From an uncultured Gammaproteobacteria bacterium (lineage in GTDB: Bacteria; Patescibacteriota; Microgenomatia; Levybacterales; GWA1-39-11): a stretch of DNA of 64,000 nucleotides. Each line of letters starts with the position of its first letter. Within the stretch, counting starts at the first letter, position 1. The translations under genes were made by a program, and so were the position numbers. Shown here piece after piece: positions 1 through 64,000 of the stretch. The notes beneath the pieces were generated by a model, which was not told where the DNA came from, made no database searches, and saw only the letters and a list, made by a program, of their open reading frames with translations. The stretch is from contig CAYPEN010000002.1 in the NCBI GenBank assembly GCA_964409875.1, positions 274,630 to 338,629 of the forward strand, read 5' to 3'.

Positions 1-1
1 T

Positions 2-862
2 GTAAGCGCCAATGACCTTACTCCTATTGAGCATGCAAAAGTGCAAGCCGTGGCGCAGGATTATATCGACTCGTCAATTTCAAAGACGGTAAATGCCCCC
101 AACACCCACACAATTGATGACGTAAAGACACTCTATATGATGGCATATGACATGGGGCTTAAAGGGATTACGTACATGCGGGATGGGTCGCGTCAGGGAG
201 TTTTGGAGAGGGTGGATGAGAAGAAAAAGGAAGAAGAGGTAAAAATCGCGCAAGCAATGCCGATAAGAAAAAGGCCAACGAGTCTTACCGGTACGACACA
301 TGAAACCCAAACGCCTTTGGGAAACACGTTTATCACGATAAATACGGATAGCCAGAACAATCCTTTTGAGATTTTCATTAACTCTGGAAAGTCGGGCTCA
401 GATGTTATGGCGATGTCTGAGGCGTTGGGACGCATTATGTCGATGGTTTTGAGGATGCAGTCTCCTGTTGAGCCACGGGAGAGGATTCGGGAGATGATTG
501 ACCAGCTGACCGGTATCGGCGGCGGACGTTCGGTCGGATTTGGGCCAAATAGAGTGCGTTCTTTGCCCGATGCTGTGGCAAAAGTTTTGGCGGAGCATTT
601 TGAATTTAGGGTGAATGGGCACGTTGCTGACAAAAATCCGATAAAGCCGGTTCTTGTAGATGCTATAAAACAAGAAGAGGTAACTCCTCAAGTGCAGACA
701 GAACAGGTTAGCGTTGCAACACAAAGCCCGTTGCCCATGATGGCCGCTGCCGGACCCGCGTCTCATGCAAATGCCGATTTATGTCCACAATGCGGAGCCG
801 CTGCCTTCGTACACGAAGAAGGCTGTGCCAAATGCTACGCCTGCGGCCACGCGGAGTGTTAG
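2..862 (+). CDS. nrdJ: Class II (adenosylcobalamin-dependent) ribonucleotide reductase, C-terminal part (5' end lies outside the window)
   Basis: The ORF is open from base 2 in the frame of the ORF-track entry 41..862. Motifs ISKTVNAP and YMMAYDMGLKGITYMRDGSR are typical of B12-dependent RNR. The C-terminal zinc ribbon CPQC...CAKC is followed by the redox tail YACGHAEC. Confidence 0.75.
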   Translation, partial: VSANDLTPIEHAKVQAVAQDYIDSSISKTVNAPNTHTIDDVKTLYMMAYDMGLKGITYMRDGSRQGVLERVDEKKKEEEVKIAQAMPIRKRPTSLTGTTHETQTPLGNTFITINTDSQNNPFEIFINSGKSGSDVMAMSEALGRIMSMVLRMQSPVEPRERIREMIDQLTGIGGGRSVGFGPNRVRSLPDAVAKVLAEHFEFRVNGHVADKNPIKPVLVDAIKQEEVTPQVQTEQVSVATQSPLPMMAAAGPASHANADLCPQCGAAAFVHEEGCAKCYACGHAEC

Positions 863-891
863 CTGTGTGGGAGCCAGGCGCAAGGTTTCCT

Positions 892-1005
892 TATGCTTGT
901 GGTCATGCAGAATGCTGACCACAAGTGAGTGATGCCTGCGGCCATGCTGAATGCTAATTCAGCTGGACGAGGGTGAGTGATGCTTGTGGCCACGCGGAGT
1001 GTTAA
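892..1005 (+). repeat. Three tandem stop-terminated copies (892-918, 931-957, 979-1005) re-encoding the RNR C-terminal heptapeptide ACGHAEC with synonymous codon changes
   Basis: Direct reading gives tat gct tgt ggt cat gca gaa tgc tga, gat gcc tgc ggc cat gct gaa tgc taa and gat gct tgt ggc cac gcg gag tgt taa. All three are in one frame, offset from the nrdJ frame, and each is preceded by gtgagtgat in copies 2 and 3. Confidence 0.8.
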
Positions 1006-1151
1006 TTTGACAACTGAATTTTAGGAAATCACGGTGACCCGCCTAGACTCGACGTCTAGTCGAGGCTGGAATTCCGTGGCTGTGCCGCAACTGTATAGTC
1101 AGAAAACGAATACTCCCGAGCAGGAAAAAAAATTACAGACATAATTTTTGT

Positions 1152-1180
1152 AAAACCTCCTTCTCGCAGGAGGTTTTTTT
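1152..1180 (+). terminator. Rho-independent terminator hairpin (aaaacctcct-tctcgc-aggaggtttt followed by a T-run), 12 nt upstream of the next start codon
   Basis: A perfect 10-bp stem with a 6-nt loop is followed by ttttttt. It could terminate nrdJ and/or act as the expression platform of a leader upstream of the adenosyltransferase gene. Confidence 0.7.
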
Positions 1181-1191
1181 GTAGGAAAAAT

Positions 1192-1746
1192 ATGAGCATA
1201 TACACAAGAAAAGGCGATAAAGGGAGCACTTCTTTAGGAAGCGGTGTACGCGTGTCAAAGGACGACGTACGGGTCGAGGCCTATGGAACTGTGGATGAGT
1301 TGAATGCAGTTCTTGGCGTCGCAGGTTCGGAGCTCGTGCACATAAAAGAGGGATACTCCAAGTATTTATTGGAAATTATCCATCAGGTGCAAGACGATCT
1401 GTTTTGCATCGGCTCTTATTTGTCAAACCCGGCAAACGCAAATCTTGTCGAATTGTTGCCGCAACGGACAACTGTTTTTGAGAGATACATCGATGAAATG
1501 ACAGAAAAAATGCCCGAGCTTTCCAACTTTATACTTCCGGGAGGCGGAAAGGCAGGAGCATTCTTGCAGCTTGCAAGAACCGTAAGCAGGCGTGCTGAAA
1601 GAAGACTTGTTTCGCTTTTGAAAAAAGCAAAGATAAATGAGGGAGTGGTAATGTATATCAACCGGCTTTCCGACCTGCTTTTTACCATGAGCAGGTTCTC
1701 AAACCACAACGAAAAACAAAGCGAGACGATTTGGAAACGAAGATAG
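1192..1746 (+). CDS. pduO: ATP:cob(I)alamin adenosyltransferase, PduO type
   Basis: N-terminal MSIYTRKGDKGSTSLGSG...EAYGTVDELNAVLG matches the PduO/MMAB-family signature (YTRTGDxGxTSL, GxxDELN). Its position next to the AdoCbl-dependent RNR fits. Confidence 0.85.
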   Translation: MSIYTRKGDKGSTSLGSGVRVSKDDVRVEAYGTVDELNAVLGVAGSELVHIKEGYSKYLLEIIHQVQDDLFCIGSYLSNPANANLVELLPQRTTVFERYIDEMTEKMPELSNFILPGGGKAGAFLQLARTVSRRAERRLVSLLKKAKINEGVVMYINRLSDLLFTMSRFSNHNEKQSETIWKRR

Positions 1747-1749
1747 CCA

Positions 1750-1852
1750 TGGGTGAAGTGGGGTGGAAGTCCCTCTCTGTGCCGCAACTGTGAATCCTGA
1801 GCTCGTCGAAGGATAAGTCAGAACCCCGGAAGTCTTTTCGAGCAAAAAGCAT
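1750..1852 (+). ncRNA. Candidate cobalamin riboswitch-like leader upstream of ORF 1853..2926
   Basis: Contains GGTGGAAGTCC (consensus GGUGnAAnUCC), GCCGCAACTGTG (consensus CCGCaACUGUa) and AAGTCAGAACCCCGG (B12-box-like rAGYCMGgAgaCCkGCc) in the canonical order. A related compact version (GGAATTCC...GCCGCAACTGTATAGTCAGAAAAC) lies at 1065-1108. The call rests on remembered consensus and is not computed. Confidence 0.35.
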
Positions 1853-2926
1853 ATGTTAGCAGAAGCATACAATCAAATCCCCCTTCGGACATACGACATT
1901 TCTTTTGACAGCGAGCGTGCACTTGAAGCGGAGAATTTAGAACAATTCACTTCGTATATTGCTACTCAAATGGAAACCCATCTGGGGGAGCGGTTCAATG
2001 TAAGTCTTAGCCGTTACGAATATGACGTAAAAGACGGAAAATTATGGGGGAAAGATATGGGGGGACCATTTCTTAATAGTCTTAAAAAAGGCCGTGATTA
2101 CCGCCTGGTGCATGGGAGTATCGTAGATAGGGAAAGGGAAAGTGCCGAGGTTGAGGGGTTTGAGAAAATAGAAGCGCTTCTTGCCGATGATGATACTCCA
2201 GATGGCACGATGATGCTCTCAATTTCTCCGCCCGGACTTGAGGGGTCGGTCTATACGCATAATTTCTACGATGTATTTGTTGCAAGGAGAAGGGAAGACG
2301 GAGTGAGGTACGTTGAAGCCAGGCGTTATGCTTCCTCTCTTGTCCCCGATCAATATCGGGAAAAAGTAAGTGCATTTGCGTCAATTGAGATTGATGAGAC
2401 CGATGTCTCCGCATCATTTCTAAGGTCGCCTATTCCAATTCAGAATACACTTACTCCTGACGACTTGCATCATTACATGCATAAAGAGCACGATTTTATG
2501 GATGAGGCCGAATTCGAGCGGGTAAAAGCGAGTTGCAACGTTCTAATAACAGCCTATGCACAAGCAGTGCGGGAACAACCCAAAAACGATGTGCTTCACC
2601 GAATACTTTTCAATGCGGTTCTCAATAAAGCGGATGATATTGCTTTCAATAAGGAAAAAATAAATGTAGTGCGGTCGGTACGGGATGAAGTTGAATTATA
2701 TGCTTTTCAGCCGGTTCGGGAGGTTATGACCGGATGCGGCGCTTCGGGCGGGTATGAGATAGGAGTAGAAACGATGAATGCACCTTTTAGTGTATCAACA
2801 TATATTCCCGACAAATATGGGGAACGTACATTCAATTGCCCGTCGTGTAAAAAGGAAAACATCCGGCCATACAACAAGCTTTTACCGCAATGCCTTCATT
2901 GTGGAAGCGACAAAGTAGCGTGTTAA
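1853..2926 (+). CDS. Hypothetical protein with C-terminal CxxC...CxxC zinc ribbon
   Basis: Long ORF with no recognisable catalytic motif. The C-terminus is NCPSCKKEN...CLHCGSDKVAC. It follows the candidate B12 leader. Confidence 0.5.
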   Translation: MLAEAYNQIPLRTYDISFDSERALEAENLEQFTSYIATQMETHLGERFNVSLSRYEYDVKDGKLWGKDMGGPFLNSLKKGRDYRLVHGSIVDRERESAEVEGFEKIEALLADDDTPDGTMMLSISPPGLEGSVYTHNFYDVFVARRREDGVRYVEARRYASSLVPDQYREKVSAFASIEIDETDVSASFLRSPIPIQNTLTPDDLHHYMHKEHDFMDEAEFERVKASCNVLITAYAQAVREQPKNDVLHRILFNAVLNKADDIAFNKEKINVVRSVRDEVELYAFQPVREVMTGCGASGGYEIGVETMNAPFSVSTYIPDKYGERTFNCPSCKKENIRPYNKLLPQCLHCGSDKVAC

Positions 2927-2947
2927 TTTTTTGTATACAATTGATAT

Positions 2948-3655
2948 ATGTTCGATTTTTTTGCCCAACTTTTGTACCCAAAAAGATGTGTGAAATGCAA
3001 AAAAGCGGGGGACTATATTTGCGACACGTGTTTTACGGGAATTGCTTTTTTGGAGAACCAGTTGTGTGGAGTTTGTCAGAAAGGTTCAATTGACGGGCTA
3101 ACCCATCCAAAATGCCGGAGTAAATTTGGTATCGATGGGATAATGTCCGCAATTTCTTATAAGGGAATTGTCAAAAGATTATTGTATCAATTTAAGTATC
3201 CTCCGTATCTTTCCGATTTGAAGGGGATTTTGGGAAGGCTTTTCTATGAGGCGATAGTGCAACAAGAGGTATTCGTAACGTACATATCAGAGAAATATAC
3301 GCTTATTATCCCTGTGCCGCTACATCCTGCACGCTTACGAAAACGGGGGTATAATCAGGCAGAACTTTTAGGAAGAGAGCTGTCAATGCGTTTAAAAATT
3401 CAGCTCGTTGATAATGTTTTAATAAGAACAAAGCAGACAAAACCTCAATTTGAGCTCAAAAAAGAGGAGAGGATTAAAAACATTTTGGGTGCTTTTCAAA
3501 TTTCCACGAAGTTTACAACAAAAATAAAAGGGAAAAATATAGTCCTTGTTGATGACATTACAACAACCGGCGCGACACTCCGGGAGTGTGCAAAAATATT
3601 GAAAAAGAGTGGTGCGGAAAAAGTATTGGGTGTTACCCTAGCACACGAAGCTTAG
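2948..3655 (+). CDS. comF: ComF-family protein (double zinc ribbon plus phosphoribosyltransferase domain)
   Basis: N-terminal CVKCKK...CDTCF and CGVCQ zinc-ribbon motifs. The C-terminal PRTase motif is VLVDDITTTGATLRE. Confidence 0.75.
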   Translation: MFDFFAQLLYPKRCVKCKKAGDYICDTCFTGIAFLENQLCGVCQKGSIDGLTHPKCRSKFGIDGIMSAISYKGIVKRLLYQFKYPPYLSDLKGILGRLFYEAIVQQEVFVTYISEKYTLIIPVPLHPARLRKRGYNQAELLGRELSMRLKIQLVDNVLIRTKQTKPQFELKKEERIKNILGAFQISTKFTTKIKGKNIVLVDDITTTGATLRECAKILKKSGAEKVLGVTLAHEA

Positions 3656-3676
3656 CTTCAAATAGTAAGCCTATAG

Positions 3677-3705
3677 CTTGATATTACTGCAATATTTTGG
3701 TAAAA
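3677..3705 (+). promoter_or_regulatory. Sigma70-like promoter for ssrA (TTGATA - 17 nt - TAAAAT), about 10 nt upstream of the tmRNA 5' GGGG
   Basis: Hexamers and spacing were read directly from the sequence. Confidence 0.45.
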
Positions 3706-3715
3706 TATACGTCCT

Positions 3716-4104
3716 GGGGATGAATTGAATCGACAGGAACTGTACTTTAAAAACTGCAAGCCGGCAATGACTCAAAGCCGTAAAAAAGGGTCAAAAATAC
3801 ATGCTAACAATACTGTTAGCGGTATAAAGCGGTTCTTCGCGGATCGCATTCCGGATGTAAATCCGGGATTAGGTTACGCGGCATTCGCCTAATACCTGTT
3901 TGCTTCCATTCCGCCTCAAGCTCGGGGAAGCAGGCATCAACCAGCTTGAAAACTTAACGGGGCTGACCGAACCGTTTCGCAAAAGGTCTTAGCTGTTTCA
4001 TTCTGCGTTTGGGAGGTCAGAAACGGCAAAATATATCTCAAACTACGCTTGTAGATGTTTTTGAATATGGTTTTTGGACGCCGGTTCGTTACCGGCCATC
4101 TCCA
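3716..4104 (+). ncRNA. ssrA: tmRNA (SsrA)
   Basis: The 5' end GGGGATGAATTGAATCGACAGG parallels E. coli GGGGCUGAUUCUGGAUUCGACGGG. The 3' end GGACGCCGGTTCGTTACCGGC-CATCTCC-A parallels GGACGCGGGUUCAACUCCCGC-CAGCUCC-A, with the acceptor strand complementary to the 5' GGGGATG including a G3-U pair. An internal tag reading frame ends ...PGLGYAAFA followed by TAA at 3890-3892. Confidence 0.8.
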
Positions 4105-5605
4105 CACCAGTGTTTTTTGAAGTTGCTAAATTACCGATTAGCTTGACAGGATAGGCCAAACTTGCGGTTCCAAAGCCATTCTTGTAGTCATATTCAACTT
4201 TTCCGTTAAAATAAGCGTATAGAACAGCTTTCTTATCGTTCACATTTTCACTTTGCCACATATCAATAGGATTTTTTAGCAGTGAAAATAGTTTTTCCGT
4301 AGCGGTTCCAAATCTTTCGTCATTGTAGGGGTTGGATATTAACTCCATATCAATAGACCTAATCTCTTGAGAGTATTTTTCAATTTCGTTTTCATAAACC
4401 TTAATTAAATCTTCACTTGAGGCTTTAGTTATTCGTTCAAGTAGACTTGAAACTTTTGCTTCTAATTCAACTTTTCTATTTAAGTAAAGTTGTCTAATCT
4501 CCTCGTAGCTATTTTTCTTTAAGTTCCATGCTTCTGTTAACACTAATTTTGCAACGTCTAAAATCGTGTTATCTAACCTAACCTTGTATAATAATGCTTC
4601 GAATTGGTCCTCCATGCTTTTCCTTCCTATAACCTTATACTTGTACTTGCAATACTTATTGATACAGAAATAATTGGGATATCTACGACCATGACGACCA
4701 GTGTTCCAAGATGCTGTAAGAGGCTTATTGCACGAAACACAGATAATATGAGTTCGTAATGGAAAATCACTTGAATAGTCGTGTCTTGTCCATTTTTTCC
4801 CTTTTGACCTTATTCTTTGTTGGACTTTTTCGTAGGTTTCAATTGTTATAATGCCTTCATGATGACCTTTTCGCCTCTCTACACTCCATTTAGGGTACTC
4901 CACGTAGCCTGTATATAGTATTTGCCTAAGTATTCGCTGGGTACCGCTTAATGAAAGTTTTTTAGTTATACCATGCTCTTTATATTTGTTGAGAATAAAT
5001 CTCTGAACATCTTCCTGAGTGTTCAGAATACCCACGGCGTAATTTTCTAATGCAGTTTTAATGATAGAAGCGTATGGTTCGACGGGTTTTAATAGCTTCC
5101 CGTGGATAGGGTCTTTAACAGCTGAGAGGCCCAGGGGTGGAAAAAAGGCCCAGTAGCCCTTCTCTAATCGTGCTTTTTGCTTCTGAATAACCTGTCTTCT
5201 ATTGGATTTACGTTGATACTGATTGCTAACGGCTAACATTAGCTCAGCCATTTCGCTCTCATCACTTTCTTCAAAGTTGAAGTTCAAACATTCTAGTCTT
5301 ACCCCTCTAGAGGAAAACTCCGCCCTAAGTTGGATATGAACTTTAACGTCTCTTGCAAACCGTGATAAATCATCAAATATTATTACGTATTCTTCTAATG
5401 TATGGTTATCGATATATTGGATAAGTTGCTTCATGGCAGGCCTTTCAAATAAACCACCGCTTATACCGTCATCAGGAAATACTGCTTCTACGGGATAACC
5501 TTTTTGGACTGCATGAACCCTGCATCTTTGCTCTTGGGAGCTCAAACCATTACCTTCCTTAACCTGCCTCTGACTAGAAACCCTACAATAGATAAGTGCC
5601 TTCAT
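4043..5605 (-). CDS. Large serine recombinase (serine integrase type)
   Basis: N-terminal resolvase catalytic domain (LIYCRVSSQRQ with the Ser nucleophile), a recombinase domain, a Cys-rich zinc ribbon (ICVSCNKPL...CINKYCKYK) and a C-terminal coiled coil. The last roughly 20 codons overlap the tmRNA T-arm and acceptor. Confidence 0.9.
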   Translation of the reverse strand: MKALIYCRVSSQRQVKEGNGLSSQEQRCRVHAVQKGYPVEAVFPDDGISGGLFERPAMKQLIQYIDNHTLEEYVIIFDDLSRFARDVKVHIQLRAEFSSRGVRLECLNFNFEESDESEMAELMLAVSNQYQRKSNRRQVIQKQKARLEKGYWAFFPPLGLSAVKDPIHGKLLKPVEPYASIIKTALENYAVGILNTQEDVQRFILNKYKEHGITKKLSLSGTQRILRQILYTGYVEYPKWSVERRKGHHEGIITIETYEKVQQRIRSKGKKWTRHDYSSDFPLRTHIICVSCNKPLTASWNTGRHGRRYPNYFCINKYCKYKYKVIGRKSMEDQFEALLYKVRLDNTILDVAKLVLTEAWNLKKNSYEEIRQLYLNRKVELEAKVSSLLERITKASSEDLIKVYENEIEKYSQEIRSIDMELISNPYNDERFGTATEKLFSLLKNPIDMWQSENVNDKKAVLYAYFNGKVEYDYKNGFGTASLAYPVKLIGNLATSKNTGVEMAGNEPASKNHIQKHLQA

Positions 5606-5773
5606 GTATTTTGTTTATGTACCTCTGAGTCAATTATATTATTACAAAGCAACCGAAGAGAAAAAAGAAGGTTTTCAATGTCAGTATCAGGCATTTTTTC
5701 TGCCCTGGTACAGAGCGCTTTTCTGACTTCTTGTACAGTGAGTCGTTTTGCGTTACTTTTTTCAGCCACCATA
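5602..5773 (-). CDS. Small HTH protein, candidate excisionase/recombination directionality factor (56 aa, absent from the ORF track)
   Basis: Read on the minus strand as MVAEKSNAKRLTVQEVRKALCTRAEKMPDTDIENLLFSLRLLCNNIIDSEVHKQNT. Its stop TGA overlaps the recombinase ATG (ATGA coupling). The segment LTVQEVRKAL looks like the first HTH helix of Xis/MerR-like proteins. Confidence 0.4.
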
Positions 5774-6038
5774 AACTAGGTACTGAAGTAACGCCGCGTC
5801 AAGTTTGGCTTATTCCTTGTGGAATCCGATACTTACTTACAGGAGTATATTAATATATCTAACCTCAAATATCAAGCCTGTGATTGTTAAAACGTGCCGT
5901 TTTTGAATAAACTTTAATCTTACTTTTTGTAAGAATTGTTAATATTTCTTGAGGCTAATGATTATGTTTATAGTGAGATGTGGTTTAATCTTCAGTATGA
6001 TTACCTCAAAGTAGGAACCCTGGCTACCCCCAAATCGT

Positions 6039-7070
6039 TTACGCAAGGGTCAATAGAAGTTGAATCAATACGAGGAAACAAGCGATAAAAACGACTAGCC
6101 ATAAATCAGCCTGAAAGACTTCTTTTCTTTTAATGCTATTAACAAAACTCCAAATACTTGAGGCCATAAGAATTAGACCCAATAGCACTAAAACCACAAA
6201 TAATATAATGCTCCACATGTGGGAAAATACAACTTTTTTTACACTGAAATCTTGCTGAGAGTTTTCCTCTACCTTTTTTGAGGCTGCAATTAATTGAATT
6301 GCTTGCTGATTTGAATTGTTTAATAACGATGAAAGTCTACTATCGTTTGGTCGCTCTTTTGCAGCTTCTTTATACCATTCGGTATCAGTTGACGTTTTGC
6401 CTGCATAAATTCTAGCCCGAATCATCTGGTCATTTAATTGGTTTCTGTATTCTGGAAAGGCGTTCATAAAAGCGTTATTTCTTAGCGAGAGTAGAATAGC
6501 TTCTGATTGCCGAGATATATTCAATTGTTTTTGATGCATGTCTATTACATCTTGGAATAACCTATTGTTTTTAATGATTGAAGTGTCAATTCTATCCTTT
6601 AAGGCATCAATTGTTTTCTCGTTACTTCCTAACTTCTCAAAATTCTTAAGAAATAATTTCGATAAGTCTGACTGAGATAAGATACTTTGGTTAATAACAA
6701 AGACAATAACAACATAAAGCACACTTACGAATAGTGTCAATAATTTAAGTAACTTTAAGATAAAAGTGCTTTCTTTTTTAGCTGGTTGTTCTATTAATTG
6801 CTGTTCCAAATACACGATGTACACTATGAAGGAAATTAGAGGTACTATAATTGCAAAGATTTGCCATAAACGTGAGTGCTTTGATGGGTGTTTTTTTAGA
6901 GAATAAGTAATTGCAAACCAACTTAAACCCCCCGCTAATATCGAAGCTAAAATTTCATTTTTAATAATACAAACAGACGCTATTATTAAAATTAGCCATA
7001 TAATACGGCCGCTTCTCTTATTTATAAATTGTTCAAATAACTTCATATACGTTAACGAGATATTTCTCAA
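6039..7070 (-). CDS. Hypothetical polytopic membrane protein (island cargo)
   Basis: About 4 N-terminal and 2 C-terminal hydrophobic helices flank a coiled-coil-rich soluble middle domain. No known motif was recognised. Confidence 0.5.
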   Translation of the reverse strand: MRNISLTYMKLFEQFINKRSGRIIWLILIIASVCIIKNEILASILAGGLSWFAITYSLKKHPSKHSRLWQIFAIIVPLISFIVYIVYLEQQLIEQPAKKESTFILKLLKLLTLFVSVLYVVIVFVINQSILSQSDLSKLFLKNFEKLGSNEKTIDALKDRIDTSIIKNNRLFQDVIDMHQKQLNISRQSEAILLSLRNNAFMNAFPEYRNQLNDQMIRARIYAGKTSTDTEWYKEAAKERPNDSRLSSLLNNSNQQAIQLIAASKKVEENSQQDFSVKKVVFSHMWSIILFVVLVLLGLILMASSIWSFVNSIKRKEVFQADLWLVVFIACFLVLIQLLLTLA

Positions 7071-7245
7071 TAATACTTCCAGCCTAGATCAAACGCAAGG
7101 CTATGAGTCCAAATAAATGCTCTTTTAGGCTAGTGGATTGAGCACAATTGGCTTTCAATAATTACCGTATATTACCACCCATAAATACATGTACGAACAC
7201 CAAATTTTTTCAGGTATAATCTAGCAGTCAGAATATAGAAATTCT

Positions 7246-8076
7246 ATGCATAAAACAACACAAAAACGAGTTGATGAGTTGCTTAAAAAGATAAATAGCC
7301 AGCCACCTTCACCAGTCATTACAGGAATATACAAATATCAAGAGGAACACATTACATGGCTAACAAAAAATTACTGGGGATTCACAAAATATTTTGAGGA
7401 AAGTTATGATTTTTTTGTTAATTTAGTAAGTTCGGTTAACTTTATCAATAAAGACAAGTGGAAATGGAATTTGAAATTACCTTATATTTATCTTGGAAAT
7501 TCAACTTATCCATTGTTTAAGTCGTTCACCTTATTGTCCGAAGGATTTTATGATGAGTCGCTTGCACTTTCAAGAGTATCTTATGAGCTCTTAATTAAAT
7601 CGCTGTTTTGCATTCTACATCCAGATGATGCATTTGCAACTTACCAAAAGCCAGAAAAAGGGAAACTAGTATATAACTTAACAAATTTTGTTAAGGATGA
7701 TCTGAAAGTCGATTGGGAATTTCTTTATCGTTTATCATCAGCATCATCTCATGGAAAGCTATATTTTACTAAAATTATAAGTGATAGTAGGGAAAAAGGT
7801 AAACATCAAAACATAGGGTTACAACTAAGGCTTGATGAAAAATCAGCTCAAATTAATATGAACTATCTAACTTTCTTGATTTGGACTCATATTTATTTAT
7901 TCACTGTAATATTTGATGACATTGTTCCTACTAGAAAAATAAATAGTGCTGTTAAAAAAGAGGCGAATGACTACATTAAAATACTAGGGAATATTGTTAA
8001 AGGAACTCCAAATAGTTTTTCTGGAGTCGGAATCGATTTTGAAAGGATTATCAAGAAAGTTAAAGTACAAAAATGA
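7246..8076 (+). CDS. Hypothetical protein (island cargo)
   Basis: 276-aa ORF in AT-rich DNA, divergent from the membrane protein gene. No recognisable motif. Confidence 0.45.
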   Translation: MHKTTQKRVDELLKKINSQPPSPVITGIYKYQEEHITWLTKNYWGFTKYFEESYDFFVNLVSSVNFINKDKWKWNLKLPYIYLGNSTYPLFKSFTLLSEGFYDESLALSRVSYELLIKSLFCILHPDDAFATYQKPEKGKLVYNLTNFVKDDLKVDWEFLYRLSSASSHGKLYFTKIISDSREKGKHQNIGLQLRLDEKSAQINMNYLTFLIWTHIYLFTVIFDDIVPTRKINSAVKKEANDYIKILGNIVKGTPNSFSGVGIDFERIIKKVKVQK

Positions 8077-8158
8077 ACCGTTGCATCAAATCCGTTCCAA
8101 TAGTATCTTTCTATAAAGTCTTGATAAAAGTGAACGCGATGTTAAAAAGTCTTTTTAA

Positions 8159-8578
8159 TTATGCTGGAATTGAAAATGAGATGGAATCTTTTTTTATCAA
8201 CTGAGACAATAATTCTGCTTTTAACACTTCCGATAATAAAATAGCATCTTCTTTGTGCCTATTCTTCAAATAAATTGTATTATCCTTATTGTTAAACAGA
8301 TCTTTGAATCTTTTAAACTTAACATCGTGCGTCGTTAAATTGGTCTTATAATACTCGATGAATAACCCTCCCAGGTTTGAATCTTTATCTATATACATTG
8401 AGAATTCGTTGTTTAATGAAAATAAAGAAAATTCAGGGCTAATTTGTTTGGGCGAAAGACTGAGAGAATCCAAGTCAGCATCATAAGCAAAGTGCCAATT
8501 TTTATTTGTAGCAATAGTTTCTATTTCTGCTATCTGTGATTCTAATTTTTTTGTATTTACTTTTATGGACGTTTGCAT
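8159..8578 (-). CDS. Putative DUF2283-like antitoxin partner
   Basis: HFAYDADLDSLSLS and MYIDKDSNLGGLFIEYY resemble the DUF2283 pattern YDxEaDaLyI...lDlDedGrlvGIEi. It sits immediately downstream of, and overlapping, the DUF4258-like gene. Confidence 0.35.
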   Translation of the reverse strand: MQTSIKVNTKKLESQIAEIETIATNKNWHFAYDADLDSLSLSPKQISPEFSLFSLNNEFSMYIDKDSNLGGLFIEYYKTNLTTHDVKFKRFKDLFNNKDNTIYLKNRHKEDAILLSEVLKAELLSQLIKKDSISFSIPA

Positions 8579-8913
8579 GGTTCTTTAAAATACTTCTCTT
8601 CCTTAATGTTTGTAGGTCTAAAACCCGTGATTATGATATATTTGTCTTTCGTTTTTTGTACTACTACTTTAGTGTATCTCTTTATTCCTTCAATCTCAAA
8701 TTCGTAATAATAGTAACAAAATCTTTGACGGTTATCGTAGGCAGGATAAATGCAGAGCGGGTTGATTATAGCACTTTTCATCCGATCAAGAAAATTCGTT
8801 ATCAATAGTTCGGGATGAATACCCTTGTGTTTATCGTAGTTTTCTTTCGTAAATATATATCTTTTTCCATCGGAATCCTTAAAATCTAAGATAAGTTCAT
8901 CATCATTAATCAT
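8563..8913 (-). CDS. Putative DUF4258-like (RelE-fold) toxin
   Basis: The C-terminal YIIITGFRP resembles the DUF4258 signature (vITvYrP). It overlaps the downstream gene by 16 nt, giving a bicistronic pair. Confidence 0.4.
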   Translation of the reverse strand: MINDDELILDFKDSDGKRYIFTKENYDKHKGIHPELLITNFLDRMKSAIINPLCIYPAYDNRQRFCYYYYEFEIEGIKRYTKVVVQKTKDKYIIITGFRPTNIKEEKYFKEPCKRP

Positions 8914-9050
8914 TTTCCGAGTATATTCCCTCCATTTATTAGTGTCAAATTATATAATGTTTCAAACTCTCTCATGTGTATACTTCTCCTCATTTTTGCA
9001 CGTTATTTCAGGCGTAAATATTCTGATAGCTTCTGGTGATATAATCGTGA

Positions 9051-9683
9051 ATGTGGTTCCAACTTTCTGTAGAGATGTCCACACGTCTTAGATGTAACGG
9101 TAATTTACATTACCTATCTCCAAACAATATGCGTGGTGAAAGAGAGAAGACTCCAGATGTTGATACGGTCCTTGTAGAGGATACCGACCTGTTTTTTAAC
9201 CTTCTAACATTAGCTGATGATTTAGGAGTCGGCTTTAATCACCTAGCTCAAAACTTTATAAATGCAGCCTTATTAGTTAGAGAAATACATGCAGCAGAAA
9301 AGGAGTCTGTTGTGAAACGGACAAGTGACGGACTAACTGAAATTGACCCTTACGAATTATTGGTTCAAGCGATAACAAAACCAATTATTGATAACAAAAT
9401 AAAATATCGCAAAGATTACCAATTGGGGCCATTAACTTTCAGTCCGCCTATATATTTGCATAAGGGTGCAAAGATAATATCGCAAGCCAACTCTTTGGGG
9501 TCACAAAACCATTTGCAAGAATTAAGCTTAGAATTGGGCGTAGGGGTCGATTCCGTAATAGGAGGAATGTTGCATTGGGGATATGAACAGGCAAGAGAAG
9601 AGTTGGGTGGTGTATCAAGCTTAATGATAAAAAGAGATGAGACAAATAATATTATTCTTACCTTAATTCCAATTACTAAATAA
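9051..9683 (+). CDS. Hypothetical protein (island cargo; the true start may be the internal Met at about 9129)
   Basis: ORF-track entry with no recognisable motif. It ends 2 nt before the smpB stop (convergent). Confidence 0.4.
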   Translation: MWFQLSVEMSTRLRCNGNLHYLSPNNMRGEREKTPDVDTVLVEDTDLFFNLLTLADDLGVGFNHLAQNFINAALLVREIHAAEKESVVKRTSDGLTEIDPYELLVQAITKPIIDNKIKYRKDYQLGPLTFSPPIYLHKGAKIISQANSLGSQNHLQELSLELGVGVDSVIGGMLHWGYEQAREELGGVSSLMIKRDETNNIILTLIPITK

Positions 9684-9685
9684 TT

Positions 9686-10126
9686 CTAAATGAGATTTTT
9701 GAGCTCGCGTTCGCGATCCCGCTCAATTGCCTGCTGTTTTACATCTTTTCGCCTTTCGTAGTCTTTTTTTCCTTTTGCAAGTGCAACTTCCAATTTAAAA
9801 CGCCCATGTTTTTCATAAAGGGAGAGTGGGGCAAGGGTATATTTTCCGGTTTCAAGCTTGTTTTTGAGGCTCAGAAGCTCCTTTTTATGAAGCAAAAGGC
9901 GGCGGGTTCTGTCTTCCTGGTAATTTTCTACACGCGAGAATTTATAAGGGAAAATTTTGGCATTGATAATATATGCCTGCCTGGACATTATTTTCACATA
10001 TGAGCCCGAAAGGTCCGCATGGCCAAGACGTATGGCTTTTACCTCAGACCCCAAAAGTTCGATTCCTGCCTCGAATTTTTCTTCAATTTTGAATTTTTGC
10101 GGCGCGGTTTTATTGAAAATTTTCAT
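9686..10126 (-). CDS. smpB: SsrA-binding protein SmpB
   Basis: FEAGIELLGSEVKAIRLG...RRLLLHKKEL...GKYTLAPLSLY...KLEVALAKGKK match conserved SmpB blocks. Confidence 0.9.
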   Translation of the reverse strand: MKIFNKTAPQKFKIEEKFEAGIELLGSEVKAIRLGHADLSGSYVKIMSRQAYIINAKIFPYKFSRVENYQEDRTRRLLLHKKELLSLKNKLETGKYTLAPLSLYEKHGRFKLEVALAKGKKDYERRKDVKQQAIERDRERELKNLI

Positions 10127-10162
10127 AATGTAATTATAGCCTATTTATGTTTTAATCATTTT

Positions 10163-10876
10163 ATGTCCGAAAGCGAAGATAGCGAACTCCAAGGAAAAGA
10201 ACAACAAAAAAAGAGTATTGAGGATACTTTAAGATCAGTTGTTAATGAATATTTATCTTCTCAAGATATTCCATATGAAGAAAGACAAAAAAAATACCTT
10301 CAAGTAGTTAATTTATTTACAACAAAATATATAGAAGATGCGTTGCGGCGAAGTAAAGAGGAAATGGGCCTCTCTGGAGATGAATCTCAAGCTGAAATAG
10401 AGATTCAAGTGGATGATCGCATTCGTGAGCAAACAGGACTTGATGAGCTCATTTTTCGCGAAGAAGAGGGTGGAGCACGATACGCAAGCAGCAGTGTGCT
10501 GCTTCGTTATTTACCTTTATTTAGAGGTGAGGACTATTGTGCGACCTCAAATGGGGTATTGAGAAGGGTAGGATATGACTTTGCGATGTATCCTCAAAAA
10601 GAGAACAATATATCTATGTTTCCAATAATGTACCAACTGGCTGGTGAAGAGCTGGATGCATTCAGGCAAAAATACGATGAGGATAAGCATTTCAAAGAGG
10701 GAGTATTGAGAAGCGAAACAACTGAAGAGGCTGGAGAGAGATTTCGCGGACCCGGAGTTGAGTCAGCCATGGGCCTTATGACTCAGGCTGCTAAAATTGC
10801 CCATCATAAACGACCAGAATTATTTGGAAATTATCAACAGGAATTGCAACAAGTTTTAAATTCCAATGATTTATAA
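10163..10876 (+). CDS. Hypothetical acidic protein
   Basis: The ORF-track entry 10019..10876 overlaps smpB. The internal ATG at 10163 (MSESEDSE...) avoids the overlap. No motif recognised. Confidence 0.45.
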   Translation: MSESEDSELQGKEQQKKSIEDTLRSVVNEYLSSQDIPYEERQKKYLQVVNLFTTKYIEDALRRSKEEMGLSGDESQAEIEIQVDDRIREQTGLDELIFREEEGGARYASSSVLLRYLPLFRGEDYCATSNGVLRRVGYDFAMYPQKENNISMFPIMYQLAGEELDAFRQKYDEDKHFKEGVLRSETTEEAGERFRGPGVESAMGLMTQAAKIAHHKRPELFGNYQQELQQVLNSNDL

Positions 10877-11105
10877 ATATAAAAAAACTTTGAAGTTAAA
10901 TAGGGAGGAGAGTGTGGTAATAAAATTGACAAAACAGCCTCAAATGATATAGTTAGATACAGTTATGTGTGAAAAGTAGTGTGGATAACTTTTCACAGCC
11001 CTATAGTATAATTATATATCAGTAGGTTGCAGTTTTGAGGCTAGGTGGTAAGAAAACGAAAAATAATCGAAAGACTTTGGGGACTGCTAAAGACAAGACC
11101 CATTC

Positions 11106-12983
11106 TTACAGGTCAAAACTAAAAACTGTATTGCCTGATAACACAAATCCTTTTTTATTTTTCTCATCAATTGCAAAAGATGTTGAATTTTTTATAAAAC
11201 TCCCTTCGTATTGAGTTTGATACTCCCCCTTATCATTTAAGACCACTACCCTCTGATTTTTCACATCAAGAATATACACATTATTGTTATCAGAATCGGC
11301 GTATATTTTGGCCTCATCGGCAATGGGTCCTGCGAGGCCGGTTATGGCAATGTCATCATTCTTGCCTTTAGTGAACCGTTCAATAGTGCCACCAGCCTCA
11401 AGAACCCAAATTGGGCCGGAAATACTAATGTCGTACGGCGTGCTTTTGAAGCTGGGTTTGTCTGTAAAGTAAGAAACACCATCGTAGGAAGGAGCTTTGT
11501 ATTTGAGAACGTCATTATCCGCAAGTGTGTAAATATTGCTTCCGAAAATATCAAATGAAGTACCTTTTATGCTCTTTATGATGGTTTGAGTATTTCCGTT
11601 GCCCCTATCAATACTGACCACTCCCCCACCCATCGCATAGATGAACTTATCATCTGCACTTAAATAGGAGGCGTCTTCATTGATGTTGTAGGTTTTTTTA
11701 ATTTTTCCATCAAGAGTTATGGTTGCAACCTGTTTGCCGTCGTGGTCTAGAACAAGCAGTGTCCCTCCTTTGTTGATAATAGCAGTTATGCTTTTTAGTT
11801 TATCCCCTGTTTTTATAAATTCCTTTATATTTTTTGCACTGCTCCCTCCTCCATCATTTGATATTTTGCCTTCCACTTTTTGTTTGAGATCTGTCAATTT
11901 CTGGTATTCAGAGGATCCTTTTGGATATTTTGATAAAGCATCGTCAATCATTTTGGAGACGGCGGAAAAATCTTCAAGCGCAAGTGATTTGTTGAGATTT
12001 TCAAGATTTGTGCCTTCGTCAAATTTGCTTTGGATGGGGGAAAATACTTTCTGGAATTCGGCTTCCTTTTGAGCCTGCCCTTTTTGATACACTTGATAGA
12101 AGATGCTTCCTCCCAAAGCTACCACAAGTAGTGCCACCACCAATACAATTAGCATTTTTTTATTTGCAAAATTGACCTGAGGGATGGTTACAAAAGGAAA
12201 CGCAGGCTTATTCTCTTGTGGTGATTCGTAGCCCTCGTTGGTATCTGAAAGATCTTCAATATTTCTGTTTTCGCGGGGTGGCGTTGTCCACACATGCTCG
12301 GCGATATTTTTCTCCTCGTGCGCTTCTTCAGGCTCATCTTTTACTTCGAGCTCCTCTTCTTCCAAAACGAATTCATTGTGTTCGGAGTGTCCAATTCCGC
12401 TCAAATCTTTATATTGGAGGATGATCGCTCCTTCCGTGCCTTTTGAATTCTCGTGCACAAGAGGTGTTATGTTCTCGGCAATTTGGGAAACATCGGTACT
12501 GGTGAGGTATTCGGAGATGTTTTCCAGCGGTATTTTTTTGGAAAAATCACCTGTCTCAAAAACCACTATGTCATCATGCTGCAGCTTTCCTGAGAATCCA
12601 TGAAGTTCGTTTTCTACTCCATTTGCAATAACCCCAATTTTCCCTTGCCTTTTAATAATTACCTGTCCATTGGACGCGATGACAATATAAAGAACGTCGT
12701 TGACAATAGCGCCTACAAGTATAGAGTATGAGTACCCTTCATCAATGCCCTGCGAAACATTGCCAACTGCTTTTTTAATGTTTTCAAGCGATTTGTCATC
12801 GAGGGCAAAAAATTCCCTTTGTAATTTCTCAAGAAGCTCTTTGCCGTACGGCGTGACATTCCCCTTGCCACCCTCTTTTTCGATACTTAAGGTGATGTAT
12901 ACATTGAGAGTTGTGTAGGCTTGAGTCCATGTCGTATCGGTTGAATTAGGGACAATTTTTGAGAGTAAAATATCTTGGTTCAT
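11106..12983 (-). CDS. Membrane-anchored hypothetical protein with an N-terminal degenerate PP2C-like domain and a C-terminal repeat/beta-rich domain
   Basis: VIASNGQVIIKRQGKI and LQHDDIVVFETGDF resemble PP2C blocks (vanvGDSRavl, gDvlllcSDGl) but lack the DGHGG metal motif. A central hydrophobic helix (MLIVLVVALLVVALGG) is present. Confidence 0.35.
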   Translation of the reverse strand: MNQDILLSKIVPNSTDTTWTQAYTTLNVYITLSIEKEGGKGNVTPYGKELLEKLQREFFALDDKSLENIKKAVGNVSQGIDEGYSYSILVGAIVNDVLYIVIASNGQVIIKRQGKIGVIANGVENELHGFSGKLQHDDIVVFETGDFSKKIPLENISEYLTSTDVSQIAENITPLVHENSKGTEGAIILQYKDLSGIGHSEHNEFVLEEEELEVKDEPEEAHEEKNIAEHVWTTPPRENRNIEDLSDTNEGYESPQENKPAFPFVTIPQVNFANKKMLIVLVVALLVVALGGSIFYQVYQKGQAQKEAEFQKVFSPIQSKFDEGTNLENLNKSLALEDFSAVSKMIDDALSKYPKGSSEYQKLTDLKQKVEGKISNDGGGSSAKNIKEFIKTGDKLKSITAIINKGGTLLVLDHDGKQVATITLDGKIKKTYNINEDASYLSADDKFIYAMGGGVVSIDRGNGNTQTIIKSIKGTSFDIFGSNIYTLADNDVLKYKAPSYDGVSYFTDKPSFKSTPYDISISGPIWVLEAGGTIERFTKGKNDDIAITGLAGPIADEAKIYADSDNNNVYILDVKNQRVVVLNDKGEYQTQYEGSFIKNSTSFAIDEKNKKGFVLSGNTVFSFDL

Positions 12984-12988
12984 ATGAT

Positions 12989-13225
12989 TTACAATGATAA
13001 AACAACCAGTACCAATAGTATAAACGATACAATGGCATGAAGGATAGCGATAAAGCGGAATACCGGTGCAAATGTTACTTGCACCATGAGCCTATTGAAT
13101 GAGAAAACCTGGAATGCAAGCACCAACGCAAAAAGACTATAGATAATAAGAACTAAGAGTAACAGAATCTTTGCGAAAGAATCGGCAGAATTAACAAAAT
13201 GGAAAAAATTAAAAAGTACATTCAT
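12989..13225 (-). CDS. Small hydrophobic membrane protein
   Basis: 78 aa with two hydrophobic helices. It overlaps the upstream gene by 4 nt. Confidence 0.35.
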   Translation of the reverse strand: MNVLFNFFHFVNSADSFAKILLLLVLIIYSLFALVLAFQVFSFNRLMVQVTFAPVFRFIAILHAIVSFILLVLVVLSL

Positions 13226-13875
13226 ACTTGCCCCTCGGTGATGTCGTTTATGATTTCAGCAACTTTTGCTGGCCGCGGAACCCTATCGTATTCTATATTT
13301 TCCTCTTCCCCCGCAGTTTGCATGTGCACATCTCCATAATTAAAAAGAGAGCGGATAAATCCAGCTTGCCGATATGTAACATCTTCAATTTTTTCCATCT
13401 TTGCCTGGGAAATTTGGCGGTAGAGAATTCCTGAAAGGTCGATGTCAATAACGTGCAGATTGGTAACGAGGCCAACGTTGAAATACCACAGCGTAAAATT
13501 GATGAGGACAAATCCGAACACGACAATGTAATAAAAGGCGATATAGAATGTTATTGTTTGGGAAGACGGCAACGGAAAAGGGGAGAAATTGAGAAAAAAA
13601 GGAAATAATAGTGGCAGAAGAATTAGTAAGAAAGATGCGAAAATCCACGGAATGTTGGTAGCAAAATGGCGTCTGATAAGAAGAATAATGTTTTCGTTTG
13701 CTTCCTGCTCTTCAAAAGAGACACCTTCTGGAAAATGTGCAAATGAAGAATAGAAGTGGGGCTTTACTTTAAGATGGTCTCCGGTTTTTGATGTAATTTT
13801 TGCAGAGTTTTCGTGGAGCTGCTCATCCTCATTATCGTGGTTTAATATAAATTCGCCGTTGAGTTCGTTGTCCAT
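13222..13875 (-). CDS. Membrane protein with a bacterial PH (YdbS/YdbT-like) domain
   Basis: Two TM helices flank ...YRQAGFIRSLFNYGDVHMQTAG..., a pattern similar to DUF304/bPH_2. Confidence 0.4.
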   Translation of the reverse strand: MDNELNGEFILNHDNEDEQLHENSAKITSKTGDHLKVKPHFYSSFAHFPEGVSFEEQEANENIILLIRRHFATNIPWIFASFLLILLPLLFPFFLNFSPFPLPSSQTITFYIAFYYIVVFGFVLINFTLWYFNVGLVTNLHVIDIDLSGILYRQISQAKMEKIEDVTYRQAGFIRSLFNYGDVHMQTAGEEENIEYDRVPRPAKVAEIINDITEGQV

Positions 13876-13943
13876 AAATGGTAGCGTTTTTTGGCAGGAA
13901 AAGTAAAAAGTACTTCAATTATACCTCAAACCCAAATTGAGTG

Positions 13944-15725
13944 CTATTTTTTCTCTATGTTGTAAAGAGGACCTACAATCTGAATGTTGGCCGGGGCCCT
14001 TAAATTAAAGTAATTTTTAAAATCGGTTGCGTTAAAACTCTTTGACCCCGCGTCTCCATTAATGGTCACTTGCGTCGTTCTCCCCGAGCCGGTATCCCAC
14101 GAAACCGACACGTCGGACACTGAAGTAAACGCACCGATACCCCTGCTTTGCAATTCCTGCCTGACTCTTCCTGCATCCCATGTGTCGGTCCCGTCAGGAT
14201 TGGGTTTGTCGGGCTGGGACAAATGGGTTTGGGTTCCCGAGTCGGCTTTGGCAAGGAGCAGGACATTTGTGATGTCTGCTATTTCTTCTGACTTTAGCCA
14301 TGCGGTTCCACCATATTGACTGCGGGAGCCCCAGTCGCAATAAAACCATGGGGATGCTTTATCATACGCATTATTTTGAAGGTCGGAAAAGCTGCTAATG
14401 CTATCCGTTGAGGTATCTTTTCCGCTTTTAGTGTATGAGGTGCCGTTCCATCCTATATCGCTTGAGGAAAATACGTAGCCTCCATGAGTTGAGGAAAACC
14501 ATGCCTTGATGGGATTTCCACCTGATGTCATGACCCATCCGCGGGTAGCATCTACTGCTTGTTGCCACGCATCGGAATTTATCTCCTGCTTTACAACCTG
14601 GCATTGTTGACTGGGACAAATATTCCCTGACCCATTGTTGGTGTAAGCAAGTGCATAAGAGCGAGCGGCTATTGCCTGGGCCTTCAATGATTCATTTGGC
14701 CAGTTGGTTGGAATTTCATATACGTGTTTGACATATGTCTCAATATCCCAATTCGTGTCAAAACTCTGGCCATATTCATTGGTGCCAGACACGTGGATAT
14801 TGATTCCAGTGTTATAATCCTTTTTCAATTCATAGCTTTGATAATAGGCAGATAATATTTGCTCGGCACTCTGCCCTGCTTCTGCCCTTCCTTTGGCTCC
14901 GTACTGATTAAGCCCTACTCTATTAGGAACGCCGTAGGTAAAAAATCCGAAGCGGGGAGAAAACCCGGGGTCTTTACCATTGGTAAGGTCTGAAGAGCAA
15001 CCGCCGCCAATGCCCGCATAAGCAGACTGTGGGATATGCAGGCTTCCCAGTTTTTGTGCCAACAGTTCTTGCTGACGGGCAGAAAGAGCTGCAATTTGTC
15101 CTGTCAGCGTATTCTGATACGCAATTGCACCGTCTACTACCTTCTGTACCTCAGCGCGTTCTTTATCTAGTGATACTTTAGCTGTTGCAAGCCGTTGTGA
15201 AGACAGCTCAAGATCTGCTTTTTTTTGCTCCAAATCCACTAATTGAAGTGCGATATTGGTAATAATATTTTTGTCTTGTTCGGTGTTTCTTTTTTGGTAC
15301 GTGAGCATGCTGGTGATGTCAGAAATATTGTTGCCAGACAGAAATATAAGAAGGGGAGAAAAGGTGTATGTTTTGATGTATGATTTTTTGACTGTCGCGT
15401 CAAAAAGTTTTTGTTTGTCGGAAAGTTTTTTGTATCCTTCGTCAATATTCTTTTTCTTAACAATAAGATCTGCTTCTATTTGCGCAACCTGGTTGTCTAT
15501 TGCGGTTAGTTGGGACTTGAGATTTGTCAACTGAGATTGTAGGGGTTTTGTTGCGCTTTGAGATTGTGAGAGCGCATCCTTCAAGTCTGCAATTTTTTTT
15601 GTCAAATCATCGTATTCGTCAGAATATGCGATATTATGGATAAGACTGCCTGACAAAAGAAAAAAGATACCAACAAGCAGTGCAATTGTAGTAAGTCGAA
15701 TATTATTATAGTTAAAAAATTCCAT
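13944..15725 (-). CDS. SpoIID/LytB-domain protein with N-terminal TM and coiled coil
   Basis: RVGLNQYGAKGRAEAGQSAEQILSAYYQ matches the SpoIID/LytB amidase-enhancer signature. The N-terminal half is coiled-coil rich, as in PcsB-like proteins. Confidence 0.55.
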   Translation of the reverse strand: MEFFNYNNIRLTTIALLVGIFFLLSGSLIHNIAYSDEYDDLTKKIADLKDALSQSQSATKPLQSQLTNLKSQLTAIDNQVAQIEADLIVKKKNIDEGYKKLSDKQKLFDATVKKSYIKTYTFSPLLIFLSGNNISDITSMLTYQKRNTEQDKNIITNIALQLVDLEQKKADLELSSQRLATAKVSLDKERAEVQKVVDGAIAYQNTLTGQIAALSARQQELLAQKLGSLHIPQSAYAGIGGGCSSDLTNGKDPGFSPRFGFFTYGVPNRVGLNQYGAKGRAEAGQSAEQILSAYYQSYELKKDYNTGINIHVSGTNEYGQSFDTNWDIETYVKHVYEIPTNWPNESLKAQAIAARSYALAYTNNGSGNICPSQQCQVVKQEINSDAWQQAVDATRGWVMTSGGNPIKAWFSSTHGGYVFSSSDIGWNGTSYTKSGKDTSTDSISSFSDLQNNAYDKASPWFYCDWGSRSQYGGTAWLKSEEIADITNVLLLAKADSGTQTHLSQPDKPNPDGTDTWDAGRVRQELQSRGIGAFTSVSDVSVSWDTGSGRTTQVTINGDAGSKSFNATDFKNYFNLRAPANIQIVGPLYNIEKK

Positions 15726-15838
15726 AATGGAAAAATACGTTCAAAAACAATAACTCAAGTGATATAATGAGACCTCAAGACTTTAGATTTAGTCATGTGT
15801 TCGGCATGTAAGGGTAACCTTGCATACCCTCATAAATT

Positions 15839-15900
15839 TGGGCATGTAGCTCAGGGAATGCTCTTTTTGCTCAAGCAAAAAGTAGAGCGCATTCTTACGT
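15839..15900 (+). pseudogene. Degenerate 5'-half copy of tRNA-Ile with a roughly 27-nt hairpin insertion in the D-loop
   Basis: gggcatgtagctcaggg + aatgctctttttgctcaagcaaaaag + tagagcgcattctta matches the first 37 nt of the downstream tRNA but has no T-arm or acceptor 3' strand. Confidence 0.6.
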
Positions 15901-15951
15901 TAAAAAAAGACTTGAAAACCGCATACAGAACTTAAATTAGTTTATGTTATT

Positions 15952-16023
15952 CGGGCATGTAGCTCAGGGGTAGAGCGCCATTCTTATAAAATGGATGTCC
16001 TTGGTTCGATTCCAAGCATGCCC
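15952..16023 (+). tRNA. tRNA-Ile, anticodon TAT (UAU)
   Basis: A manual cloverleaf fold gives acceptor gggcatg/catgccc, D-stem gctc/gagc, anticodon stem ccatt/aatgg with loop cttataa, and T-stem cttgg/ccaag with loop ttcgatt. No CCA is encoded. Confidence 0.75.
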
Positions 16024-16071
16024 ACAAAAGCCCCACAGCCAACTTCATGATTGTCTTTTTTTAACGAGCTA

Positions 16072-16110
16072 AAAATGGATGTCTTGGGTATCGATTCCAA
16101 GGATGCCCAC
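16072..16110 (+). repeat. Degenerate direct copy of the tRNA-Ile 3' half (anticodon-stem 3' strand through acceptor)
   Basis: aaaatggatgtcttgggtatcgattccaaggatgcccac matches aaaatggatgtccttggttcgattccaagcatgcccac of the tRNA 47 nt upstream. It abuts the stop of the T4CP-like gene. Confidence 0.65.
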
Positions 16111-16117
16111 CGACAAA

Positions 16118-18529
16118 TTATAAATTTCCCCCAAATCCTCCGTCTTTTCCCGGCAATTTATCCTGCGGGCTGTCTCCCAGCACTTCAAATAATCGCGAAC
16201 GCTTTGCAATTTCTTGGTCGACCAAATTCCTATCTCTGCCGTATTTGAGACGGGAGAGCTCGCGGATAAGTTCTGCAACTCTCGGGTTTTCTTTTTTCTT
16301 ATCCTCTTCAATATTGCGGGTCAAATCCAGAGAAAACGGAGGTGTCGGGTCTCCTCCGACAAGCGTTTTAACATACGCATGATACCGCTCTACATTGATA
16401 AGGTCTCCTTCATTGAATGTTGGTTGGAATTCATGCTGCAGATAATTTGCGTCGGTGACTCCTACCCGAAATGAAGCAATTGTTCCGACGTTTCCAAAAA
16501 TAGCGTTTTTGACATCCTCCTCAATTTGTCCTATGAACTGGTTCGCAACCGTCAGGTTGAGCCGGTATTTCCGTGCCTCTGACAAAATCTGAGCAAAATC
16601 AGGGGTGGCAAAATTCTGGAACTCATCAACATAGAGGAAGAAATCTTTCCTGTCTTTCTGCTCCATGTCTTGCCTGCTCATAGCCGCGACCAACAGCTTT
16701 GGTACAAGAATAAGACCCAAAAAGCTTGAGTTCTCTTCCCCGATGCGGCCTTTATTCAGGGAGATAAGAAGAATTTTTTGGTTGTCCATGACCTCTCTAA
16801 AATTGAAAGCGCTTTCCGACTGGCCGATGATATTCCTCATCATCTTGTTGGTTACGAAACGTCCGAATTTACTGACAATATAGTCAAGTGTTTCTGACTT
16901 ATGAAAGTCGGACGTTTGGGCAATTTGGTCCGTCCAGTAGCGCCTGACCATTGGGTCATCAACTTTCGGCAATAATTCCTGGACGAATGACATATCCGTC
17001 AGGGCTCTTACAACCTCAACAAATGTATTCCCCTTCTCAGCCATAACAGTCAGCATCGCATTTCTGACAGAGTGCTCGAAGCGGGGTCCGATGATACCTG
17101 TTTTCTGCGGATCGTACAACTTATACATTAGGTTAATAATTGAGGACGTGACAAAGTGTTTCTGGTCTTCGGTGTCGGCTTCCAACATATTAAGCCCCAT
17201 TGGGCGTTCCGTATCGGACGGGTCAAAAAGTATGACGTCTTCTGCGCGCTGGGGGGGGACAAGAGTCAAAATGTCATCGATAAGGTCGCCATGTGGGTCA
17301 ATAACCGCAACCCCTTTACCGGCGCGAATGTCCTGCATTATCATATCCTTTAAAAATTCTGATTTTCCGACACCGGTCTTTCCGATGATATACATATGCC
17401 TTCTCCTGTCATCGTCTCCGATATACACTGATTTTACTTGTCCACGGAACAGACTTTTTCCAATATATAGTCCCTCTGTTGGAATATTTGCAGGAGCCGG
17501 GGCAGTGCGAGCAGCGAGCCAATTAATATAGGGACTTTCAACACTTTTATTGGGAAAATGGAAAACAGTTGCAAGTTCTTCGGTTGTAAGGACAGTGCCT
17601 TTGTCAAAAAGTGGAAGGTGTCTATAAATAAAATCTACCATCAACATGCTTTTGAAAAATTTAGGCTCCGCCTTGGTAAAGGAATTATAGGGAGAAGAGA
17701 ATTGGGTGAATGAGCCTTCAATATTCGAAAGATGGGCTTCCGCAGCTTCTTTTGTGGATGAGGCGACAACCACACGTATAAAAGTAAGAAAGCCTGGCTT
17801 TGTGATTTTTTGTTCAATTGCCTCCAATTCCTTCGGGTCGGTTGAGTACTTTGCCGTTTCTGGATTTGACTCCTGTTTTTTCTTGTCCGTCACAAATGTT
17901 CTTCCGGCTTTTTTCCATTCGTCTCCTGCATTGGCGATGACAAATTGGACAGCCGCTGACTCACCTTCCTGCATTTTCCCAAGGGTTGCGGTAATTGTAG
18001 ACAGGGGATCGAGCGCAAAATCTTTATAGGTTTTTATCGGTTTGAATCCTTCCTTTTTGAGTGTAAATCCGGCGAATGCGACTTTTCCTTCGTTTTCAAA
18101 AATATTATAATCATCAACTTCTTTTATCTGTGCGTCAGGATATGCTCCATTGATTTGTTTTTCGACCATGTCTTGCAGTTTTCTGGGAACACCAACATAA
18201 AACCTTATGTCTTGCGGTTTGGCAACTATCTCAAATGTAATGCTATCTCCAACCTTCGTGAAAGCAAATAGTCCTTTTGGGGCTTTAAGGGAGGCAAAAC
18301 TGGAAAAAAGTTGTTCAGCAGCATCAATCTTTATTTCGTTATCTCGCGGAAGGCTTATCTCAAGAAGTGTTGAATCAAGCGATTTTTTGTGCCGCTCTTT
18401 TGCACGCCTCCAGATGCCATAAAAATATATTGCAGCAATGCTACCTGCTGCAACCAGGCTTATAACAAGTAGCGACCCCATCCCAACCAGGAGAAGATTC
18501 AAAATTGTTTGTGTATTAATGATATTCAT
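16118..18529 (-). CDS. FtsK/HerA/VirD4(TraG/TraD)-superfamily membrane-anchored ATPase (type IV coupling-protein-like)
   Basis: N-terminal TM helix. Walker A is IIGKTGVGKSEF followed by AVIDPHGDL. Walker B with the arginine region is FLYVDEFQNFATP...ARKYRLNLTVANQ. A roughly 330-aa N-terminal extension precedes the ATPase. Confidence 0.65.
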   Translation of the reverse strand: MNIINTQTILNLLLVGMGSLLVISLVAAGSIAAIYFYGIWRRAKERHKKSLDSTLLEISLPRDNEIKIDAAEQLFSSFASLKAPKGLFAFTKVGDSITFEIVAKPQDIRFYVGVPRKLQDMVEKQINGAYPDAQIKEVDDYNIFENEGKVAFAGFTLKKEGFKPIKTYKDFALDPLSTITATLGKMQEGESAAVQFVIANAGDEWKKAGRTFVTDKKKQESNPETAKYSTDPKELEAIEQKITKPGFLTFIRVVVASSTKEAAEAHLSNIEGSFTQFSSPYNSFTKAEPKFFKSMLMVDFIYRHLPLFDKGTVLTTEELATVFHFPNKSVESPYINWLAARTAPAPANIPTEGLYIGKSLFRGQVKSVYIGDDDRRRHMYIIGKTGVGKSEFLKDMIMQDIRAGKGVAVIDPHGDLIDDILTLVPPQRAEDVILFDPSDTERPMGLNMLEADTEDQKHFVTSSIINLMYKLYDPQKTGIIGPRFEHSVRNAMLTVMAEKGNTFVEVVRALTDMSFVQELLPKVDDPMVRRYWTDQIAQTSDFHKSETLDYIVSKFGRFVTNKMMRNIIGQSESAFNFREVMDNQKILLISLNKGRIGEENSSFLGLILVPKLLVAAMSRQDMEQKDRKDFFLYVDEFQNFATPDFAQILSEARKYRLNLTVANQFIGQIEEDVKNAIFGNVGTIASFRVGVTDANYLQHEFQPTFNEGDLINVERYHAYVKTLVGGDPTPPFSLDLTRNIEEDKKKENPRVAELIRELSRLKYGRDRNLVDQEIAKRSRLFEVLGDSPQDKLPGKDGGFGGNL

Positions 18530-18750
18530 ATATTTTTTTCTTCAAATTGACTTTCATCTATCAGGCGCCCTTCTTCGTGTTGAGCCAATTCGCCTACCGT
18601 TTGTCCTTGGATAAGATGGACGGTTTCCTCAAGGCGTTTGTGGTGTTGTCCCTCATGATGTGTTGTTATTCCAACGATGTCAGTTTTGGGTATTACGGCA
18701 TCCGAAGCGTATGCCACAATTTCACGAAGCGTATCTACGGGCGCATTCAT
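18526..18750 (-). CDS. Small hypothetical protein, possibly co-transcribed with the ATPase (4-nt overlap)
   Basis: ORF-track entry, His/Glu-rich. No motif recognised. Confidence 0.3.
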   Translation of the reverse strand: MNAPVDTLREIVAYASDAVIPKTDIVGITTHHEGQHHKRLEETVHLIQGQTVGELAQHEEGRLIDESQFEEKNI

Positions 18751-18898
18751 ACGTATTTATAATACCATAGTAGCAATCTACCCACAATTTCGTACGCCTC
18801 ATAAATCCATCTCAAGACGCTTCCTTTTGAGCTTAAGTTTGATATAATGATACAACTTTGTAAGGGGCAGGTAGGGAAGCGGTATGGTGAAAATGGTT

Positions 18899-19091
18899 GG
18901 GAGGAGTCGCATGAAATCTCTTTGAGATGTTCTACGACTCTTAGATAAGAAATAAAGGAGGAGTCGCATGAGAAATCTCTTTGAGATGTTCTACGACTCT
19001 TAGATAAGAAACCAAGGAGGAGTCGCATAAGAACCTGGCATAAGACCAGAACCTTGTACGATCCTATTCGTTACACTCGGAGGAGTCGCAT
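18899..19091 (+). repeat. Array of four copies of GGAGGAGTCGCAT (the tRNA-Ser-GCT 5' end) at 58/58/63-nt spacing; the fourth copy is the start of the tRNA itself
   Basis: Copies start at about 18899, 18957, 19015 and 19079. Spacers 1 and 2 are near-identical (gaaatctctttgagatgttctacgactcttagataagaaa); spacer 3 is unrelated. Confidence 0.8.
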
Positions 19092-19169
19092 AGTTGGCCC
19101 ATTGCGGGGGGTTGCTAACCCCCTGAGCTCTTAAACAAGCTCGCGCAGGTTCGAATCCTGTCTCCTCCG
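19079..19169 (+). tRNA. tRNA-Ser, anticodon GCT (type II, long variable arm)
   Basis: Acceptor ggaggag/ctcctcc, 3-bp D-stem gca/tgc, anticodon stem ggggg/ccccc with loop ttgctaa, a roughly 21-nt variable arm, T-stem gcagg/cctgt with loop ttcgaat, discriminator g. Confidence 0.8.
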
Positions 19170-19214
19170 CATGAGTTTGAGTCGACAGGATTTGCTGTTT
19201 ATCAACAGAACGTC

Positions 19215-19231
19215 TCCTGTCTCCTCCGCAC
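19215..19231 (+). repeat. Direct copy of the tRNA-Ser(GCT) 3' end (tcctgtctcctccgca), about 50 nt downstream of the tRNA
   Basis: tctcctgtctcctccgca at 19214-19231 matches atcctgtctcctccgca at 19155-19171. Confidence 0.7.
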
Positions 19232-19233
19232 GC

Positions 19234-20835
19234 ATGAAGCGGATATTCCTACAGACATACGCATTCTTACTTTTCATTTTTCTTGTAGCTATTTTTTTCC
19301 GTCCGGTAACTGCAATCAATGACGATTTGGGGCGGCACATCCTTCTGGGGAATATAATACTTGCCAGTCACGCTGTCCCCTCCATAAATCTCTTGTCGTA
19401 CACGTTCTCCGGTTTTTCATTTATCAATACGACTTGGTTATACGAAGTGATTTCCGCACTTATTGTAAAAAGTTTTGGATTGAATGGCTTGCTTTTTGTA
19501 AGCTGCATTGCTGCAGTAAGCGCTTGTATGTATCAATTTCGTTATGTTGCTTCCCGTTTTCCGAAAATCTCTGTTGTTGCTATATCTACTCTTTTCTTGT
19601 TGCTTTTAAGTTTTCGTACGGACGTGCGTCCTGAAATCTTTAGCATGCTTTTTCTGTCGGTATTTACTGTTTCACTTTATCGGTATTTCGAAAAACCCAC
19701 ACGAAAAATTTTTTTTCTCATTCCCCTCGAAGCATTATGGGTAAATATGCATATTTATTTTTTTGCAGGTCCCCTTATTCTTGCAGTATTTATAATAGGA
19801 AGCTTTGATGGGAAATTGACGAAAAAAACAAAAGAACTGTTGATGGTTTTTGCCGGTGTTATAGCAATAACCCTTCTTAATCCAAATGGCATCAAGGGAG
19901 CTCTGTTTCCGCTGGTCGTTCTTCAGAATTATGGATTTCCCGTTGTTGAGAACCAAACAATTTTTACACTTTTTCGGATATATCAAAATCCTGCAATTTT
20001 CCTTCCATTAATAAGTATATTTTTGGTGGTGTTATTGATGTTTTTGGGAAGAACGAATGTGACAAGAAGGGACGTACTGCTTGTCACATGCTTTGGAATG
20101 CTTGCTCTTCTCAATTTTAGAAACGTCCTTCTTTTTATATTTACAACCTTTATATTTTCAGTTTCCCAACTGGATTTCGTTTTAAAAATATATAAAAAGC
20201 GAATTAAAAAATTCCCCCGAAATTCTTTTATAAGTCTGTACCCTTTAAGCCTCTTTTTTGTCGTGGTTTTAATTCTAAAATCCGTCAGTACTCATGGAGT
20301 TGGTTTTGGGGTGGTTGAGTACGGAAGGGAGAGTGTAAATTTTTTGCTGCAAAATAAAATTTCCGGTCCGATATATAACGATTTTAATATTGGAGGGTAT
20401 CTCTCATCCAGAATGTATCCGCAAAAAGTATTTGTAGACAATAGACCTGAAGCCTATCCAAAGAAATTTTTTACAGACTTTTATTTGCCGATGCAGAAAA
20501 ACCCGAAACTTTTTGAAACGTTGGATAGCAAATATAACTTCAATGCGATTATTGTTTCCCACTATGATGGGACAAATTACCCAAATCCATTGCTTCGGTA
20601 TTTTGCTCAAAACCCGCAATTTTCAATAGTATATTTAGACGGTTACGCAATGGTTTTGGTGAGAAATTCTCCAGACAACAAACAATTCATCGATAAACAT
20701 CAAATAAGAAAGGATACGTTGAATTTCAGCACTATAGTCGACCGCCAAGCCCTGCTTCGGTATCTATTGTTTTTAGAAAAAGAAGGCTGGTCAGATAAAG
20801 AAGAGCAGGTATTAAAACAGCTGGAAAACATGTAA
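19234..20835 (+). CDS. Polytopic membrane protein, possibly a GT-C-type glycosyltransferase
   Basis: At least 10 hydrophobic helices. A DD motif (AINDDLGRH) sits in the first extracytoplasmic loop, as in GT-C enzymes. A C-terminal soluble domain follows. The start was moved to the internal ATG at 19234 to clear the tRNA. Confidence 0.45.
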   Translation: MKRIFLQTYAFLLFIFLVAIFFRPVTAINDDLGRHILLGNIILASHAVPSINLLSYTFSGFSFINTTWLYEVISALIVKSFGLNGLLFVSCIAAVSACMYQFRYVASRFPKISVVAISTLFLLLLSFRTDVRPEIFSMLFLSVFTVSLYRYFEKPTRKIFFLIPLEALWVNMHIYFFAGPLILAVFIIGSFDGKLTKKTKELLMVFAGVIAITLLNPNGIKGALFPLVVLQNYGFPVVENQTIFTLFRIYQNPAIFLPLISIFLVVLLMFLGRTNVTRRDVLLVTCFGMLALLNFRNVLLFIFTTFIFSVSQLDFVLKIYKKRIKKFPRNSFISLYPLSLFFVVVLILKSVSTHGVGFGVVEYGRESVNFLLQNKISGPIYNDFNIGGYLSSRMYPQKVFVDNRPEAYPKKFFTDFYLPMQKNPKLFETLDSKYNFNAIIVSHYDGTNYPNPLLRYFAQNPQFSIVYLDGYAMVLVRNSPDNKQFIDKHQIRKDTLNFSTIVDRQALLRYLLFLEKEGWSDKEEQVLKQLENM

Positions 20836-20885
20836 TTCGCTTCAATAAACTCCCTCGGAATGATATAATCGTTAGACCAAATTAT

Positions 20886-21027
20886 TAGGAGAGGTCGCAT
20901 GAAATTTAGCAATGCTAAATATTCTCCGACCTGTTGTGATAAAAAATTTAGGAGAGGTCGCATAACAACCTTGCTTCGCAAGAACGTTGTCCGACTCTTC
21001 TTATTGCATTAGGAGAGGTCGCATAGT
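20886..21027 (+). repeat. Array of three copies of TTAGGAGAGGTCGCAT (the tRNA-Ser-TGA 5' end) at 64/60-nt spacing; the third copy is the start of the tRNA
   Basis: Copies lie at about 20886, 20950 and 21010. The spacers differ but share cgactctt with the spacers of the other tRNA-Ser array. Confidence 0.8.
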
Positions 21028-21094
21028 GGTCGAGTGCAGCGGTCTTGAAAACCGCCAAGCGAAAGCTTCGAGGGTTCGAATCCCTCCCTCTCCG
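21012..21094 (+). tRNA. tRNA-Ser, anticodon TGA (type II)
   Basis: Acceptor ggagagg/cctctcc, D-stem gca/tgc, anticodon stem gcggt/accgc with loop cttgaaa, long variable arm, T-stem gaggg/ccctc with loop ttcgaat, discriminator g. Confidence 0.8.
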
Positions 21095-21158
21095 CACCTT
21101 CATATTCCCTCCCGTCATTCCTCTTGTGTTTTTCCCATTTTTCTTTTACAGTTGATAT

Positions 21159-21647
21159 ATGAGGCTAAAAATTACGAGAACAGAATTTCCTTTGCTTGTT
21201 TTTTCAATTCTCCTGCCGCAGCTTGTAGGGACCGTTGGCGCTTTTTTTACCTTTTCATCAATTGCCAGTTGGTATATGTATTTGGAAAAACCCGGGTTTA
21301 CTCCCCCCGATTGGGTTTTCGGTCCGGTGTGGTCGACACTCTATATTTTGATGGGTATATCGCTTTTTTTGGTAGTAAGACATTCTATGAATGGGAAAAA
21401 TATCCGTGCGGTACAGATATTTTTTCTACAACTTTTTTTAAACCTTCTTTGGTCGATAGTCTTTTTTGGCTCCCACTCAATAGGTGGTGGATTGGTAGTC
21501 ATTATTGTCATGTGGTTTCTTATTGTTATAACAATTCTTAAATTTGCAAAACATTCAGGTTATGCGGCGCTCCTTCTCCTCCCGTATCTTGCTTGGGTTA
21601 CTTTTGCGACCTATCTTAACTTTGTCATCTTCATGCTTAATTCATGA
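21159..21647 (+). CDS. tspO: TspO/MBR family tryptophan-rich sensory protein
   Basis: PPDWVFGPVWSTLYILMGIS and LPYLAWVTFATYLN are signature TspO blocks. Five TM helices. Confidence 0.8.
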   Translation: MRLKITRTEFPLLVFSILLPQLVGTVGAFFTFSSIASWYMYLEKPGFTPPDWVFGPVWSTLYILMGISLFLVVRHSMNGKNIRAVQIFFLQLFLNLLWSIVFFGSHSIGGGLVVIIVMWFLIVITILKFAKHSGYAALLLLPYLAWVTFATYLNFVIFMLNS

Positions 21648-22849
21648 AGACTAACCGGATCCAATACACACAGGTATATTCCTGCCTTCTCTTTTTATTA
21701 TTTGTATTGTGGTTAGCAATTTCTATACTGCATGGAATTGTTACTTTACCTACTGAAGGTGACAGCGTAAATTTACATATCCCTCTTGCCAAGTCTTTGT
21801 TTAGTAGTCGAATGTTCCACCCTAATCCTCAAGACATCCTTTACCCTGCGGCAATAGAATCTCTATTATTTGTGTTTATAAAATTAAATTTGCCGCTTAA
21901 TCTTTTCAATCTCTGCGGTGTAATAGGTTTATTCATTGGTTCTTTTTTGTTGGGTAGACGATTAAAGTTTGATTCGTCAATGTCCGTTGCATTTGCCACT
22001 TCTGTGGTTTTGCTTCACGGTATTGTGAGGTGGTCTCAAACACAAAAACCTGATATTTGGATGCTCGTTTTTTTCGTATTATTGCTTTGGGGTTTGTTGA
22101 AAGAAAAAAAAGGGCTATGGGACTATCTTCTTCTTGGCATATTTTCTGGTTTTTTTGTAGGTGCAAAATTTACAGCTCCGGTTTTTTTCCTTATAACGCT
22201 TTTTATATTCCGTAAAAATTTTTTTTCATCTATAACCTTATATAAAGGTCTAATATTTTTCCTCCCCCTCTTTGTAATAGGATGTTTTTGGTATATCAGA
22301 AACTATTTCTTTATAGGGAGCCCGGTGTATCTTGAGGGTTACTCATTTATTTCAGGAAAAACAATAACTCCGCTAACAGATCATGCATGGAGGGGATATA
22401 TATTTTTCCCACATCTGGTCTTGAATGCATACATTTCTGAATACTTAATATGGGGGTTCGGTCTTATATTTATTCCTATTTGGCTTTTTTATCGTAAGAA
22501 TGTAAAGGGCCGGTCATTCATTTTCCGTTATTTCTTTATTGCAATTGCTGTTTTATTTATTTCATTCATTTTACCTTTTTGGAGTACTTACTCACAAATT
22601 GTAGGAACAATGAGATACACATTCCCTATGTCTTTTTTGATTATTCTTTGTATGTATATGATTGCCAAAAAGGAAAAAAAGGAGGTTGTTTTGATGCAAG
22701 TTTCTCTGGTTGTTTGCATTATCTCAATATACCCGGATTACCACCCAAAGCTAATATTTGTTTTTGTACCATTAGTAATACTCTATTATTATAGGTATTC
22801 AATATTTAAACTCGTAAGAACTAAGATAAGAGCCTTGAATTTTCTCTAA
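21644..22849 (+). CDS. Polytopic membrane protein (possible glycosyltransferase-like)
   Basis: More than 10 hydrophobic helices. No catalytic motif recognised. Confidence 0.4.
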   Translation: MKTNRIQYTQVYSCLLFLLFVLWLAISILHGIVTLPTEGDSVNLHIPLAKSLFSSRMFHPNPQDILYPAAIESLLFVFIKLNLPLNLFNLCGVIGLFIGSFLLGRRLKFDSSMSVAFATSVVLLHGIVRWSQTQKPDIWMLVFFVLLLWGLLKEKKGLWDYLLLGIFSGFFVGAKFTAPVFFLITLFIFRKNFFSSITLYKGLIFFLPLFVIGCFWYIRNYFFIGSPVYLEGYSFISGKTITPLTDHAWRGYIFFPHLVLNAYISEYLIWGFGLIFIPIWLFYRKNVKGRSFIFRYFFIAIAVLFISFILPFWSTYSQIVGTMRYTFPMSFLIILCMYMIAKKEKKEVVLMQVSLVVCIISIYPDYHPKLIFVFVPLVILYYYRYSIFKLVRTKIRALNFL

Positions 22850-22873
22850 AAAAAGTCTATTCTTAACCTCCTC

Positions 22874-24298
22874 ATGACTTTTGATAATCTTGCGATTCTT
22901 GATGTTGAAACGACTGGGGCAACTGCCTCATACGACCGTATTATTGAAATAGGTCTTCTGAGAATTGAAAATGGAAAAGTAGTCAAAAAGCTCGATACGC
23001 TCCTCAATCCTGAAGTTACTCTTTCTCCCTTTATTGAAGGGCTTACCGGAATTGCCAGCCGGGATTTGGAAAGTGCACCGCTTTTTTCTGACATCAAAAA
23101 TGAGATTGTTGAGATACTTGACGGATGTGTTTTTGTGGCACATAACGCAAGGTTCGATTATTCATTTGTACGGCAGGAGTTAAGACGCATTGGGATTCCC
23201 TATTCTGCAAAACAGCTATGTACCGTCAAATTATCGCGCCTTCTCTATCCTTCTTTTTCACATCACAATTTGGACAGCATTATAGAGCGGTTTGAAATTG
23301 AGTGCAAGAGAAGGCACCGGGCATATGATGACGCATTCGTATTGTGGGAGTTTTTAAATAAATTAGAAGATAGTATAGGGGAGGAAAAATTAGAAAAAGC
23401 GTTTAAGACAATTCTTAAAAAACCCTCTCTTCCCCCTCTTCTTAAAAATAAAGATATTGATGGGTTGCCGGAGCAGGCAGGAGTTTATATGTTTTTTGGA
23501 AAAAGTGAAATACCTTTATATATAGGAAAGAGCATCAATATAAAAGAGCGCGTACTTTCGCATTTTATCAATGACACCGATTCATCAACAGAACTTGAAA
23601 TCAGTCAGCAAGTCGAGCGCATCGAAACGGTTAAAACAGCAGGCGAATTATCCGCCCTACTTCTTGAGTCTGAGCTCATCAAGAAATTACAGCCTATATA
23701 TAATAGGAAGCTACGCTACGCCAGAAAGCTGACTTATCTTAAAAAGCACACTACTCCCGACGGGTATTTTACAGTTGAGTTGCGTCATGGAGAGGAAATA
23801 AAAGCCGATGAGTTGGAAGAGGTATTGGGGATTTTCAAAAGTAAGAAATCTGCCAAAGAACATTTGGCGCATCTGGTCAAAGAGCATTCCCTCTGCGAAA
23901 ATCTTTTGGGTTTACAAAAAACAATAAAGCCATGTTTTTCCTACCGGCTTGGGTGGTGCAAAGGGGCATGTGCAAAAAAAGAAAAGTCCGCGCTGTATAA
24001 CGCACGGTTTATTTTGGCATTTGGCAAAACAAAGTTGCGCGCCTGGCCATTTTCAGGACCCATTGTTATAAAAGAGAAAAGCGAAGACATTGAGGAGGGG
24101 TTAGTTTTTGACAAGTGGTGTTACTTGGGAAAATATTCTGAAGTTATGTATGAAGAGACTCCTGATGCAATTGCTGTTTCGGACTTTGATGTCTATAAAA
24201 TATTAACGTCGTTTTTAAAGGACCCAACTAATCACAAGAAAATTACAACATTAAAGAATTCAAAAGTATTACAAAACACCACAACTCCATTTATATAA
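22874..24298 (+). CDS. DnaQ-family 3'-5' exonuclease fused to a GIY-YIG nuclease domain (Cho/UvrC-homologue-like)
   Basis: Exo I/II/III motifs are ILDVETTG, FVAHNARFD and YDDA. The GIY-YIG block GVYMFFGKSEIPLYIGKSINIKERVLSHF follows. Confidence 0.7.
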   Translation: MTFDNLAILDVETTGATASYDRIIEIGLLRIENGKVVKKLDTLLNPEVTLSPFIEGLTGIASRDLESAPLFSDIKNEIVEILDGCVFVAHNARFDYSFVRQELRRIGIPYSAKQLCTVKLSRLLYPSFSHHNLDSIIERFEIECKRRHRAYDDAFVLWEFLNKLEDSIGEEKLEKAFKTILKKPSLPPLLKNKDIDGLPEQAGVYMFFGKSEIPLYIGKSINIKERVLSHFINDTDSSTELEISQQVERIETVKTAGELSALLLESELIKKLQPIYNRKLRYARKLTYLKKHTTPDGYFTVELRHGEEIKADELEEVLGIFKSKKSAKEHLAHLVKEHSLCENLLGLQKTIKPCFSYRLGWCKGACAKKEKSALYNARFILAFGKTKLRAWPFSGPIVIKEKSEDIEEGLVFDKWCYLGKYSEVMYEETPDAIAVSDFDVYKILTSFLKDPTNHKKITTLKNSKVLQNTTTPFI

Positions 24299-24345
24299 TA
24301 TTGTTTCGCTTTACATCTCAAGTACTCTTTGCTTAACTAAATAAT

Positions 24346-25341
24346 ATGGGGGAAGATGAAAACATATCAAGTGAAGTAACGCAGGAAGACAAAACAAAAG
24401 TTCAAGAAGTACCGGAACTGCCACAGGCTCCTACGGACATTCAAATTAAGTCCGAGCAGGAATCTGCAGAAACATCAACTCCTCTTGAAGATAACGAAGG
24501 GTTAAAAACAGAGGAAGAGAAAGATGCTGAAATTGAAACACTTGTTCAAGATGCTAATGTGATAATTCACGAATATTTTGATGTTGCGACGGGTAGAGTA
24601 AAAGATCTCGATAGTGCTATTGCGGAGGTAGGAAGGAGTGGGAGTTCTTTAGGAGATGCTTTAGAAAAAGTCACGGGTACGTTGCGCGAGTTGGAAGACC
24701 GCCGCATGAGAGGAGAGCGATGTGATTTGATCATCGAAGACTTGCATCAATTAAAAAGGAGACTTGAAAATGCAAAGGAAACAGTAATTCACGACCATGT
24801 CATCCGGGGCGCAAAAGATTTCTCAAATATTGTTCATGGTGATGAGTCTTCGTGGAAAAATAGAGGAGGAACGGAAGCATTCTTGACCGGCTTGCGGGAA
24901 GCTGCTTTATTGGAAGACCCCTCAGCCAAAAGCGCAGCGCTCGGTGCCTTAAAAGAGCAGATAGAGGTGCTTGGGGGAAAGACATCATTTGATGCAAAAA
25001 ACCTTGCGGTAGCGACCGACCTTTTTGTGCGGGAGGTAGGAGAGGAACTCTTAAGAGGGGTTAGTTTAGGGTTTGATATCGATAGCAATGTAAGCCGGTT
25101 GCCGGAGGCAGGTAGGATGAGACGGAGTTTAAATGATGCAATGGAGCAGGCGCAACATACACAACGGCACCTCGGAGAAATTTTAAGGGATACCCCTTCA
25201 GATTATTATGCAATCGCTCGGGCCGGTGAAAGATTAATGTATGAAATGGAAGGAGTACTGATGGCCGCAGAACATCTTGGTGGTGATAAAACGGAGCGAA
25301 ATAATCCACAAGATAACAACTCTTCTTCCGGCAATTTGTAG
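24346..25341 (+). CDS. Hypothetical acidic protein
   Basis: ORF-track entry with a Glu/Asp-rich N-terminus. No motif recognised. Confidence 0.45.
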   Translation: MGEDENISSEVTQEDKTKVQEVPELPQAPTDIQIKSEQESAETSTPLEDNEGLKTEEEKDAEIETLVQDANVIIHEYFDVATGRVKDLDSAIAEVGRSGSSLGDALEKVTGTLRELEDRRMRGERCDLIIEDLHQLKRRLENAKETVIHDHVIRGAKDFSNIVHGDESSWKNRGGTEAFLTGLREAALLEDPSAKSAALGALKEQIEVLGGKTSFDAKNLAVATDLFVREVGEELLRGVSLGFDIDSNVSRLPEAGRMRRSLNDAMEQAQHTQRHLGEILRDTPSDYYAIARAGERLMYEMEGVLMAAEHLGGDKTERNNPQDNNSSSGNL

Positions 25342-25346
25342 CTGCT

Positions 25347-25877
25347 TTACAATACGTTGTATTTCAGAAGAAGCGTTCCATTTTCATTTAATTTTTCTGA
25401 GGAAATAAGTTTTAACGAAATCAATTGTTCCTCTTCGCCGACCAGACCGTTTCCAATGCCTAGAATTTTTGGTTCAAGAGTTTGCCATACTTCTGTCACT
25501 AATTTTTCTTTGAAGAATTCGGTGTTGGTATGGGCACCTCCGACAAGATATCCTTCTGTGTATCCTTGGGACTCCAGTCGTTTTATAAGTTCCGTTGGGT
25601 TTTCATTTGAAAATTCCAACTTCCCGGGAATTTTTTCGTTTTCATATTTTGACGGGTCGCGGGTTACGACAACTCGAAGCCGTCCATCTTTGTGTTGTAT
25701 GCCTCCTCTAGCTGCCTCATAGGTGGAGGAACCCATGATAAGAAGCTTTGCATTCTCAACTACATTTTGGAAATGCTTTTGGTCCTCGGCAGATGTCCAG
25801 TAGTGGATATCAGTCCCGTGCCCTTTTTGTGTCGACCTCCCATCAAGAGAGGTAACCATGACAAGAATTAGTTTCAT
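25347..25877 (-). CDS. Dihydrofolate reductase-family / RibD C-terminal-domain reductase
   Basis: MKLILVMVTSLDGRST...LLIMGSSTYEA...GYLVGGAHTNTEFFKEKLVTEVWQTLEPKILG matches the RibD_C/DHFR-like fold pattern. The start was taken at the internal Met. Confidence 0.6.
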   Translation of the reverse strand: MKLILVMVTSLDGRSTQKGHGTDIHYWTSAEDQKHFQNVVENAKLLIMGSSTYEAARGGIQHKDGRLRVVVTRDPSKYENEKIPGKLEFSNENPTELIKRLESQGYTEGYLVGGAHTNTEFFKEKLVTEVWQTLEPKILGIGNGLVGEEEQLISLKLISSEKLNENGTLLLKYNVL

Positions 25878-25896
25878 TGAATTATATTGAGAATAT

Positions 25897-26667
25897 TTAT
25901 ATCTTTTTACAACACACAATAATGTTATTTGGTAGCCATCTGTTAAAGAGTATATGAGATAGAATTTTTTTTAGTCTGTAATTATTTTGAAAGGCATATA
26001 GTTTTCTTATCTTTTCAATTTTAAAATTTGCTAGTTTTAGCTCAGTTTTTATTATTCTTTCTGTATATTCCCTGACATGTGAGCTTGGGTTCATGTCCAT
26101 AGTTGATAGGCCTTCATTGAGTGGGGTTGAAAGAATGAAAGTGCCATTTGGTTTCAGGCACGCTGAAATTTGTTTGTATAACTTAAAAATCTTGTGAGGA
26201 GGGATATGTTCTATGACTTCAATAGCAACTACCGTATCGACACTTCCCTTCTTAACATGTTTATTTAGATTCATAATATTATCTATGATAAATTTTCCGG
26301 TGAATTTCTGTTTTGCTCGCCTTATGGCAACCCTTGAGATATCAATACCTATAATAGTGAGGTTTATGTTCTTTATTGAAAATAGTTGTTCTAAATACGC
26401 CTGTCCTATTCCCAAATCGAGCAATGTTGCGTTGTTTCGTGGAATTAAGCTTGCAATAATTGATATTTTTTCTTTAGTCATAGAATCTTGCGTATTGAGA
26501 AACTCTTGTTCGCTAAACTTGTCGTCCCAAAACTTACCAGTGTTTAGATTCAAGTATGATTTTTCATAAGTTTTTAGAAATTCTTTTATTTCTCCGTTCT
26601 CTGCATAAAATTGTCGCTTGGTTTCCTCTCTTGCTATTTGTTTATTTAGTTTTTTATATATTGACAT
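25897..26667 (-). CDS. Class I SAM-dependent methyltransferase
   Basis: Motif I LLDLGIGQAYL. The motif post-I/II region is IIGIDIS...VDTVVAIEVIEHI. Confidence 0.7.
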   Translation of the reverse strand: MSIYKKLNKQIAREETKRQFYAENGEIKEFLKTYEKSYLNLNTGKFWDDKFSEQEFLNTQDSMTKEKISIIASLIPRNNATLLDLGIGQAYLEQLFSIKNINLTIIGIDISRVAIRRAKQKFTGKFIIDNIMNLNKHVKKGSVDTVVAIEVIEHIPPHKIFKLYKQISACLKPNGTFILSTPLNEGLSTMDMNPSSHVREYTERIIKTELKLANFKIEKIRKLYAFQNNYRLKKILSHILFNRWLPNNIIVCCKKI

Positions 26668-26698
26668 ATAGAAATTTTTTTGACTAAACTCAGAATAT

Positions 26699-28543
26699 AT
26701 GCTCTTAAAAATTACTGCCTTAATTTTAGCATTATATAGCTATTTCTATTTATTCTCCAGGATATCTTTTGCTAGTGTTAAATTTTCAGATGATTTCAAT
26801 TCCTATGCAGATGGACAATTTCCATCTCGGTGGATCCCAATTCATAATCCAGGTGAGCCTGCCTGTAATGCGTTGTGGAATGTAGAGGGAGGTATTCTTA
26901 AAGTAAAATTACCAAGTCATAGCCCATGCGCTGAAAATATCACACCCTTAGATAGCGCGTGGGGGCAGCTAATTGGAAATTATACGTTAGAAGCAGATGT
27001 TAGATTCATATCAGGTACAGATCATAATTTATCCTTTAGAATAGCGCCTGATGGAATTAATAATAATGAGCTTCACTTTGTGACCCCTGGCGCGGGATTT
27101 TCTATTGGTGTTTATCCGCCAATTTCTCAAAACATATATCAAAGTGATAAATTCTATACCTTCAACGAAGATTACCATATCAAAGTTGTAATTGATAATA
27201 CAAACTTAAAATTTTACACAAATGGAGATCTAACACGTGAGGTTATCTTAGAAAACCCTCTTTTATTAGGTAAAATAGCGCTTAGGATAGGTACAGGTAA
27301 TGGTTCGAATACTGAGACATGGTTCGATAATGTCAAAGTAACAACGTTAGATGATGAAAATAGTAATGATTTGGCGGTACCCTTATTAAAGCAAACTGAT
27401 CCGTTATGGGCTAATGATGTTTATGATTCCGCTAACCTGTGGTCAACGGGCGCTACGGATATTTCAAGATGGGGTTGCGCGATAACTTCTGCAACCATGG
27501 TTTTACAGTACAATAAGATAACTAAATTGCCAAGTGGTCAAGATCTGACTCCCGGAACACTCAATTCCTATCTCTTGACTACCCCCGACGGTTATATGCC
27601 AAATGGCCTTACGAATTGGCATGCAATCTCGGTTATGACAAAAAAAGCAAAAGTAAATAATCCAAATTTTGCGTTCGATGCGCTAAAGGACGATTATAAA
27701 GGAGCCAATGATTCTACAACAATAGAAAACGATTTAAGCAATGGTATGCCCGACATATTGCAAGTGAGTACCGGAAATGGTACGCACTTTGTTGTTGCCA
27801 AGGGTAAAAACGGTACGACATTTAATATCAATGATCCATTTTTTGATAAGAGTGACCTGAGTACTTATGAGAACACTTTTGCATCCGTTAAAAGATTTAT
27901 CCCGACCAATACAGATCTTTCATTTCTGATGTTTCTAGTAGATCCAAATACAGATATTATTTTGAAAGATGAGCAGGGGAATATTATTGGACAATCATCA
28001 CTAGAGAGTCCTATTGGAGATCCATTAAATGTATTGAACAATACTGTGGGTCCTTTAAAACAGGTAATATTCAGTGAGCCACCAAGCGGTAATTATAAAG
28101 TTGAGGTATCATCAACAAACCCAGCATCTTACTTCTTGCATGGTTATTTGTATGACATATATGGGAATGTAAAGATGTTTGAACAAAAAGATATTTTGGG
28201 ACAGAACGATACAGACACTTATCTAATACATTTTAATAAAGATACCATTGCTGATATAAACATAGGTCAGAATGTAACATTGACAACACTTAAGAACGAT
28301 GTTGTCGCTTTGTATTCCTTTGGACATATTAAAAAAGAATTCTATAAAGAATTATTGGAAAAAATTAAAGAAGTGGAGAAGAATCAGAACAAAAAAGGTG
28401 AAAGTTTGTACCATAAATTGAAGGAACTGAGCAAAGAAATAGGAAAAAAGAAAGGGATTGACGCCTATGCTGCAGAAATACTTTCGCATGATATTCAAGC
28501 ATTAATTAATTCATTGCCTCCTGCCAGTAGCAACGAGGATTAA
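26699..28543 (+). CDS. Secreted/membrane-anchored protein with lectin-like and papain-like (C39-like) cysteine peptidase domains and a C-terminal coiled coil
   Basis: N-terminal hydrophobic signal. WGCAITSATMVLQYN resembles the catalytic Cys region of C39/transglutaminase-like peptidases. Confidence 0.4.
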   Translation: MLLKITALILALYSYFYLFSRISFASVKFSDDFNSYADGQFPSRWIPIHNPGEPACNALWNVEGGILKVKLPSHSPCAENITPLDSAWGQLIGNYTLEADVRFISGTDHNLSFRIAPDGINNNELHFVTPGAGFSIGVYPPISQNIYQSDKFYTFNEDYHIKVVIDNTNLKFYTNGDLTREVILENPLLLGKIALRIGTGNGSNTETWFDNVKVTTLDDENSNDLAVPLLKQTDPLWANDVYDSANLWSTGATDISRWGCAITSATMVLQYNKITKLPSGQDLTPGTLNSYLLTTPDGYMPNGLTNWHAISVMTKKAKVNNPNFAFDALKDDYKGANDSTTIENDLSNGMPDILQVSTGNGTHFVVAKGKNGTTFNINDPFFDKSDLSTYENTFASVKRFIPTNTDLSFLMFLVDPNTDIILKDEQGNIIGQSSLESPIGDPLNVLNNTVGPLKQVIFSEPPSGNYKVEVSSTNPASYFLHGYLYDIYGNVKMFEQKDILGQNDTDTYLIHFNKDTIADINIGQNVTLTTLKNDVVALYSFGHIKKEFYKELLEKIKEVEKNQNKKGESLYHKLKELSKEIGKKKGIDAYAAEILSHDIQALINSLPPASSNED

Positions 28544-28581
28544 TCCTTTAGCATTTACACACTGCTCCCCTTTTTGTCATA

Positions 28582-29421
28582 ATGGTAGGTATGCAAGAAA
28601 TGTTTGTGGTCAAAAAATCGGGGGAGAGGGAGGCGTATGACAAAGAGAAAGTTATCCGCTCCATGAACCGGGTGGGGGTGCCTGATAATTTACAGCCGGA
28701 AGTACTCGAGCACATTCAGACTAAATTTCATGACGGACAGATTTCAACGGACGAGATATTCAAGCACGTTTTGGAATATTTAGAGCCGCGCGATAGAAAG
28801 TCCTCATTACGGTTTAATTTGCGCGAGGCGATATTTGAATTAGGTCCGACCGGATTTCCATTCGAGCAATACTTGGCAAAAATTTTCCGGACGATGGGAT
28901 ACCAAGTCACAACGGACAACATTATGAACGGGGATTGCGTTAGACACGAGATAGATTTGGTGTTGGAGAAAGACAAACACAAAGAAATTGTGGAGGTAAA
29001 ATTCCATAATCACCATGTTGTCAAAACCGACGTGCAGGTCGCACTTTACACGTACGCCAGATTTTTAGATGTGAAGGAAAAAAATAATGTCGACAACGTT
29101 TGGTTAGTCACCAACACCAAATTGACGGCTGATGCTATTTCATATGCCAACTGCAAGGGAATGCCGGTTATTGCCTGGAATTATCCGGAGAAAGGAAATT
29201 TGCAGGATTTGGTGGAGGACCCTCAGATGTATCCGATAACTTTGCTTACCTCTCTTTCAGAGCAGGAAAAAAGACGTCTTATTGAGAAGAACGTTGTATT
29301 TTGCCGCGACCTATTGACCAAAAGTGACATTGAGCTTGCCGACCCGCTTATTAGGAATAACAGTTTACAAAAAGCCAAAGATGATGCACAATTGGTTTGT
29401 CCACTGCCCGAGAGACACTAA
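28582..29421 (+). CDS. ATP-cone domain fused to a restriction-endonuclease-like (Mrr-type) domain
   Basis: The N-terminus MFVVKKSGEREAYDKEKVIRSMNRVG matches the ATP-cone signature (V.KRdG..E.Fd..KI). The C-terminal region with EIDLVLEK...EVKFHN resembles PD-(D/E)xK Mrr_cat. Confidence 0.5.
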   Translation: MVGMQEMFVVKKSGEREAYDKEKVIRSMNRVGVPDNLQPEVLEHIQTKFHDGQISTDEIFKHVLEYLEPRDRKSSLRFNLREAIFELGPTGFPFEQYLAKIFRTMGYQVTTDNIMNGDCVRHEIDLVLEKDKHKEIVEVKFHNHHVVKTDVQVALYTYARFLDVKEKNNVDNVWLVTNTKLTADAISYANCKGMPVIAWNYPEKGNLQDLVEDPQMYPITLLTSLSEQEKRRLIEKNVVFCRDLLTKSDIELADPLIRNNSLQKAKDDAQLVCPLPERH

Positions 29422-30479
29422 GTATGGCAACGATAACCCTTCCCGGACTGATAGACATCCACACCCACATGCGTACCCCGGGGCATACGCATAAAGAAGA
29501 TTTTTATACTGGGACACTTGCCGCTCTGAATGGTGGATTTACGACTGTTATTGATATGCCCAATAACGCAATTCCGATAACGACAAAAAAACTTTTGGAT
29601 GAAAAAATAAAAGTGGCTCGTCAGCAGGTAGTCAGTGATATCGGATTTCATTTCGGGAGCCTAGGGAATAATTTAGAAGAATTGAAAAAAGTTTCCAAAA
29701 AAGTTTTTGGTCTAAAGTTATATCTTAATCAAACAACGGGAGGATTTATCATCGGAAAAAAGGAGCTTGCAGATATCTACAATTCTTGGGAGGGTCAGCA
29801 ACCAATCCTTCTTCATGCTGAAGAGGATGTTTTGGATATGGTTTTTGAGATTGTAAAAAAGACAAAGAGGGCAACCCACATCTGTCATGTTTCCTCACAA
29901 ATAGAATTATCAAAAATAGCAAAGGCAAAAGAGAGGGGATTGAAAGTGACATGCGGGGTAACTCCGCATCATCTATTTTTAACTCAGGATGATGAGAAAA
30001 AATTAGGACCATATGGAAAAATGAAACCATTTCTTAAAAGCAAAAAAGATGTGAATTTCCTATGGAGCAACTTTGCATATATCGATATCATCGAGTCGGA
30101 CCATGCTCCACACACGATAAAAGAAAAAGAAAGCGAGGCGCCATTTGGGGTTCCCGGACTTGACACTACCCTCCCCCTTCTCCTGACAAAAGTTGAGGAG
30201 GGAAAATTGACTACTGATGAAATTATACAGTTGTGTCATACAAATCCTGCAAAAATTTTCAATATTCCAACTTCCAATGCAACCAAAATCGAAGTCGACA
30301 TGGAGGAATATGTTTTGACAAAAAAGAATCTGAAAACAAAAGCGGGCTGGTCTCCATTCGAAGGAAGGCGGGTTATCGGAAAAGTAAAAAATATTGCTAT
30401 TCGTGGGAAGAAAGTATTTGAGAATGGAAAATGTATCGAAAAAAAAGGAAACGGAAAAGTGATAACTCCTATTGTTTGA
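29397..30479 (+). CDS. pyrC: Dihydroorotase (cyclic amidohydrolase family)
   Basis: LPGLIDIHTHMRTPG...KEDFYTGTLAALNGGFTTVIDMPN is the metal-binding amidohydrolase block typical of dihydroorotase. Confidence 0.7.
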   Translation: MSTARETLSMATITLPGLIDIHTHMRTPGHTHKEDFYTGTLAALNGGFTTVIDMPNNAIPITTKKLLDEKIKVARQQVVSDIGFHFGSLGNNLEELKKVSKKVFGLKLYLNQTTGGFIIGKKELADIYNSWEGQQPILLHAEEDVLDMVFEIVKKTKRATHICHVSSQIELSKIAKAKERGLKVTCGVTPHHLFLTQDDEKKLGPYGKMKPFLKSKKDVNFLWSNFAYIDIIESDHAPHTIKEKESEAPFGVPGLDTTLPLLLTKVEEGKLTTDEIIQLCHTNPAKIFNIPTSNATKIEVDMEEYVLTKKNLKTKAGWSPFEGRRVIGKVKNIAIRGKKVFENGKCIEKKGNGKVITPIV

Positions 30480-31026
30480 AGTTTATTATTGTGAGAATTA
30501 TAATCCGTGTATGACAGTCGAATTCTCAGAAGTTGCAAATATCTACGAAAGGATGAGTCCTTCTGAGCGACAACAAGAACTTTCGCGATTATTACACACA
30601 TTGCCACACCAACTTATCGAAGGAGACGCACAAATCGTTGAAAATGTGCGGCTGTTAAATGATTTGGCAAAGCTATTACAATTTTCTAAAGGAACCTCCG
30701 AATTTGTTACTCATCAATTGAGAGAAGTAGCATATGCAACGGAATTTGGCGTTGAAGCCTTGAAAGAAAAACCCGAAGCGGTAGTTCCGGAGGCTGCGAT
30801 GTTCCCCGGTAGTGTTTTGGTTGATGTAGGAATGGCTGGACAATTCGATGATGCGACCGTTCAGATACCGGAGCAGCGGGAATTATTGCGTCTTGGGAGA
30901 AGGCGGGCAGCTCAGCGGGTTTCACATGATCATTTGCTTTTTGTAGGGTGGTCTACGTCGTACGAAAATAAGTATCACATGCAGCCAACAGACCTGCTTT
31001 TTTTGGAACGGGAGTTGTCTAGGTAG
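30472..31026 (+). CDS. Hypothetical protein
   Basis: ORF-track entry with no motif recognised. It overlaps both neighbours by 8 nt. Confidence 0.35.
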   Translation: MFEVYYCENYNPCMTVEFSEVANIYERMSPSERQQELSRLLHTLPHQLIEGDAQIVENVRLLNDLAKLLQFSKGTSEFVTHQLREVAYATEFGVEALKEKPEAVVPEAAMFPGSVLVDVGMAGQFDDATVQIPEQRELLRLGRRRAAQRVSHDHLLFVGWSTSYENKYHMQPTDLLFLERELSR

Positions 31027-32134
31027 TTGTTCTTCCGTGCCAATTCTCAATTATATTAAGAGCAGTATTTTCGCTTTCTTTGATTTCTTGCGCTAGATAT
31101 GGATTCCACATTGCGCCCGTTGCGGACATGACGCTATTAGCTCCAGTAGTAATATATTCAAAATAATCTTCCGATTTCATTACTCCACCTACTCCCTCTA
31201 TGGCAAATGAATACCCATTCTTATTTTTTATGTCTTTTAGTTTGCGAACTGTTTCAAGACCAGCCCATTTAATTGTTGCGCCACAAACTCCACTCCTGCT
31301 GCGGTTTTTGCCGGGGAGCGCCTGATTACCGTTTTTATCAATAATCTCGGTTTGCAATGTGTTAATTCCCGAAATGCCATCTGCATATTTATTGGCAATT
31401 TCAGCAAGGCTTGCAAGCTGCATGTCGTCTTTGTAATATCCTATTTTTATAATAAGCGGTGTATTTCCAATAACATTTCGTACTGCGTCACAAACCTTCT
31501 CGGTAACATCTAAGTTGTAGCAGACCAACCCTTCGTTCCCGATATTAGGACATGACAGATTAGTTTCCAAAATCTTTGCTCCGGTTTCTAAAGACAGCTT
31601 TGCTGCAAGGGCGTAATCCTCAATAAATTCCTCCTGTGTCTGATGTTCTCTCACTGTTCCCATAAAACTCAAAACCAATGCTTGGCCATGCCCGACATAT
31701 CCGAGTGCTTTTTTGACATCTGCCTGCCATTCGTCTGGCTTTTTTGATGGGACACCAAATGAATTCGTAATTGATAAGGGTTCCTGGTAATTAGTATCAG
31801 CAATAAGTTTTTCCTGGGTTTTCTCAATAGTTAAATTGCCATCGATGTTTACCGATAATACGTTTGGGAATGGGTGGCAGGGGAAAAAATCAGAGCGTAC
31901 CGTTTTATAGACCACAATATCAAATCCTTTTTCAAAAGCTGCTTTTGCAAAATTGCTGTTAATTATCGGTCCTGCCGGAATGCCGAATGGGAGGAATATT
32001 TTTTGTCCAAAAAAATCATAGGTTGGTGTCCCTTGTTGTTGATAAACGTTTCCGTTGGAGAAATCGCCGAACGGACCGTTTTGGTAATTCTCCTCATAGC
32101 TTTTTGTCGGGTCGTAAAAAGGTTTATGAAGCAT
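31019..32134 (-). CDS. pyrD: Dihydroorotate dehydrogenase-like flavoenzyme (class 1 DHOD / dihydropyrimidine dehydrogenase family)
   Basis: LETNLSCPN (the DHOD class 1 N-SCPN motif) and a C-terminal AIEGVGGV FMN-binding block. Confidence 0.65.
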   Translation of the reverse strand: MLHKPFYDPTKSYEENYQNGPFGDFSNGNVYQQQGTPTYDFFGQKIFLPFGIPAGPIINSNFAKAAFEKGFDIVVYKTVRSDFFPCHPFPNVLSVNIDGNLTIEKTQEKLIADTNYQEPLSITNSFGVPSKKPDEWQADVKKALGYVGHGQALVLSFMGTVREHQTQEEFIEDYALAAKLSLETGAKILETNLSCPNIGNEGLVCYNLDVTEKVCDAVRNVIGNTPLIIKIGYYKDDMQLASLAEIANKYADGISGINTLQTEIIDKNGNQALPGKNRSRSGVCGATIKWAGLETVRKLKDIKNKNGYSFAIEGVGGVMKSEDYFEYITTGANSVMSATGAMWNPYLAQEIKESENTALNIIENWHGRTTT

Positions 32135-32264
32135 GAGGGTAGAGTATCAGAAGGTTTTTCGTTAGTCAAATGTGAAAAATGCGTTATTGAAAGATACGGG
32201 TTTGATAATAATTGGAAATTTCAATTGACGAATCATAAGGTGTTGATATATAGTAGTATAGTCC

Positions 32265-32750
32265 ATGAGATTTTTGAAAAGGTTACTCGGAATACTCCCG
32301 CTATCACACGCTTTTGCTCATTGTGATATCCCTTGTAAGATTTACGACCCATACACTGCACAAGTAGCTGCACATTCGGTTTTGCGGATGACACAAATGC
32401 TTGAAGAGGCAAAAGCAATGCCTGATGATATTGCCCGCGAGCACCATATAGCGCGCATTACAAAAGTCAAAGAAGAACATGCTGAAATTGTAAAACACGA
32501 GGTGAGAGTTATTTGGGGGGATTACTTTAAAGAAGAGCAAATGGCAAAAGTACCACAGATAAATGAATTGGTTCATAACATTATGATGTCTACATCAAAG
32601 ACAAAACAGGAAATAAATAGTGACGAAGCAAAAAAATTACTATCGCTTGTCCAGGATTTTGCAGAAAAGTTCTACATGACAAAAGGATTTGAGACAATGA
32701 GAATTCCTTCCGGTTTTCCAACGGAGGGAGAATTAGTAATTCACAAATAA
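32265..32750 (+). CDS. sodN: Nickel superoxide dismutase precursor
   Basis: After the propeptide MRFLKRLLGILPLSHAFA comes HCDIPCKIYDP, which is the Ni-hook (His-Cys-x-x-Pro-Cys-Gly/Lys-x-Tyr) at the mature N-terminus. Confidence 0.85.
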   Translation: MRFLKRLLGILPLSHAFAHCDIPCKIYDPYTAQVAAHSVLRMTQMLEEAKAMPDDIAREHHIARITKVKEEHAEIVKHEVRVIWGDYFKEEQMAKVPQINELVHNIMMSTSKTKQEINSDEAKKLLSLVQDFAEKFYMTKGFETMRIPSGFPTEGELVIHK

Positions 32751-33025
32751 TGCTTCTCGGTTTTTTTAAAGTCTCCGGACACAGTATGCTGCCGAAATTT
32801 TCTCCAGACGATATAATTATTGTGAGCACCCTCCCCTATCTTTTTACAAGTCCCAAAGTGGGAGATGTCATTTTATTTAAAAAAAACGGAAAAAATTTTC
32901 TCAAAAGGATACGTAATATTCAGGAAAAGAAAATAGCGGTTCAGGGGGACAACAAAAAAGATAGCCTTGTGGTTTCTGACATAGAGAAAAAAGATATCAT
33001 TGGGAAAATACTTATTAAATTATAA
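32750..33025 (+). CDS. sodX: NiSOD maturation peptidase SodX (S26 signal-peptidase-like)
   Basis: The GHSMLP motif resembles the S26 GDSMxPT catalytic serine block. It lies immediately downstream of sodN. Confidence 0.65.
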   Translation: MLLGFFKVSGHSMLPKFSPDDIIIVSTLPYLFTSPKVGDVILFKKNGKNFLKRIRNIQEKKIAVQGDNKKDSLVVSDIEKKDIIGKILIKL

Positions 33026-33525
33026 TGTTGCTAAGTTTTTTTGGAATTATTATTCTTATTGTTCTTTTTACTTTTGTGTGGCCACCGGATAGCCCATGGA
33101 GTCCATGGTGGAGGACTAGAAAGAGGGTTGCAAGAAAGGCATGTAGGCTTGCAGAAATAACAGACAAAGATGTTGTATATGAATTAGGAAGCGGGGATGG
33201 AGAGTTCATTTTAACTGCTGCCAATGAGTTCCGTGCAAAAAAAGCCGTAGGGATAGAAATTGATTATTCCCGTTATTTTATATCTGTCACACGGAATTAT
33301 TTCAAAAAAAGAAAGGTAAAATTTGTAAGAAAAGACTTTAAAAAAGTAAAATTGAATGATGCGACAGTTGTATATTTTTATCTTGTCCCCGCCGTTATAA
33401 AGCGCATCATGCCAAAACTAAAGAAAGAATTAAAACCGGGAACAAAAATCATAAGCTATAGATACGAAGTCCCATTAGAACATAAAAAGCAAGATACGAG
33501 CGGTCTTTTCCTCTATATTATCTAA
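33025..33525 (+). CDS. Membrane-anchored small SAM-dependent methyltransferase
   Basis: N-terminal TM helix followed by motif I VYELGSGDGEF. Confidence 0.5.
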   Translation: MLLSFFGIIILIVLFTFVWPPDSPWSPWWRTRKRVARKACRLAEITDKDVVYELGSGDGEFILTAANEFRAKKAVGIEIDYSRYFISVTRNYFKKRKVKFVRKDFKKVKLNDATVVYFYLVPAVIKRIMPKLKKELKPGTKIISYRYEVPLEHKKQDTSGLFLYII

Positions 33526-34555
33526 ATAGAGTACGTGCCCTTAGATATGCCCAGCGGGTTTTGTCAGCAACTTTATACAATTGATACAGAACAGGATTAA
33601 TTACCAGATCAAAACTTCCGACAAACTCTGTGTGAGTTGCCCCATACCCTTCCTTAAATTTATGGAAGCCGTACCATGGGTCTTTCGTGTTTGGTTCCCC
33701 TCCTAATGCACCCCACATATCAAAATATTTTAAACCCAATTTTTTTCCAAAACGGATAGCTTCCCACATGATAAGATTTGAAGCCATAACGTTCCGGTAT
33801 TTAGATGAAGATGCACCGTACGGATAATATAAATAATCTTTAAAAACAAAAAGTATCCAGGAGGCAAGTGTTTCTTCATTCCCTGCCTCGGTTTTATAAA
33901 TGGCTCGGAGAAGGTGTGCTGAAAGGGAATTTGTATCAATGGTTTTTTTATTACCAAGAGTTTCCCACATTTTGGTGTGATATGTTGGAGTGTGGGCAAA
34001 GAACCGTTGGCGGGTGGTTGTCTCTTTGGTAAGTTGTAAATATTTTTTAAAAGCACTTTCGGAATTTTCAATCTCCACTTTCACATTATGTTTTTTTGCT
34101 ACTTTGATGTTATAACGCGTTTTCGGATGAAAACTTTTTAAAAGTTCTTCTTCTCTTTTCGATATATCAAGGATGAAAGTAAATTTTGTAAAAAGAGGAT
34201 GAAATGAGGGACGCAAATGCGCCATGTTGAAATTGTTTTCGGATGCTTTGATATTTGGTTCGAGCTGTACAAAAATACATTTATTTTCCTTCCCGATTTT
34301 TTGTAGTTCCAAAATAACCTCCTTTGTCGGATTATTTCCTTTCGGTAAATACCCTATTGTGAAGTTTGTTTTTGGAACTTTATGAATTGTAACAGTAAAT
34401 CCATCAACTATTTTTCCTGCCCTGACAAACCCGCGCCGTATCACTCTAACTCCCGTCTTCTCCCGGAATTCTCCCCATTCATATGATTGAAGAGGGTGAG
34501 AAACAACAGCGTTATAGTCGCTTTTTTGTGCTTTTGTTATTTCTACAACATCCAT
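33518..34555 (-). CDS. FemAB-family peptidoglycan aminoacyltransferase
   Basis: Typical FemX/FemAB length. Blocks match YEWGEF...IGYLPKG and YYPYGASS...NLIMWEAIRFGKKLGLKYFDMWG. Confidence 0.75.
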   Translation of the reverse strand: MDVVEITKAQKSDYNAVVSHPLQSYEWGEFREKTGVRVIRRGFVRAGKIVDGFTVTIHKVPKTNFTIGYLPKGNNPTKEVILELQKIGKENKCIFVQLEPNIKASENNFNMAHLRPSFHPLFTKFTFILDISKREEELLKSFHPKTRYNIKVAKKHNVKVEIENSESAFKKYLQLTKETTTRQRFFAHTPTYHTKMWETLGNKKTIDTNSLSAHLLRAIYKTEAGNEETLASWILFVFKDYLYYPYGASSSKYRNVMASNLIMWEAIRFGKKLGLKYFDMWGALGGEPNTKDPWYGFHKFKEGYGATHTEFVGSFDLVINPVLYQLYKVADKTRWAYLRARTLFR

Positions 34556-34556
34556 A

Positions 34557-36410
34557 TCACCAGTATTCGTTATTTATAATGCTCGTGTCAACATTGTTGT
34601 AAGAAAGCACTTCTTCGGGTAATTCAAATATAAACCGGGAAGGAGTTGCAGTGTTCCTTTGTCCAAAAATAACCCTTTGTTTTGCGTACGTAAGATACAA
34701 ATGTTCTTTTGCCCGAGTTACGCCCACATAGCATAGTCTGCGTTCTTCCTCGATATCTCCGTAGTCAAATAGTGCTTGCGCATGAGGAAAAACTCCTTCT
34801 TCGAGCCCGACAATAAATACCATCCGGAATTCCAATCCTTTTGCTGCATGCATCGTCATAAGAGTCACTGCATCATCATTGTCAGATACTCTTTGTCCAT
34901 CCGGCATATATTCTTGCTCAACCAGGGCTACGTTTTCAAGAAATGATATGAGATTTGGAAATTCGATGGCAACGGAACGGAGCTCTTTTATATTTTCAAG
35001 GCGCGCTCTATCCTCAACATCTTCCGGATCATATCTCTCAAGGTACAATGAGCGCTTGAGTACTTCATCAATTATTTCAAGTGTCTCCTTTGTCTCTATA
35101 TAATTTCCCTCATTGAACTCCTGTCTGTAAAACTCAAATTCTTCAAACCGTTTTTTGCCTAATTTTTGAAGCCTTTTAAGAGCTGCCGCATCCATAGGGT
35201 TTGCAAGATACGAAAGGAATGAGAGGACATCCTTTACCTCTTTCCTGTCGTAAAACCGCACACCTCCGACAAGTTTGTATGGGATACCAAAATGCAGAAA
35301 AACCTCCTCAATCGTTCTGGACTGCGCATTCATGCGGTATAAAATTGCAACATCGGAAAGGCTGAACTCAGGATCAAAACGTTTCTTGTTGTTTATCGTT
35401 TTAACAATATATTCGGCTTCTTTATGCTCATTGTCCGCTTCGAAAATGCTGATTTCCTCGCCCGCTTTGTTGTCTGTCCAGAGTTGGAGTACAGGATGAG
35501 ACGAATTATTGGAAATAATAGCATATGCAGCATCCAAAATGGTTTGAGTAGAGCGGTAGTTTTGGGAAAGCTTAAAAACTTTTGCGTTGGGAAAGTCTGT
35601 CCTGAATTTTTCAAGATTTTTATAATCTGCTCCTCTAAATGAATAGATACTTTGCGAGAAATCACCGACGATACAGATATTGTTGTGTTTTCCACCTAAG
35701 TATTTGGTCAAGCGGAATTGGCTTATGTTAGTATCCTGATACTCATCAACAAGGATATATTGAAACCGTTCCTGGTAATATTCGAGAATAGATGGAGCCT
35801 GTTTGAACAATTCAATAACCTTATTTAAAAGATCATCGAAATCAACAGCATTTCTTTCTGCAAGTAGCGTTTGATAAAGCGGATAGATTTTTGCAACCCT
35901 TTCCTGTATGTACCCCCTTGCATATTGTGCGTATTGGACTGGTTCTATCATTTGATTTTTTGCAGCAGAAATTGCCTCAAGAGCAGCTTTGGGACGGATG
36001 TCTTTTGGGGATAATTCCAATTTTTCAAGACAATCCTTAATGGTATCCAGTTGGTCAGCGGTATCATAAATGACGAAATTGTGAGGAATTCCGATAGCAA
36101 CCCCATTTCTTCTCAGAATCTTCGCGCACAGGGAATGAAAGGTCGCAACAGTGGGTTCTTCGGATGTCTTTTTAAATAATTGGAGCACGTTTCGTATCCT
36201 TTCCTTCATTTCTCCTGCAGCTTTATTTGAGAACGTGACCATGAGAATGTTTTGCGCAGGAATCCCCTTTTCGACCATTAGGTACAACACTTTATGCACA
36301 AGCACCCTTGTCTTACCGCTTCCTGCACCGGCCAAAACAATGGTTGGTCCTTCTGTATTGATGACTGCCTCTTTCTGTTCCGGATTTAATTTATTGAGAA
36401 TGTCTTCCAT
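34557..36410 (-). CDS. UvrD/PcrA-type SF1 DNA helicase
   Basis: LNPEQKEAV, Walker A LAGAGSGKT, VTFSNKAAGEM and DEYQDTN motifs. Confidence 0.9.
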   Translation of the reverse strand: MEDILNKLNPEQKEAVINTEGPTIVLAGAGSGKTRVLVHKVLYLMVEKGIPAQNILMVTFSNKAAGEMKERIRNVLQLFKKTSEEPTVATFHSLCAKILRRNGVAIGIPHNFVIYDTADQLDTIKDCLEKLELSPKDIRPKAALEAISAAKNQMIEPVQYAQYARGYIQERVAKIYPLYQTLLAERNAVDFDDLLNKVIELFKQAPSILEYYQERFQYILVDEYQDTNISQFRLTKYLGGKHNNICIVGDFSQSIYSFRGADYKNLEKFRTDFPNAKVFKLSQNYRSTQTILDAAYAIISNNSSHPVLQLWTDNKAGEEISIFEADNEHKEAEYIVKTINNKKRFDPEFSLSDVAILYRMNAQSRTIEEVFLHFGIPYKLVGGVRFYDRKEVKDVLSFLSYLANPMDAAALKRLQKLGKKRFEEFEFYRQEFNEGNYIETKETLEIIDEVLKRSLYLERYDPEDVEDRARLENIKELRSVAIEFPNLISFLENVALVEQEYMPDGQRVSDNDDAVTLMTMHAAKGLEFRMVFIVGLEEGVFPHAQALFDYGDIEEERRLCYVGVTRAKEHLYLTYAKQRVIFGQRNTATPSRFIFELPEEVLSYNNVDTSIINNEYW

Positions 36411-36493
36411 TTACTGCTATAATTTATCTACGTTGAAATACAAGTTTTGGTGTGTATAATTATACGCTACTCAAAACCTGAAACCTATTCCTC

Positions 36494-37156
36494 ATGAACA
36501 AAAAATTCTATATAGCCAATTGGAAATCCCACAAAACAGAGGATGAGGCTTTGTCTTTTTTTGAAACCTTTCAGAATGGGATTTTGGAAAAAAATCTATC
36601 GGATAAAGAGGTAGTTATCGCACCACCTTTCACTTTACTTGCAAAATGCCGTCATCTTGTAGATGAATATAAGCTTCCTATAAGCCTTTGTGGGCAGAAT
36701 GCTTCTTCGTATCCTGAAGGCGCATATACGGGGGAAGTGAGCGCTCGTCAAGTTAAAGAGTTTGCATCATATGTTATTGTTGGACATTCCGAAAGAAGAA
36801 GGTATTTACACGAATCTGAGAGTGATATCGAAAATAAAGTGCGGGAGGCCATAGAACAAGGGCTTACTGTGGTTCAATGTATCCAGGATGAAAATGATGT
36901 AGTGCATCATGGTGTTGGTATTGTAGCGTACGAGCCACCAAGTGCTATTGGCACCGGTAATCCCGATACTCCCGAGCATATAGCGGAAGTGTTTGATGTT
37001 ATAACATCACAAAATCCAACCGTTAGCGTGCTTTATGGAGGAAGTGTAGCACCGGAAAATATTCAGAAATTTTTGCAAATTGAAAAGTTAGACGGATTTC
37101 TTATCGGAGGCGCAAGCCTTGAAGCCGATTCCTTCTTGCAACTTCTTTCATGGTAA
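36494..37156 (+). CDS. tpiA: Triosephosphate isomerase
   Basis: ANWK, VIVGHSERR, AYEPPSAIGTG and YGGSV motifs. Confidence 0.9.
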   Translation: MNKKFYIANWKSHKTEDEALSFFETFQNGILEKNLSDKEVVIAPPFTLLAKCRHLVDEYKLPISLCGQNASSYPEGAYTGEVSARQVKEFASYVIVGHSERRRYLHESESDIENKVREAIEQGLTVVQCIQDENDVVHHGVGIVAYEPPSAIGTGNPDTPEHIAEVFDVITSQNPTVSVLYGGSVAPENIQKFLQIEKLDGFLIGGASLEADSFLQLLSW

Positions 37157-38313
37157 AAGAAACAAAACTCCAGAAAAAAAACATTTTGCTGCTTGTCGGT
37201 GTTGTTGCACTTATTCTTATTGGTATTTTTAGAACCCAAATCAATACGCTTCTTGGGCTTTTTTATGGGGTTGCAATAGACAAAGCAATTCATTTGACAA
37301 AACCGCAAAAAGAATCTTTCAATTTGTTATTAATGGGAATAGGAGGAGGAAAACATGATGGGCCTAACTTAACGGATACAATTATTATGACCAATATAAA
37401 TGTAAAAACCAAGAAGGTGTCAATGTTCTCAATTCCCAGGGACTTATGGATTCCTGATGCTCATGACAAAATAAATGCAATATATGCGTACGCACAAAAA
37501 GATAATAAGGGACTCCAGTCGGCACGGGAAGCACTGCAAAAAGTGACAGGGCAGAGCGCAGATTACATAATAGTTTTGGATTTTGAAGGATTTACAAAAA
37601 TGGTGGATTACCTTGGTGGAATTGATGTAAATGTTGAGCGGACATTTCAGGATTATGAATATCCGATTTCAGGAGAGGAGGAAAATACATGCGGTAAGAA
37701 TGAGGATGAGTTGAAAGCATTAGCGACGGCATCATCGCAACTTGAAGCATTCCCTTGCCGTTATAAGACAATTTCATTTACGAAAGGATTAACAACAATG
37801 GATGGTGAAACTGCGTTGGAGTATGTGAGGAGTAGACACGGAAATAACGGGGAAGGAAGTGATTTTGCAAGGAGTAAGAGACAAGAATTGGTTATAGGTG
37901 CTCTTAAAGAAAAGGCTTTTTCATTAGGGGTAATACTCAATCCTGTAAAGCTCATTGGCATATATAATATTTTGAAAGCTAATATTAATACCGATATAAA
38001 TCCGGATAAAATAGATGATTTTATAAAACTTGCGCAAAAATTAAAGGAGGGACAGATTAAAAGCTATGTTATTGACCAGGGAAATGCATCCGAAAAGCGA
38101 TACGGGCTTCTGATAAACCCTCCGATAACTGAGGAATATGCTTTTAAGTGGGTTTTATCTCCGCGACTTGGAAACGGGAACTTTACCGAAATTCAGCAAT
38201 ATGTATCCTGCAGTATTTTAAGCGAGACATGTTCTGTTGGAGAAAATGGGATTATTACACCAACTCCGACACTTAAGGTTAGCCCGTCAGACACCTCGAC
38301 TATAAAGAGATAA
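37150..38313 (+). CDS. LytR-CpsA-Psr (LCP) family cell-envelope phosphotransferase
   Basis: N-terminal TM. LLMGIGGGKHDGPNLTDTIIM...FSIPRDLW matches the LCP core. Confidence 0.75.
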   Translation: MVKETKLQKKNILLLVGVVALILIGIFRTQINTLLGLFYGVAIDKAIHLTKPQKESFNLLLMGIGGGKHDGPNLTDTIIMTNINVKTKKVSMFSIPRDLWIPDAHDKINAIYAYAQKDNKGLQSAREALQKVTGQSADYIIVLDFEGFTKMVDYLGGIDVNVERTFQDYEYPISGEEENTCGKNEDELKALATASSQLEAFPCRYKTISFTKGLTTMDGETALEYVRSRHGNNGEGSDFARSKRQELVIGALKEKAFSLGVILNPVKLIGIYNILKANINTDINPDKIDDFIKLAQKLKEGQIKSYVIDQGNASEKRYGLLINPPITEEYAFKWVLSPRLGNGNFTEIQQYVSCSILSETCSVGENGIITPTPTLKVSPSDTSTIKR

Positions 38314-40450
38314 GTTTATAAATTCTTGTGTTCCCACTTCGATATACAACTTTTCCTAATTGGGAGAATTTTGCTTCATATAAATTAGGATACTTCGAAC
38401 GTTCCGAATCGCCAACTATAACATAAGATATATGATACTTACGGATGAGCGGAGTTGTTTGTTGGGGACTGCCCTCATACAATGTCTTAATATCTTCTAG
38501 ACGTGATTGGGGAAAACTATAATCTCCTCGCCATAACCACTCATGAACCGTCCATCCAAGCGGGGTCGGGAGACCGGTGTTTGCGGAAATGCGTTCATAG
38601 TCTGTGTAGGAATCTCCTTGTGCCTCAAGAAGTACTGGTTGTCCGGTTATATTTTTTTGTATCCAAAGGACAGCATTATAGTCATCGGGATAAATAGTTT
38701 TAAGATATGATAAACCATCGAGACCCTTATAGGTTTTCAAGTTTCCAAAATAAGAGCTAACAGCAAAATATGAGTACGACAATATAAGTGCCAATAATGC
38801 AAAAGTGATGGGAAGCCAGAGGAACCGTCTTCCTTTATGAAATAGATATGCAATTGAAAAACTGGTGACTAACGAAAGCATTATGAAAGCCTGATACCCC
38901 AGTTTAAACATTGTATTCGCACGGTAGTGTGCGGGGTAAATATCTTTAGCATATATAAATTCCGGTGTGGCAATAAGGATTGTTGAAAGCAATATTAAAA
39001 GGAGCAAAAAAATGAGAGTCGGAGGTGTCTTTTTTAATTTCATAATTTTGATAATTAACGAAATGGAAAAAAAATAAAAGAATCCGTACAAAACAACAAG
39101 CATCCAAAAAGGAGAACGTTGGCAATGGTTTGGCTCGAAGAGGAAGGGACCCAATTTGCCCATGTGTACCAAAAAGTTTGGTGCACACACTACTCCTATT
39201 CCGGAAACAAAAGGCTTGAAATGAAGATTGAATGGAAACACGAACACGAGATACCCAATTGCTGCAAAACCGGTAAGTTGTAATGTTTTAAAAACGTACG
39301 CTTTCTTATGAGTAATAAGGTTAAGCTTTTCTTTGATATGGTACCATTTTATGGAGGTTTTATTTTTTCTTAATTTCAATATATCGCTTTTTAGGAGCAG
39401 CGTTGTGAATGAGAAGAGAACAAAATAAATAATTCCATCCCAAGCATTTGTCATGTACATCACAGCAAGCATAAATGAAATGAGTAATGTTTTTTTATAA
39501 GTAACTTTTTTTGTTAAGAAAACAGAATATAGAAGTGCAAGAGTCAGAAACACAAATGGAATGTCTAACACGTGTCCATGAAGATCAGAAACAACAAATG
39601 AATAAGAGGGAAATTCATGGATGGTAAAAGGAATAAATCTCGTTGCATTCGGATACCAATAATTGTTAGGGAAAGAAAATGGAAGGAATTTAAGTTGCCA
39701 AAAAGGGACTGGATTTTCGGGAGGTGTGTAGGGAGCAAAAAAAGCGTAGAGTGTTTGAAGATTTCCTCCAAAACTGACAATAAGTCCTCCGAGAATCCCC
39801 GTTAAGATACTTGTCCGTCTTATTTTTAAGACATCATAGGTTAGTGTCGACACAATTGAAAAGGCACAAGTCATAGTGAATGCAAAAATGGATACAAGCA
39901 TCAGATTAAAGGAAATGAAAGGTGATATTTGTGTAAGTTTTATGAGTAGTGCAGTTACAAAATGACCGAAATAATAATAGTTAATGGGAAATGGCGGGAA
40001 CCACATATCTTGTGGTGGAAAATAATTGCTTCTGAGAATGGAATTCATAAATCCGAAGTCCATAAATTTTTCTAGACCATGAATATCCGGTTGAAAACTT
40101 TTTACATACGCCCAAAGAAATAAAGATAAAAAGAAGAAAACTTCTTGAAAAATGATAATTCCAACTTCTCTTTTAAGAAGCCGAACTGGTTTTTTTCTTA
40201 AAATAATAATATCTAGTAAGACAAAACAAGCTATTACTAATGCGATGGTAAGACGAGTAAAGGGGAGAATATGAAATGTTCCTAAAATAAATACGAGATA
40301 AGAAATAACGACAAGTCCCAATATTTTAGCGAAGATGTAGCCTCTATCAATAAATTTGCTGAAAATAGGATAACTTATTGGCAGAAAAAGCATTCCTATT
40401 CCAAATAAGAAAAGCCACCATTTCAGAATGTAGAAAAAGTCATTTCCCAT
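38300..40450 (-). CDS. Large polytopic membrane protein (DUF2298/YYY-like, putative glycosyltransferase-type)
   Basis: At least 14 hydrophobic helices. The C-terminal soluble domain has ...WLWRGDYSF...YVIVGDSERSKY. Confidence 0.45.
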   Translation of the reverse strand: MGNDFFYILKWWLFLFGIGMLFLPISYPIFSKFIDRGYIFAKILGLVVISYLVFILGTFHILPFTRLTIALVIACFVLLDIIILRKKPVRLLKREVGIIIFQEVFFFLSLFLWAYVKSFQPDIHGLEKFMDFGFMNSILRSNYFPPQDMWFPPFPINYYYFGHFVTALLIKLTQISPFISFNLMLVSIFAFTMTCAFSIVSTLTYDVLKIRRTSILTGILGGLIVSFGGNLQTLYAFFAPYTPPENPVPFWQLKFLPFSFPNNYWYPNATRFIPFTIHEFPSYSFVVSDLHGHVLDIPFVFLTLALLYSVFLTKKVTYKKTLLISFMLAVMYMTNAWDGIIYFVLFSFTTLLLKSDILKLRKNKTSIKWYHIKEKLNLITHKKAYVFKTLQLTGFAAIGYLVFVFPFNLHFKPFVSGIGVVCAPNFLVHMGKLGPFLFEPNHCQRSPFWMLVVLYGFFYFFSISLIIKIMKLKKTPPTLIFLLLLILLSTILIATPEFIYAKDIYPAHYRANTMFKLGYQAFIMLSLVTSFSIAYLFHKGRRFLWLPITFALLALILSYSYFAVSSYFGNLKTYKGLDGLSYLKTIYPDDYNAVLWIQKNITGQPVLLEAQGDSYTDYERISANTGLPTPLGWTVHEWLWRGDYSFPQSRLEDIKTLYEGSPQQTTPLIRKYHISYVIVGDSERSKYPNLYEAKFSQLGKVVYRSGNTRIYKLISL

Positions 40451-41027
40451 TTGCGATTAGATTCTCCAACTCTTTTAGATTTGTAATTGCAGTAACATTT
40501 TTTGGAAGAGGTCCTTCGTTTTTTCTCCCATCTCTTAGCCAATATATTTTAAGATCTGGGATTTTCCGGGAAAGGTATAGTGCAAGATCCAGGTCATCGT
40601 CAACATAAGTGTCTATTTTTAATTTTTTAATAGTTTCTTCTTTAAATGCGTGGGGTTGTTGATTCAGAAAATTAAAATAGACGCCGTCAAAATATTTTTC
40701 CAATTTGTACTTTTCCATTATGGCTTGTGTTCTTTTATTCAAAAAACCAAAACGGCTTGAAACCAGATAGGTTTTGCTTTTTTTACCGGAGGCAATCCTT
40801 TTGAGGCTGTCAACATTTCCCCTGATAATGTGCCGGAAGATAGGGTAATGAGAAAGAATCCGTATTTTCTGCTCTACCGTTCCGGGAAAGCGGTAATGAA
40901 GTACAACATTTTTTGTTCTATTCTTCCGAAATACAAGAGATCCTTTATATAGATAATCAACGAGTGTATATGGAATAAAGGGAGGATAATCGATGAATAC
41001 CTTATCGAAATCAAAACCTAACGTCAT
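40440..41027 (-). CDS. HAD-superfamily hydrolase
   Basis: The N-terminal GFDFDKVFID matches HAD motif I (DxDx[TV]). Confidence 0.5.
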   Translation of the reverse strand: MTLGFDFDKVFIDYPPFIPYTLVDYLYKGSLVFRKNRTKNVVLHYRFPGTVEQKIRILSHYPIFRHIIRGNVDSLKRIASGKKSKTYLVSSRFGFLNKRTQAIMEKYKLEKYFDGVYFNFLNQQPHAFKEETIKKLKIDTYVDDDLDLALYLSRKIPDLKIYWLRDGRKNEGPLPKNVTAITNLKELENLIANGK

Positions 41028-41029
41028 AG

Positions 41030-42076
41030 TTACTTAAAAAATTTTTGCGCGAAATCAACCAGTTTAAAATTCCAAACCGTTCGGTGGGTGGTACCTTCAC
41101 GCCCGATGAATTCTTTCCGATGGTTTTTGTACCAATCATAGCTTTCAAAAAGAATATCCTGATTGCTCTTTGTTGCTTTGTATCCTAATTTTTTCTCAGC
41201 TTTCTCAATACTTACATAAGAGTCAACCGGAAATGTTTTATAATGCCAAGCAACCAGAGGAGAGAGATTGAAAAATTCCAAAATAGAAAGAGCCAGTTGG
41301 GTCGGAAGCACAGGGAGAGAAATTATTCTTGATTTTGAATTTGCATGTTTTATAAGTGCTCCCAAGTCTTGTCTCCATGTTCCGAATTTTTTAGCTCCTA
41401 TGTTAAATATTTCTCCACTTATCCGTGTTGCAAGGGAGGATTCTATTGCTTTTGCCAAGTCTCCAACTTCAAGAAGCTGATACAGATTGTTCCCATTTCC
41501 CAATATAAAAACTGGTCTGTTGTTATAAATTGCTTCAAACCAAATAGTAAAAACTCCAAGCCTTTCGGGTCCCAAAAAAGACTTTGGTCTTAAAATGTTA
41601 ATTTTCAGTCCTTTTTTTTGGTAAGAAAGACACAGTTTTTCTGCTTGCGCTTTACTTTCACCGTAATGCCCTATCGGATATATTTTATCGGTTTCGGTTT
41701 CCGGCAGGGTCCGTGGGACGCCATACATTGCAGTGGTTGAAATAAATATGAGTTTTTTTATTTTATTCTTCAAAGACGCCTTAAGAACCTGTCTTGTGCC
41801 ATTTACATTTACATCAAAAATATAATTCCTATCATGATGTATTGGTAAAGCTGCGGCTGCATGAACGACGTACGTTATCTGTGCTAATGCCTTTTCAAGA
41901 CTGGTGTAGTCCCTAATATCTGCGTTAACAACATTCACTTTTCCGATGATGTCTTTGGCAGTAAGGGGAGCAGTATCCAGAAGAGTTACACGGTATTTTT
42001 TTTTCAAAAAGTAACGGGCAAGATGTACACCAAGAAACCCTGTACCGCCTGTTATGAGAATGCGTGGTTGTGTCAT
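41030..42076 (-). CDS. NAD-dependent sugar epimerase/dehydratase
   Basis: Rossmann motif ILITGGTGFLG plus YxxxK (HYGESKAQAE). The start was taken at the internal Met (MTQPR). Confidence 0.8.
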   Translation of the reverse strand: MTQPRILITGGTGFLGVHLARYFLKKKYRVTLLDTAPLTAKDIIGKVNVVNADIRDYTSLEKALAQITYVVHAAAALPIHHDRNYIFDVNVNGTRQVLKASLKNKIKKLIFISTTAMYGVPRTLPETETDKIYPIGHYGESKAQAEKLCLSYQKKGLKINILRPKSFLGPERLGVFTIWFEAIYNNRPVFILGNGNNLYQLLEVGDLAKAIESSLATRISGEIFNIGAKKFGTWRQDLGALIKHANSKSRIISLPVLPTQLALSILEFFNLSPLVAWHYKTFPVDSYVSIEKAEKKLGYKATKSNQDILFESYDWYKNHRKEFIGREGTTHRTVWNFKLVDFAQKFFK

Positions 42077-42086
42077 ATATATGAGT

Positions 42087-42185
42087 GTTTTACTCCGTAT
42101 AAGCAGAGCTTTACTCCGTATAAACAAGTTTTACTCCGTATAAGCAGAGCTTTACTCCGTATAAACAAGTTTTACTTTGTATAAT
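42087..42185. repeat. 41-bp tandem repeat (about 2.4 copies; core tttactccgtataa occurs 5 times) in the 5' UTR of the epimerase gene
   Basis: gttttactccgtataagcagagctttactccgtataaacaa is repeated at 42087-42127 and 42128-42168, with a partial third copy. Confidence 0.8.
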
Positions 42186-42236
42186 TCTAGTCGGAAAGTT
42201 CTTTTAAATCAATCTCTTTTGATATATTCAGAACGC

Positions 42237-43985
42237 TTATTGCTGATTGGTTTTTTTGAATATCATAATTTTCGAGTGGTCATTTACGGTAAATGACTCG
42301 TCGGCAGAGTCATCAATAATTGGAATGTTAAGAACGGGAACGGTTGGATATGATGTAAACTCGGCCACTTTTTTGTAGCCCAGTTGCCCCGAGAAAAGCT
42401 TTTTGTAATATTTTGCAGTCTTCGGATAGCATCTATAGAGGGGTAGTTTACTGCAATCGGTCAATTTTTGAAGAGGAACATACAGCCTGTTTGAAGCAAT
42501 AACGATATATTCACTACTTTTAAGTAATTGATTAATATTCTGCCATTTCTGATTGGTATCCGGATCATAAAGAGGAAGGGTAATTTGGATATAGTTTTCA
42601 TATCCGTATACCGGTAAAGAGTCATCCCAGTGCTCCACAGCAAGGCTGCTTCCATGTGGTATATTTTTGTTTATCCAATTTGATGCTTGAATCCTTGTAT
42701 TTAGTTTTGTGTAGATTGTGGTAAAAGAGATAGGATAAATTAGTACGATTATTAAAAACAAAAAAAGCATAAATTTTTTTGTAATATAATTTACAGGTTT
42801 GAAGCGCGTTAATATTTGCTCTGAAATGAGCCATCCACAAAATAACGCAAGAATTGGATATATAGGAAGCATGTATCTCATCCATCCAACAGCAAAACTT
42901 CCGAAGAGTGCAAAATAAAACAAGAAATAGATGAGCACGATGACGGTTTGTATTGCTTGTAATCTTCCTTTTAGTATTGACTGAAAAAGTTTAATAAATC
43001 CCACTAAAAAGGAAATTCCCATAATAGGACCAATTCCCCATAGAAAAATATTAAGAAATTCATGTAGAAAAGGAATCTTCCCGACATACTGCAATGTGTA
43101 AGGAAAAACAAAAGGATCTTTTGACATTTGAGACTGGGCTACGGTCTGTTTTACAAACTCTTGAAAATCAATGATGGTGTATGGTTGAGTAGCAACAAAA
43201 GTTGCAATGGCTGTTGCAAAAAAAAGAAGCATTTTTGTGAACAAGTGTAATTTTATACCTCTCTTTTTAAATGAACGAAAAATAAGTATCAAAAACAGTC
43301 CTATTATAAGGGGCAAAATTACAAGAGCGCTTACTTTTGTCGCAAGCGCGAGCCCGTAAAATATTCCTAACAATACAAACAACATAGTGCTACGGTTATT
43401 AACTAGAGAAACCAACATCAGAAGCACCCCTGTCATAAAAAAGGTAAGCATTGTATCAACCGTGAAGAAATGAGAAGACTGAATGGGAAAAACAAACAAA
43501 GCATAAGAAAGTGCAGCAAAAAGACCTGTCCTTTTTGAAAAAATTGAAGATGCCAATAGAAAAACAGTAAATATGGTAAAAGTATCAAATGATGCGGAAA
43601 TTATCCTCCCAACAACATACATCTGTGAGTACTCTTTAAAAGCAGGATTTATATTGGAGGCAAATTCGGAAAATATTCTTAAGACATATAAGGGAAAATT
43701 TCCATATGCAAAAAAATGTGGGTTAAGAGGACTTTCTGGTGAAAAGAATTCAGCTAAATTTTGGGGTAATTGTATGGGAACCGTAAACATAACAATCGCT
43801 CGTTCATCAGGATGAAAATAAAAACCGCTGTCCCAATTGACATTAAAAGTTCGGAAGTAAAATCCGACAATTATTATGAGAAGCAGATAAATATATGTTG
43901 AAAATTTCCTCTTCAGTACGATTAGAGAATCAGACAACAAGAAACGTTGATTAATTTTTTTCGGATTATTTTTTTTCTTCACCAT
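42237..43985 (-). CDS. GT-C family membrane glycosyltransferase (ArnT/PMT-like)
   Basis: The first extracytoplasmic loop carries FYFHPDERAIV (the DE motif of ArnT/PMT-type GT-C enzymes). More than 12 TM helices and a C-terminal soluble domain. Confidence 0.55.
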   Translation of the reverse strand: MVKKKNNPKKINQRFLLSDSLIVLKRKFSTYIYLLLIIIVGFYFRTFNVNWDSGFYFHPDERAIVMFTVPIQLPQNLAEFFSPESPLNPHFFAYGNFPLYVLRIFSEFASNINPAFKEYSQMYVVGRIISASFDTFTIFTVFLLASSIFSKRTGLFAALSYALFVFPIQSSHFFTVDTMLTFFMTGVLLMLVSLVNNRSTMLFVLLGIFYGLALATKVSALVILPLIIGLFLILIFRSFKKRGIKLHLFTKMLLFFATAIATFVATQPYTIIDFQEFVKQTVAQSQMSKDPFVFPYTLQYVGKIPFLHEFLNIFLWGIGPIMGISFLVGFIKLFQSILKGRLQAIQTVIVLIYFLFYFALFGSFAVGWMRYMLPIYPILALFCGWLISEQILTRFKPVNYITKKFMLFLFLIIVLIYPISFTTIYTKLNTRIQASNWINKNIPHGSSLAVEHWDDSLPVYGYENYIQITLPLYDPDTNQKWQNINQLLKSSEYIVIASNRLYVPLQKLTDCSKLPLYRCYPKTAKYYKKLFSGQLGYKKVAEFTSYPTVPVLNIPIIDDSADESFTVNDHSKIMIFKKTNQQ

Positions 43986-43989
43986 TCTA

Positions 43990-45651
43990 TTAATTATTGC
44001 CCAATTTTTTGAAAATATAAACGGTTGGTCTATCGAATACATTCACTGTTTGCTCATATGTATAAACAGGGTTTCCGATGTATAAAATGTTGCAAAGAAT
44101 GTCGCAGGGTGTTTCGTAAATCTTTGCGAAATTTCGTTTGTCATCAAAAAGCTTTCTATAAAATTGACTGCTTTTTGGGAATAGTTGTGGGCTCATGAGT
44201 CTAGATTGTACAATCCTTTGACTTGGTAAGATAATAAATTGAGCCAGCTTCAATTCTTTTTTTAATTCTTTTTCTTTTTCCTTAGTATCGTCGAGTTGAT
44301 AAAAATCAAATATTTTAACCGCTGAAAAATAAGGGTTAAAAGGAGTAATCCCTAAATCGTAAGGTTCAGTTAAAATCTTTGCTTCGGACCCTATATTTTT
44401 TCTTGCCCAAGAAAGTGCTTGCAGACGTGTGTCGGTATCAATCAACACAACTTTGAAATATACAAAAGAGTAAAAAATTGAGAAGAAGATAAGTATGCAT
44501 GTCAAATAAAAGGAATACCGTTTCTTTTTGAATATTGCCAAAAAATCAAGTCCTTTAGCAAGGAAGATATATATAAAAGGAAGAGTGGGTATATAATACC
44601 TTGTCCATTTGACAAAAAGAAATGTTTGAGAAAAAAAAGACACCAGAAGGAAAAACATAAGCAATAATATTTTTTGATTCTTGTCTTGCCATATATTTTT
44701 AATTACAAAAGGTGAAACAATTAACACAGATATCGCGACAAACGGGTTAAGGAGAAATGGAAAAATGTGTAGAAACTGGAAAAGAACTGGTATTGAGTGA
44801 GCGAAGGATTGAGTGTAGAAAACAACGTATTTACCCAGCGCAACTCCCGATTCGTAGTTCATGCTATTTAAAAAACTTGCATTATCGAACCAATAAAATG
44901 GAGATGTAAAAAACAGGACAATGAAAGGAATGCCAAGAATAAGAGCGAGTTTTAATATGAGCTTTTCGATAAGGAGGAAATTCCTTTTTTTCTTTTTTAT
45001 AATTTTTCCAACATCATAATACAAAACAAGAAAGAAACAGAGTGGCAAATAGATAAGAGATGAAATTTTTATAGAAAATAAAAATCCTAAAATTATACTT
45101 CCGAATATGATATAGACATTTTTGGATGTTTCCTGATATCGCATTAGAACATACATCAAAAGTAGAGTAAAAAAGGTTAGCCATATTTCAAAAGTTCCGA
45201 AGTGCGCATATTGGATGAGCCCAACACTAAATAGTGAAAAAACCAAACTGATTGTTGCTGCCTTTGTGCCCCCCACTTTTTTTCCTACCGCATATACAAG
45301 TTGAAGAATTATGATACTAAGGAAAAGTGAAAAAATCCTGGAGACAATAATTGCATCTTCAAATAGCACAACTTCAGGTTGAGCTGAAGAAATGTGTAGA
45401 AAATTGCGAACCAAATTGGAAGCAACACCCGTAAAATAAATAGAATAAATAGGAAGTGTTCCGTATGCAAAAAAATGAGGGTTAAGCTGCTCCGGATACT
45501 TGAGCCCACTGACCGAGCTTGCAATATTTCTTTCATCCGGATGAAAGAAAAAAGGACTACCCCAGGATAGATTGTAGGCCCTTAAGAGTATCCCGACACA
45601 TACTAATACTACGAGAATTTTCTTTGTGACCAACGGCAGACTATTCCTCAT
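43990..45651 (-). CDS. GT-C family membrane glycosyltransferase, paralogue of the adjacent gene
   Basis: FFFHPDERNIASS motif and the same architecture as its neighbour. Confidence 0.55.
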   Translation of the reverse strand: MRNSLPLVTKKILVVLVCVGILLRAYNLSWGSPFFFHPDERNIASSVSGLKYPEQLNPHFFAYGTLPIYSIYFTGVASNLVRNFLHISSAQPEVVLFEDAIIVSRIFSLFLSIIILQLVYAVGKKVGGTKAATISLVFSLFSVGLIQYAHFGTFEIWLTFFTLLLMYVLMRYQETSKNVYIIFGSIILGFLFSIKISSLIYLPLCFFLVLYYDVGKIIKKKKRNFLLIEKLILKLALILGIPFIVLFFTSPFYWFDNASFLNSMNYESGVALGKYVVFYTQSFAHSIPVLFQFLHIFPFLLNPFVAISVLIVSPFVIKNIWQDKNQKILLLMFFLLVSFFSQTFLFVKWTRYYIPTLPFIYIFLAKGLDFLAIFKKKRYSFYLTCILIFFSIFYSFVYFKVVLIDTDTRLQALSWARKNIGSEAKILTEPYDLGITPFNPYFSAVKIFDFYQLDDTKEKEKELKKELKLAQFIILPSQRIVQSRLMSPQLFPKSSQFYRKLFDDKRNFAKIYETPCDILCNILYIGNPVYTYEQTVNVFDRPTVYIFKKLGNN

Positions 45652-46930
45652 TTTTTAGATAGTCAGATATTTTTTTGCCAAGTTCGACTGCATAATTTGT
45701 TCCCCTATCCCAAGGGTAGACTTGTTGAATGTTGGCAAGATATACATTTTTTAGTGGAGTGCGAAAAGCGGGAATATTCATCGAATAATTTGGAGGAATA
45801 ATCGGTTGGGCAAAAAAAGCCTTGAACACTCTTTCCCCAATTATGGTTTTTTTATAGCCGGGGGATATCTTTTCCAAATACGGATGATATAAATTGAGAA
45901 GTTCATCTTCATTCAATGCAAACTTTTTGTCATCCACTGGATTATAATTTCCGACATACAACAAATGCTCGTTGTTATACTTTTTGGAATCCATGAAATT
46001 TGTGTGTTCGACGACTGCCAGAATTGGGGATTTAATGTCGCACATATTGAGCCAATATGTTCCGTCTTTCATAAATTGTTTTGAGAGACGAAGAACTAAA
46101 TTTATTGCACCTATCCCTTTAAGACGCGTAAGGGAGTCAACATATTTTTTTGGAAGAGAGGGGGCAATTTTAATAAACAACGGTGAAGGGACTGTAACGA
46201 TAATCTTATCAAAGACTTCAGTTTGTTCTCGGTTGTTTCGGAATGTTATTTGCGGCGTTTTTTTTGCATTAATACTAAGTACTTCAGTTTCATGATGGAT
46301 TACAACATTGTTTTTTACCAATACATCTTCCAGATGACTTGCAAAATGTAAAAATCCGCCCTCAGGATAGGCAAGGCTCGGTGTCCGTTTATAAATCCTT
46401 GCCCAGAACCAGGCAAGGGACACTGTTGGAGCATATTTTCCAAGCTTATTTACCATCAACGGCTCCCAAATGGTTTTGTAACTTTTTTCACCCATGAATT
46501 TTTTAAGATATGGAACCGCTCTATATTTTTCTAACGGTTTCCAAATAGGGTTATACTTCAAAAAAGCAAGGGCTACTCCGGTTCGAAGCCTATCAATAAT
46601 AGGAATTTTTGGAAATTTTAACAATGAGACAGGCGAGTCAAGTTGATAAATTCCACCTTCAACAAAAGATGAAGTTTTCGGTCTTTTTACAATAACTTTG
46701 TGATTGATTTCCTCAGCCAATTCAAGAACGCTTTTATCGTTTGTAAACCAATGGTGGTAATGCTGCTCTAAGGTCCAGTCCCATCCTTTTTCCTTATAAC
46801 CTAAGGCAAGTCCTCCGGGAAGCTTGTCCTTTTCAAAAATGGTAACATGATGCCCTTTTTTTTGTAGGTAAAATGCTGCGGCAAGACCGGTAAAACCGGC
46901 TCCGATGATGCCTATTTTCATGTTTTTCAA
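45641..46930 (-). CDS. FAD-dependent oxidoreductase (amine-oxidase/UDP-galactopyranose-mutase-like)
   Basis: GxGxxG IGIIGAGFTGLAAA. EQHYHHWFTNDK resembles the UGM GAHIFHTND block. Its size (429 aa) also fits protoporphyrinogen/phytoene-oxidase-like enzymes. Confidence 0.5.
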   Translation of the reverse strand: MKNMKIGIIGAGFTGLAAAFYLQKKGHHVTIFEKDKLPGGLALGYKEKGWDWTLEQHYHHWFTNDKSVLELAEEINHKVIVKRPKTSSFVEGGIYQLDSPVSLLKFPKIPIIDRLRTGVALAFLKYNPIWKPLEKYRAVPYLKKFMGEKSYKTIWEPLMVNKLGKYAPTVSLAWFWARIYKRTPSLAYPEGGFLHFASHLEDVLVKNNVVIHHETEVLSINAKKTPQITFRNNREQTEVFDKIIVTVPSPLFIKIAPSLPKKYVDSLTRLKGIGAINLVLRLSKQFMKDGTYWLNMCDIKSPILAVVEHTNFMDSKKYNNEHLLYVGNYNPVDDKKFALNEDELLNLYHPYLEKISPGYKKTIIGERVFKAFFAQPIIPPNYSMNIPAFRTPLKNVYLANIQQVYPWDRGTNYAVELGKKISDYLKNEE

Positions 46931-46969
46931 CTATATCAAAATGAGTAAAGAAAACAAGCGTGTAATTGT

Positions 46970-48421
46970 TTACAGTGCAAACAATATCGCAGTACCAGCA
47001 ACAATAAGAATAACGGAAATTCCAGTAAGTATTGCAGTGTTTTCAACGCCGCCTGGTTTTGCAATCGGCGGCAGCTTCGTAGGTGTATAGTATACGGTTG
47101 GTTTCATTGTGGGAAGGGAGGTAGGAGTTGCTGTTGCGACAAGCGTCGGTGTAGGCGATGCTGTCGGAGAGGGGGAAAGCGATGGAGTTACAGTTGTAGT
47201 AACGGTAGGTGTCGGCTTATTAGTAGGTGTGGGTGAAGGGGTTGGTGTTGCTGTTGGTTTTATTGTAGGGGAGGCTGAGGGTGTAGCATTTTCAGTTATT
47301 TGAGAGCCTTGCGGAAATATGTTGAAGTTACGTGTAAGACTTACTTTTGGATTATTGGAATCATTTGTTGTTATGGTTAACGCATGCTTTCCTTGCGGTA
47401 TCCCGTTCGGGGCTTGATATGACCATGAACCATCGGCTTTCACTAAAAGTTGTTGCTCAACTACCCCTGGAATTGTAAGCGAAAGAGTCGAATTAGGATA
47501 GGATGTTCCGGAAAATAAAGGTCGTTGGTCAACGAATGACTCATCTTGTTTTGGACTTATTATGTCGACCGTTTTTCCACTTGTCGGAAATGGTATGTTG
47601 AGTTGAGAGCTTTGCGTTGAGACAACTTCGCTTACCTGAGTAAATACGTATTGCTGTAAAAGCGTTACCGGAGGAAGGTTTTGTCCCGCCTGATAGGTTG
47701 TAGAAACAGACGCTTTCATTGTTTGTCGGAAAACCGTTATGGAGAAAGTCGTTTCATTTTGCAGGATGACATATTCATTTCCTGCAAGCGATCTTAATGA
47801 ATTTGTCGGAAGTATAAACTCGCCTTTCGAATCAGTTACGGCAGATATTATCTCCGATTGCTCGGTTTTAGCAATAATAATTGCATCACTCCCCACTCCT
47901 CCATCCGGTAAGAGCACTTTTCCAAAAAGCGGGTTTTGACTCGGTGGGGCTGAAGATATGGATTTCCCCGTTTTTACCGCATATGAAGAGTTGGCATACT
48001 CTTTCCCTCCTACTAAGAGTTTAAATGAGTATGTTGTTTCGGGTGACAAATTCGGGACCGTTATGTGATGTGAATAATATTTTGCTTGAGCTCCTGTTTT
48101 CTTGTCCCTATCATCTAATATAATGGAGTTCCCTGTTTTTGCATCATTAATGTTTACGACACCATCAACAAGTCCGGCTGTTGTGAAGGCAACCGTAAAT
48201 GAGGTGTCTGTTATATTAGTCACCGAAAAATTTTGGGGTTCCGTATCGGGCGCAGCTTTTCCAACATAAAAAATTCCATTTTTGATAAGAATGGTTGATA
48301 TCCCAATAACAACTACAAGTACGATAATTGCAAAAAGTGTCGGAATTCTTTTATTAAAAAGTCCTTTTTTCATATTGTTATGGACCAGGAGTGACAGGTA
48401 TGATGACTGTCGGTGTCGCAC
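46970..48421 (-). CDS. Cell-surface protein with N-terminal TM, Ig-like beta domains, Pro/Thr-rich linker and C-terminal hydrophobic anchor
   Basis: PTATPTPSPTPTNKPTPT linker, then KPGGVENTAILTGISVILIVAGTAILFAL at the C-terminus. Confidence 0.45.
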   Translation of the reverse strand: MRHRQSSYLSLLVHNNMKKGLFNKRIPTLFAIIVLVVVIGISTILIKNGIFYVGKAAPDTEPQNFSVTNITDTSFTVAFTTAGLVDGVVNINDAKTGNSIILDDRDKKTGAQAKYYSHHITVPNLSPETTYSFKLLVGGKEYANSSYAVKTGKSISSAPPSQNPLFGKVLLPDGGVGSDAIIIAKTEQSEIISAVTDSKGEFILPTNSLRSLAGNEYVILQNETTFSITVFRQTMKASVSTTYQAGQNLPPVTLLQQYVFTQVSEVVSTQSSQLNIPFPTSGKTVDIISPKQDESFVDQRPLFSGTSYPNSTLSLTIPGVVEQQLLVKADGSWSYQAPNGIPQGKHALTITTNDSNNPKVSLTRNFNIFPQGSQITENATPSASPTIKPTATPTPSPTPTNKPTPTVTTTVTPSLSPSPTASPTPTLVATATPTSLPTMKPTVYYTPTKLPPIAKPGGVENTAILTGISVILIVAGTAILFAL

Positions 48422-48728
48422 TCACTGATGCTATCTTGGATGATTGTATGCTTACGGTAGGGCTTGGTGTAGGAGTTGTTCCGGAACCGGTTTCTTTTGA
48501 ATCATCCGAAACAATTTCACTTTTGCCCTGAATGGTAACGTTAATAGGTTTCCTTTTTTTAAGTTCGCTCAATGTTTTTTTATCAAAAGTCCCAGGGATT
48601 GGAACGACGTGGGCTTGTGTAGATTGAGGGAGCGAGGACAAGGAATAATTATGGTAAATATTAAGACCAATAATTATCATAACTGCAAATGTGCTGAACC
48701 CTGAAAGAAGCAGTAGGTTTTTTAACAT
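48378..48728 (-). CDS. Small secreted/membrane protein (Thr/Pro-rich)
   Basis: ORF-track entry with an N-terminal hydrophobic helix. It overlaps the upstream gene by about 44 nt. Confidence 0.3.
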   Translation of the reverse strand: MLKNLLLLSGFSTFAVMIIIGLNIYHNYSLSSLPQSTQAHVVPIPGTFDKKTLSELKKRKPINVTIQGKSEIVSDDSKETGSGTTPTPSPTVSIQSSKIASVSATPTVIIPVTPGP

Positions 48729-48799
48729 AGTAAATTTATTATAATTTGTTCTTTAACCTGCCCATAGCGGAGTAGTCAGACTATGCATTTCTATTAAAT

Positions 48800-49423
48800 C
48801 TACTCCTTGTAAAAATACGCCCGCCCGGTAACAGACGCAGCAAAGGTGCTTGATATTTGTTTTCCGGTCTGTAGTTTTTCTATTTTAATTATCCTTCCCA
48901 TATTTACTAAATCCAGAATGAATTGGTTCACATCCTTTTCTGCGCCTTCCACTCCTATTGTGAAAATGAATGAAAATATCGGCTTGTTGGGATTTTTGGC
49001 CGGATATAGTTCCATAAGTCCTGTATCCAATTTCTTGACGACAAGAGTGTTTTGGATTGACAGATTTTCCAATTGACGGGTAAGTTCTGCAACCTTGGGA
49101 CTTTGGGGAATTGCATTATCAATCAGGTTCAAATCCGGTTGGATTTCAACATACTGGGCGCTTAATGATTTAAGTGCTTCATTTTTATCCTTCAACTCCT
49201 TAAGTGCATCCTTTTCTTCGTTATATTTTTTATTAAGGTCTGAAATAGTTGTGACTGTCGGACCTATTGCAAAAATACCAAAAAATGAGAATGCCAAGAG
49301 AGAAAAGATTACGTACAGATAGGCTGTTGCTCTTTGTTTGTTCTGTTTTGCATTCAGCAAAAGATTGCCTTTGGCTATGAGCTCTTTTATCTCTTGGTTT
49401 ATTTTGTCTGCATTTTTGAACAT
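48800..49423 (-). CDS. PilO-like type IV pilus assembly protein
   Basis: Single N-terminal TM then a coiled coil (KKYNEEKDALKELKDKNEALKSL). It pairs with the upstream PilN-like gene. Confidence 0.4.
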   Translation of the reverse strand: MFKNADKINQEIKELIAKGNLLLNAKQNKQRATAYLYVIFSLLAFSFFGIFAIGPTVTTISDLNKKYNEEKDALKELKDKNEALKSLSAQYVEIQPDLNLIDNAIPQSPKVAELTRQLENLSIQNTLVVKKLDTGLMELYPAKNPNKPIFSFIFTIGVEGAEKDVNQFILDLVNMGRIIKIEKLQTGKQISSTFAASVTGRAYFYKE

Positions 49424-49425
49424 AT

Positions 49426-49995
49426 TTAATTTGAGTTAGCAGGTTGAACTGCAAGAGTTTTTATGTCAATACGGGTTTTGAAGCGGACACCTGCGTCTAC
49501 TGTGTTAATCTCATCTATCGAGATGGCTGCAACAGCCGGGAACTTTTTCAGCTCATTCAGAAAATCCGTGAGTGTAATAATCGAAAACGTTGTACCGTCT
49601 ACCGTTATACTTTTATCACTTATTGAAAGAGTGGTTGAAAAGAAAGTGCCTGCACCTATGGCTTTTATCACTTCATTCATGATTTGAATTTTTTCCGATG
49701 TTTCACCGGTTGTTGTTTTTATGTCTTTCAGCCTTTCTTGTATGCTTCGGTAGGTTTTTTCATCAGCTGATTGTGCTGCAATATATACTTCTTGTGTTTT
49801 TATTTGGTCGTGAAGGTCGACTATTTGCCTATCAATTACAAATCTATATCCAAGCGCACCAAGTGCTACCAGCTCAATACCTACGATGATTGCCCTTCCC
49901 GCATCTATTGTCCACCCGTATACCACTTTCCCAACAGTCTGTTTGCCAGCGGAACTAAGATTTATGTTTATCTTTGGAGATGTTCTTTTTGCCAT
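49426..49995 (-). CDS. PilN-like type IV pilus assembly protein
   Basis: Short cytoplasmic N-terminus, one TM, then a coiled coil. Typical PilN size and topology. Confidence 0.4.
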   Translation of the reverse strand: MAKRTSPKININLSSAGKQTVGKVVYGWTIDAGRAIIVGIELVALGALGYRFVIDRQIVDLHDQIKTQEVYIAAQSADEKTYRSIQERLKDIKTTTGETSEKIQIMNEVIKAIGAGTFFSTTLSISDKSITVDGTTFSIITLTDFLNELKKFPAVAAISIDEINTVDAGVRFKTRIDIKTLAVQPANSN

Positions 49996-50102
49996 ACCAA
50001 AACAAGCGCAACCTTTAATTTTTTACGCTCTGAAATCAGTGTAAAGTTTTTGCGATAGTTTGTCAAAGAAAAACTGACGAAAAATGAGGCTGAAAGAGAA
50101 AA

Positions 50103-50414
50103 TTATTTGGAGGTCTTTTTTGTTGGAGCTTTCTTGGGGGTTGCTGTTGCAGCGGTTTTTTTCGGAACTTTAGAAGCAGTAGGTTTTGCAATCTTCGTAA
50201 GGGTTGATTTCATACGCGCAGCTTTATTTACGTGGATAATTTTGTTTTTTGCTGCTTTATCTACAATGGAAACGGCTTGGGCAACTGCCTTTCCGCTTTT
50301 TGATTTCTTTGCCTTAGAAACGGCTGACTTAAGGCTTGAGCGTAGAGCATCATTTTTCTTTTCGCGCTTACGGTCTTGTCTTAATTTCTTAATAGCTGAT
50401 TTAATGACTGGCAT
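50103..50414 (-). CDS. rpsT: 30S ribosomal protein S20
   Basis: MPVIKSAIKKLRQDRKREKKN...IHVNKAARMKS match S20 blocks. Confidence 0.9.
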   Translation of the reverse strand: MPVIKSAIKKLRQDRKREKKNDALRSSLKSAVSKAKKSKSGKAVAQAVSIVDKAAKNKIIHVNKAARMKSTLTKIAKPTASKVPKKTAATATPKKAPTKKTSK

Positions 50415-50437
50415 ATATTCTTCTGTTTACTTCATTT

Positions 50438-50490
50438 GTTTCGCAACATGCTTTGGACATATTGTTTCGCAACATGCTTTGGACATATTG
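50438..50490. repeat. Tandem duplication (2 x about 27 bp, tttcgcaacatgctttggacatattg) 24-76 nt upstream of the rpsT start codon
   Basis: Exact direct repeat read from the sequence. Confidence 0.85.
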
Positions 50491-50591
50491 TAAACAGAAC
50501 TTGGTTATTCTAACATGGATAATGAGTAAATTCAAGAAAAGAAGCCTCAAAAGTGATTTTGTTTTTAACTTCCAACAATTATAATTAATTC

Positions 50592-52244
50592 ATGGTAAAA
50601 GATATTTTCAAGAAAGGGCTTCAGGCGCTGACTCAAAAACAGTCCAATATCTTTACAGCTGCCTTTTTTATCGTGGCTACCACCATATTTGGACAGATGT
50701 TAGGCATTCTCAAATACCGGCTGTTAGTAGCTCTTTTTGGTGCTTCAAGCGATTTGGGGGTATTTTTGGCTTCTTTTAGAGTTCCTGACTTTCTTTTTCA
50801 AATTTTTATAACCGGAGCATTATCTACATCTTTTATTCCTTTGTTTTCCGATTTTATTTCGCAACACAAAAAAGAGGAGGCAAATAAATTTACATCTGCC
50901 ATACTCAACTATGGAATAGTAGCCTTTGTTATCATTTCACTTTTCATCATCATTTTTGCCCATCCGCTTGCAAAAGCGGTGGCACCGGGTTTTTCCGATA
51001 GCGAGCTTGGGCTTATGGCAAATTTGATGATAATAATTCAACTCTCTGAGGTATTTTTTGTGGTAGGAACTGTGTTTTCTGGCGTGTTGCAGTCCTATCA
51101 GCACTTTCTCGTCCCTGGTATTGCTTCTGCTCTTTACAATCTCGGCATAATACTCGGCATTATTGTTCTTTCCGGAATTTTTCATTTAGGAATATATGGC
51201 GCGACATTAGGAGTTGTTATCGGTTCTTTTTTCTTTTTTGTCACACAGCTGCCGCTTCTTAAAGGAACAGGCTACCGATACCAATTCACGTTTCACCGAG
51301 ACGAAGCGGTAAAAAAAATTGGCAAGCTTATGCTTCCGCGTTCCCTGACACTTCTGGTGACTCAAATTGCTATAACTGCTAATGTCTTTTTTGCGTCTTT
51401 TACCACATCCAGAGGCCTTGTTGTTCTTGAGTTGGCACAAACATTAATGCTTGCGCCGGTACTTTTGTTTGGACAGTCAATCGCGCAAGCATCATTTCCG
51501 TCGTTGTCGATGAAATCAAAAGATCCAAAAGAATTCGTTTCTATTTTTGTTTCATCATTAAACCAAATTATGTACCTTACACTTCCAATTAGTGCTCTGT
51601 TGGTTGTGTTAAGAATTCCAATAGTCAGGCTCTTTTTCGGTGCACAGAGATTTGATTGGGATGCGACCGTTCTGACCGGATTGACGTTAGCACTTTTAGG
51701 AATTTCAATTGCCGCACAAAGTGCGATATATCTTTTCTCACGAGCTTTTTTTGCACTGAAAGACTCCCAAACGCCCTTCTTTATCACCCTGTTTTCAGTA
51801 ATAGTTAATGTTTCCCTATCCTATTACTTCATTTTAATTCTTAAGCTCCCTGTTTATTATTTAGGTATCTCTTTTACAGTCGGAAACATTATGAGTTTTA
51901 TTCTCCTTCTTATTACCCTTAATGCCAAAATTACATTACCAAAGCTTGAAATTGTTATAACGACTATGAAGATTTTAACAGCAACTTTTGTTATGGGTGT
52001 GGCTCTCTATATTCCGATAAAGCTCTTAGACCAACTTGTTTTTGATACAACAAGAACGATTAATTTAGTGATACTGACAGGTATTGCCTCCGGGACGGGA
52101 ATTGTTGCCTACATATTTTTTACATGGCTTCTTGACATAAAGGAGGCGTACTACATTATTGCCGTCGCAAAGCAATTTAAAAATAAAGATAAGATAATAA
52201 AACAGATTGGAGAGCTCCTCGAAGGTTCGAAAGTAAACCCATAA
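50592..52244 (+). CDS. murJ: Lipid II flippase MurJ
   Basis: 14-TM MOP-family protein. The N-terminal block LLVALFGASSDLGVFLASFRVPDFLFQIFITGALSTSFIPLF matches MurJ/MviN. Confidence 0.85.
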   Translation: MVKDIFKKGLQALTQKQSNIFTAAFFIVATTIFGQMLGILKYRLLVALFGASSDLGVFLASFRVPDFLFQIFITGALSTSFIPLFSDFISQHKKEEANKFTSAILNYGIVAFVIISLFIIIFAHPLAKAVAPGFSDSELGLMANLMIIIQLSEVFFVVGTVFSGVLQSYQHFLVPGIASALYNLGIILGIIVLSGIFHLGIYGATLGVVIGSFFFFVTQLPLLKGTGYRYQFTFHRDEAVKKIGKLMLPRSLTLLVTQIAITANVFFASFTTSRGLVVLELAQTLMLAPVLLFGQSIAQASFPSLSMKSKDPKEFVSIFVSSLNQIMYLTLPISALLVVLRIPIVRLFFGAQRFDWDATVLTGLTLALLGISIAAQSAIYLFSRAFFALKDSQTPFFITLFSVIVNVSLSYYFILILKLPVYYLGISFTVGNIMSFILLLITLNAKITLPKLEIVITTMKILTATFVMGVALYIPIKLLDQLVFDTTRTINLVILTGIASGTGIVAYIFFTWLLDIKEAYYIIAVAKQFKNKDKIIKQIGELLEGSKVNP

Positions 52245-52322
52245 TTTTTGTTTTCCTGGTATAATGAACACGCTCCACGGTTTGACTTTTCAGTTGTTGC
52301 CATGGCACAGAGAGGGAATACG

Positions 52323-54083
52323 ATGAATAATATTCGGAATTTTGCCATCATTGCGCATGTTGACCATGGGAAGTCAACTCTTGCTGACCGTTTTTTGGCG
52401 ATGACAGGGACTCTGTCAGGGAAAGATCTTAACCAGGAACAATTTCTGGATAGTAACCCAATTTCGCGGGAAAGAGGAATTACTATAAAACTTGCGCCTG
52501 TTCACATGAAATATACCTTTGGAGGACAGGATTATATTTTAAATCTTATTGATACTCCGGGGCACGTCGATTTTTCGTATGAAGTGGTCAGAACGCTCTA
52601 TGCATGCGAAGGGGCAATATTGGTTGTTGATGCTACAAAGGGAATTCAAGCGCAAACGGTGAGCCATTTCAATGTAGCAAAAAACCTAGGACTTACCATT
52701 ATTCCTGTTGTTAACAAAGTTGACTTGGATAGTGCTGAGGTTGAAAGGGTTGAGAATGAAATTATTGAGTCTTTCGGTTTTGAAAAAAGTGAAATACTAA
52801 GAATTAGCGCAAAAACGGGTCTAGGAGTCGAAAAATTAATTGAAATTCTTATTAAGAAAATCCCTTCTCCAACGGGTAACGACAAAGAAAAAACACAAGC
52901 GCTTATTTTTGATAGCAAATATGATGAACACCGTGGGATTGTCATTTTTATCAGGGTGCGAAATGGTGAAATAAAGAAAGGTGATGAGATACTGTTCACC
53001 TCCGACAACTCTAAAGCACTTGTTATGGATGTTGGGTTCATGAGTCCTAACTTCATGTCATCGGAAATCCTTAAAAGTGGGGATGTAGGATATGTTATAA
53101 CCAACATTAAAGACATTACCCAAGCTAAAGTGGGCGACACAATGACTCTTGCAAAACATCCTGCAGAAAGCCTTCCCGGATACAAAGAGCAAAAACCATT
53201 TGTATACCTTTCGATTTATCCTACTTCCTCACAAGATTTTCAGAATTTACGTAAAGCCATTTATTCACTCAAGCTTACAGACGCAGCGCTTGTTATAGCG
53301 CCTGATTATTCAACGGTTTTTGGATCAGGATTTCGGTGTGGATTTTTGGGACTTTTACACTCGCAAATCATAATGGAGAGACTTGAGCGGGAGTATGATT
53401 TAGATGTTTTTTCAGCGCCCCCATCGATACTTTATTTGGTTGATGGGGAGGAAGTTTCATCTCCCAAGGATTTTGATATTTCTAAAAATGACATAAAAGA
53501 ACCTTTTATTTTGGGGGAAATCTATACTCCGTCCCAGTATTTGGGTGGAATTCTTGATTTGGTATATAAAGGACGTGGACAGGAGGGAGATGTTACGTAT
53601 TTTGGTAGTCAAGTAAGAATTCTTTTTGAAATGCCGTTGTCAAACATCGTATACGATTTTTATGATAAGTTAAAGTCTGCATCTGCCGGATATGCGTCAT
53701 TTGATTATGAGTTCTTGGATTATAGGAATTCGGATCTGGAACGGGTTGATATCTCCGTTAATGACGTTATCGTACCCGAGCTTTCCTTCATCGTTCATAC
53801 ATCCATCACCGAAAGTTTTTCCCGAAAAATTGTTGAGGCACTTTCCAAATCGATTCCAAAACATAGTTTTCAGATTGCGGTCAGAGCTCAGGTTGGCGGA
53901 AGAATTATAGCTTCTGAAAAAATAGGCGCTTATATGAAAGATGTTACTGCAAAATTATACGGGGGAGACAGAACGAGAAAAGACAAACTTTTGGACAAAC
54001 AAAAAGAAGGAAAAAGGAAAATGAAAAGTATCGGACGGGTTAATGTTCCAAAAGAAGCCTTCATGTCTATTCTTAAAGTTTAG
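52323..54083 (+). CDS. lepA: Elongation factor 4 (LepA)
   Basis: IRNFAIIAHVDHGKSTL G-domain and the LepA-specific C-terminal domain. The start was taken at MNNIRNF. Confidence 0.95.
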   Translation: MNNIRNFAIIAHVDHGKSTLADRFLAMTGTLSGKDLNQEQFLDSNPISRERGITIKLAPVHMKYTFGGQDYILNLIDTPGHVDFSYEVVRTLYACEGAILVVDATKGIQAQTVSHFNVAKNLGLTIIPVVNKVDLDSAEVERVENEIIESFGFEKSEILRISAKTGLGVEKLIEILIKKIPSPTGNDKEKTQALIFDSKYDEHRGIVIFIRVRNGEIKKGDEILFTSDNSKALVMDVGFMSPNFMSSEILKSGDVGYVITNIKDITQAKVGDTMTLAKHPAESLPGYKEQKPFVYLSIYPTSSQDFQNLRKAIYSLKLTDAALVIAPDYSTVFGSGFRCGFLGLLHSQIIMERLEREYDLDVFSAPPSILYLVDGEEVSSPKDFDISKNDIKEPFILGEIYTPSQYLGGILDLVYKGRGQEGDVTYFGSQVRILFEMPLSNIVYDFYDKLKSASAGYASFDYEFLDYRNSDLERVDISVNDVIVPELSFIVHTSITESFSRKIVEALSKSIPKHSFQIAVRAQVGGRIIASEKIGAYMKDVTAKLYGGDRTRKDKLLDKQKEGKRKMKSIGRVNVPKEAFMSILKV

Positions 54084-54096
54084 ATAGTAACTTCTC

Positions 54097-55206
54097 TTAG
54101 AGGGCGAGTAAGAAGACTCCGGCAATAATTGCAATTACAACGCCACCAATTATGCCTATTGTTTGTCCAATGCTTCCCGATGGGGCAATTGTCGGGGTTG
54201 CCGTTGGAATTGCTGTTGCTATAGGAGCAAGGGTCGGGGTTGCAGTGGGTGCAATAGTTGCAAGAGCACCGGCAACTGCGATGGGTTGGCTACATACACT
54301 ACTGACGGCTCCTGAATTATCAGTGAATACTGTGGTTGCTGTGAAATTGCCACCGGAAGTATAAGTATGTGCCATCTGAGCAGAAACCGAAGCTGTCCCC
54401 ATCCCAGCTACTACATCTTGCGAAATTCCATCCCCAAAATTAAAGGTAGCTTTTGAAATAGTTCCATCTGTATCACGGCCGGTTGCTGTGAGTGTTACCG
54501 ACAGAGGTGCTGAACCGGAGGAGGTTGATGATGACAAATTAATGCAAACAGGTGACTTATTGGCCGAGAGGGTAGGTGCGGCAGTGGGAGAAACCGTAGT
54601 GGTGACACTGGGTGAGGGGGATGTTGCGGTACACGCCTTTGGAGTAATTGAGAGCTGAAGGCCTGATGAGTTGCCCGCATTGTATACATTTTCCGATGCA
54701 CCGTCTTGTGTTGAGAGTGAGTAGACTTTCGTTCCATTAGAATCAATATCGAGCCTGATTACTCCACCCGAAGGGCTATAAGGTGGTTTTATGGTGATAA
54801 TTGCAAGTTCTGTAGTCGTTTGGATGGCATTTACACTGTCAGCTCCTGAAGTTCCGATACCGATAGTAAGGTTCATTCCGTCAGGTGTTGAGTCGGGGCC
54901 TTTAGTAACTTGAAATTTTGAGCTGGCTGGTGCGATATCGATATCGAACATTTTTTTATCCCATTTCAGCGCAAGCTGTACTCGGCTTACAATATTTTGT
55001 CCGGGATTAACAATAAGTTTGGTGGTTTGGGTATTGCTACATTGGTCAAAAGTAAGGCTTGGTGGATTGAATGAAAGTGTGGTGCTTGGAGCTGCGCTTC
55101 CGCGGGTGGATGTTTGGTTTTTGATAAAGTAGAGAGCTATCGGAATAACAAGAAGCAAGAATGCCAGATTGCCTAAAAGAAAATATTTATTTTTAAATAT
55201 GTTCAT
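54097..55206 (-). CDS. Cell-surface protein with N-terminal TM, Pro/Thr/Ala-rich region and C-terminal hydrophobic anchor
   Basis: C-terminal PTATPTLAPIATAIPTATPTIAPSGS followed by IGIIGGVVIAIIAGVFLLAL, the same architecture as 46970..48421. Confidence 0.4.
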   Translation of the reverse strand: MNIFKNKYFLLGNLAFLLLVIPIALYFIKNQTSTRGSAAPSTTLSFNPPSLTFDQCSNTQTTKLIVNPGQNIVSRVQLALKWDKKMFDIDIAPASSKFQVTKGPDSTPDGMNLTIGIGTSGADSVNAIQTTTELAIITIKPPYSPSGGVIRLDIDSNGTKVYSLSTQDGASENVYNAGNSSGLQLSITPKACTATSPSPSVTTTVSPTAAPTLSANKSPVCINLSSSTSSGSAPLSVTLTATGRDTDGTISKATFNFGDGISQDVVAGMGTASVSAQMAHTYTSGGNFTATTVFTDNSGAVSSVCSQPIAVAGALATIAPTATPTLAPIATAIPTATPTIAPSGSIGQTIGIIGGVVIAIIAGVFLLAL

Positions 55207-55379
55207 GCCACTACATGCAGCAGGCAAATGCCTGCAATACGAGATGATATTAGCGTAGAAGATTTACATTCTTTTTGCAAGTTAACAAAACAAATTAGCA
55301 GACCTCTTGACAAATTGATAATATGTGTTGTATAAATATTGACGATTCATGATAGGAATTTTCAAAAGAGGTTACTAAT

Positions 55380-55682
55380 ATGGCAAAAACGACAGAAAAC
55401 ATCAAACCGCTCTTCTCAAACGTTTTAATAAAGCCTGTTGATGCTGAGGAAAAAACTGCATCCGGCATTATTCTTCCTGATAGTGCAAAGGAGAAGCCGC
55501 AAGTCGGACTCGTGATGGCGGTTGGTGAGGGGCATATTTCACCAAAGGGAGATAAGGAGAAAATGGTGGTAAAAGTAGGAGACAGAGTAATGTACAAGAA
55601 ATGGGGAGGAAATGAAGTAAAAGTTGGCAATGAAGAATGGACAATTGTAGAACAAAAAGATATACTCGCAATTCTCGGATGA
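55380..55682 (+). CDS. groES: Co-chaperonin GroES
   Basis: IKPLFSNVLIKPVDAEEKTASGIILPDSAKEKPQ matches the GroES mobile-loop region. Confidence 0.95.
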   Translation: MAKTTENIKPLFSNVLIKPVDAEEKTASGIILPDSAKEKPQVGLVMAVGEGHISPKGDKEKMVVKVGDRVMYKKWGGNEVKVGNEEWTIVEQKDILAILG

Positions 55683-55684
55683 GT

Positions 55685-55748
55685 TTATACCGATAACTCT
55701 TGTTCAAATGTCCAACTGGCCATTTGAACTGAGACTCTCGGTATAATA
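55685..55748 (+). promoter_or_regulatory. Nested inverted repeat in the groES-groEL spacer (gttcaaatg-N10-catttgaac inside ataccga...tcggtat), ending in a TATAAT-like hexamer
   Basis: Perfect 9-bp arms at 55702-55710 and 55721-55729. The outer arms are at about 55687-55693 and 55740-55746. Confidence 0.5.
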
Positions 55749-55772
55749 TACTCACAAGGACTTAAATTATAG

Positions 55773-57425
<1,653 letters not shown>

Positions 57426-57472
57426 TCACTACTTTTTGACTTCCCATATTTACAAGTTTATAATTCGAATCA

Positions 57473-57916
57473 ATGATAAATCCTGAAGCTCCAAAAAGAA
57501 CAAGATTACCTGAAGCAGGAGAGGCTGAAATGCTGCCAAAACCAACAGAAGGAGATATCTTATATGCTGGTCTTGAGTTTACTCTCCCAACTACACAAGT
57601 AACTGCAATCATTGATCAAAAAAGAGGGGGAGAATTAGATGGTGCGATTGAATCTATTGGTGAATCGTCAGGTATAAAATCAACCCAATTGTTGAGGCTT
57701 CATGTCGAAGATGTTTTAGCCACTCTTCCTGAAAAAGAAAGAAGAGCAGCTGAGCTTGGATTTGGTTTGTTGGATGGTAAGCAGAGATCAACAAAAGAAG
57801 TTGCACAGGAATTAGGTGTTTCAGAACGAACAGCACAAAGAAGAACAAGCTCCGCCATTGCAAAACTCAGAAATCCAGAGCGCGCTCAGAAAATTAGAGA
57901 TTTTCTTCAAGAATAA
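57473..57916 (+). CDS. Sigma-70 region-4-like HTH domain protein (no region 2)
   Basis: LPEKERRAAELGFGLLDGKQRSTKEVAQELGVSERTAQRRTSSAIAKLRN matches the sigma-70 region 4 pattern. No region 2 is present. Confidence 0.45.
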   Translation: MINPEAPKRTRLPEAGEAEMLPKPTEGDILYAGLEFTLPTTQVTAIIDQKRGGELDGAIESIGESSGIKSTQLLRLHVEDVLATLPEKERRAAELGFGLLDGKQRSTKEVAQELGVSERTAQRRTSSAIAKLRNPERAQKIRDFLQE

Positions 57917-57952
57917 TTTTCCAAAAACTGTTCTCCATAGTAAAATAGAGTC

Positions 57953-58795
57953 ATGATAGATGCGCATTGTCACATGCAGTTTCATAAATTCGAAGCGGAC
58001 TCGGATGCTGTTATAAAGGATGCTGTTGAAAAGGGGGTTACGACAATTGTTAACACAGGAACATCAATTGATTCCTCCAACAAAGCTGTCGAATTGGCCC
58101 AGGAATATGAGAATTGCTGGGCAATAGTCGGAATTCATCCTCATCATGCGGATAAAACCGACGAGGAGTTTGAAGGGTTGCCTCCTTCCGATTGGCTTGA
58201 ACAGCTTGAGATATTGGCAAAACAACCGAAAGTGATTGGAATTGGGGAGGTGGGGATGGATTTTTGGAATTACCGCACCAACGGGATTGTACCTGTCGAT
58301 TTGCAAGAAGATGCGTTCAGAAAACAAATAGAATTGTCGATAAAACTTTCACTGCCTCTTCAGATTCATACACGTCTTGCGTGGGATGAAACGCTTGCTA
58401 TTCTCTCGGATTACAAAAACCGACTGCAAAGTCCTCCGGGAATGTTTCATTGCTTTTCGGGGAGCATTGAGTTTACGAAGAAAGTATTGGGTATGGGGTT
58501 TTATGTAGGGTTTGATGGCAACATAACATACAAAGGAATTCCACCCGGCGAAGACACTCCTTTAATTGATTTAGTGCGGTATGTACCTATAGATAGAATC
58601 CTTACAGAAACCGACAGTCCTTTTTTATCCCCTATACCATTACGGGGCGAGCGGAATGCACCGGCAAATATTCGCATTATCTTAGAGTTCATTGCCAATG
58701 CAAAGGGAATTTCATATAATACATTAGAAGCTCAAATTGAGCGTAATTTCCAAGACGTTTTTACAGTGAGAAGCCATGCACCAAACACTCGATAG
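57953..58795 (+). CDS. tatD: TatD-family metal-dependent DNase/hydrolase
   Basis: MIDAHCHM at the N-terminus plus downstream His and Glu/Asp metal ligands (IGEVGMD, FHCF, DGN). Confidence 0.85.
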   Translation: MIDAHCHMQFHKFEADSDAVIKDAVEKGVTTIVNTGTSIDSSNKAVELAQEYENCWAIVGIHPHHADKTDEEFEGLPPSDWLEQLEILAKQPKVIGIGEVGMDFWNYRTNGIVPVDLQEDAFRKQIELSIKLSLPLQIHTRLAWDETLAILSDYKNRLQSPPGMFHCFSGSIEFTKKVLGMGFYVGFDGNITYKGIPPGEDTPLIDLVRYVPIDRILTETDSPFLSPIPLRGERNAPANIRIILEFIANAKGISYNTLEAQIERNFQDVFTVRSHAPNTR

Positions 58796-60275
58796 ACTAT
58801 TTACCCGCTACCCGATAAAATCCCGGCGCGCGCTTGAGATAATTCCCCCTGTTATAGCATTATTTCTTATCACAATGCCGGTGTGGGGAGCCTATTTTTT
58901 TCCGGTCGCTCTTTCTTACTTCATCATTTTTTTTGATGTCTACTGGTTTTATAAATCAGTTCATCTTGTCATAATGTCATTTATTGCGGCGCGCAAAATC
59001 AGAAGTGCGGAGCACACCGATTGGCTTTCAAAGGCAGAAGTCCTTCCCAATTTCTCCAAAGTCGCACATCTTATTGTCATTCCAAGCTATAAAGAGAGTT
59101 ACGAAAAAATAAAAGAAACAATTGATAGCATAGAAAGACAGTCATTTCCAAAAAAGCAGATGTATATCTATATGGCATTTGAAGCAAGGGAAGAAAATGT
59201 CTCACAAAAAGGGGAGCGGTTGAAAAAAGAATATGGCCATATTTTCGGAGGGTTTTACTACACGCTTCATCCTGATTTACCAAATGAAGTGAAGGGAAAA
59301 TCTTCAAATCAGGCATATGCTGCAGCTGATGCTTACCGGACACTTGTTACGTCGGGAAAACTGGATATCAATTACATGACAGTTACCTCATCCGATGCCG
59401 ATGTACTTTTTGACAAGGCATTTTTCTCATACCTTGCGTATTCTTTTTTGACAGTGAAAGATCCGCTCTATACCTTCTGGCAATCGGCAAATGTAACGTA
59501 TAATAATTTCTGGCAAGTACCCTCATTTACGAGGGTTATCTCATTTTTTGGGAGTCTATGGAGAACGTCGGTTCTTGTTCAGCACGCCAGACTGGTTCCA
59601 AATTCCGTTTATTCATTGTCTTATAAATTGCTTATGGAAATTGGCAATTGGGACGTGGATGTTATTCCTGAAGACTACCGTGTATTTTTTAAAGCATTTT
59701 TCAAAACGAAAGGTAGAGTCGTTGTTGAACCTATATTCCTTAAAACATCCATGGATGCTGCGCAGTCGTACTCATACAGAAAGAGTCTTATGAATAAATA
59801 CCATCAGGAAAGACGTTGGTCCTGGGGAGTAGCAGATGATGCGACCTATGTGAAATGGTATTTGACAGTGCCGGGAGTTCCTTTCTGGCGAAAGACTATG
59901 CTCGTTTTTAACGTTCTTATTGACCATATTTTATGGCCGGTTAATTGGTTCATCATTACGGTTTCGGCAAATCTTGTTGCGCTCGTCAATCCGGTATTTA
60001 CAAGAACCAGTCTTGGGTATACTTTGCCACAAATTTCGGCTTTTATCTTAACACTCTGTTTGTTATCAATATTGGCTATGATTTATGTCGATTACACTTT
60101 GGGTCCCAAAAGGAATCAGGAAAAGCATTCGAAATTAAGAAAAATACTTTTTCCATTGGAATTCCTTTTTATGCCGGTTGCAGGTTTTTTCCTCTCCGCA
60201 CTTCCCGCTCTTATCTCACACATCCAGCTTATTATTGGTAAAAGGCTCGAGTACAAAGTGACAGAAAAAGTATAG
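58776..60275 (+). CDS. Membrane-embedded GT2-family glycosyltransferase (processive-synthase-like)
   Basis: VIPSYKESYEKI (GT2 N-terminal motif), SSDADVLFD (DxD) and EDYRVFFKAFFK (Q/ExxRW-like). TM helices flank the domain. Confidence 0.5.
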   Translation: MHQTLDRLFTRYPIKSRRALEIIPPVIALFLITMPVWGAYFFPVALSYFIIFFDVYWFYKSVHLVIMSFIAARKIRSAEHTDWLSKAEVLPNFSKVAHLIVIPSYKESYEKIKETIDSIERQSFPKKQMYIYMAFEAREENVSQKGERLKKEYGHIFGGFYYTLHPDLPNEVKGKSSNQAYAAADAYRTLVTSGKLDINYMTVTSSDADVLFDKAFFSYLAYSFLTVKDPLYTFWQSANVTYNNFWQVPSFTRVISFFGSLWRTSVLVQHARLVPNSVYSLSYKLLMEIGNWDVDVIPEDYRVFFKAFFKTKGRVVVEPIFLKTSMDAAQSYSYRKSLMNKYHQERRWSWGVADDATYVKWYLTVPGVPFWRKTMLVFNVLIDHILWPVNWFIITVSANLVALVNPVFTRTSLGYTLPQISAFILTLCLLSILAMIYVDYTLGPKRNQEKHSKLRKILFPLEFLFMPVAGFFLSALPALISHIQLIIGKRLEYKVTEKV

Positions 60276-60276
60276 A

Positions 60277-61740
60277 ATGGGTGGACTTATTGTTCGGATT
60301 TATCACAGTAGACCGGTTTTCAATCACAGAACTGCTTGGTTTTTGCTTCTCGCATGTTTTCTTTTCATCCTACTTAGACTCCCGTCTCTTATCGAGCCCC
60401 ACTGGTACGGTGATGAGGGAATATATCAAGTTGTAGGAAGAGCAATAGATTCGGGAAGAATTCTCTATAAAGATATATGGGATAATAAGCCGCCTGTATT
60501 GTATTTATATTATGCATTGGTAAATGGGAGCCTTTTTGGTATAAAACTTCTTTCTCTTATTTCAGGCGTTGCGTCAGTCGTCGCTTTTTTCTTTCTCTCA
60601 ACAAAAATATTTAAAACCGGAGCTATCCGATATATAACCACTCTTATATATCTCATACTTTTTGGGCTGCCCTTATTGGAAGGAAATATTGCCAATGCTG
60701 AAAATTTTATGCTTTTCCCCACAATATTAGCTGGATATCTTGTCTATTCATATTCGGAGAAGAAAAGAACCGGTTTGTTGCTTCTTGCCGGCTTGTTGCT
60801 TTCGCTTGCCTTTGTTACAAAAGTAGTCGCACTTTTTGATTTTATGGCATTTTTTATATTCTTAAGCTTTGCAGAAAAAGGAGAATACAAAAAAATGGTA
60901 CGACCGCTTTTATCTTTTTTCCTGGTGTTCGTATCTTTTATGGTAGGATTTGTATGCTACTTTTTTTTGCGAGGTGCTTTTGGGGATTTCGTAGGATCTG
61001 TCTTTTTTCAAAATGTTTCGTATGTAGGAGAGCAGAACCATTTCATATTTCCTTTGGGAACGTTACTTATCAAAACAATTCTTTTGGCTGGAGTTGCTAC
61101 TTTTATCCTCAGTAAGAAAAAGTACCTGTCAAAGCAAACGTTTTTTCTCTATCTATGGTTTGCGTTTTCAGTATATAACGCCTTTTTTTCCGAACGTCCG
61201 TACACGCATTATCTGCTCGTTGCTCTCCCCTCATTTAGTCTTTTGGTAGGCCAACTCATCCATTCAAAAAAGAAGAGAGTTTTCAATGGAATTATGCTTG
61301 GTATATCTATATTCCTAGCTTTTACTTATTTTCAATTGTATAAAAAGACTACTACGTATTATCAAAATTACCTACAGTTTATTACCAACAATAAAAATAT
61401 TGTTGATTACGAATCTTTTTTTGACAACAACACTCCGCGTGATTATGATATTGCAAATTTTATTACGACGAATGTTGCGGCAAATGACAAAATATTTCTA
61501 CTTTCTGATAACGCACAGATATATGCGCTTTCTAACAAGCTGCCAATAGGAAAATATATCGTTGCGTATCACATTACTTTTTACAAAAATGCGGATATAA
61601 TTACAAAGAAGCAGATTGATGAAACACAACCAAGATTCATCATTCAAACAGTCGAAGATCCCTTACTTGATGACTTACTTTCTTCATACCGGCTGAAATA
61701 TATAATGGAGGGAGTAAAAATATATGAAAGAGAAATTTAA
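60277..61740 (+). CDS. GT-C glycosyltransferase, PMT_2/ArnT (GT83)-like
   Basis: EPHWYGDEGIYQVVGRAIDSGRILYKDIWDNKPPVLYLY matches the ArnT/PMT_2 first-loop signature (DE...KPPL). Confidence 0.6.
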   Translation: MGGLIVRIYHSRPVFNHRTAWFLLLACFLFILLRLPSLIEPHWYGDEGIYQVVGRAIDSGRILYKDIWDNKPPVLYLYYALVNGSLFGIKLLSLISGVASVVAFFFLSTKIFKTGAIRYITTLIYLILFGLPLLEGNIANAENFMLFPTILAGYLVYSYSEKKRTGLLLLAGLLLSLAFVTKVVALFDFMAFFIFLSFAEKGEYKKMVRPLLSFFLVFVSFMVGFVCYFFLRGAFGDFVGSVFFQNVSYVGEQNHFIFPLGTLLIKTILLAGVATFILSKKKYLSKQTFFLYLWFAFSVYNAFFSERPYTHYLLVALPSFSLLVGQLIHSKKKRVFNGIMLGISIFLAFTYFQLYKKTTTYYQNYLQFITNNKNIVDYESFFDNNTPRDYDIANFITTNVAANDKIFLLSDNAQIYALSNKLPIGKYIVAYHITFYKNADIITKKQIDETQPRFIIQTVEDPLLDDLLSSYRLKYIMEGVKIYEREI

Positions 61741-62077
61741 TCTTATGTTATCCGACCAGTTCGCGAGAATATCTCTCTTGCTTGGTCTTGTTTCTGTACT
61801 TCCTCTTGTAATTCTTATTTTTATTTCATATGGCAGTCTCCCACCACTTATCCCTTTTTACAATAGTATGCCCTGGGGAGAGGAACGGCTTGTAAACTCA
61901 CAAGTCACTATTTTTCTTCCATTCTTGCTTCTTATTATATTTGTCGGTAATTTGCTATACGCGTTGTTTGCATATAAGAAGAATGTTTTAGTTTCAAGAA
62001 TCGTTTTATTTAATTGTTTTCTGTTCCTACTCCTTGGGTTGTTGGCTTATTTACAGATTTTATTTTTAACATTCTAA
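61724..62077 (+). CDS. Small hydrophobic membrane protein
   Basis: Three to four hydrophobic helices. It overlaps its neighbours. Confidence 0.35.
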   Translation: MKEKFNLMLSDQFARISLLLGLVSVLPLVILIFISYGSLPPLIPFYNSMPWGEERLVNSQVTIFLPFLLLIIFVGNLLYALFAYKKNVLVSRIVLFNCFLFLLLGLLAYLQILFLTF

Positions 62078-63132
62078 TGCAACAAGAACTATTATTGGCA
62101 CCGGTCGTCTCCTGCCTTATTACTCTGCTTACTGTCCCATTTGTCATAAAGTTTGCCAAAAAAACAAAACTTATGGACGATCCCAAAACCCATATCCATC
62201 CGGCTGTTCTTCATAAAAAGCCCATTCCACGGGCTGGTGGGCTTGCCATATATATAGGTATGCTTGTTGCGGCGTTGGTTTTTGTTCCGATGGATAATTT
62301 TGTCCGGACAATTTTCCTAGGAGGACTAATAGTTGTTGTAACTGGAATTCTTGATGATAAATTTGATTTGTCTCCCTATGTCCGTTTTGCAATAAATATC
62401 ATAACTGCGATTATTGCTGTGTATGCAGGCGTTTCTATTCCCTTCATTACCAATCCTGTTGGTGGGATACTGCACTTTACGAATTTTCAATTTTCCTTTT
62501 TATTTTTATCGTTCCATTTAGGGGATGTACTTGCTGTTATATGGATTGTGTGGGTTATGAATATGTTAAATTGGAGCAAAGGTGTTGATGGTCAAATGCC
62601 TGGGATTGCCGCGATATCCTCGTTTGTTATTGGCATTGCCGCCTTTAGATTTCTTCCGGTAGAACAATTCAGTCTTACGACTTCTATGATTTCATTTATC
62701 GTGGGCGGTGCTTCATTAGGTTTTCTTTTTTACAATTTCTACCCGGCAAAAATCTTCCCTGGGTATAGCGCTACAATTTTAGGATATTTTATCGGTATTC
62801 TTTCTATCACTTCGGGAGTAAAATTGGCAACGGCAGTTTTAGTGATGGGTGTACCAAGTGTGGACGCGGCGATAACAATTATCAGAAGAATTCTCTCGAA
62901 AAAATCTCCATTCTGGCATGATAGGGGACATCTTCACCATCTTCTTTTAAATTACGGGATGGGTCACAGGAGTATTGCGGTATTTTATTGGTTAATGTCG
63001 TTGATATTGGGAGTTGTCGCACTGAGCGCGTCAAGTCGTGGAAAGCTTTTTGTTATAATGTTGGTGGTTGTTGTCGTTTTGGGATTTGTATTCATGTTGC
63101 GGATTGCTGGAAAAAAACAGGACTATGATTAA
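62077..63132 (+). CDS. Polyprenyl-phosphate N-acetylhexosamine-1-phosphate transferase (MraY/WecA family, GT4)
   Basis: DDPKTHIHPAVLHKKPIPRAGGLAIY, ILDDKFDLSPY (the DDxxD-like Mg site) and the cytoplasmic loop VDGQMPG. The start is approximate (an internal ATG after the previous stop). Confidence 0.75.
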   Translation: MQQELLLAPVVSCLITLLTVPFVIKFAKKTKLMDDPKTHIHPAVLHKKPIPRAGGLAIYIGMLVAALVFVPMDNFVRTIFLGGLIVVVTGILDDKFDLSPYVRFAINIITAIIAVYAGVSIPFITNPVGGILHFTNFQFSFLFLSFHLGDVLAVIWIVWVMNMLNWSKGVDGQMPGIAAISSFVIGIAAFRFLPVEQFSLTTSMISFIVGGASLGFLFYNFYPAKIFPGYSATILGYFIGILSITSGVKLATAVLVMGVPSVDAAITIIRRILSKKSPFWHDRGHLHHLLLNYGMGHRSIAVFYWLMSLILGVVALSASSRGKLFVIMLVVVVVLGFVFMLRIAGKKQDYD

Positions 63133-63194
63133 TGTAATTAAGCATATGACCTGCGACTGCCAAGAGCAGGGCATACGATTACATACCTGATTCT

Positions 63195-64000
63195 ATGATT
63201 AAGCACGGGTATTATGTCATCAAACTTCTTCGTCCCCGTCAGTGGATAAAGAATTTTGCCCTTTTTGCGGGCGTTACATTTGCGGGTCAACTTTTTAACG
63301 GAGATTTATTTTCTCAAGTGGTGAATGGATTCATTGCGTTTTGTTTGTTCGCTTCTGCTACGTACATATTCAACGATATATTGGATGTAAAAAAAGATAG
63401 ACTACATCCGTTTAAAAGATTGAGGCCTATCGCAAGTGGAAATATCTCTATTCCAGAAGCCGTTGTTATCCTTATTGTGATTCTTTTTATTGCGCTTCTT
63501 ATTGCTCTTAATACCAGTTTACTGTTCACTGTAATTGGTATTTCATATATCGTCCTTCAAATTCTTTATTCAACAATCTTTAAATCCATAACAATCTTCG
63601 ATATCCTTTTTATTGCAACGGGCTATATCTTGCGAATTCTAGCAGGGGAGGCGATTTCAAATTTCCATACATCAATTTGGCTGTTGTTAACTGCGGTTTC
63701 ACTTTCTCTATTTTTGGCTGTTGGAAAACGGCGTTCAGAACTTACCCTCCTTCAAAATGTGAAGGGCGGTGCAAAAATTGATGAAGTGCGAAAAACCCTT
63801 TCGCACTATTCAGAAGCATTGCTTGATTCTTTCTCGACCATTTTTGCCACATCGACATTTGTGTTTTATGGGCTGTTCACCTTTCTAGCAACTCCACGGG
63901 GGCTACATATCGGACTTGACGTTTTGCTTCCTGAATATCTTCCCTCATATTTCAATAGAAAGTGGTTGATGGTAACGATATTACCAGTAATTTATGGAGT
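63195..64000 (+). CDS. UbiA-family prenyltransferase (decaprenyl-phosphate phosphoribosyltransferase-like), 3' end outside the window
   Basis: LLRPRQWIKNFALFAG and the NDILDVKKDRLHP aspartate-rich motif. This open reading frame runs to the window edge and is not in the ORF track. Confidence 0.65.
   Translation, partial: MIKHGYYVIKLLRPRQWIKNFALFAGVTFAGQLFNGDLFSQVVNGFIAFCLFASATYIFNDILDVKKDRLHPFKRLRPIASGNISIPEAVVILIVILFIALLIALNTSLLFTVIGISYIVLQILYSTIFKSITIFDILFIATGYILRILAGEAISNFHTSIWLLLTAVSLSLFLAVGKRRSELTLLQNVKGGAKIDEVRKTLSHYSEALLDSFSTIFATSTFVFYGLFTFLATPRGLHIGLDVLLPEYLPSYFNRKWLMVTILPVIYG

Follow-up and report, generated by a model that had tools for sequence, protein, structure and literature searches.

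Re-encoded copies of the nrdJ tail and a predicted stop-codon hairpin in a subclade of Levyibacteriota

The last residues of NrdJ, a ribonucleotide reductase (RNR), are needed at every catalytic turnover, and at the locus described here the codons for these residues are followed, behind the stop codon of the gene, by further copies of themselves. Are the extra tails translated, are they kept by selection without being translated, are they the products of duplication and recombination, or were they put together by an assembler? We addressed this question in the window, by which we mean the whole 64-kb stretch of DNA that was analysed, and in related loci and contigs, which carry L numbers below.

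The nrdJ tail and its downstream copies

The window opens inside nrdJ and continues into a tail array and a cobalamin-related gene. The tail units are named T1 to T4, the downstream ones being called silent copies, and their inverted complements are named anti-tails. All features lie on the plus strand:

2-862, plus strand: 3' part of nrdJ, for a class II, AdoCbl-dependent ribonucleotide reductase (ORF list, relatives, PF02867/PF12637 homologues)
782-859, plus strand: cysteine-rich C-terminal domain motif CPQC-x10-C-AK-C-YA-C-GHAE-C (translation; cysteine spacing as in NrdJd)
836-862, plus strand: T1, the translated tail YACGHAEC with TAG (degenerate pattern match, translation)
863-880, plus strand: anti-tail 1, imperfect inverted complement of T1, pairing with 838-854 around the loop GAG UGU UAG
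892-918, plus strand: T2, silent YACGHAEC with TGA, a Y-type unit (pattern match; all 7 shared wobbles differ from T1)
916-925, plus strand: anti-tail 2 (TGACCACAAG), in perfect pairing with 896-905 inside T2 (inverted repeat I3; -20.1 kcal/mol)
931-957, plus strand: T3, silent DACGHAEC with TAA, a D-type unit (pattern match; 5' half identical to T1)
957-978, plus strand: anti-tail 3 (ATTCAGCTGGACGAGGGTGAGT), pairing with T3 (-20.7 kcal/mol), its 3' end giving the V-S of VSD
979-1005, plus strand: T4, silent DACGHAEC with TAA, the last unit, without an anti-tail of its own (pattern match; 3' half identical to T1)
1016-1113, plus strand: cobalamin-riboswitch-like aptamer, AdoCbl-II (25.0 bits against a gathering threshold of 36.5, E = 0.0035)
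1152-1183, plus strand: terminator-like hairpin and T-run (inverted repeat I5; scan match at 1159-1173, then TTTTTTT)
1192-1746, plus strand: gene for a PduO-type cob(I)alamin adenosyltransferase (ORF; PF01923 on the identical protein P0121)

The nrdJ reading frame is partial (frame 2, running off the window start) and closes with TAG at 860-862, its end reading ...CAKC-YACGHAEC-TAG with the last unit at 836-862. Relatives of the encoded protein, 96-27% identical, come from Levyibacteriota and other MAGs, and genome contigs yielded 84 related nrdJ loci. Both PF02867 and PF12637, that is, the RNR large-subunit barrel and the TSCPD domain, are present in homologues of window 41-859, which their sources name adenosylcobalamin-dependent ribonucleoside-diphosphate reductase.

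The window protein ends in CPQC-x10-CAKCYACGHAEC directly before the stop and shows the series CxxC ... C-xx-C-xx-C-x5-C; the motif EGC..C..C....C, closed by the stop, is kept in nearly all nrdJ loci. This six-cysteine spacing is common to the window NrdJ and to the cysteine-rich domain of NrdJd (PMC5704485). In the published model for NrdJd of Stackebrandtia nassauensis, four cysteines of this domain bind zinc and the remaining two, the terminal one included, are the redox pair (PMC5704485). If the homology is followed, a unit of 8 residues would contribute a single zinc ligand and only one cysteine of the redox pair, and would therefore not be a self-contained thiol shuttle. The two cases differ in that the NrdJd work concerns the protein, with neither repeated tail-coding DNA nor a stop-codon hairpin mentioned in the accessible portion of the paper (PMC5704485).

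An earlier note on this DNA had claimed that the tail is re-encoded three more times downstream, and we confirmed this at 892-918, 931-957 and 979-1005, with the stop codons TGA, TAA and TAA, as it had listed them. Its statement that the copies occupy one reading frame, offset from nrdJ, also holds: all three lie in frame 1, their starts 39 and 48 nt apart. Across the 7 shared codons the copies differ from the gene tail at 7, 4 and 2 positions, every one of them a codon position 3, so that the differences are synonymous only, again as reported; between T1 and T2 not only all 7 shared wobble positions but also the Tyr codon differ. The degenerate pattern GCNTGYGGNCAYGCNGARTGY has 4 matches in the 64-kb window, where shuffled sequence gave a mean of 0.01 and 0 of 100 shuffles had 4. 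Of the 78 ORFs in the window that reach 100 aa, none but nrdJ is followed downstream by a copy of its own C-terminus at the peptide level.

The aptamer, the terminator-like hairpin and the PduO gene are context, and the aptamer is not part of the array. A further AdoCbl match lies at 1735-1855 (30.2 bits against a gathering threshold of 50); both aptamer matches resemble riboswitches below threshold and are not confirmed members of Rfam CL00101. The downstream PduO-type adenosyltransferase and the riboswitch-like elements lend contextual support to a window NrdJ that is probably AdoCbl-dependent, with thioredoxin-dependent turnover through the tail.

Tail and anti-tail

The spacers of the arrays are imperfect inverted complements of the tail. 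In the fold of 830-1030, T1 and anti-tail 1 form 15 pairs, G-U pairs included (z = -4.2), and the fold spanning the nrdJ stop, at -25.8 kcal/mol, is the strongest among the 78 ORF ends in the window. Over the arrays, T:anti-T hairpins of -20 to -28 kcal/mol follow one common architecture, which places the stop codon within the loop or next to it; T3 with anti-tail 3 has the architecture that T1 and its anti-tail have in L002, L007, L081, L082 and L132. The stop-spanning folds of array loci have a median of 18 pairs and -24.7 kcal/mol, compared with 9 pairs and -12.8 kcal/mol in 99 non-array nrdJ loci.

In alignment A1, which sets T against anti-T, 94.1% of cells are paired, as against 27-40% when the partners are slid. 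Compensatory changes are seen in six pairs, each time at a T wobble, a level reached by 1 of 500 shuffles. The anti-tail also tracks the Ser codon of its own tail, reading GCAAGAG against TCT in L008 and CAACTG or CGACTG against AGT in L015 and L139. Because anti-T follows the synonymous changes of T in this way, the predicted T:anti-T hairpin is the conserved element, although part of the apparent covariation could stem from template switching alone. Protection or processing of the 3' end of the nrdJ message and control of translation termination are candidate roles for the predicted hairpin.

The inverted-complement reading, reached after folds and covariation, replaced an explanation of the spacers as decayed upstream FVHEEGCAKC codons. 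It also bears on the VSD prefix that the earlier note had found in common to the second and third downstream copies: GTGAGTGAT (V-S-D) does precede the copies at 931 and 979, but it is the 3' arm and loop side of a hairpin rather than a conserved linker peptide. Two further candidates were discarded, namely an antisense ORF (859-993, minus strand), whose peptide differs between copies, and a pairing of the tail with the riboswitch core GCCGCAACUGU, which was predicted in L016, L019 and L136, is untracked in the changed riboswitches of L008, L013 and L014, and is taken as coincidence. As a separate observation, the long-range stem 956-965/1011-1020 has a compensatory change in L002 and is not kept in L001, L132 and L081.

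Arrays in related genomes

Comparison of homologous nrdJ loci in related genomes, a check that the earlier note had proposed, returned tail arrays behind nrdJ for a single Levyibacteriota (CPR) subclade, in about 20 assemblies that are independent of one another and come from NCBI MAGs, JGI, ENA and Logan. Stop-terminated copies occur in L002-L004, L006-L008, L015, L081-83, L121, L123-125, L132, L134/135 and L139/140, and damaged copies in L001 and L010. Several arrays were recovered independently, from separate sources or runs: L006 equals L125, L015 equals L121, and L134 differs from L135 at 1 of 2700 nt. A literature search of open-access papers gave no description of repeated RNR tail codons, in line with the earlier note, which knew of none; when viral contigs were scanned, the tail pattern turned up four times, each time singly, and never as an array.

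These recoveries bear on the possibility that the assembler concatenated strain variants of the 3' end of the gene. The window does come from the metagenome-assembled genome of an uncultured Levyibacteriota bacterium, its four-copy array is known from one assembly, and in two look-ups for a same-strain assembly the Logan contig obtained (L122) begins at window position 1168, downstream of the array. However, the same architecture with orthologous spacers is found in many independent assemblies, some of them recovered identically; each type of junction in the window array has a counterpart in an independent assembly; and the spacers are structured inverted complements with covariation, which concatenation would not be expected to produce. 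With arrays in NCBI, JGI, ENA and Logan, the artefact is close to refuted, and we find it scarcely credible: the arrays are real and conserved.

When 19 silent copies from 15 loci were compared with the tail of their own gene, the differences fell 8/6/80 on codon positions 1/2/3 (P = 4e-25). Intact copies stand beside damaged ones, 13 of the 19 being intact and 6 carrying nonsense, missense or indel changes, and serine codon families are switched (TCT vs AGT) in L008 and L015. For most silent copies the wobble similarity to the own gene tail is at chance level (by eye, about 2.8 of 7 positions). Between orthologous silent copies, a hand count gave about 18 wobble vs 8 non-wobble changes, and stop codons change only into other stops. 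Of the 13 intact copies, one has frame offset 0, five have offset 1 and seven have offset 2, and the spacers measure 12-34 nt (50 nt in L139). An ORF of 62-63 aa follows the tail only in L004 and L130/131 and has no above-threshold Pfam match, and the subclades of L017 and L090 have the same kind of hairpin without a spare copy. Of the peptide-level selection suggested for the window, the codon-level pattern is thus real and wider than the window; the use of the copies as protein is not supported, an untranslated reading being favoured.

The unit that closes the gene is specific to the lineage. In L001 and L134/135 nrdJ ends with the copy-2 unit of the window, and in L002 and L132 it ends at the position of copy 3 (T3). 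Window 892-957 agrees with the functional end of L134/135 and the copy next to it at 58 of 66 nt, the homology beginning exactly at T, and T4 with the common 3' flank is orthologous to the second copy of L002 (55 of 70 nt). Mosaics are also seen: T3 and T4 of the window are each half-identical to T1, and the copies of L082, L010 and L139 are only 1-2 nt from their own T1 despite unrelated spacers. Cassette exchange of the tail, one of the mechanisms that the earlier note had offered, gains support from these gene ends on an evolutionary time scale. Between L124 and L006 the array is identical at 119 of 120 positions, with about 70-90% in the flanking nrdJ and pduO; other pairs do not show an array more conserved than its flanks, and we read this pair as a recombination mosaic and not as nucleotide-level constraint. 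DGR-type mutagenesis was rejected, the differences not being adenine-specific.

Origin and possible use of the copies

Taking together the compensatory changes in the hairpin, the lineage-specific gene ends, the mosaics and the occurrence of intact beside damaged copies, the best reading is that the extra tails are silent, paralogous nrdJ 3'-end fragments in a small repeat module. We infer that they are untranslated cassettes, derived from duplication at a quasi-palindrome and then shuffled and refreshed by recombination, a reading to which we give about an even chance. The module consists of T (8 codons and a stop) and, right after the stop, anti-T, its imperfect inverted complement; in the sense-strand RNA, T and anti-T would form a long imperfect hairpin that encloses the last 8 codons and places the stop in or near the apical loop. 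Replication template switching or slippage at the quasi-palindrome may have produced the T, anti-T, T layout. Unequal recombination and short gene conversion among T copies, within genomes and between related lineages, would then have added units, removed others and re-fused the gene body to a different T. Each T would recently have been the real C-terminus in some lineage, or have been overwritten from such a T, which would be why the T copies are codon-clean and stop-terminated, yet wobble-divergent. T copies without refresh would decay, and 6 damaged silent copies out of 19 are as expected without direct selection.

Some of the data argue against untranslated cassettes. In most silent copies the wobbles are at chance level and yet codon positions 1 and 2 are intact, so a selection-free account needs conversion and nrdJ allele replacement to be frequent relative to point mutation, and each of these two processes is documented by few cases. 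The in-place wobble bias and the stop-to-stop changes look like purifying selection, and in L008 and L015 the tail peptides specific to the lineage are matched by way of Ser codons from different families.

Were the copies translated, by readthrough, frameshifting, ribosome hopping over the stop-codon hairpin or as separate tiny ORFs, NrdJ would gain alternative or extended C-termini, or free tail peptides would be made, with ...GHAEC-LAVWEPGARFPYACGHAEC, PQVSDACGHAEC, FSWTRVSDACGHAEC and MSDACGHAEC as candidate peptides. Synonymous-only variation with a stop at the end of every copy would fit, as would the strong hairpin at the stop codon, such as some recoding sites have, the in-frame GTG codons before window T3 and T4 (925 and 973), and the second copies of L003 and L004, in frame 0 directly behind the stop. 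The frame offset, however, is not conserved (0, 1, 2), and no slippery heptamer X_XXY_YYZ is present in the last 40 codons of the 14 array loci; a single frameshift or readthrough mechanism was rejected on these two grounds. Five intact copies (L003 T2 and T3, L004 T2, L008 T2, L015 T2) have no in-frame ATG, GTG or TTG, which speaks against independent micro-ORFs, and in L008, L015 and L003 T3 the way into the copy is closed by an in-frame stop 2-6 codons upstream. With varying frames, blocked or start-less copies and no slippery heptamer, the alternative C-termini by recoding or frameshifting that had been proposed earlier are not borne out. In the bypass of phage T4 gene 60, the stop right after the last decoded codon lies in a compact hairpin, and a matching sequence follows a few tens of nt downstream. 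The nrdJ array shares a stop in a hairpin and downstream matching sequence, but it has no conserved take-off and landing geometry, its frames are variable, and the first Cys codon that a hop from the terminal Cys codon would reach is the UGC within GAUGC, which is not in the frame of the copy; such a hop would bring no new or useful product, and hopping was dropped as the main reading. Besides the 6 of 19 copies that are damaged, an 8-residue unit would, by homology to NrdJd, be short of the other redox cysteine and of three zinc ligands out of four (PMC5704485). We consider translation of the copies very improbable.

That selection keeps the silent tails, as repair-kit cassettes or as partners in a translation-sensing RNA switch, is possible, and we allow it a minor share of probability. 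As a repair kit, unlikely when taken alone, a downstream T would serve to restore nrdJ after a break or deletion at the quasi-palindrome or after nuclease attack on the conserved tail-coding DNA, by annealing or recombination, and the restored tail would have different wobble bases. This would suit a codon-level pattern that persists despite wobble saturation, stops preserved as stops and the viable deletion derivatives that use a downstream copy (L001, L134/135); T1 and T2, different at all 7 wobbles and the Tyr codon, are as expected if nucleotide dissimilarity were favoured, and palindromes are recognised sites of fragility, to judge from the accessible part of the sources. But 6 of 19 copies are damaged, L017 and L090 maintain the hairpin without a spare, no nuclease gene was seen adjoining the locus, and second-order selection of this kind requires a high usage rate. 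The RNA switch, which we hold to be decidedly unlikely, recalls the trp-type attenuators, in which the middle one of three segments pairs with either neighbour and the first is covered by the translating ribosome; T1, anti-T and T2 may be seen as three such segments. The downstream T would mimic the translated tail and compete for the anti-tail (hairpin 1:2 vs 2:3), and the translation state of the nrdJ end would set the downstream leader fold and the expression of the riboswitch-controlled adenosyltransferase. The layout does permit two hairpins that exclude each other, anti-T:T2 reaches -13 to -20 kcal/mol with the register unchanged, 88% of cells in alignment A2 can pair vs 30-45% for slid partners, and no promoter-like site lies between nrdJ and pduO. 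However, anti-T:T2 shows no compensatory changes and its measures are not above shuffles, T2 wobbles are often unpaired while second-codon positions without a partner are conserved, the reverse of what a constraint on RNA alone would give, and L008 T2 cannot pair with its own anti-tail in the Ser region. The distance from array to riboswitch also varies, and in L139/140 no riboswitch motif was seen by eye between the array and the next gene. The array differs from trp-type attenuators in having no U-run terminator hairpin and no second-pairing covariation, and in that its segment 1 closes a large enzyme gene instead of encoding a leader peptide. No T-run follows the T:anti-T hairpins, the sole good terminator-like site being at 1159-1173, past the aptamer.

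Cassettes that are untranslated and recombine have partial counterparts in known systems. At the icd/icdC attachment site of the E. coli element e14 (and phage 21), recombination of 3'-end copies yields a working chimeric gene (PMC13626634), and in resequenced populations the first sign of the event was that synonymous changes were clustered in icd (PMC13626634). In both systems the 3' end of a gene is re-encoded in a second C-terminal fragment downstream, and direct 3'-end copies recombine into a functional chimera, the nrdJ case being L001, L134/135 and the mosaics. The E. coli icd copies, however, lie on either side of an integrative element of 15 kb and owe their origin to site-specific integration, whereas the nrdJ copies are spaced by 12-34 nt without an intervening element or integrase, number up to four, and have hairpin-forming inverted complements between them. 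Template switching is documented to create RNA hairpins and to keep them paired through multi-base 'compensatory' changes (PMC8794818); the inverted complement adjoining its source is a shared trait, and the direct-inverted-direct layout is possibly a leftover of such an event. Those hairpins are described for RNA genes (PMC8794818), whereas the nrdJ arm is the essential last 8 codons. In nrdJ, moreover, the loop contains the stop codon, and additional direct copies are retained whose conservation is codon-like.

In the pilE/pilS system, one expressed locus stands beside promoterless partial copies and exchanges sequence with them by recombination, which generates protein variation. The nrdJ locus likewise has silent partial copies with which it exchanges sequence, but the peptide is the same for every intact nrdJ cassette, the differences being confined to the DNA.

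For residues needed at each turnover, it is a notable arrangement that the last nrdJ codons are locked in a conserved, predicted mRNA hairpin with ready-made replacement ends right behind them. If the copies are relics, template switching, conversion and inter-lineage recombination can mimic peptide-level selection in untranslated DNA, which would be a warning for dN/dS-based gene calling and for small-ORF discovery in metagenomes, and the locus would show the real 3' end of a gene jumping between cassettes. A repair kit or an RNA switch, if true, would add a means, so far undescribed, by which the final codons of an essential gene are protected or read out. Were the copies or the hairpin under selection, they would point to a new layer of RNR expression control or protection in CPR bacteria, which rely on salvaged cobalamin and for which very few regulatory systems have been described.

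Silent tail copies downstream of nrdJ

The window opens inside nrdJ, which encodes a class II ribonucleotide reductase and ends in ...CPQCGAAAFVHEEGCAKC-YACGHAEC-TAG. The translated tail (T1) is followed by three silent copies (T2 to T4):

nrdJ, 3' part: frame 2, stop TAG at 860-862
T1, translated tail: 836-862
T2, YACGHAEC-TGA: 892-918, frame 1
T3, DACGHAEC-TAA: 931-957, frame 1
T4, DACGHAEC-TAA: 979-1005, frame 1

A degenerate ACGHAEC pattern matches four times in the 64 kb, where 0.01 matches are expected, and among the 78 window ORFs of at least 100 aa nrdJ alone has its C-terminal peptide encoded again downstream. Over the seven shared codons T2, T3 and T4 differ from the gene tail by 7, 4 and 2 bases, every one at codon position 3; the synonymous-only copies described in an earlier note on this DNA are thus confirmed as written, in coordinates, frame and substitutions. 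The 5' half of T3 equals that of T1, as does the 3' half of T4 that of T1. Both alternative frames are open across the last 100-150 nt of nrdJ into the array (712-932; ORFs 765-932 and 781-918), and the one holding the first downstream copy is also open, for 54-85 codons, in L001, L002, L006, L007, L081 and L082 (L numbers denote related nrdJ loci in NCBI, JGI, ENA and Logan assemblies); these open frames may reflect only the Ala/Pro/Gln-rich composition of the linker.

The loci scanned came from 80 genomes, 41 metagenomes and 20 more contigs reached by exact-protein look-ups. The earlier note had proposed comparing related genomes, and tail repeats are present there: extra stop-terminated tails lie 3' of nrdJ in L002, L003, L004, L006, L007, L008, L015, L081-83, L121, L123-125, L132, L134/135 and L139/140, and damaged copies in L001 and L010. 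That note had also considered an assembly artefact, and the four-copy version is indeed known from one assembly, the same-strain Logan contig beginning only at 1168. However, homologous arrays occur in independent assemblies, some identical across sources or runs (L006 = L125 over 770 nt; L015 = L121 over 1055 nt), L134 and L135 show 1 difference in 2700 nt, and each window junction has counterparts elsewhere, which makes an artefact scarcely credible:

T1, spacer, Y-type copy (YACGHAEC): L003, L004, L006, L124
Y-type copy, ccacaagtga, D-type copy (DACGHAEC): L134/135
copy, inverted complement (anti-tail), D-type copy, riboswitch leader: L002, L132

The array is real, locus-specific and conserved in one Levyibacteriota subclade; the closest relatives of the window are Candidatus Levyibacteriota (CPR/Patescibacteria) MAGs.

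When 19 silent copies from 15 loci were each compared with the gene tail of their own genome, differences on codon positions 1, 2 and 3 numbered 8/6/80 (P = 4e-25), so that the codon-level pattern is general; the wobble differences comprised 62 transitions and 18 transversions. The copies match lineage-specific peptides (YSCGHAEC in L008 and L139, YSCGYAEC in L015), and in L008 and L015 the Ser codon family differs between gene and copy (TCT vs AGT). A stop follows every intact copy, varying only among TAA, TAG and TGA. Damage was found in 6/19 copies:

L001: Cys to Tyr, Glu to Arg
L006, second copy: Gly to Ser
L006/L124/L125, third copy: AEC to LKS
L010: Gly to stop
L081/83: Cys to stop; L123 adds Cys to Tyr and a 3-nt insertion
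L134: Ala to Thr

Between orthologous silent copies, a hand comparison gave about 18 wobble and 8 non-wobble changes, the latter clustered in three damaged copies.

The suggestion that the copies are reached by recoding or frameshifting did not hold. Intact copies lie at offsets 0, 1 and 2 from nrdJ (one, five and seven times); five of them (T2 and T3 of L003, T2 of L004, L008 and L015) have no in-frame ATG, GTG or TTG after the preceding in-frame stop, with two open codons only upstream of the L015 copy; and the search for slippery signals that had been proposed found no X_XXY_YYZ heptamer in 14 loci, each covered over its final 40 codons. For a ribosome hopping off the last Cys codon, the first match downstream would be the UGC inside GAUGC, which is out of frame with the copy. 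By homology to the cysteine-rich domain of NrdJd (PMC5704485), four of the cysteines serve as zinc ligands, and the redox pair is made up of the terminal cysteine and the one that precedes the AKC motif; the eight-residue unit therefore has a single zinc ligand and a single redox cysteine, and alone would not make a complete shuttle. Translation of the copies is accordingly very improbable. Frame 0 with nrdJ was seen in 1/13 intact silent copies; the effect is weak and the copies are not independent, but this rarity could be a trace of selection against in-frame copies, to which readthrough of the stop codon would lead.

The hairpin at the stop codon

Folding revealed that immediately 3' of each stop lies a segment complementary, in inverted and imperfect form, to the preceding tail:

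T1 with anti-tail 1: 838-854 with 863-880, loop GAG UGU UAG
T2 with anti-tail 2: 895-905 with 916-926
T3 with anti-tail 3: 934-952 with 957-974

Among window ORF ends, the stop-spanning fold of nrdJ reaches -25.8 kcal/mol (next-best -15.4, median -6.35). L002, L003, L004, L007, L081, L082 and L132 share the architecture ..(((((.((.((.((((((((....)))))))).)).)).)))))..., with folding energies of -20 to -28 kcal/mol and with purine-purine mismatches facing the middle base of the Cys, Gly and His codons. In a ten-unit alignment 94.1% of cells are in standard pairs, compared with 27-40% when partners are slid, and six pairs have changed on both sides, a number that 1/500 shuffles reaches. All six fall on wobble bases of tail codons (Tyr, Cys, Gly, His, Ala and Glu); as the tail drifts synonymously, the anti-tail thus follows. 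Likewise, in more distant arrays, GCAAGAG faces the TCT-type tail in L008, and CAACTG or CGACTG the AGT-type tails in L015 and L139. G-U pairs are abundant, suggesting that it is the sense-strand RNA that folds. Stop-spanning pairs have a median of 18 in array loci and 9 in the 99 nrdJ loci outside that group; hairpins of similar strength occur in L017 and L090, which have no direct tail copies. The "VSD prefix" (GTGAGTGAT), previously read as a peptide linker, is formed by the 3' end of an anti-tail and the codon that opens the next unit. The hairpin of tail and anti-tail is a conserved element, enclosing the last eight codons and displaying the stop codon, and it is probably functional.

Shifting gene ends and neighbouring elements

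Cassette exchange of the tail, also proposed in the earlier note, is borne out on an evolutionary time scale, since different copies end nrdJ in L001, L134/135, L002 and L132. In L001, the closest relative of the window (96% identity), the gene ends in the window's T2 unit (TGA-ccaca flank) and only a damaged last copy is retained; in L002 and L132 it ends at the T3 position, T4 and its 3' flank being common to both and the window. Window positions 892-957 (T2, anti-tail 2, T3) match the functional gene end and next copy of L134 at 58/66 nt; this homology starts exactly at the first tail codon, upstream of which lie the gene's CAKC codons in L134 and spacer in the window. Recombination shows in further ways, among them the halves that T3 and T4 each have in common with T1. 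L124 and L006 are identical at 119/120 positions over the array and at about 70-90% in flanking nrdJ and pduO, an excess not seen in the other pairs compared. The second copy of L004 ceases to resemble that of L003 right at its stop, and the copies of L082, L010 and L139 are 1-2 nt from their own T1, with unrelated spacers. L139 and L140 encode the same PduO protein, and their nrdJ genes differ by 8 substitutions in 37 nt (-579 to -543 from the stop), a cluster that resembles a small tract of recombination within nrdJ.

Downstream of the array lie:

1016-1113: cobalamin-riboswitch-like aptamer preceding pduO, 25.0 bits (Rfam gathering 36.5)
1152-1183: terminator-like hairpin between aptamer and pduO
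1192-1746: PduO-type adenosyltransferase gene
1735-1855: second AdoCbl-like element, preceding a 357-aa ORF, 30.2 bits (gathering threshold 50)
1853-2926: the 357-aa ORF, behind its own AdoCbl-like element and kept beside pduO in relatives

The two sub-threshold elements may represent a divergent form of the AdoCbl aptamer in CPR, overlooked by current models. No promoter-like site was found between nrdJ and pduO. The 357-aa ORF matches no Pfam family above threshold; its zinc-ribbon-like C-terminus (CPSC...CLHCGSDKVAC, last residue Cys) recalls that of NrdJ.

A hairpin loop of the first riboswitch-like element contains a palindromic insertion of about 32 nt (CCCGCCTAGACTCGACGTCTAGTCGAGGCTGG, 1038-1069); L124 has a near-identical copy, and L001, L002 and L006 a short loop, GAAAATCC or GTAAATCC, in its place. 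T4 is flanked by an inverted repeat (AATTCAGCTG / CAACTGAATT, 956-965 and 1011-1020), with a compensatory change in L002 (AATTCGGCTG / CAACCGAATG); this stem is absent from L001, L132 and L081. In L016, L019, L136 and L137 the riboswitch lies directly 3' of nrdJ, and the Tyr-Ser-Cys-Gly codons ACAGUUGUGGC are complementary to, and predicted to pair with, its core GCCGCAACUGU; the complementarity does not track the altered core of L008, L013 and L014. In some lineages a conserved 62-63 aa ORF (MII...W-C-E-x-LNEK...NSLASGTATGPGF; L004 3857-4045, L130 1182-1373, L131 500-691), with no Pfam match above threshold, is inserted ahead of the riboswitch, after the nrdJ tail or a tail copy; its place at a tail copy suggests that tail units are also junctions for small-gene gain and loss. 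The window also contains, as unremarkable features, a tmRNA gene (3716-4107, 118.8 bits) and tRNA genes at 15953-16024, 19079-19169 and 21012-21094.

Origin of the array

We hypothesize, giving the idea about an even chance, that the extra tails are untranslated by-products of quasi-palindrome template switching, moved and refreshed by recombination, with the hairpin as the conserved element. Template switching during replication at a quasi-palindrome can yield the direct-inverted-direct layout, and could also keep stems paired, as it is able to do in hairpins (PMC8794818). Unequal recombination and short gene conversion among units, within genomes and between related lineages, would then shift the gene end repeatedly from unit to unit and overwrite silent units with functional ones. 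Intact units would bear a coding-selection signature because they or their donors were once the real C-terminus, while units that are not refreshed would decay.

Most silent copies are, at wobble positions, no closer to their own gene tail than chance (about 2.8/7, by eye), yet their codon positions 1 and 2 are intact, as would be expected of "spare tails" selected in place. Without such selection this pattern, and the changes counted between orthologous copies, need gene conversion and allele replacement both to be frequent, and therefore spare tails, which we consider possible but doubtful, stay a candidate, as does an RNA switch in which an anti-tail pairs with either T1 or T2. The switch is the less likely of the two: pairing of an anti-tail with T2 shows no compensatory change and often leaves T2 wobble positions unpaired, the distance from array to riboswitch varies, and in L139/140 no riboswitch motif was seen by eye between the array and the next gene.

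No description of this nrdJ arrangement was found in the open-access literature searched; by analogy, it appears akin to kinds already known, namely gene-conversion families, hairpins made by template switching and gene ends that are re-encoded. The nearest precedent on record is icd/icdC, at the attachment site of e14: recombination between the gene and a C-terminal fragment downstream of it gives a functional chimera, which was visible as clustered synonymous changes in icd (PMC13626634). A 15-kb element is involved there, whereas the nrdJ array has no such element. The array would be of more interest should selection turn out to act on the silent tails or on the hairpin at the stop codon.

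Follow-up and report, generated by a model that had tools for sequence, protein, structure and literature searches.

Two probable class II cobalamin riboswitches in the nrdJ–pduO–X357 operon of a Levybacteria-like CPR bacterium

Cobalamin riboswitch classes and the nrdJ–pduO–X357 locus

In all cobalamin riboswitch classes, a kissing loop between L5 and L13 links the aptamer to the expression platform (PMC7367189). Class I riboswitches (RF00174/RF01482; Escherichia coli btuB and T. tengcongensis 4GMA) additionally have a P2 module and a P6 (P7–P11) extension, which create the adenosyl pocket (PMC7367189). The reference for class II is Rfam family RF01689 (AdoCbl-II), with the env8 Cbl-IIa riboswitch as prototype (PDB 4FRN/4FRG as cited in PMC7367189); this RNA from a marine metagenome, the structure of which has been solved, binds hydroxo- or methylcobalamin (PMC7367189). 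Members of class II form a continuum from selectivity for adenosylcobalamin (AdoCbl) to selectivity for methylcobalamin, and secondary structure does not predict where on it a member falls (PMC6158498).

The 64,000-nucleotide stretch of DNA analyzed here (the window) contains two leaders, sites A and B, with the common core of class II, namely GGUGnAAnUCC (P4/L4), GCCGCAACUGU (P5/P6) and AGUCAGAA in a four-way junction, together with the regulatory L5–L13 kissing loop. Class I features, i.e. the P2 loop–stem–loop and the large P7–P11 extension of P6, are absent from both leaders, and neither has a sequence between P1 and P3 able to form P2; the absence of these modules, as in other class II members, places both leaders in class II. 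They nevertheless share clan, binding core and kissing-loop logic with class I, and further resemble it in the competition between terminator and antiterminator at site A, as in many Gram-positive members, and in the best Rfam match of site B, which is RF01482, though with P1/P2 and the 3' half of that model unmatched. The ribosome-binding region of site B lies in or next to P13, as in class II, so that the kissing loop itself would be the switch. The leaders differ from the class II reference in lacking a bulged J1/3 (the closing helix is near-continuous at site A and a 4-bp GGGU/ACCC helix at site B), in the L4 T-loop of site A, which is interrupted by a hairpin of 32 nt, in scores below the Rfam thresholds and in lying between cistrons, one behind nrdJ and the other behind pduO, and not in a 5' UTR.

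Operons controlled by tandem or multiple riboswitches are known. The present pair is similar in that a single transcript carries two same-class aptamers in series, such that X357 would pass two checkpoints, but differs in that the platforms are separate (transcriptional, then probably translational), with a whole gene between them and a different cistron for each. Overall, the region very likely comprises two class II cobalamin riboswitches in a CPR (Levybacteria-like) nrdJ–pduO–X357 operon, both most likely of the OFF type, reducing expression of the genes for cofactor supply in the presence of abundant coenzyme B12 and leaving nrdJ ungated. No relevant literature was found on cobalamin riboswitches or the nrdJ–pduO module in Patescibacteria, CPR or Microgenomates.

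All three genes are encoded on the + strand, in an order that is kept in relatives, with nrdJ as the first gene of the array. The 3' part of nrdJ, encoding a class II adenosylcobalamin-dependent ribonucleotide reductase (RNR), occupies positions 2–862 (Pfam Ribonuc_red_lgC and TSCPD); its product ends ...CPQC..CAKCYACGHAEC* in the window translation. Only the last 286 residues are encoded within the window; in NCBIfam, they come closest to vitamin B12-dependent RNR families, at scores below the whole-protein cut-offs. The closest full-length relative, from locus L005, is 82% identical over the shared part and scores 596 bits on TIGR02504 NrdJ_Z (cut-off 400). Positions 889–1005, downstream of nrdJ, contain recoded copies of RNR C-terminal codons; a duplicated tmRNA 3' end was sought as the far edge of an island and none was found. 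The second gene, pduO (1192–1746, with a TAG stop codon at 1744–1746), encodes a PduO-type ATP:cob(I)alamin adenosyltransferase and passes the curated cut-offs of both PF01923 (186 bits, cut-off 24) and TIGR00636 (187 bits, cut-off 108). It is followed by X357 (1853–2926), an open reading frame for a protein of 357 aa that bears CxxC...CxxC near its C-terminus and matches no known family. Site B starts at the pduO stop, and site A begins within 1–30 nt of the nrdJ stop in many relatives; both sites must therefore be transcribed from the upstream genes. A reading of the locus from its letters (the sequence-only reading) had described the leaders as 5' UTRs; the leaders hold up, but as intercistronic elements, and their bounds shift slightly, to 1014–1183 rather than 1031–1185 for the first and to 1743–1852 rather than 1750–1852 for the second.

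Evidence for two cobalamin riboswitches

The resemblance of the two leaders to cobalamin riboswitches was originally noticed through a shared 15-mer, CTGTGCCGCAACTGT. This motif occurs at 1080–1094 and 1777–1791 on the + strand and nowhere else in the 64 kb, where 0.04 copies are expected; none of 100 shuffles gave two copies, and no further match was found in the window even with two mismatches. A second shared motif, AGTCAGAA (1097–1104 and 1816–1823), is weak evidence alone, since five additional copies lie elsewhere in the window. The leader of site B also contains GGTGGAAGTCC (1763–1773).

Covariance searches with the Rfam families gave a divided answer. At curated thresholds, the window yields only a tmRNA and three tRNAs, with no cobalamin match. 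In permissive searches of 1 kb, both leaders match the cobalamin clan (CL00101) on the correct strand, always below the gathering thresholds: the best family for site A is RF01689 (25.0 bits vs a gathering threshold of 36.5; E 0.0033) and that for site B is RF01482 (30.2 bits vs 50; E 0.0023). Orthologous leaders, however, exceed the curated RF01689 or RF01482 thresholds in 13–14 related genome loci (L001, L002, L003, L011, L012, L013, L014, L016, L022, L023, L024, L025 and L026 are those with passing leaders). Among orthologues of site B in particular, those of L001 and L012 pass the RF01689 gathering threshold and that of L021 scores 47.2 on RF01482. A lineage covariance model (R1), built from 14 Levybacteria/CPR relatives with the window left out of training, recovers both leaders with significance across the 64 kb, at 1014–1130 (49.8 bits, E 1.2e-10) and 1743–1852 (41.2 bits, E 2e-8), and finds nothing besides them, the next match having an E of 6.9. 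R1 aligns both leaders end to end, and neither leader lacks any of the invariant nucleotides of alignment A2.

The shared architecture consists of a four-way-junction core (P3/P1, P4, P5, P6) followed by the P13 hairpin. In both leaders, the P13 loop CGAGCA, which is invariant or nearly so in relatives, is complementary to the L5 sequence UGCCG (1083–1087 with 1117–1122 at site A; 1780–1784 with 1839–1844 at site B). The helices covary: in an unfitted alignment, 85.7% of cells pair, compared with 35–41% when the partners are slid, and double changes occur at four of five pairs in P4, both pairs in P5, one of three in P6 and all four in P13. Across 79 distinct sequences, 91.5% of cells pair vs 28–43% when slid. 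Shuffle-based statistics are inflated by relatedness among the sequences. The L5–L13 kissing loop is paired in 98% of cases across the 79 sequences, with double changes at two of its five pairs (UA to AU in L069 and L094; GC to AU in L013). The aptamer did not emerge when the leaders were folded in full by minimum energy, and site B was less stable than its shuffles (z = +1.26), but single-sequence folding is uninformative here because the RNA is multi-junctional.

Given that relatives pass the Rfam thresholds, that R1 recovers exactly the two leaders and that the helices and kissing loop covary, both leaders are, as judged from sequence comparison, new members of a known RNA class. Their genomic associations agree with this. 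The genes downstream are pduO and X357, with DUF4430 in relatives, and the gene upstream is nrdJ. Among 96 riboswitch matches, the gene that follows is pduO in 46 cases, X357 in 40 and a DUF4430 transcobalamin-like protein in 10. Conversely, 71 of 74 X357 loci have a riboswitch upstream on the same strand, with two more appearing once filters are switched off (73 of 74), and X357 was not seen outside nrdJ–pduO loci among approximately 100 loci. The earlier suggestion that the zinc-ribbon protein would be a new B12-regulated gene is thereby supported, its homologues being riboswitch-associated elsewhere, as had been proposed as a check.

Regulatory design of sites A and B

Site A is probably best understood as a terminator-type OFF switch, as suggested by its structure and covariation. 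Its aptamer (1014–1113, + strand; assigned from RF01689, R1 and covariation in relatives) comprises P1 (1016–1021 with 1108–1113, plus G1024–C1107), which is weak and has one mismatch in the R1 alignment, P4 (1030–1034 with 1074–1078), P5 (1081–1082 with 1088–1089, closing L5 at 1083–1087) and P6 (1091–1093 with 1100–1102, with a 6-nt loop). The P13 hairpin (UCC-CGAGCA-GGA) follows at 1114–1125, and its loop (1117–1122) can form the pairs U1083–A1122, G1084–C1121, C1085–G1120, C1086–G1118 and G1087–C1117 with L5, leaving A1119 bulged (duplex energy -4.3 kcal/mol). A terminator scan identified an intrinsic terminator at 1152–1180 (+ strand), with a stem of 1156–1161/1168–1173 that can be extended by A–U pairs to 1152/1177 and is followed by U7; the seven T's end at 1180, 11 nt 5' of the pduO ATG (1192). 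The loop and 3' arm of P13, CGAGCAGGA (1117–1125), can alternatively pair with the terminator 5' arm and loop, UCCUUCUCG (1158–1166), as an antiterminator. For the nascent transcript 1107–1167, the fold of lowest energy is this antiterminator (-11.0), and the full platform reaches -18.6 with the antiterminator vs -14.6 with P13 and the terminator. Across 45 loci, P13 pairs more stably with the terminator arm of the same locus (-11.8 kcal/mol) than when the arms are exchanged between loci (-9.2 kcal/mol; 0 of 2000 permutations). In the absence of ligand, CGAGCAGGA and UCCUUCUCG would thus form the antiterminator and polymerase would read into pduO; with ligand bound, L5–L13 kissing would lock P13, allowing the terminator to form and transcription to stop 11 nt before the pduO ATG. 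The terminator had already been proposed as an attenuator 12 nt before this codon, and the competing antiterminator from P13 supports that role, at a distance of 11 nt.

Site B appears to have a different platform, its leader containing no terminator. Its aptamer (1743–1833, + strand; assigned from RF01482, R1 and orthologues that pass the thresholds) has a closing helix of GGGU (1751–1754) with ACCC (1823–1826), P4 (approximately 1760–1763 with 1771–1774) with a normal 7-nt L4 (UGGAAGU), P5 (1778–1779 with 1785–1786, closing L5 at 1780–1784) and P6 (1788–1790 with 1819–1821) carrying a 28-nt hairpin extension (1791–1818). P13 (CUUUU-CGAGCA-AAAAG, 1834–1849) with the subsequent CAU extends to 1852 on the + strand, with L13 (1839–1844) complementary to L5; it ends 3 nt 5' of the X357 start codon (1853), and its 3' arm occupies the Shine-Dalgarno position. 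An AUG 2–3 nt after P13 is also found in L027/L028, L029, L031, L051, L063 (CAGGAG-UUU-AUG), L064 and L084, and the layout of site B recurs in at least eight loci. The free energy of P13 alone is approximately 0, compared with -4.1 kcal/mol for the kissing-loop duplex; P13 alone would hence be too weak to act, and its stabilization by ligand would block initiation of X357 translation. Site B is therefore probably a translational OFF switch. This is the least secure step of the mechanism, because P13 is unstable alone and there is no clear Shine-Dalgarno sequence at the X357 start to sequester (anti-Shine-Dalgarno pairing is only -2.2 kcal/mol; comF also lacks one). Together, site A would gate pduO and site B would gate X357, with site A also reaching X357 through read-through. 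Neither this translational design nor the insertion in site A had been recognized in the sequence-only reading.

The insertion is a 32-nt hairpin, CCCGCCUAGACUCGACGUCUAGUCGAGGCUGG, at 1038–1069 (+ strand) inside the L4 T-loop of site A, between UGA and AAUU; relative to the model, it amounts to 36 nt in the Rfam and R1 alignments alike. Its fold (-19.7 kcal/mol, z = -2.65) is a nested hairpin beside an undisturbed P4. A near-identical insertion is present at the same L4 position in L029, in the site B riboswitch, and a shorter one in site A of L005; only three of approximately 100 leaders have any L4 insertion. A high-copy mobile repeat was considered as its source and rejected, as the window contains a single copy of the insertion and only one of the other loci retrieved has it.

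Alternative readings of the two sites differ in how much of the above they would leave standing. That the resemblance reflects chance or another RNA class, or that the switches are of the ON type, is very improbable: the Rfam scores of the window are sub-threshold and there is precedent for activation in the one activating corrinoid riboswitch described in the part of the literature consulted (PMC10327014), but the R1 matches, at E values of 1e-10 and 2e-8, are the sole ones in the window, covariation extends to every helix and to the kissing loop, and the antiterminator uses P13 as its 5' strand, such that stabilization of P13 favors the terminator and hence an OFF switch. It is improbable, to a lesser degree, that site A has decayed, with the L4 hairpin preventing L4–L6 docking, B12 left unbound, read-through or termination constitutive and regulation confined to site B. 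The L4 T-loop is highly conserved and directs global folding (PMC6158498), insertions in it are rare, and site A has a weak P1 and the lower Rfam score of the two sites. The other invariant nucleotides, L5/L13 complementarity, P13, antiterminator and terminator are nonetheless all intact, and the insertion is a self-contained hairpin around which UGA...AAUU and P4 stay in place; its recurrence in L029 and L005 suggests a module that is tolerated or useful, as opposed to random damage. More plausible than decay, though still unlikely, is that the switches sense hydroxo- or methylcobalamin, as Cbl-IIa does. RF01689 is the Rfam family that site A and most of the relatives match best, the architecture without P2 or a large P6 extension is that of env8 Cbl-IIa, and the plain P6 loop of site A is a Cbl-IIa trait (PMC7367189). 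Conversely, the lack of a bulged J1/3, the near-continuous closing helix and the P6 hairpin of site B are traits of the AdoCbl-binding Cbl-IIb (PMC7367189), the class II continuum makes secondary structure a poor guide to selectivity, and there would be little regulatory logic in repressing an adenosyltransferase while its substrate is in ample supply. Adenosylcobalamin is thus the most likely ligand of both sites, since repression of an adenosyltransferase fits end-product feedback; the identity of the ligand is not readable from the letters themselves.

X357 and the B12 economy of CPR bacteria

X357 is very likely a new member of the B12 regulon, with a function suggested by context. At least 200 homologues were found, none of them annotated, and the family forms 555 clusters at 50% identity. 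Searches of Pfam and NCBIfam gave no match, and those of PADLOC and PHROGs nothing better than E > 0.01. Invariant residues in alignment A1 are E46, R47, D92, R95, E96, E99, S125, Y134, F138, D140, R158, N258, D261, C295 (within a TGCG motif) and the zinc-ribbon residues C329, C332 and C347, while the last residue, C357, is nearly invariant. The AF2 model has a pLDDT of 87.7, and Foldseek found no PDB structure at E <= 0.001 (best E 0.04, TM < 0.2). These features suggest a soluble protein that has a zinc ribbon at its C-terminus and a structure which is predicted with confidence and resembles no solved one. Several other relationships were considered and set aside. Weak partial Foldseek overlaps with PAS/GAF/TagF-like folds were not taken as a fold assignment. 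In a PDB profile search, the zinc ribbon weakly resembled that of L37Ae/eL43 (E >= 0.015), a similarity with no functional meaning that accounts for two stray JGI names among the homologues, and BLASTP gave no alignment between the Cys-rich C-terminus and the zinc-finger tail of NrdJ. Longer homologues contain no domain fusions, their extensions being of low complexity.

Corrinoid-processing and trafficking proteins, e.g. MMACHC/CblC and cobalamin reductases, work with PduO-type adenosyltransferases. By analogy, X357 is similarly placed and co-regulated with PduO and a B12-dependent enzyme, although no sequence or fold similarity between these proteins and X357 was detected. From its context, the most likely role of X357 is to handle corrinoids for NrdJ (e.g. 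binding, reduction, ligand removal or delivery); the cell would need it alongside PduO at times of AdoCbl scarcity. A more specific reading can be offered tentatively, as one that is possible but doubtful as a whole: X357 may be an unrecognized corrinoid handler (a reductase, beta-ligand-removing enzyme or chaperone feeding PduO and the class II RNR) with a fold absent from solved structures, which with the DUF4430 surface binder would complete a minimal, riboswitch-gated and CPR-specific B12 salvage system, and in which the L4 hairpin would be a functional new peripheral module.

B12 riboswitches also repress B12-independent alternatives, such as the isozyme MetE, besides uptake and synthesis genes. 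By this precedent, X357 could have no part in B12 chemistry and instead be an operon passenger or a B12-independent dNTP back-up (e.g. deoxynucleoside/DNA salvage) for an idle B12-dependent reductase, a reading that is slightly less probable than the specific one just given. It would fit the lack of a recognizable corrinoid-binding domain and the presence in several loci of comF, encoding a DNA-uptake-associated phosphoribosyltransferase-like protein, as the next gene. However, X357 always directly follows pduO, often translationally adjacent or overlapping, its regulation is common to PduO and the DUF4430 B12 binders, and none of the approximately 100 loci has X357 apart from nrdJ–pduO. Corrinoid handling in the broad sense remains the preferred role.

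Bacteria of the CPR/Patescibacteria have tiny genomes and obtain cofactors and nucleotides from other organisms. As a B12-dependent reductase is the only visible deoxynucleotide route here, B12 acquisition would be essential. The operon would have a two-checkpoint arrangement, transcriptional and then translational, and its leaders would be examples of intercistronic riboswitches in which the B12-using enzyme is ungated and the cofactor-supply genes are gated. Site A further shows that an insertion occurs naturally in a T-loop described in the literature as highly conserved, and both sites illustrate how divergent CPR representatives of a familiar RNA class can fall below the Rfam thresholds. 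Although of an ordinary kind, the riboswitches are a reliable label that ties the X357 family to the B12 economy of CPR bacteria, moving X357 from a hypothetical protein to a testable candidate for the missing step between uptake and adenosylation.

Cobalamin riboswitches of the nrdJ-pduO-X357 operon

The window opens with the 3' end of nrdJ (ORF 2-862), encoding a B12-dependent class II ribonucleotide reductase, followed by pduO (ORF 1192-1746), encoding a PduO-type adenosyltransferase (PF01923, 186 bits; TIGR00636, 187 bits against a cut-off of 108). Next come an ORF (1853-2926) for a 357-aa protein without a Pfam or NCBIfam family, here named X357, and one for a ComF-like phosphoribosyltransferase (2948-3655), then the tmRNA gene. 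The flanking ORFs match their description in the sequence-only reading, namely a ribonucleotide reductase end, a PduO-type adenosyltransferase and a 357-aa ORF of no family. The leaders between nrdJ and pduO (site A, 1014-1183) and between pduO and X357 (site B, 1743-1852) are new, divergent members of the well-known class of cobalamin riboswitches, one of them with an atypical insertion.

The motifs described for the two leaders were all located as claimed: CTGTGCCGCAACTGT at 1080 and 1777 on the + strand, AGTCAGAA at 1097 and 1816, 3' of CTGTGCCGCAACTGT, and GGTGGAAGTCC at 1763 in the second leader. Recurrence of CTGTGCCGCAACTGT outside the leaders, named earlier as a possible refutation, was sought in the 64-kb window, and no third copy was found even at two mismatches; 0.04 matches are expected by chance, and two copies occurred in 0 of 100 shuffles. 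AGTCAGAA is weak evidence alone, because five more copies lie elsewhere in the window. At curated Rfam thresholds, neither leader had a riboswitch match, but in a permissive search over 840-1900 the top two matches were to cobalamin-clan models, both on the correct + strand: AdoCbl (RF01482) at 1735-1855 (30.2 bits, gathering score 50, E 0.0023) and AdoCbl-II (RF01689) at 1016-1113 (25.0 bits, gathering score 36.5, E 0.0033), the latter with a 36-nt insertion. These matches are suggestive and insufficient on their own, and comparative evidence was therefore used.

Relatives were compared at 26 genome loci, three close relatives and 80 metagenome loci, fetched via X357 homologues and numbered with the prefix L. 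Leaders above the Rfam curated thresholds for cobalamin riboswitches, always on the gene strand, occur among them at site A (L002, L003, L011, L013, L014, L016, L022-L026) and at site B (L001, L012). A lineage-specific covariance model (R1), built from a MAFFT alignment of 14 site A leaders from relatives with the window sequence left out, matched the 64-kb window at 1014-1130 (49.8 bits, E 1.2e-10) and 1743-1852 (41.2 bits, E 2e-8), its third-best match reaching only E 6.9; this places the window leaders in one RNA family with the Rfam-accepted ones. R1 gave 94 matches in 98 loci, all on the + strand.

A P3-P6 four-way junction and a kissing loop between L5 and L13 are common to all cobalamin riboswitches, and class II members have neither the P2 module nor a large P6 extension (PMC7367189), a description that both window leaders fit. 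In the unfitted MAFFT alignment, 85.7% of cells are standard pairs; sliding the partners by 1-3 columns lowers this to 35-41%. Two-sided changes affect four of five pairs in P4, both in P5, one of three in P6 and all four in P13. Among 79 distinct R1-matched sequences, 91.5% of cells are paired (28-43% when slid) and every helix covaries, though this alignment is biased towards the structure because it was fitted to the model. Every aptamer is followed by a hairpin, P13, whose nearly invariant loop CGAGCA is complementary to UGCCG of L5 with the A bulged; this pairing is 98% intact, with compensatory changes at two positions, to AGCCG with CGAGCU (L069, L094) and UACCG with CGAGUA (L013). The R1 matches, the Rfam-accepted orthologous leaders and the covariation bear out the proposal that both leaders are cobalamin riboswitches. 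A small UCCGCC-loop-GGCGAGA hairpin was also seen by eye in the leaders of L009, L013, L018, L021, L022 and L051, either as a P6 extension or within the terminator loop, and may be a k-turn-like or protein-binding module.

The order nrdJ-pduO-X357 is kept in all loci with a sufficiently long flank. Site B starts at the pduO stop codon (1744-1746), and in many relatives site A starts 1-30 nt past the nrdJ stop. Both switches are intercistronic, since the gaps leave no space for a promoter and prediction on the + strand returned none. In such an operon NrdJ, the B12 user, would be ungated, while the cofactor-supplying genes would be gated and X357 would pass two checkpoints. The gene after 96 riboswitch matches is pduO in 46 cases, X357 in 40 and one for a small membrane-anchored DUF4430 protein in 10. 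DUF4430 is the transcobalamin C-terminal domain (PMC4350170), and proteins combining it with an N-terminal membrane anchor are encoded between site A and pduO in L002 (2071-2769), L007 (2011-2676), L013 (2333-2749), L026 (2024-2686), L069 (1195-1572) and L089 (1211-1633). They are likely cell-surface B12 binders controlled by the riboswitch; the window operon has no DUF4430 gene.

Expression platforms and ligand

At site A, a hairpin resembling a terminator is followed by a run of seven U's up to 1180, 11 nt 5' of the pduO ATG at 1192. The relatives have a terminator 3' of P13: its U-run extends up to the start codon, its 3' arm is in many cases the Shine-Dalgarno sequence, and its 5' arm is complementary to P13. 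In 45 distinct loci, pairing of P13 with the terminator arm of the same locus averages -11.8 kcal/mol, compared with -9.2 kcal/mol when arms are swapped between loci (the observed value being reached in 0 of 2000 permutations) and -4.5 kcal/mol for shuffled P13. In the window, the antiterminator consists of CGAGCAGGA (1117-1125) and UCCUUCUCG (1158-1166), paired at eight of nine positions, and folding the nascent transcript 1107-1167 without constraints yields it as the structure of lowest energy (-11.0 kcal/mol). For the whole platform, too, the minimum-energy fold contains the antiterminator (-18.6 kcal/mol, against -14.6 for P13 plus terminator), which makes read-through the default state. 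These folds and the pairing across loci uphold the earlier suggestion of an attenuator with a terminator near the pduO ATG. From this layout and the known mechanism of the class, a ligand-dependent kissing loop would keep P13 closed, freeing the terminator and switching pduO expression off.

Inserted in the L4 T-loop of site A, between UGA and AAUU, is a 32-nt hairpin (1038-1069), single-copy in the window, which folds as a nested hairpin with overlapping palindromes (CUAGAC/GUCUAG and CUCGAC/GUCGAG) and leaves P4 intact. It is unusual because L4 is described as a highly conserved T-loop directing global folding (PMC6158498), on which ground the insertion might impair site A. Such impairment is unlikely, as a near-identical insertion occupies the same position in the paralogous site B riboswitch of L029 (about 3411-3441), a recurrence that argues for a tolerated or functional module; L005 site A has a shorter hairpin there. 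The insertion could be a functional module or a mobile mini-insertion with target specificity. Class II ligand preference ranges from AdoCbl-selective to MeCbl-selective and is not predicted by secondary structure (PMC7367189, PMC6158498). The nearly continuous closing helix and the short P6 hairpin of site B lean towards AdoCbl, as does the logic that an adenosyltransferase is the enzyme repressed.

No terminator was found at window site B. Its P13, CUUUU-CGAGCA-AAAAG (1834-1849), is followed by CAU and the ATG at 1853; an AUG 2-3 nt past P13 also occurs in L027/L028, L029, L031, L051, L063, L064 and L084, and the P13 3' arm of L063 matches the Shine-Dalgarno sequence perfectly (CAGGAG-UUU-AUG). 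The window P13 is unstable alone (dG about 0), and the kissing-loop duplex adds about -4 kcal/mol. P13 would form only when held by the ligand-bound aptamer, and would then occlude the initiation region. Occlusion is the likely mechanism; the absence of a clear Shine-Dalgarno sequence here in the window makes it the least secure step. At 1744-1754, the UAG that ends pduO lies directly against the 5' strand of the site B closing helix, and in L027 the two are continuous (3120-3130, UAGGGUGAA). Ribosomes that terminate at this stop codon would therefore cover the helix and unfold it, and pduO translation could antagonise aptamer folding, a form of translational coupling.

Recoded nrdJ tails and neighbouring elements

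Between the nrdJ stop and site A, the window holds three extra copies of the last eight codons and stop of nrdJ (889-1005, + strand). One copy each is present in the close relatives L005 (3094-3123), L029 (2701-2730) and L030 (3165-3194), and none in the other 73 loci holding the nrdJ 3' end. The window copies encode the gene's own ACGHAEC and stop in different codons. The peptide is the C-terminal redox tail of NrdJ (variants YACGHAEC, YSCGHAEC and YSCGHSEC), and each copy matches its own gene's variant: the six copies differ from their genes at 9, 5, 3, 7, 6 and 10 of 24 nt (40 in total), including TCY/AGY serine codon switches and different stop codons, with no amino-acid change. Frames relative to nrdJ vary between genomes (-1, +1, 0), and a start codon is missing from one copy. 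The first copy appears ancestral and maintained by selection, because the spacer between nrdJ and site A can be aligned across four genomes. Translated mini-peptides, scars of a surrogate-3'-end element and rescue of frameshifted or read-through ribosomes were considered, and none is a satisfactory explanation; the copies may be more novel than the riboswitches. The closest relative without copies, L027, has a 63-aa ORF without a Pfam match (2251-2442) between nrdJ and the site A riboswitch.

Further downstream, the tmRNA gene (3716-4107, 118.8 bits) is overlapped at its 3' end by a minus-strand ORF (4043-5605) for a 520-aa large serine recombinase with Resolvase and Recombinase domains; relatives have smpB after the tmRNA gene instead. 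GC content falls from about 0.45 to 0.32-0.37 across 4-10 kb, where ORFs have no Pfam match. The region 3716-10000 is probably an element integrated at the tmRNA gene; a duplicated tmRNA 3' end, sought as a mark of integration, was not found. A 21-nt direct repeat (15836-15856 and 15949-15969, 95% identical) duplicates the 5' end of a tRNA gene (15953-16024) 113 nt upstream of it, and may be an integration remnant or a duplication.

The X357 family

At least 200 X357 homologues were found, none annotated, and the few with an organism name are from Levybacteria/CPR. The family comprises 555 clusters at 50% identity, which share one architecture. Its features are a C-terminal zinc ribbon, charged residues that are invariant and the cysteine of a TGCG motif; the last residue is usually Cys. 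Although the AF2 model is confident (pLDDT 87.7), a Foldseek search of the PDB gave no match at E <= 0.001. Nothing meaningful came from Pfam, NCBIfam, PADLOC, PHROGs or PDB sequence profiles, and longer homologues carry no informative fused domains. No description of the nrdJ-pduO-X357 module was found in the literature searched. Of the 74 loci with 1 kb or more of sequence 5' of X357, 71 have a riboswitch there, and the aptamer core is visible in two of the three exceptions with speed filters off. The prediction that X357 is a B12-regulated gene of no known family is thereby strengthened. X357 is strictly linked to pduO and nrdJ and is regulated in common with pduO, which points to a role in corrinoid handling; possibly it is a B12-independent back-up instead. 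The most useful result of the analysis is that X357 is placed firmly in the B12 regulon.

Follow-up and report, generated by a model that had tools for sequence, protein, structure and literature searches.

To our knowledge, serine integrases are generally held to avoid tRNA and tmRNA genes, and the Dehalococcoides case has stood as an isolated example until now. The islands found at ssrA, the tmRNA gene, in Dehalococcoides encode a serine recombinase of ~540 amino acids, DsiB, whose gene always overlaps ssrA and attL (McMurdie et al. 2011, PMC3146451). The overlapping part was described as divergent, with no conserved detached tail reported, and the authors speculated that the gene is perhaps fully functional only on the circle (PMC3146451). 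Mageeney et al. (2020) assigned t(m)RNA targets to 14 of 297 serine integrases, a use that was called previously unreported, and small serine recombinases of the phiRSM type are likewise site-specific integrases (PMC7192596). Our literature search found no paper on a serine recombinase at tmRNA in Patescibacteria. Here, we describe a large serine recombinase (LSR) gene at ssrA in a window of 64,000 nucleotides, the whole stretch of DNA that was analyzed. An LSR gene overlapping ssrA has been known since DsiB was described in 2011, and the element in the window is a variant of that layout.

Boundaries of an element inserted at ssrA

The target of integration is ssrA, which ARAGORN located at 3716-4105 (+) as an intact gene with the tag peptide ANNTVSGIKRFFADRIPDVNPGLGYAAFA. 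The Rfam model RF00023 matched it over its full length at 3716-4107 (118.8 bits, E = 2.6e-46). The 5' and 3' tmRNA sequences quoted in the preliminary description were both found in the window, and the stretch at 3678-3706 (+) resembles a promoter for ssrA (TTGATA-17-TAAAAT, extended TG). That description had also placed an LSR gene across the 3' end of ssrA. With the tmRNA ending at 4105 (ARAGORN) or 4107 (RF00023), the LSR open reading frame (4043-5605, -; 520 amino acids) does overlap it, by 63 nt. The gene smpB (9686-10126, -; Pfam SmpB, 5e-44) is convergent with ssrA. The spacer 5' of ssrA is homologous to the spacer preceding ssrA in two other loci, L001 and L081.

The extent of the insertion was read from an empty site in the same species. 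In L164, a contig of 963 nt from a strain nearly identical to this one, position 4107 of the window is followed immediately by 9085; nt 1-158 of the contig correspond to window 3950-4107 (100% identity) and nt 149-960 to window 9075-9886 (98.9% identity). The element therefore occupies 4108-9084, or 4,977 bp at ~34% GC, and is flanked on both sides by the core TCCACAC. The attL core (4101-4107) consists of tmRNA bases U70-C72, the discriminator A73, and then CAC, and the same core is found at attR (9078-9084). The relative L081 provides a second empty site, in which comF is followed by ssrA and then by a convergent smpB with nothing between them, and further relatives (L084 and L091) also have empty sites. 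L081 and other empty sites were reached through a comF search of metagenome contigs (best comF match, 68% identical), and the LSR was absent from all eight comF-found loci that show ssrA. Occupied and empty versions of the ssrA site, with clean junctions, are both present within the species and among relatives, as the preliminary description had predicted.

The same description noted AT-rich DNA with cargo-like genes, and GC content is indeed 33.7% in the element and 32.1% in its cargo, against 40 to 45% in the flanks and 38.8% in the whole window. Its estimate of 5.6 kb was too long, however, and smpB does not lie immediately past the far end. The element ends 600 bp before smpB, and an ORFan host gene outside the element (9129-9683, +) occupies this ~600-bp interval and is kept in L164. 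The ORFan returned only a self-match in a word-index search of 5.8 billion proteins, and nothing corresponds to it in the empty site of L081. A second, decayed element at 9085-9685 was considered and rejected; this interval has neither core nor tail motif, its ORF has no homologs, and it is present in L164.

The convergence of ssrA and smpB is common to the window and L081, which belong to one clade. In other Levybacteria, smpB is followed by ssrA in tandem, and relative to these, ssrA is inverted in the window/L081 clade. Because the empty site of L081 is already convergent, the inversion is older than the integration, and the element did not cause the convergence. An inversion of the whole block of ssrA plus element relative to L001 to L003 and L021 was rejected on the same observation.

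The sequences of the four att sites are all available: L164 gives attB, the window gives attL and attR, and attP is reconstructed by joining the two ends of the element. In the window, attB and attP have 7 bp in common, of which 5 bp (TCCAC) are common to the whole family. Such short sharing is consistent with serine integrases, which recombine short att sites through a 2-bp crossover and do not depend on extended homology. The shared block ends at C74 in L020 and begins at U70 in both the window and L027, which narrows the crossover to TCCAC. As judged from these alignments, the crossover is thus placed within acceptor-end bases that are common to tmRNA and tRNA-Ala. Because it falls within U70-C72, A73, and C74, the mature tmRNA sequence is left unchanged by the insertion. 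GTGGA was invariant in 31/31 attR/attP sequences, with the host side variable and containing stop codons. By eye, a dyad (CAACTT...AAGTTG) is present in attP of the window and not clearly in that of L001.

The preliminary description had favored the classic arrangement, with the 3' part of the RNA gene carried on attP. The only direct repeat in the window is the 7-bp TCCACAC, and a search of the window for a displaced ssrA 3' end found nothing longer than this core, which rules out that model. The 63-nt overlap is instead host ssrA DNA that completes the LSR ORF, because attP lies within that ORF.

The recombinase family and its cargo

The window recombinase is an LSR with resolvase-type catalytic, recombinase, and zinc-ribbon/coiled-coil features. 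The body encoded by the element (4108-5605, -) comprises catalytic, recombinase, zinc-ribbon, coiled-coil, and C-terminal domains, as recognized from Pfam, PHROG 95, invariant cysteines, and an AF2 model of P0099, a homolog in uninterrupted form. Pfam matches were to Resolvase (PF00239; 9.2e-23, residues 3-151) and Recombinase (PF07508; 3.5e-5, a score of 24.4 bits against a curated cutoff of 21.1), while the PHROG 95 integrase family matched at 2e-60 and the PDB sequence matches were TP901-1 integrase and TnpX. The catalytic motif YCRVSS is intact in the window LSR and nearly invariant among homologs. The zinc-ribbon cysteines (Cys289, 292, 314, and 319) are likewise intact and are invariant in homologs, on which PF13408 is recorded. 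In the P0099 model (mean pLDDT, 85.9), ribbon strands span residues 289-328 and long helices span 347-423. A look-up of the exact LSR protein gave no record of it on other contigs.

Relatives of the LSR are widespread, with 318 among the scanned genomes (one per GTDB species). The family spans Patescibacteria and has relatives in Alphaproteobacteria. Because the LSR C terminus overlaps the 3' end of a tmRNA or tRNA gene in 69 of the 80 related loci, the ssrA-LSR overlap is not due to chance. These 69 loci comprise 48 tmRNA and 21 tRNA genes (17 Ala, 2 Met, 1 Lys, and 1 Leu), and the family consistently aims at the alanine-type acceptor end of such genes. No Dehalococcoides locus is among the 80 top-ranking genome loci of LSR relatives, and in a scan of IMG/VR the family was essentially absent from viral contigs, the best relative being 35% identical. 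The preliminary description called the arrangement unusual and perhaps the mark of a new family, but DsiB is a precedent (PMC3146451) and the family is a large one and not a rarity.

Overlapping the start of the LSR gene is a conserved 56-amino-acid partner gene (5602-5772, -) with a weak match to HTH_68 (E = 0.015, below cutoff). Homologs lie directly upstream of the LSR in L001, L002, L005, L006, L007, L010, L014, and L021 and are also found on L161 to L163. The partner is a candidate regulator or directionality factor. The cargo includes a 343-amino-acid putative membrane protein without a family match (6039-7070, -), its hydrophobic stretches read from the sequence by eye, and a 276-amino-acid protein with a weak Pfam match to DUF5677 below cutoff (7246-8076, +). 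Two overlapping small genes follow at 8159-8913 (-), one at 8159-8578 and the other, with a sub-threshold Pfam match resembling a PBECR2 nuclease, at 8563-8913; this pair is possibly a toxin/immunity module. A promoter-like site lies at 8948-8920 (-; score, 11/12). The cargo of L001 is wholly different.

PADLOC, PHROGs, and Pfam revealed no defense system or phage function in the cargo, the DUF5677 and PBECR2 matches being sub-threshold. The 5-kb element contains no phage structural, packaging, or lysis genes, and its sole PHROGs match is the integrase. The element revealed no genes for replication or transfer, and its scanned ORFs included no second resolvase, ParB, or Mom domain. ARAGORN found no tRNA gene within it, and LOOT RNA was absent even at E ≤ 1. 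The element is neither a recognizable phage nor a recognizable conjugative element.

The detached tail of the recombinase gene

In its integrated state, the LSR gene is split. The last 21 residues of the window ORF, VEMAGNEPASKNHIQKHLQA, are the T-arm and acceptor stem of tmRNA read antisense, and this host-encoded substitute tail with its stop codon occupies 4043-4107 (-). A VEMxGxEPxS motif occurs in all integrated-form homologs and tracks tmRNA conservation. At the opposite end of the element, 9008-9084 (-) holds a detached C-terminal coding segment, V-DISTESWNHIHDYITRSYQNIYA followed by a stop codon, whose reading frame continues that of the LSR when the two ends are joined in the circle; it also forms the P' arm of attP. 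This segment is homologous to the distal end of L001 and to the contiguous C termini of P0010, P0099, and P0119. The tail is contiguous with the body in 6/120 homologs. Two contigs from relatives carry such an uninterrupted gene without tmRNA, namely, L161 (4,224 bp, with a 55-nt terminal overlap) and L162 (4,330 bp, with a 127-nt terminal overlap). We read these as circles, although the overlap may also reflect a tandem array; for the element of the window itself, no circular or attP form was found.

The tail motif, ...SWNxIxDYIxKWY..., follows the core in frame and is located 3.4 to 10.6 kb upstream of where the LSR C terminus is encoded. When it was searched for by regex, the LSR strand gave 32 matches and the control strand 1; inspection of the 32 left 27 bona fide tail sites in 25 loci. 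L018 and L062 have two tail motifs each and represent tandem arrays. The frame stays open for 20 to 35 codons in 31/31 sequences, and the conserved stretch reaches at least 60 bp from the core. Over 16 codons starting at the W, mean entropy in these 31 sequences was 1.09, 0.87, and 1.45 for codon positions 1, 2, and 3, respectively. At hydrophobic positions, the codons differ in their first and third bases (I/L/V) but always have T as the second, and at aromatic positions Y, W, and F interchange. The TGGAAC of the W-N codons is nearly invariant, with the same third position of the Asn codon in 30/31 sequences. Because this invariance extends even to third positions, part of the tail conservation may reflect constraint on a DNA-binding site. 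In the AF2 model of P0099, the tail is a helix of low confidence (pLDDT 41-55) that gives no mechanism.

Very probably, then, 4108-9084 is an integrative element that its own LSR inserted at the 3' end of ssrA, with attP inside the LSR ORF and the gene split as a result. An element that extends from ssrA up to smpB (~5.6 kb), to which the site at 9078-9084 would be internal, fits the fact that all of 4108-9685 is extra relative to L081, where ssrA abuts smpB. Yet L164 keeps 9085-9886 with the ORFan, neither core nor tail motif lies beside smpB, and the GC content of 9085-9685 (36.9%) is intermediate between those of the element and the right-hand flank (40.4%), which together leave that extent very improbable. 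We give equally little credence to the LSR as a resident or domesticated host gene, or an immobile relic, whose overlap with ssrA merely follows from tight packing in a small genome. An LSR beside ssrA is very frequent across Patescibacteria and transfer and replication genes were not identified, but the coexistence of occupied and empty sites, the lack of the LSR at the comF-found loci, the unlike cargo of L001, the contigs with circular signatures, and a GC drop limited to the element all speak for mobility. Least probable of all is an assembly artifact in which the element was chimerically joined to ssrA. To judge from the sources listed for its recombinase, the window probably derives from a metagenome-assembled genome, and the look-up gave no second contig for its exact LSR sequence. 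However, 69 independent assemblies show the same architecture at the junction, and the positions of the core and the in-frame tail are exactly those expected from the family pattern.

More serious is the possibility that the distal conserved sequence serves solely as the P' arm of attP, a DNA site bound by protein, and that the tail peptide is functionless and its exchange inconsequential. The near-invariant TGGAAC and the low AF2 confidence favor this explanation, as does the view of McMurdie et al. that the overlapping part of dsiB was unlikely to be functional (PMC3146451). However, codon position 3 is the most variable and position 2 the least (1.45 versus 0.87), hydrophobic residues exchange among I/L/V and aromatic ones among Y/W/F, and the frame is open in all 31 sequences. 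Furthermore, LSR half-sites usually measure about 20 to 25 bp, well short of the conserved stretch. On balance, we consider the P' arm alone an unlikely explanation, but one that deserves real weight.

In this favored reading, attP lies inside the LSR ORF about 23 codons ahead of the stop codon. Integration splits the gene, leaving the conserved tail at the distal end and fusing the body to antisense ssrA, from which it takes its stop codon and a substitute tail of 21 amino acids. On excision, the full-length gene is restored on a small circle. The two isoforms might differ in activity or stability, for example, with a circle-encoded form competent for integration and a prophage-encoded form altered or silenced. 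The int transcript, whose end is antisense to the abundant tmRNA, could be down-regulated, and the 56-amino-acid partner may help control directionality.

It is a tentative and rather doubtful proposal that the tail exchange is a built-in switch recording the state of the element, in a family of LSRs aimed at a near-universal TCCAC across phyla. Were it correct, the circle would encode the integrase in full, and attP x attB recombination would require its conserved amphipathic tail. The ssrA-tailed isoform encoded by the prophage would be excision-prone, inactive, or unstable, with an mRNA that pairs with the abundant tmRNA. Directionality would depend in part on gene location and not solely on a separate directionality factor, and the 5-bp target would be the alanine-acceptor end found in tmRNA and tRNA-Ala genes. 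As compact natural elements of ~4 to 5 kb with a narrow crossover region, members of the family could be of use for the study of mobile DNA in CPR bacteria and for integrase engineering.

Comparison with described systems

The phiRSM-type recombinases of filamentous phages use the 3' end of a tRNA gene as attB; they are resolvase-like and lack the recombinase, zinc-ribbon, and coiled-coil domains that the window LSR has. Among archaeal tyrosine recombinases, SSV1-type integrases have attP within int and a tRNA-type target, with an intact gene on the circle only. Integration cuts their int close to its midpoint and leaves a nonfunctional copy in the provirus, whereas the window LSR exchanges only its last ~23 codons and keeps its catalytic and DNA-binding domains intact. 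In 2013, Broussard et al. reportedly described integration-dependent immunity in mycobacteriophages such as BPs, where attP lies in a coding sequence and integration alters the C terminus and behavior of the protein. There, it is reportedly the repressor that is affected, through loss of a degradation tag, and integration relies on a tyrosine recombinase. An effect on function was reportedly shown for those phages, whereas for the window LSR we only infer one.

Tyrosine-integrase islands and prophages in tRNA and tmRNA genes (Williams 2002; Islander, PMC4383910) also target the 3' part of ssrA or a tRNA gene site-specifically. As in the window, the integrase gene lies beside an att site, the target gene stays intact, and a direct repeat marks the far end (PMC4383910). 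Their recombinase is unrelated, however, and their attP restores tens of target bases and leaves a displaced gene fragment, whereas the window element shares only 5 to 7 bp with its target and leaves no such fragment.

The Dehalococcoides islands, compared here by their published description, are larger than the ~5-kb window element and carry rdhA cargo. They have a 20-bp direct repeat with an inferred insertion point in the T-loop, in contrast to the 7-bp core and TCCAC crossover of the window. Their six-gene module (DsiB, the small serine recombinase DsiA, a RecF-like protein, ParB, Mom, and an embedded tRNA-Gly-like sequence) is absent from the window element. Both systems nevertheless target the 3' end of ssrA with an LSR of ~520 to 540 amino acids that adjoins attL on the opposite strand, and in both the ORF crosses attL into ssrA, the stop codon lies outside the island, and tandem arrays occur. 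In the LSR family described here, attP lies within the integrase gene and a conserved integrase C terminus exists only on the excised form, which makes the 2011 speculation that integration state changes the integrase directly testable.

An integrated element at the 3' end of ssrA

The preliminary description had placed a large serine recombinase (LSR) gene over the 3' end of the tmRNA gene (ssrA), and this arrangement is real and was mostly read correctly. ARAGORN called the tmRNA at 3716-4105(+), and Rfam (RF00023) placed it at 3716-4107 with a score of 118.8 bits. The LSR ORF (4043-5605(-)) encodes 520 aa with Pfam Resolvase and Recombinase domains, and its PHROG hit is the integrase family PHROG 95 (2e-60). 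The ORF shares its final 63 nt with the oppositely oriented tmRNA gene, and the end residues of the protein (VEMAGNEPAS...) are the tmRNA acceptor stem and T-arm read antisense. The intervening DNA is also AT-richer, as described: GC between ssrA and smpB (9686-10126(-)) drops to 33.7%, versus 40-45% in the flanks.

An integrated element had been proposed to span the whole interval from ssrA to smpB. The element itself was upheld, but it ends at 9084, short of smpB. Within the window, the ssrA 3' end occurs only once. The first clue to the boundary came from L001, the closest occupied relative (LSR 68% identical), whose distal end carries an 11-nt repeat, ATCTCCACACC (tmRNA sense), followed by CCCGCTAGAAAGTTGGAACCACAT. 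The window counterpart is 9051-9084, terminating in TCCACAC. Element-free sites, which the proposal implied for relatives, were found in L164 and L081. L164, a contig from Logan run SRR24204751, was found via an ORFan gene at 9129-9683. Its nt 1-158 match window 3950-4107 at 100% and its nt 149-960 match 9075-9886 at 98.9%, with ...GGCCATCTCCACAC directly followed by GTCTTAGATG... at the junction. By these matches, L164 is the attB site of a second strain within the same species. The element thus occupies 4108-9084 (4,977 bp), with flanking TCCACAC at 4101-4107 and 9078-9084; joining its ends gives a reconstructed attP in which ...GAGATGTCCACAC meets CAGTGTTTTTTG.... In the more distant empty relative L081 (80% identity to the window in smpB and 68% in comF), nothing lies between ssrA (6369-6781(+)) and smpB.

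The ORFan (9129-9683(+), 184 aa) lies between attR and smpB and is present at the empty L164 site, which places it in host DNA, outside the element. A word-index search of 5.8 billion proteins returned only its self-match. The start chosen by the ORF finder, an ATG at 9051, falls within the segment encoding the LSR tail described below and is probably not the real start.

In other Levybacteria, comF(+) is followed by tandem ssrA(-) and smpB(-). In L001-L003 and L021, the gap from comF to the ssrA 3' end holds an inserted element, and the site is empty in L084, L089, and L091. Relative to this order, ssrA is inverted in the window and in L081, making ssrA and smpB convergent (3656-4105 and 9686-10126 in the window; 6369-6790 in L081), and the final bases of the L081 tmRNA gene are shared with the smpB stop codon. 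Being common to the window and the empty L081, the inversion is older than the integration and not an effect of the element. Three loci found via comF (L087, L090, and L093) lack an LSR, and in them 1.5-2 kb separates comF from the ssrA 3' end; these short inserts may be decayed elements. Separately, L081 (3818-3897) and L005 (15782-15850) each have an AdoCbl-II riboswitch match flanked by the counterparts of window ORFs 41-862 and 1192-1746; at the Rfam gathering score, no such match was found in the window.

A recombinase gene split by integration

Integration detaches a conserved C-terminal segment, or tail (...SWNxIxDYIxKWY..., encoded at 9008-9084(-)), from the body of the LSR. Over the reconstructed circle junction, the LSR frame reads ...NTGV-DISTESWNHIHDYITRSYQNIYA before its stop, whereas the integrated form reads ...NTGV-EMAGNEPASKNHIQKHLQA, with predicted lengths of 524 aa for the circle form versus 520 aa for the ssrA-tailed form. 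The equivalent reading in L001 is ...VEIPLESWNHIQEYIMRGYEFVYA, also ending in a stop. We searched upstream of the LSR at 80 loci with a tail pattern that required GTGGA or GGTGG within 45 nt before the motif. The LSR strand gave 32 matches and the control strand 1. [quoted passage not shown] In the window, the pattern occurs exactly once, at 9082(-).

Among 120 homologues, the tail was contiguous with the LSR body in six (P0010, P0065, P0099, P0106, P0115, and P0119). The contigs of P0010 (4,224 bp) and P0099 (4,330 bp) have terminal overlaps of 55 and 127 nt, respectively, and no tmRNA was found on either. Each holds the LSR, a conserved upstream gene of ~55 aa, between two and four further ORFs of small to medium size, and little else; one on the P0010 contig is an HTH repressor-like gene. 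We read both as circular assemblies of ~4.2 kb, although a tandem array would leave an identical signature. On the first of these contigs (L161, that of P0010), ARAGORN predicted a tRNA-Ser(UGA) at 3916-4006.

Over 16 codons from the W in 31 aligned sequences, mean entropy was 1.09 at the first codon position, 0.87 at the second, and 1.45 at the third, and a second-position T was invariant at the hydrophobic tail positions. Together, these patterns indicate that selection acts on the predicted tail peptide. TGGAAC is almost invariant as DNA too, so a binding site may account for some of this constraint. The AF2 model of P0099 (mean pLDDT, 85.9) has the canonical LSR layout plus a C-terminal domain of ~70 residues, with a disordered linker at residues 498-507 (encoded by the att core) and the tail as a low-confidence helix. 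The model reveals no mechanism, though a tethered amphipathic helix would fit it. We hold the structural account (element, boundaries, and split gene) with high confidence; the strong version, in which the tail swap is a built-in directionality or state switch, we consider unlikely.

Targets, crossover, and cargo across the family

Full-length homologues of the LSR (45-68% identity) number in the hundreds and occur mostly in Patescibacteria. Our scan covered one genome for each GTDB species and supplied the 80 loci used here; RNA genes were called with ARAGORN or Rfam, and the remaining 11 loci were classed by sequence inspection. The LSR C-terminus was overlapped by a tmRNA 3' end at 48 loci and by a tRNA 3' end at 21 (17 Ala, 2 Met, 1 Lys, and 1 Leu). 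Three loci had an uncalled RNA gene with a tmRNA-like 3' end visible before the contig end (L012, L031, and L045), four contigs stopped at or just past the LSR (L006, L025, L038, and L063), and four loci were exceptions (L034, L036, L066, and L072). All integrated-form homologues end in VEMxGxEPxS, with V501 and E502 invariant, a motif that is simply tmRNA or tRNA sequence read antisense.

The tRNA-Ala cases fall mainly in Rhodobacterales and other Alphaproteobacteria, with some in Paceibacteria and Gracilibacteria. Cultured Alphaproteobacteria, e.g., Rhodovulum, Roseovarius, and Thioclava, have full-length relatives (~40% identity) that run over the tRNA-Ala(GGC/CGC) 3' end (alphaproteobacterial set: L039, L040, L051, L055, L056, L059, L060, L073-L076, L079, and L080). 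No distal tail motif was found in the 10-kb flank of these loci, so their elements are probably larger. Two loci have two distal tail motifs (L018 at 4501 and 5076; L062 at 4164 and 5137), and in L066 the LSR is ~7 kb from the tmRNA (18529-18937), with another block between. Such cases suggest either tandem arrays or leftovers from elements that entered one site in succession, a situation also reported in Dehalococcoides.

The repeat block common to both ends begins at the T of TCCACAC in the window and at the same T in L027 (tRNA-Ala), and it terminates at CTCCAC in L020. The three blocks overlap in TCCAC (U70, C71, C72, A73, and C74), the stretch of the acceptor end common to tmRNA and tRNA-Ala. 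U70 belongs to the G3:U70 identity element. The complement, GTGGA, was invariant in all 31 attR/attP sequences. Targets read CCCACC in tRNA-Met and tRNA-Lys and CGCACC in tRNA-Leu, which suggests CA or AC as the putative crossover dinucleotide.

Cargo in the window element comprises a putative membrane protein of 343 aa, judged by its hydrophobic stretches, with no family match; a weakly DUF5677-like protein; and a weakly PBECR2-like nuclease overlapped by a small gene. A 56-aa LSR partner is also encoded. PADLOC and PHROGs assigned no function to this cargo. That of L001 is wholly unlike it; among its members are a ParE/YoeB-like toxin and a DUF3467 protein. Because the LSR family is essentially absent from IMG/VR, we class the window element as a minimal integrative element rather than a prophage.

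Rfam was run on 27 LSR loci, and in 12 of them LOOT RNA (RF03000), for which the Rfam output lists no function, reached the gathering score, usually 0.5-3 kb upstream of the LSR gene: L002 (8417-8530), L004 (465-572), L011 (8660-8776), L026 (9407-9521), L036 (7460-7572), L042 (9161-9282), L045 (2583-2700), L052 (4723-4844), L063 (8327-8443), L064 (6291-6405), L066 (8811-8921 and 16332-16452), and L078 (7282-7401). In L011, L063, and L064, it lies within the mapped element. Rfam gave no match in the six LSR-free loci scanned, nor in the window element when the threshold was relaxed to E ≤ 1. The RNA may serve the LSR elements as cargo or in maintenance.

Relation to known systems

In the work of Mageeney et al. 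(2020, PMC7192596), only 4.9% of serine integrases were assigned t(m)RNA targets, which the authors treated as unproven, and our literature search found no paper joining Patescibacteria, serine recombinases, and tmRNA. The architecture of an LSR gene lying over ssrA is already known from the Dehalococcoides ssrA islands (McMurdie et al. 2011, PMC3146451), for which it was suggested that dsiB, the serine recombinase gene, is perhaps fully functional only on the circle (PMC3146451). One DsiB sequence is ACZ62382 (DhcVS_1282). The attR-flank motif there, TTCAGRSMGMRKCCA, reads TGG... on the dsiB strand. In contrast to those islands, the window family has a short core with the crossover mapped to TCCAC and a demonstrated conserved detached tail, and the window element is without the DsiA/ParB/Mom module. 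The window family also differs in its breadth across Patescibacteria and in its tRNA-Ala targets in other phyla.
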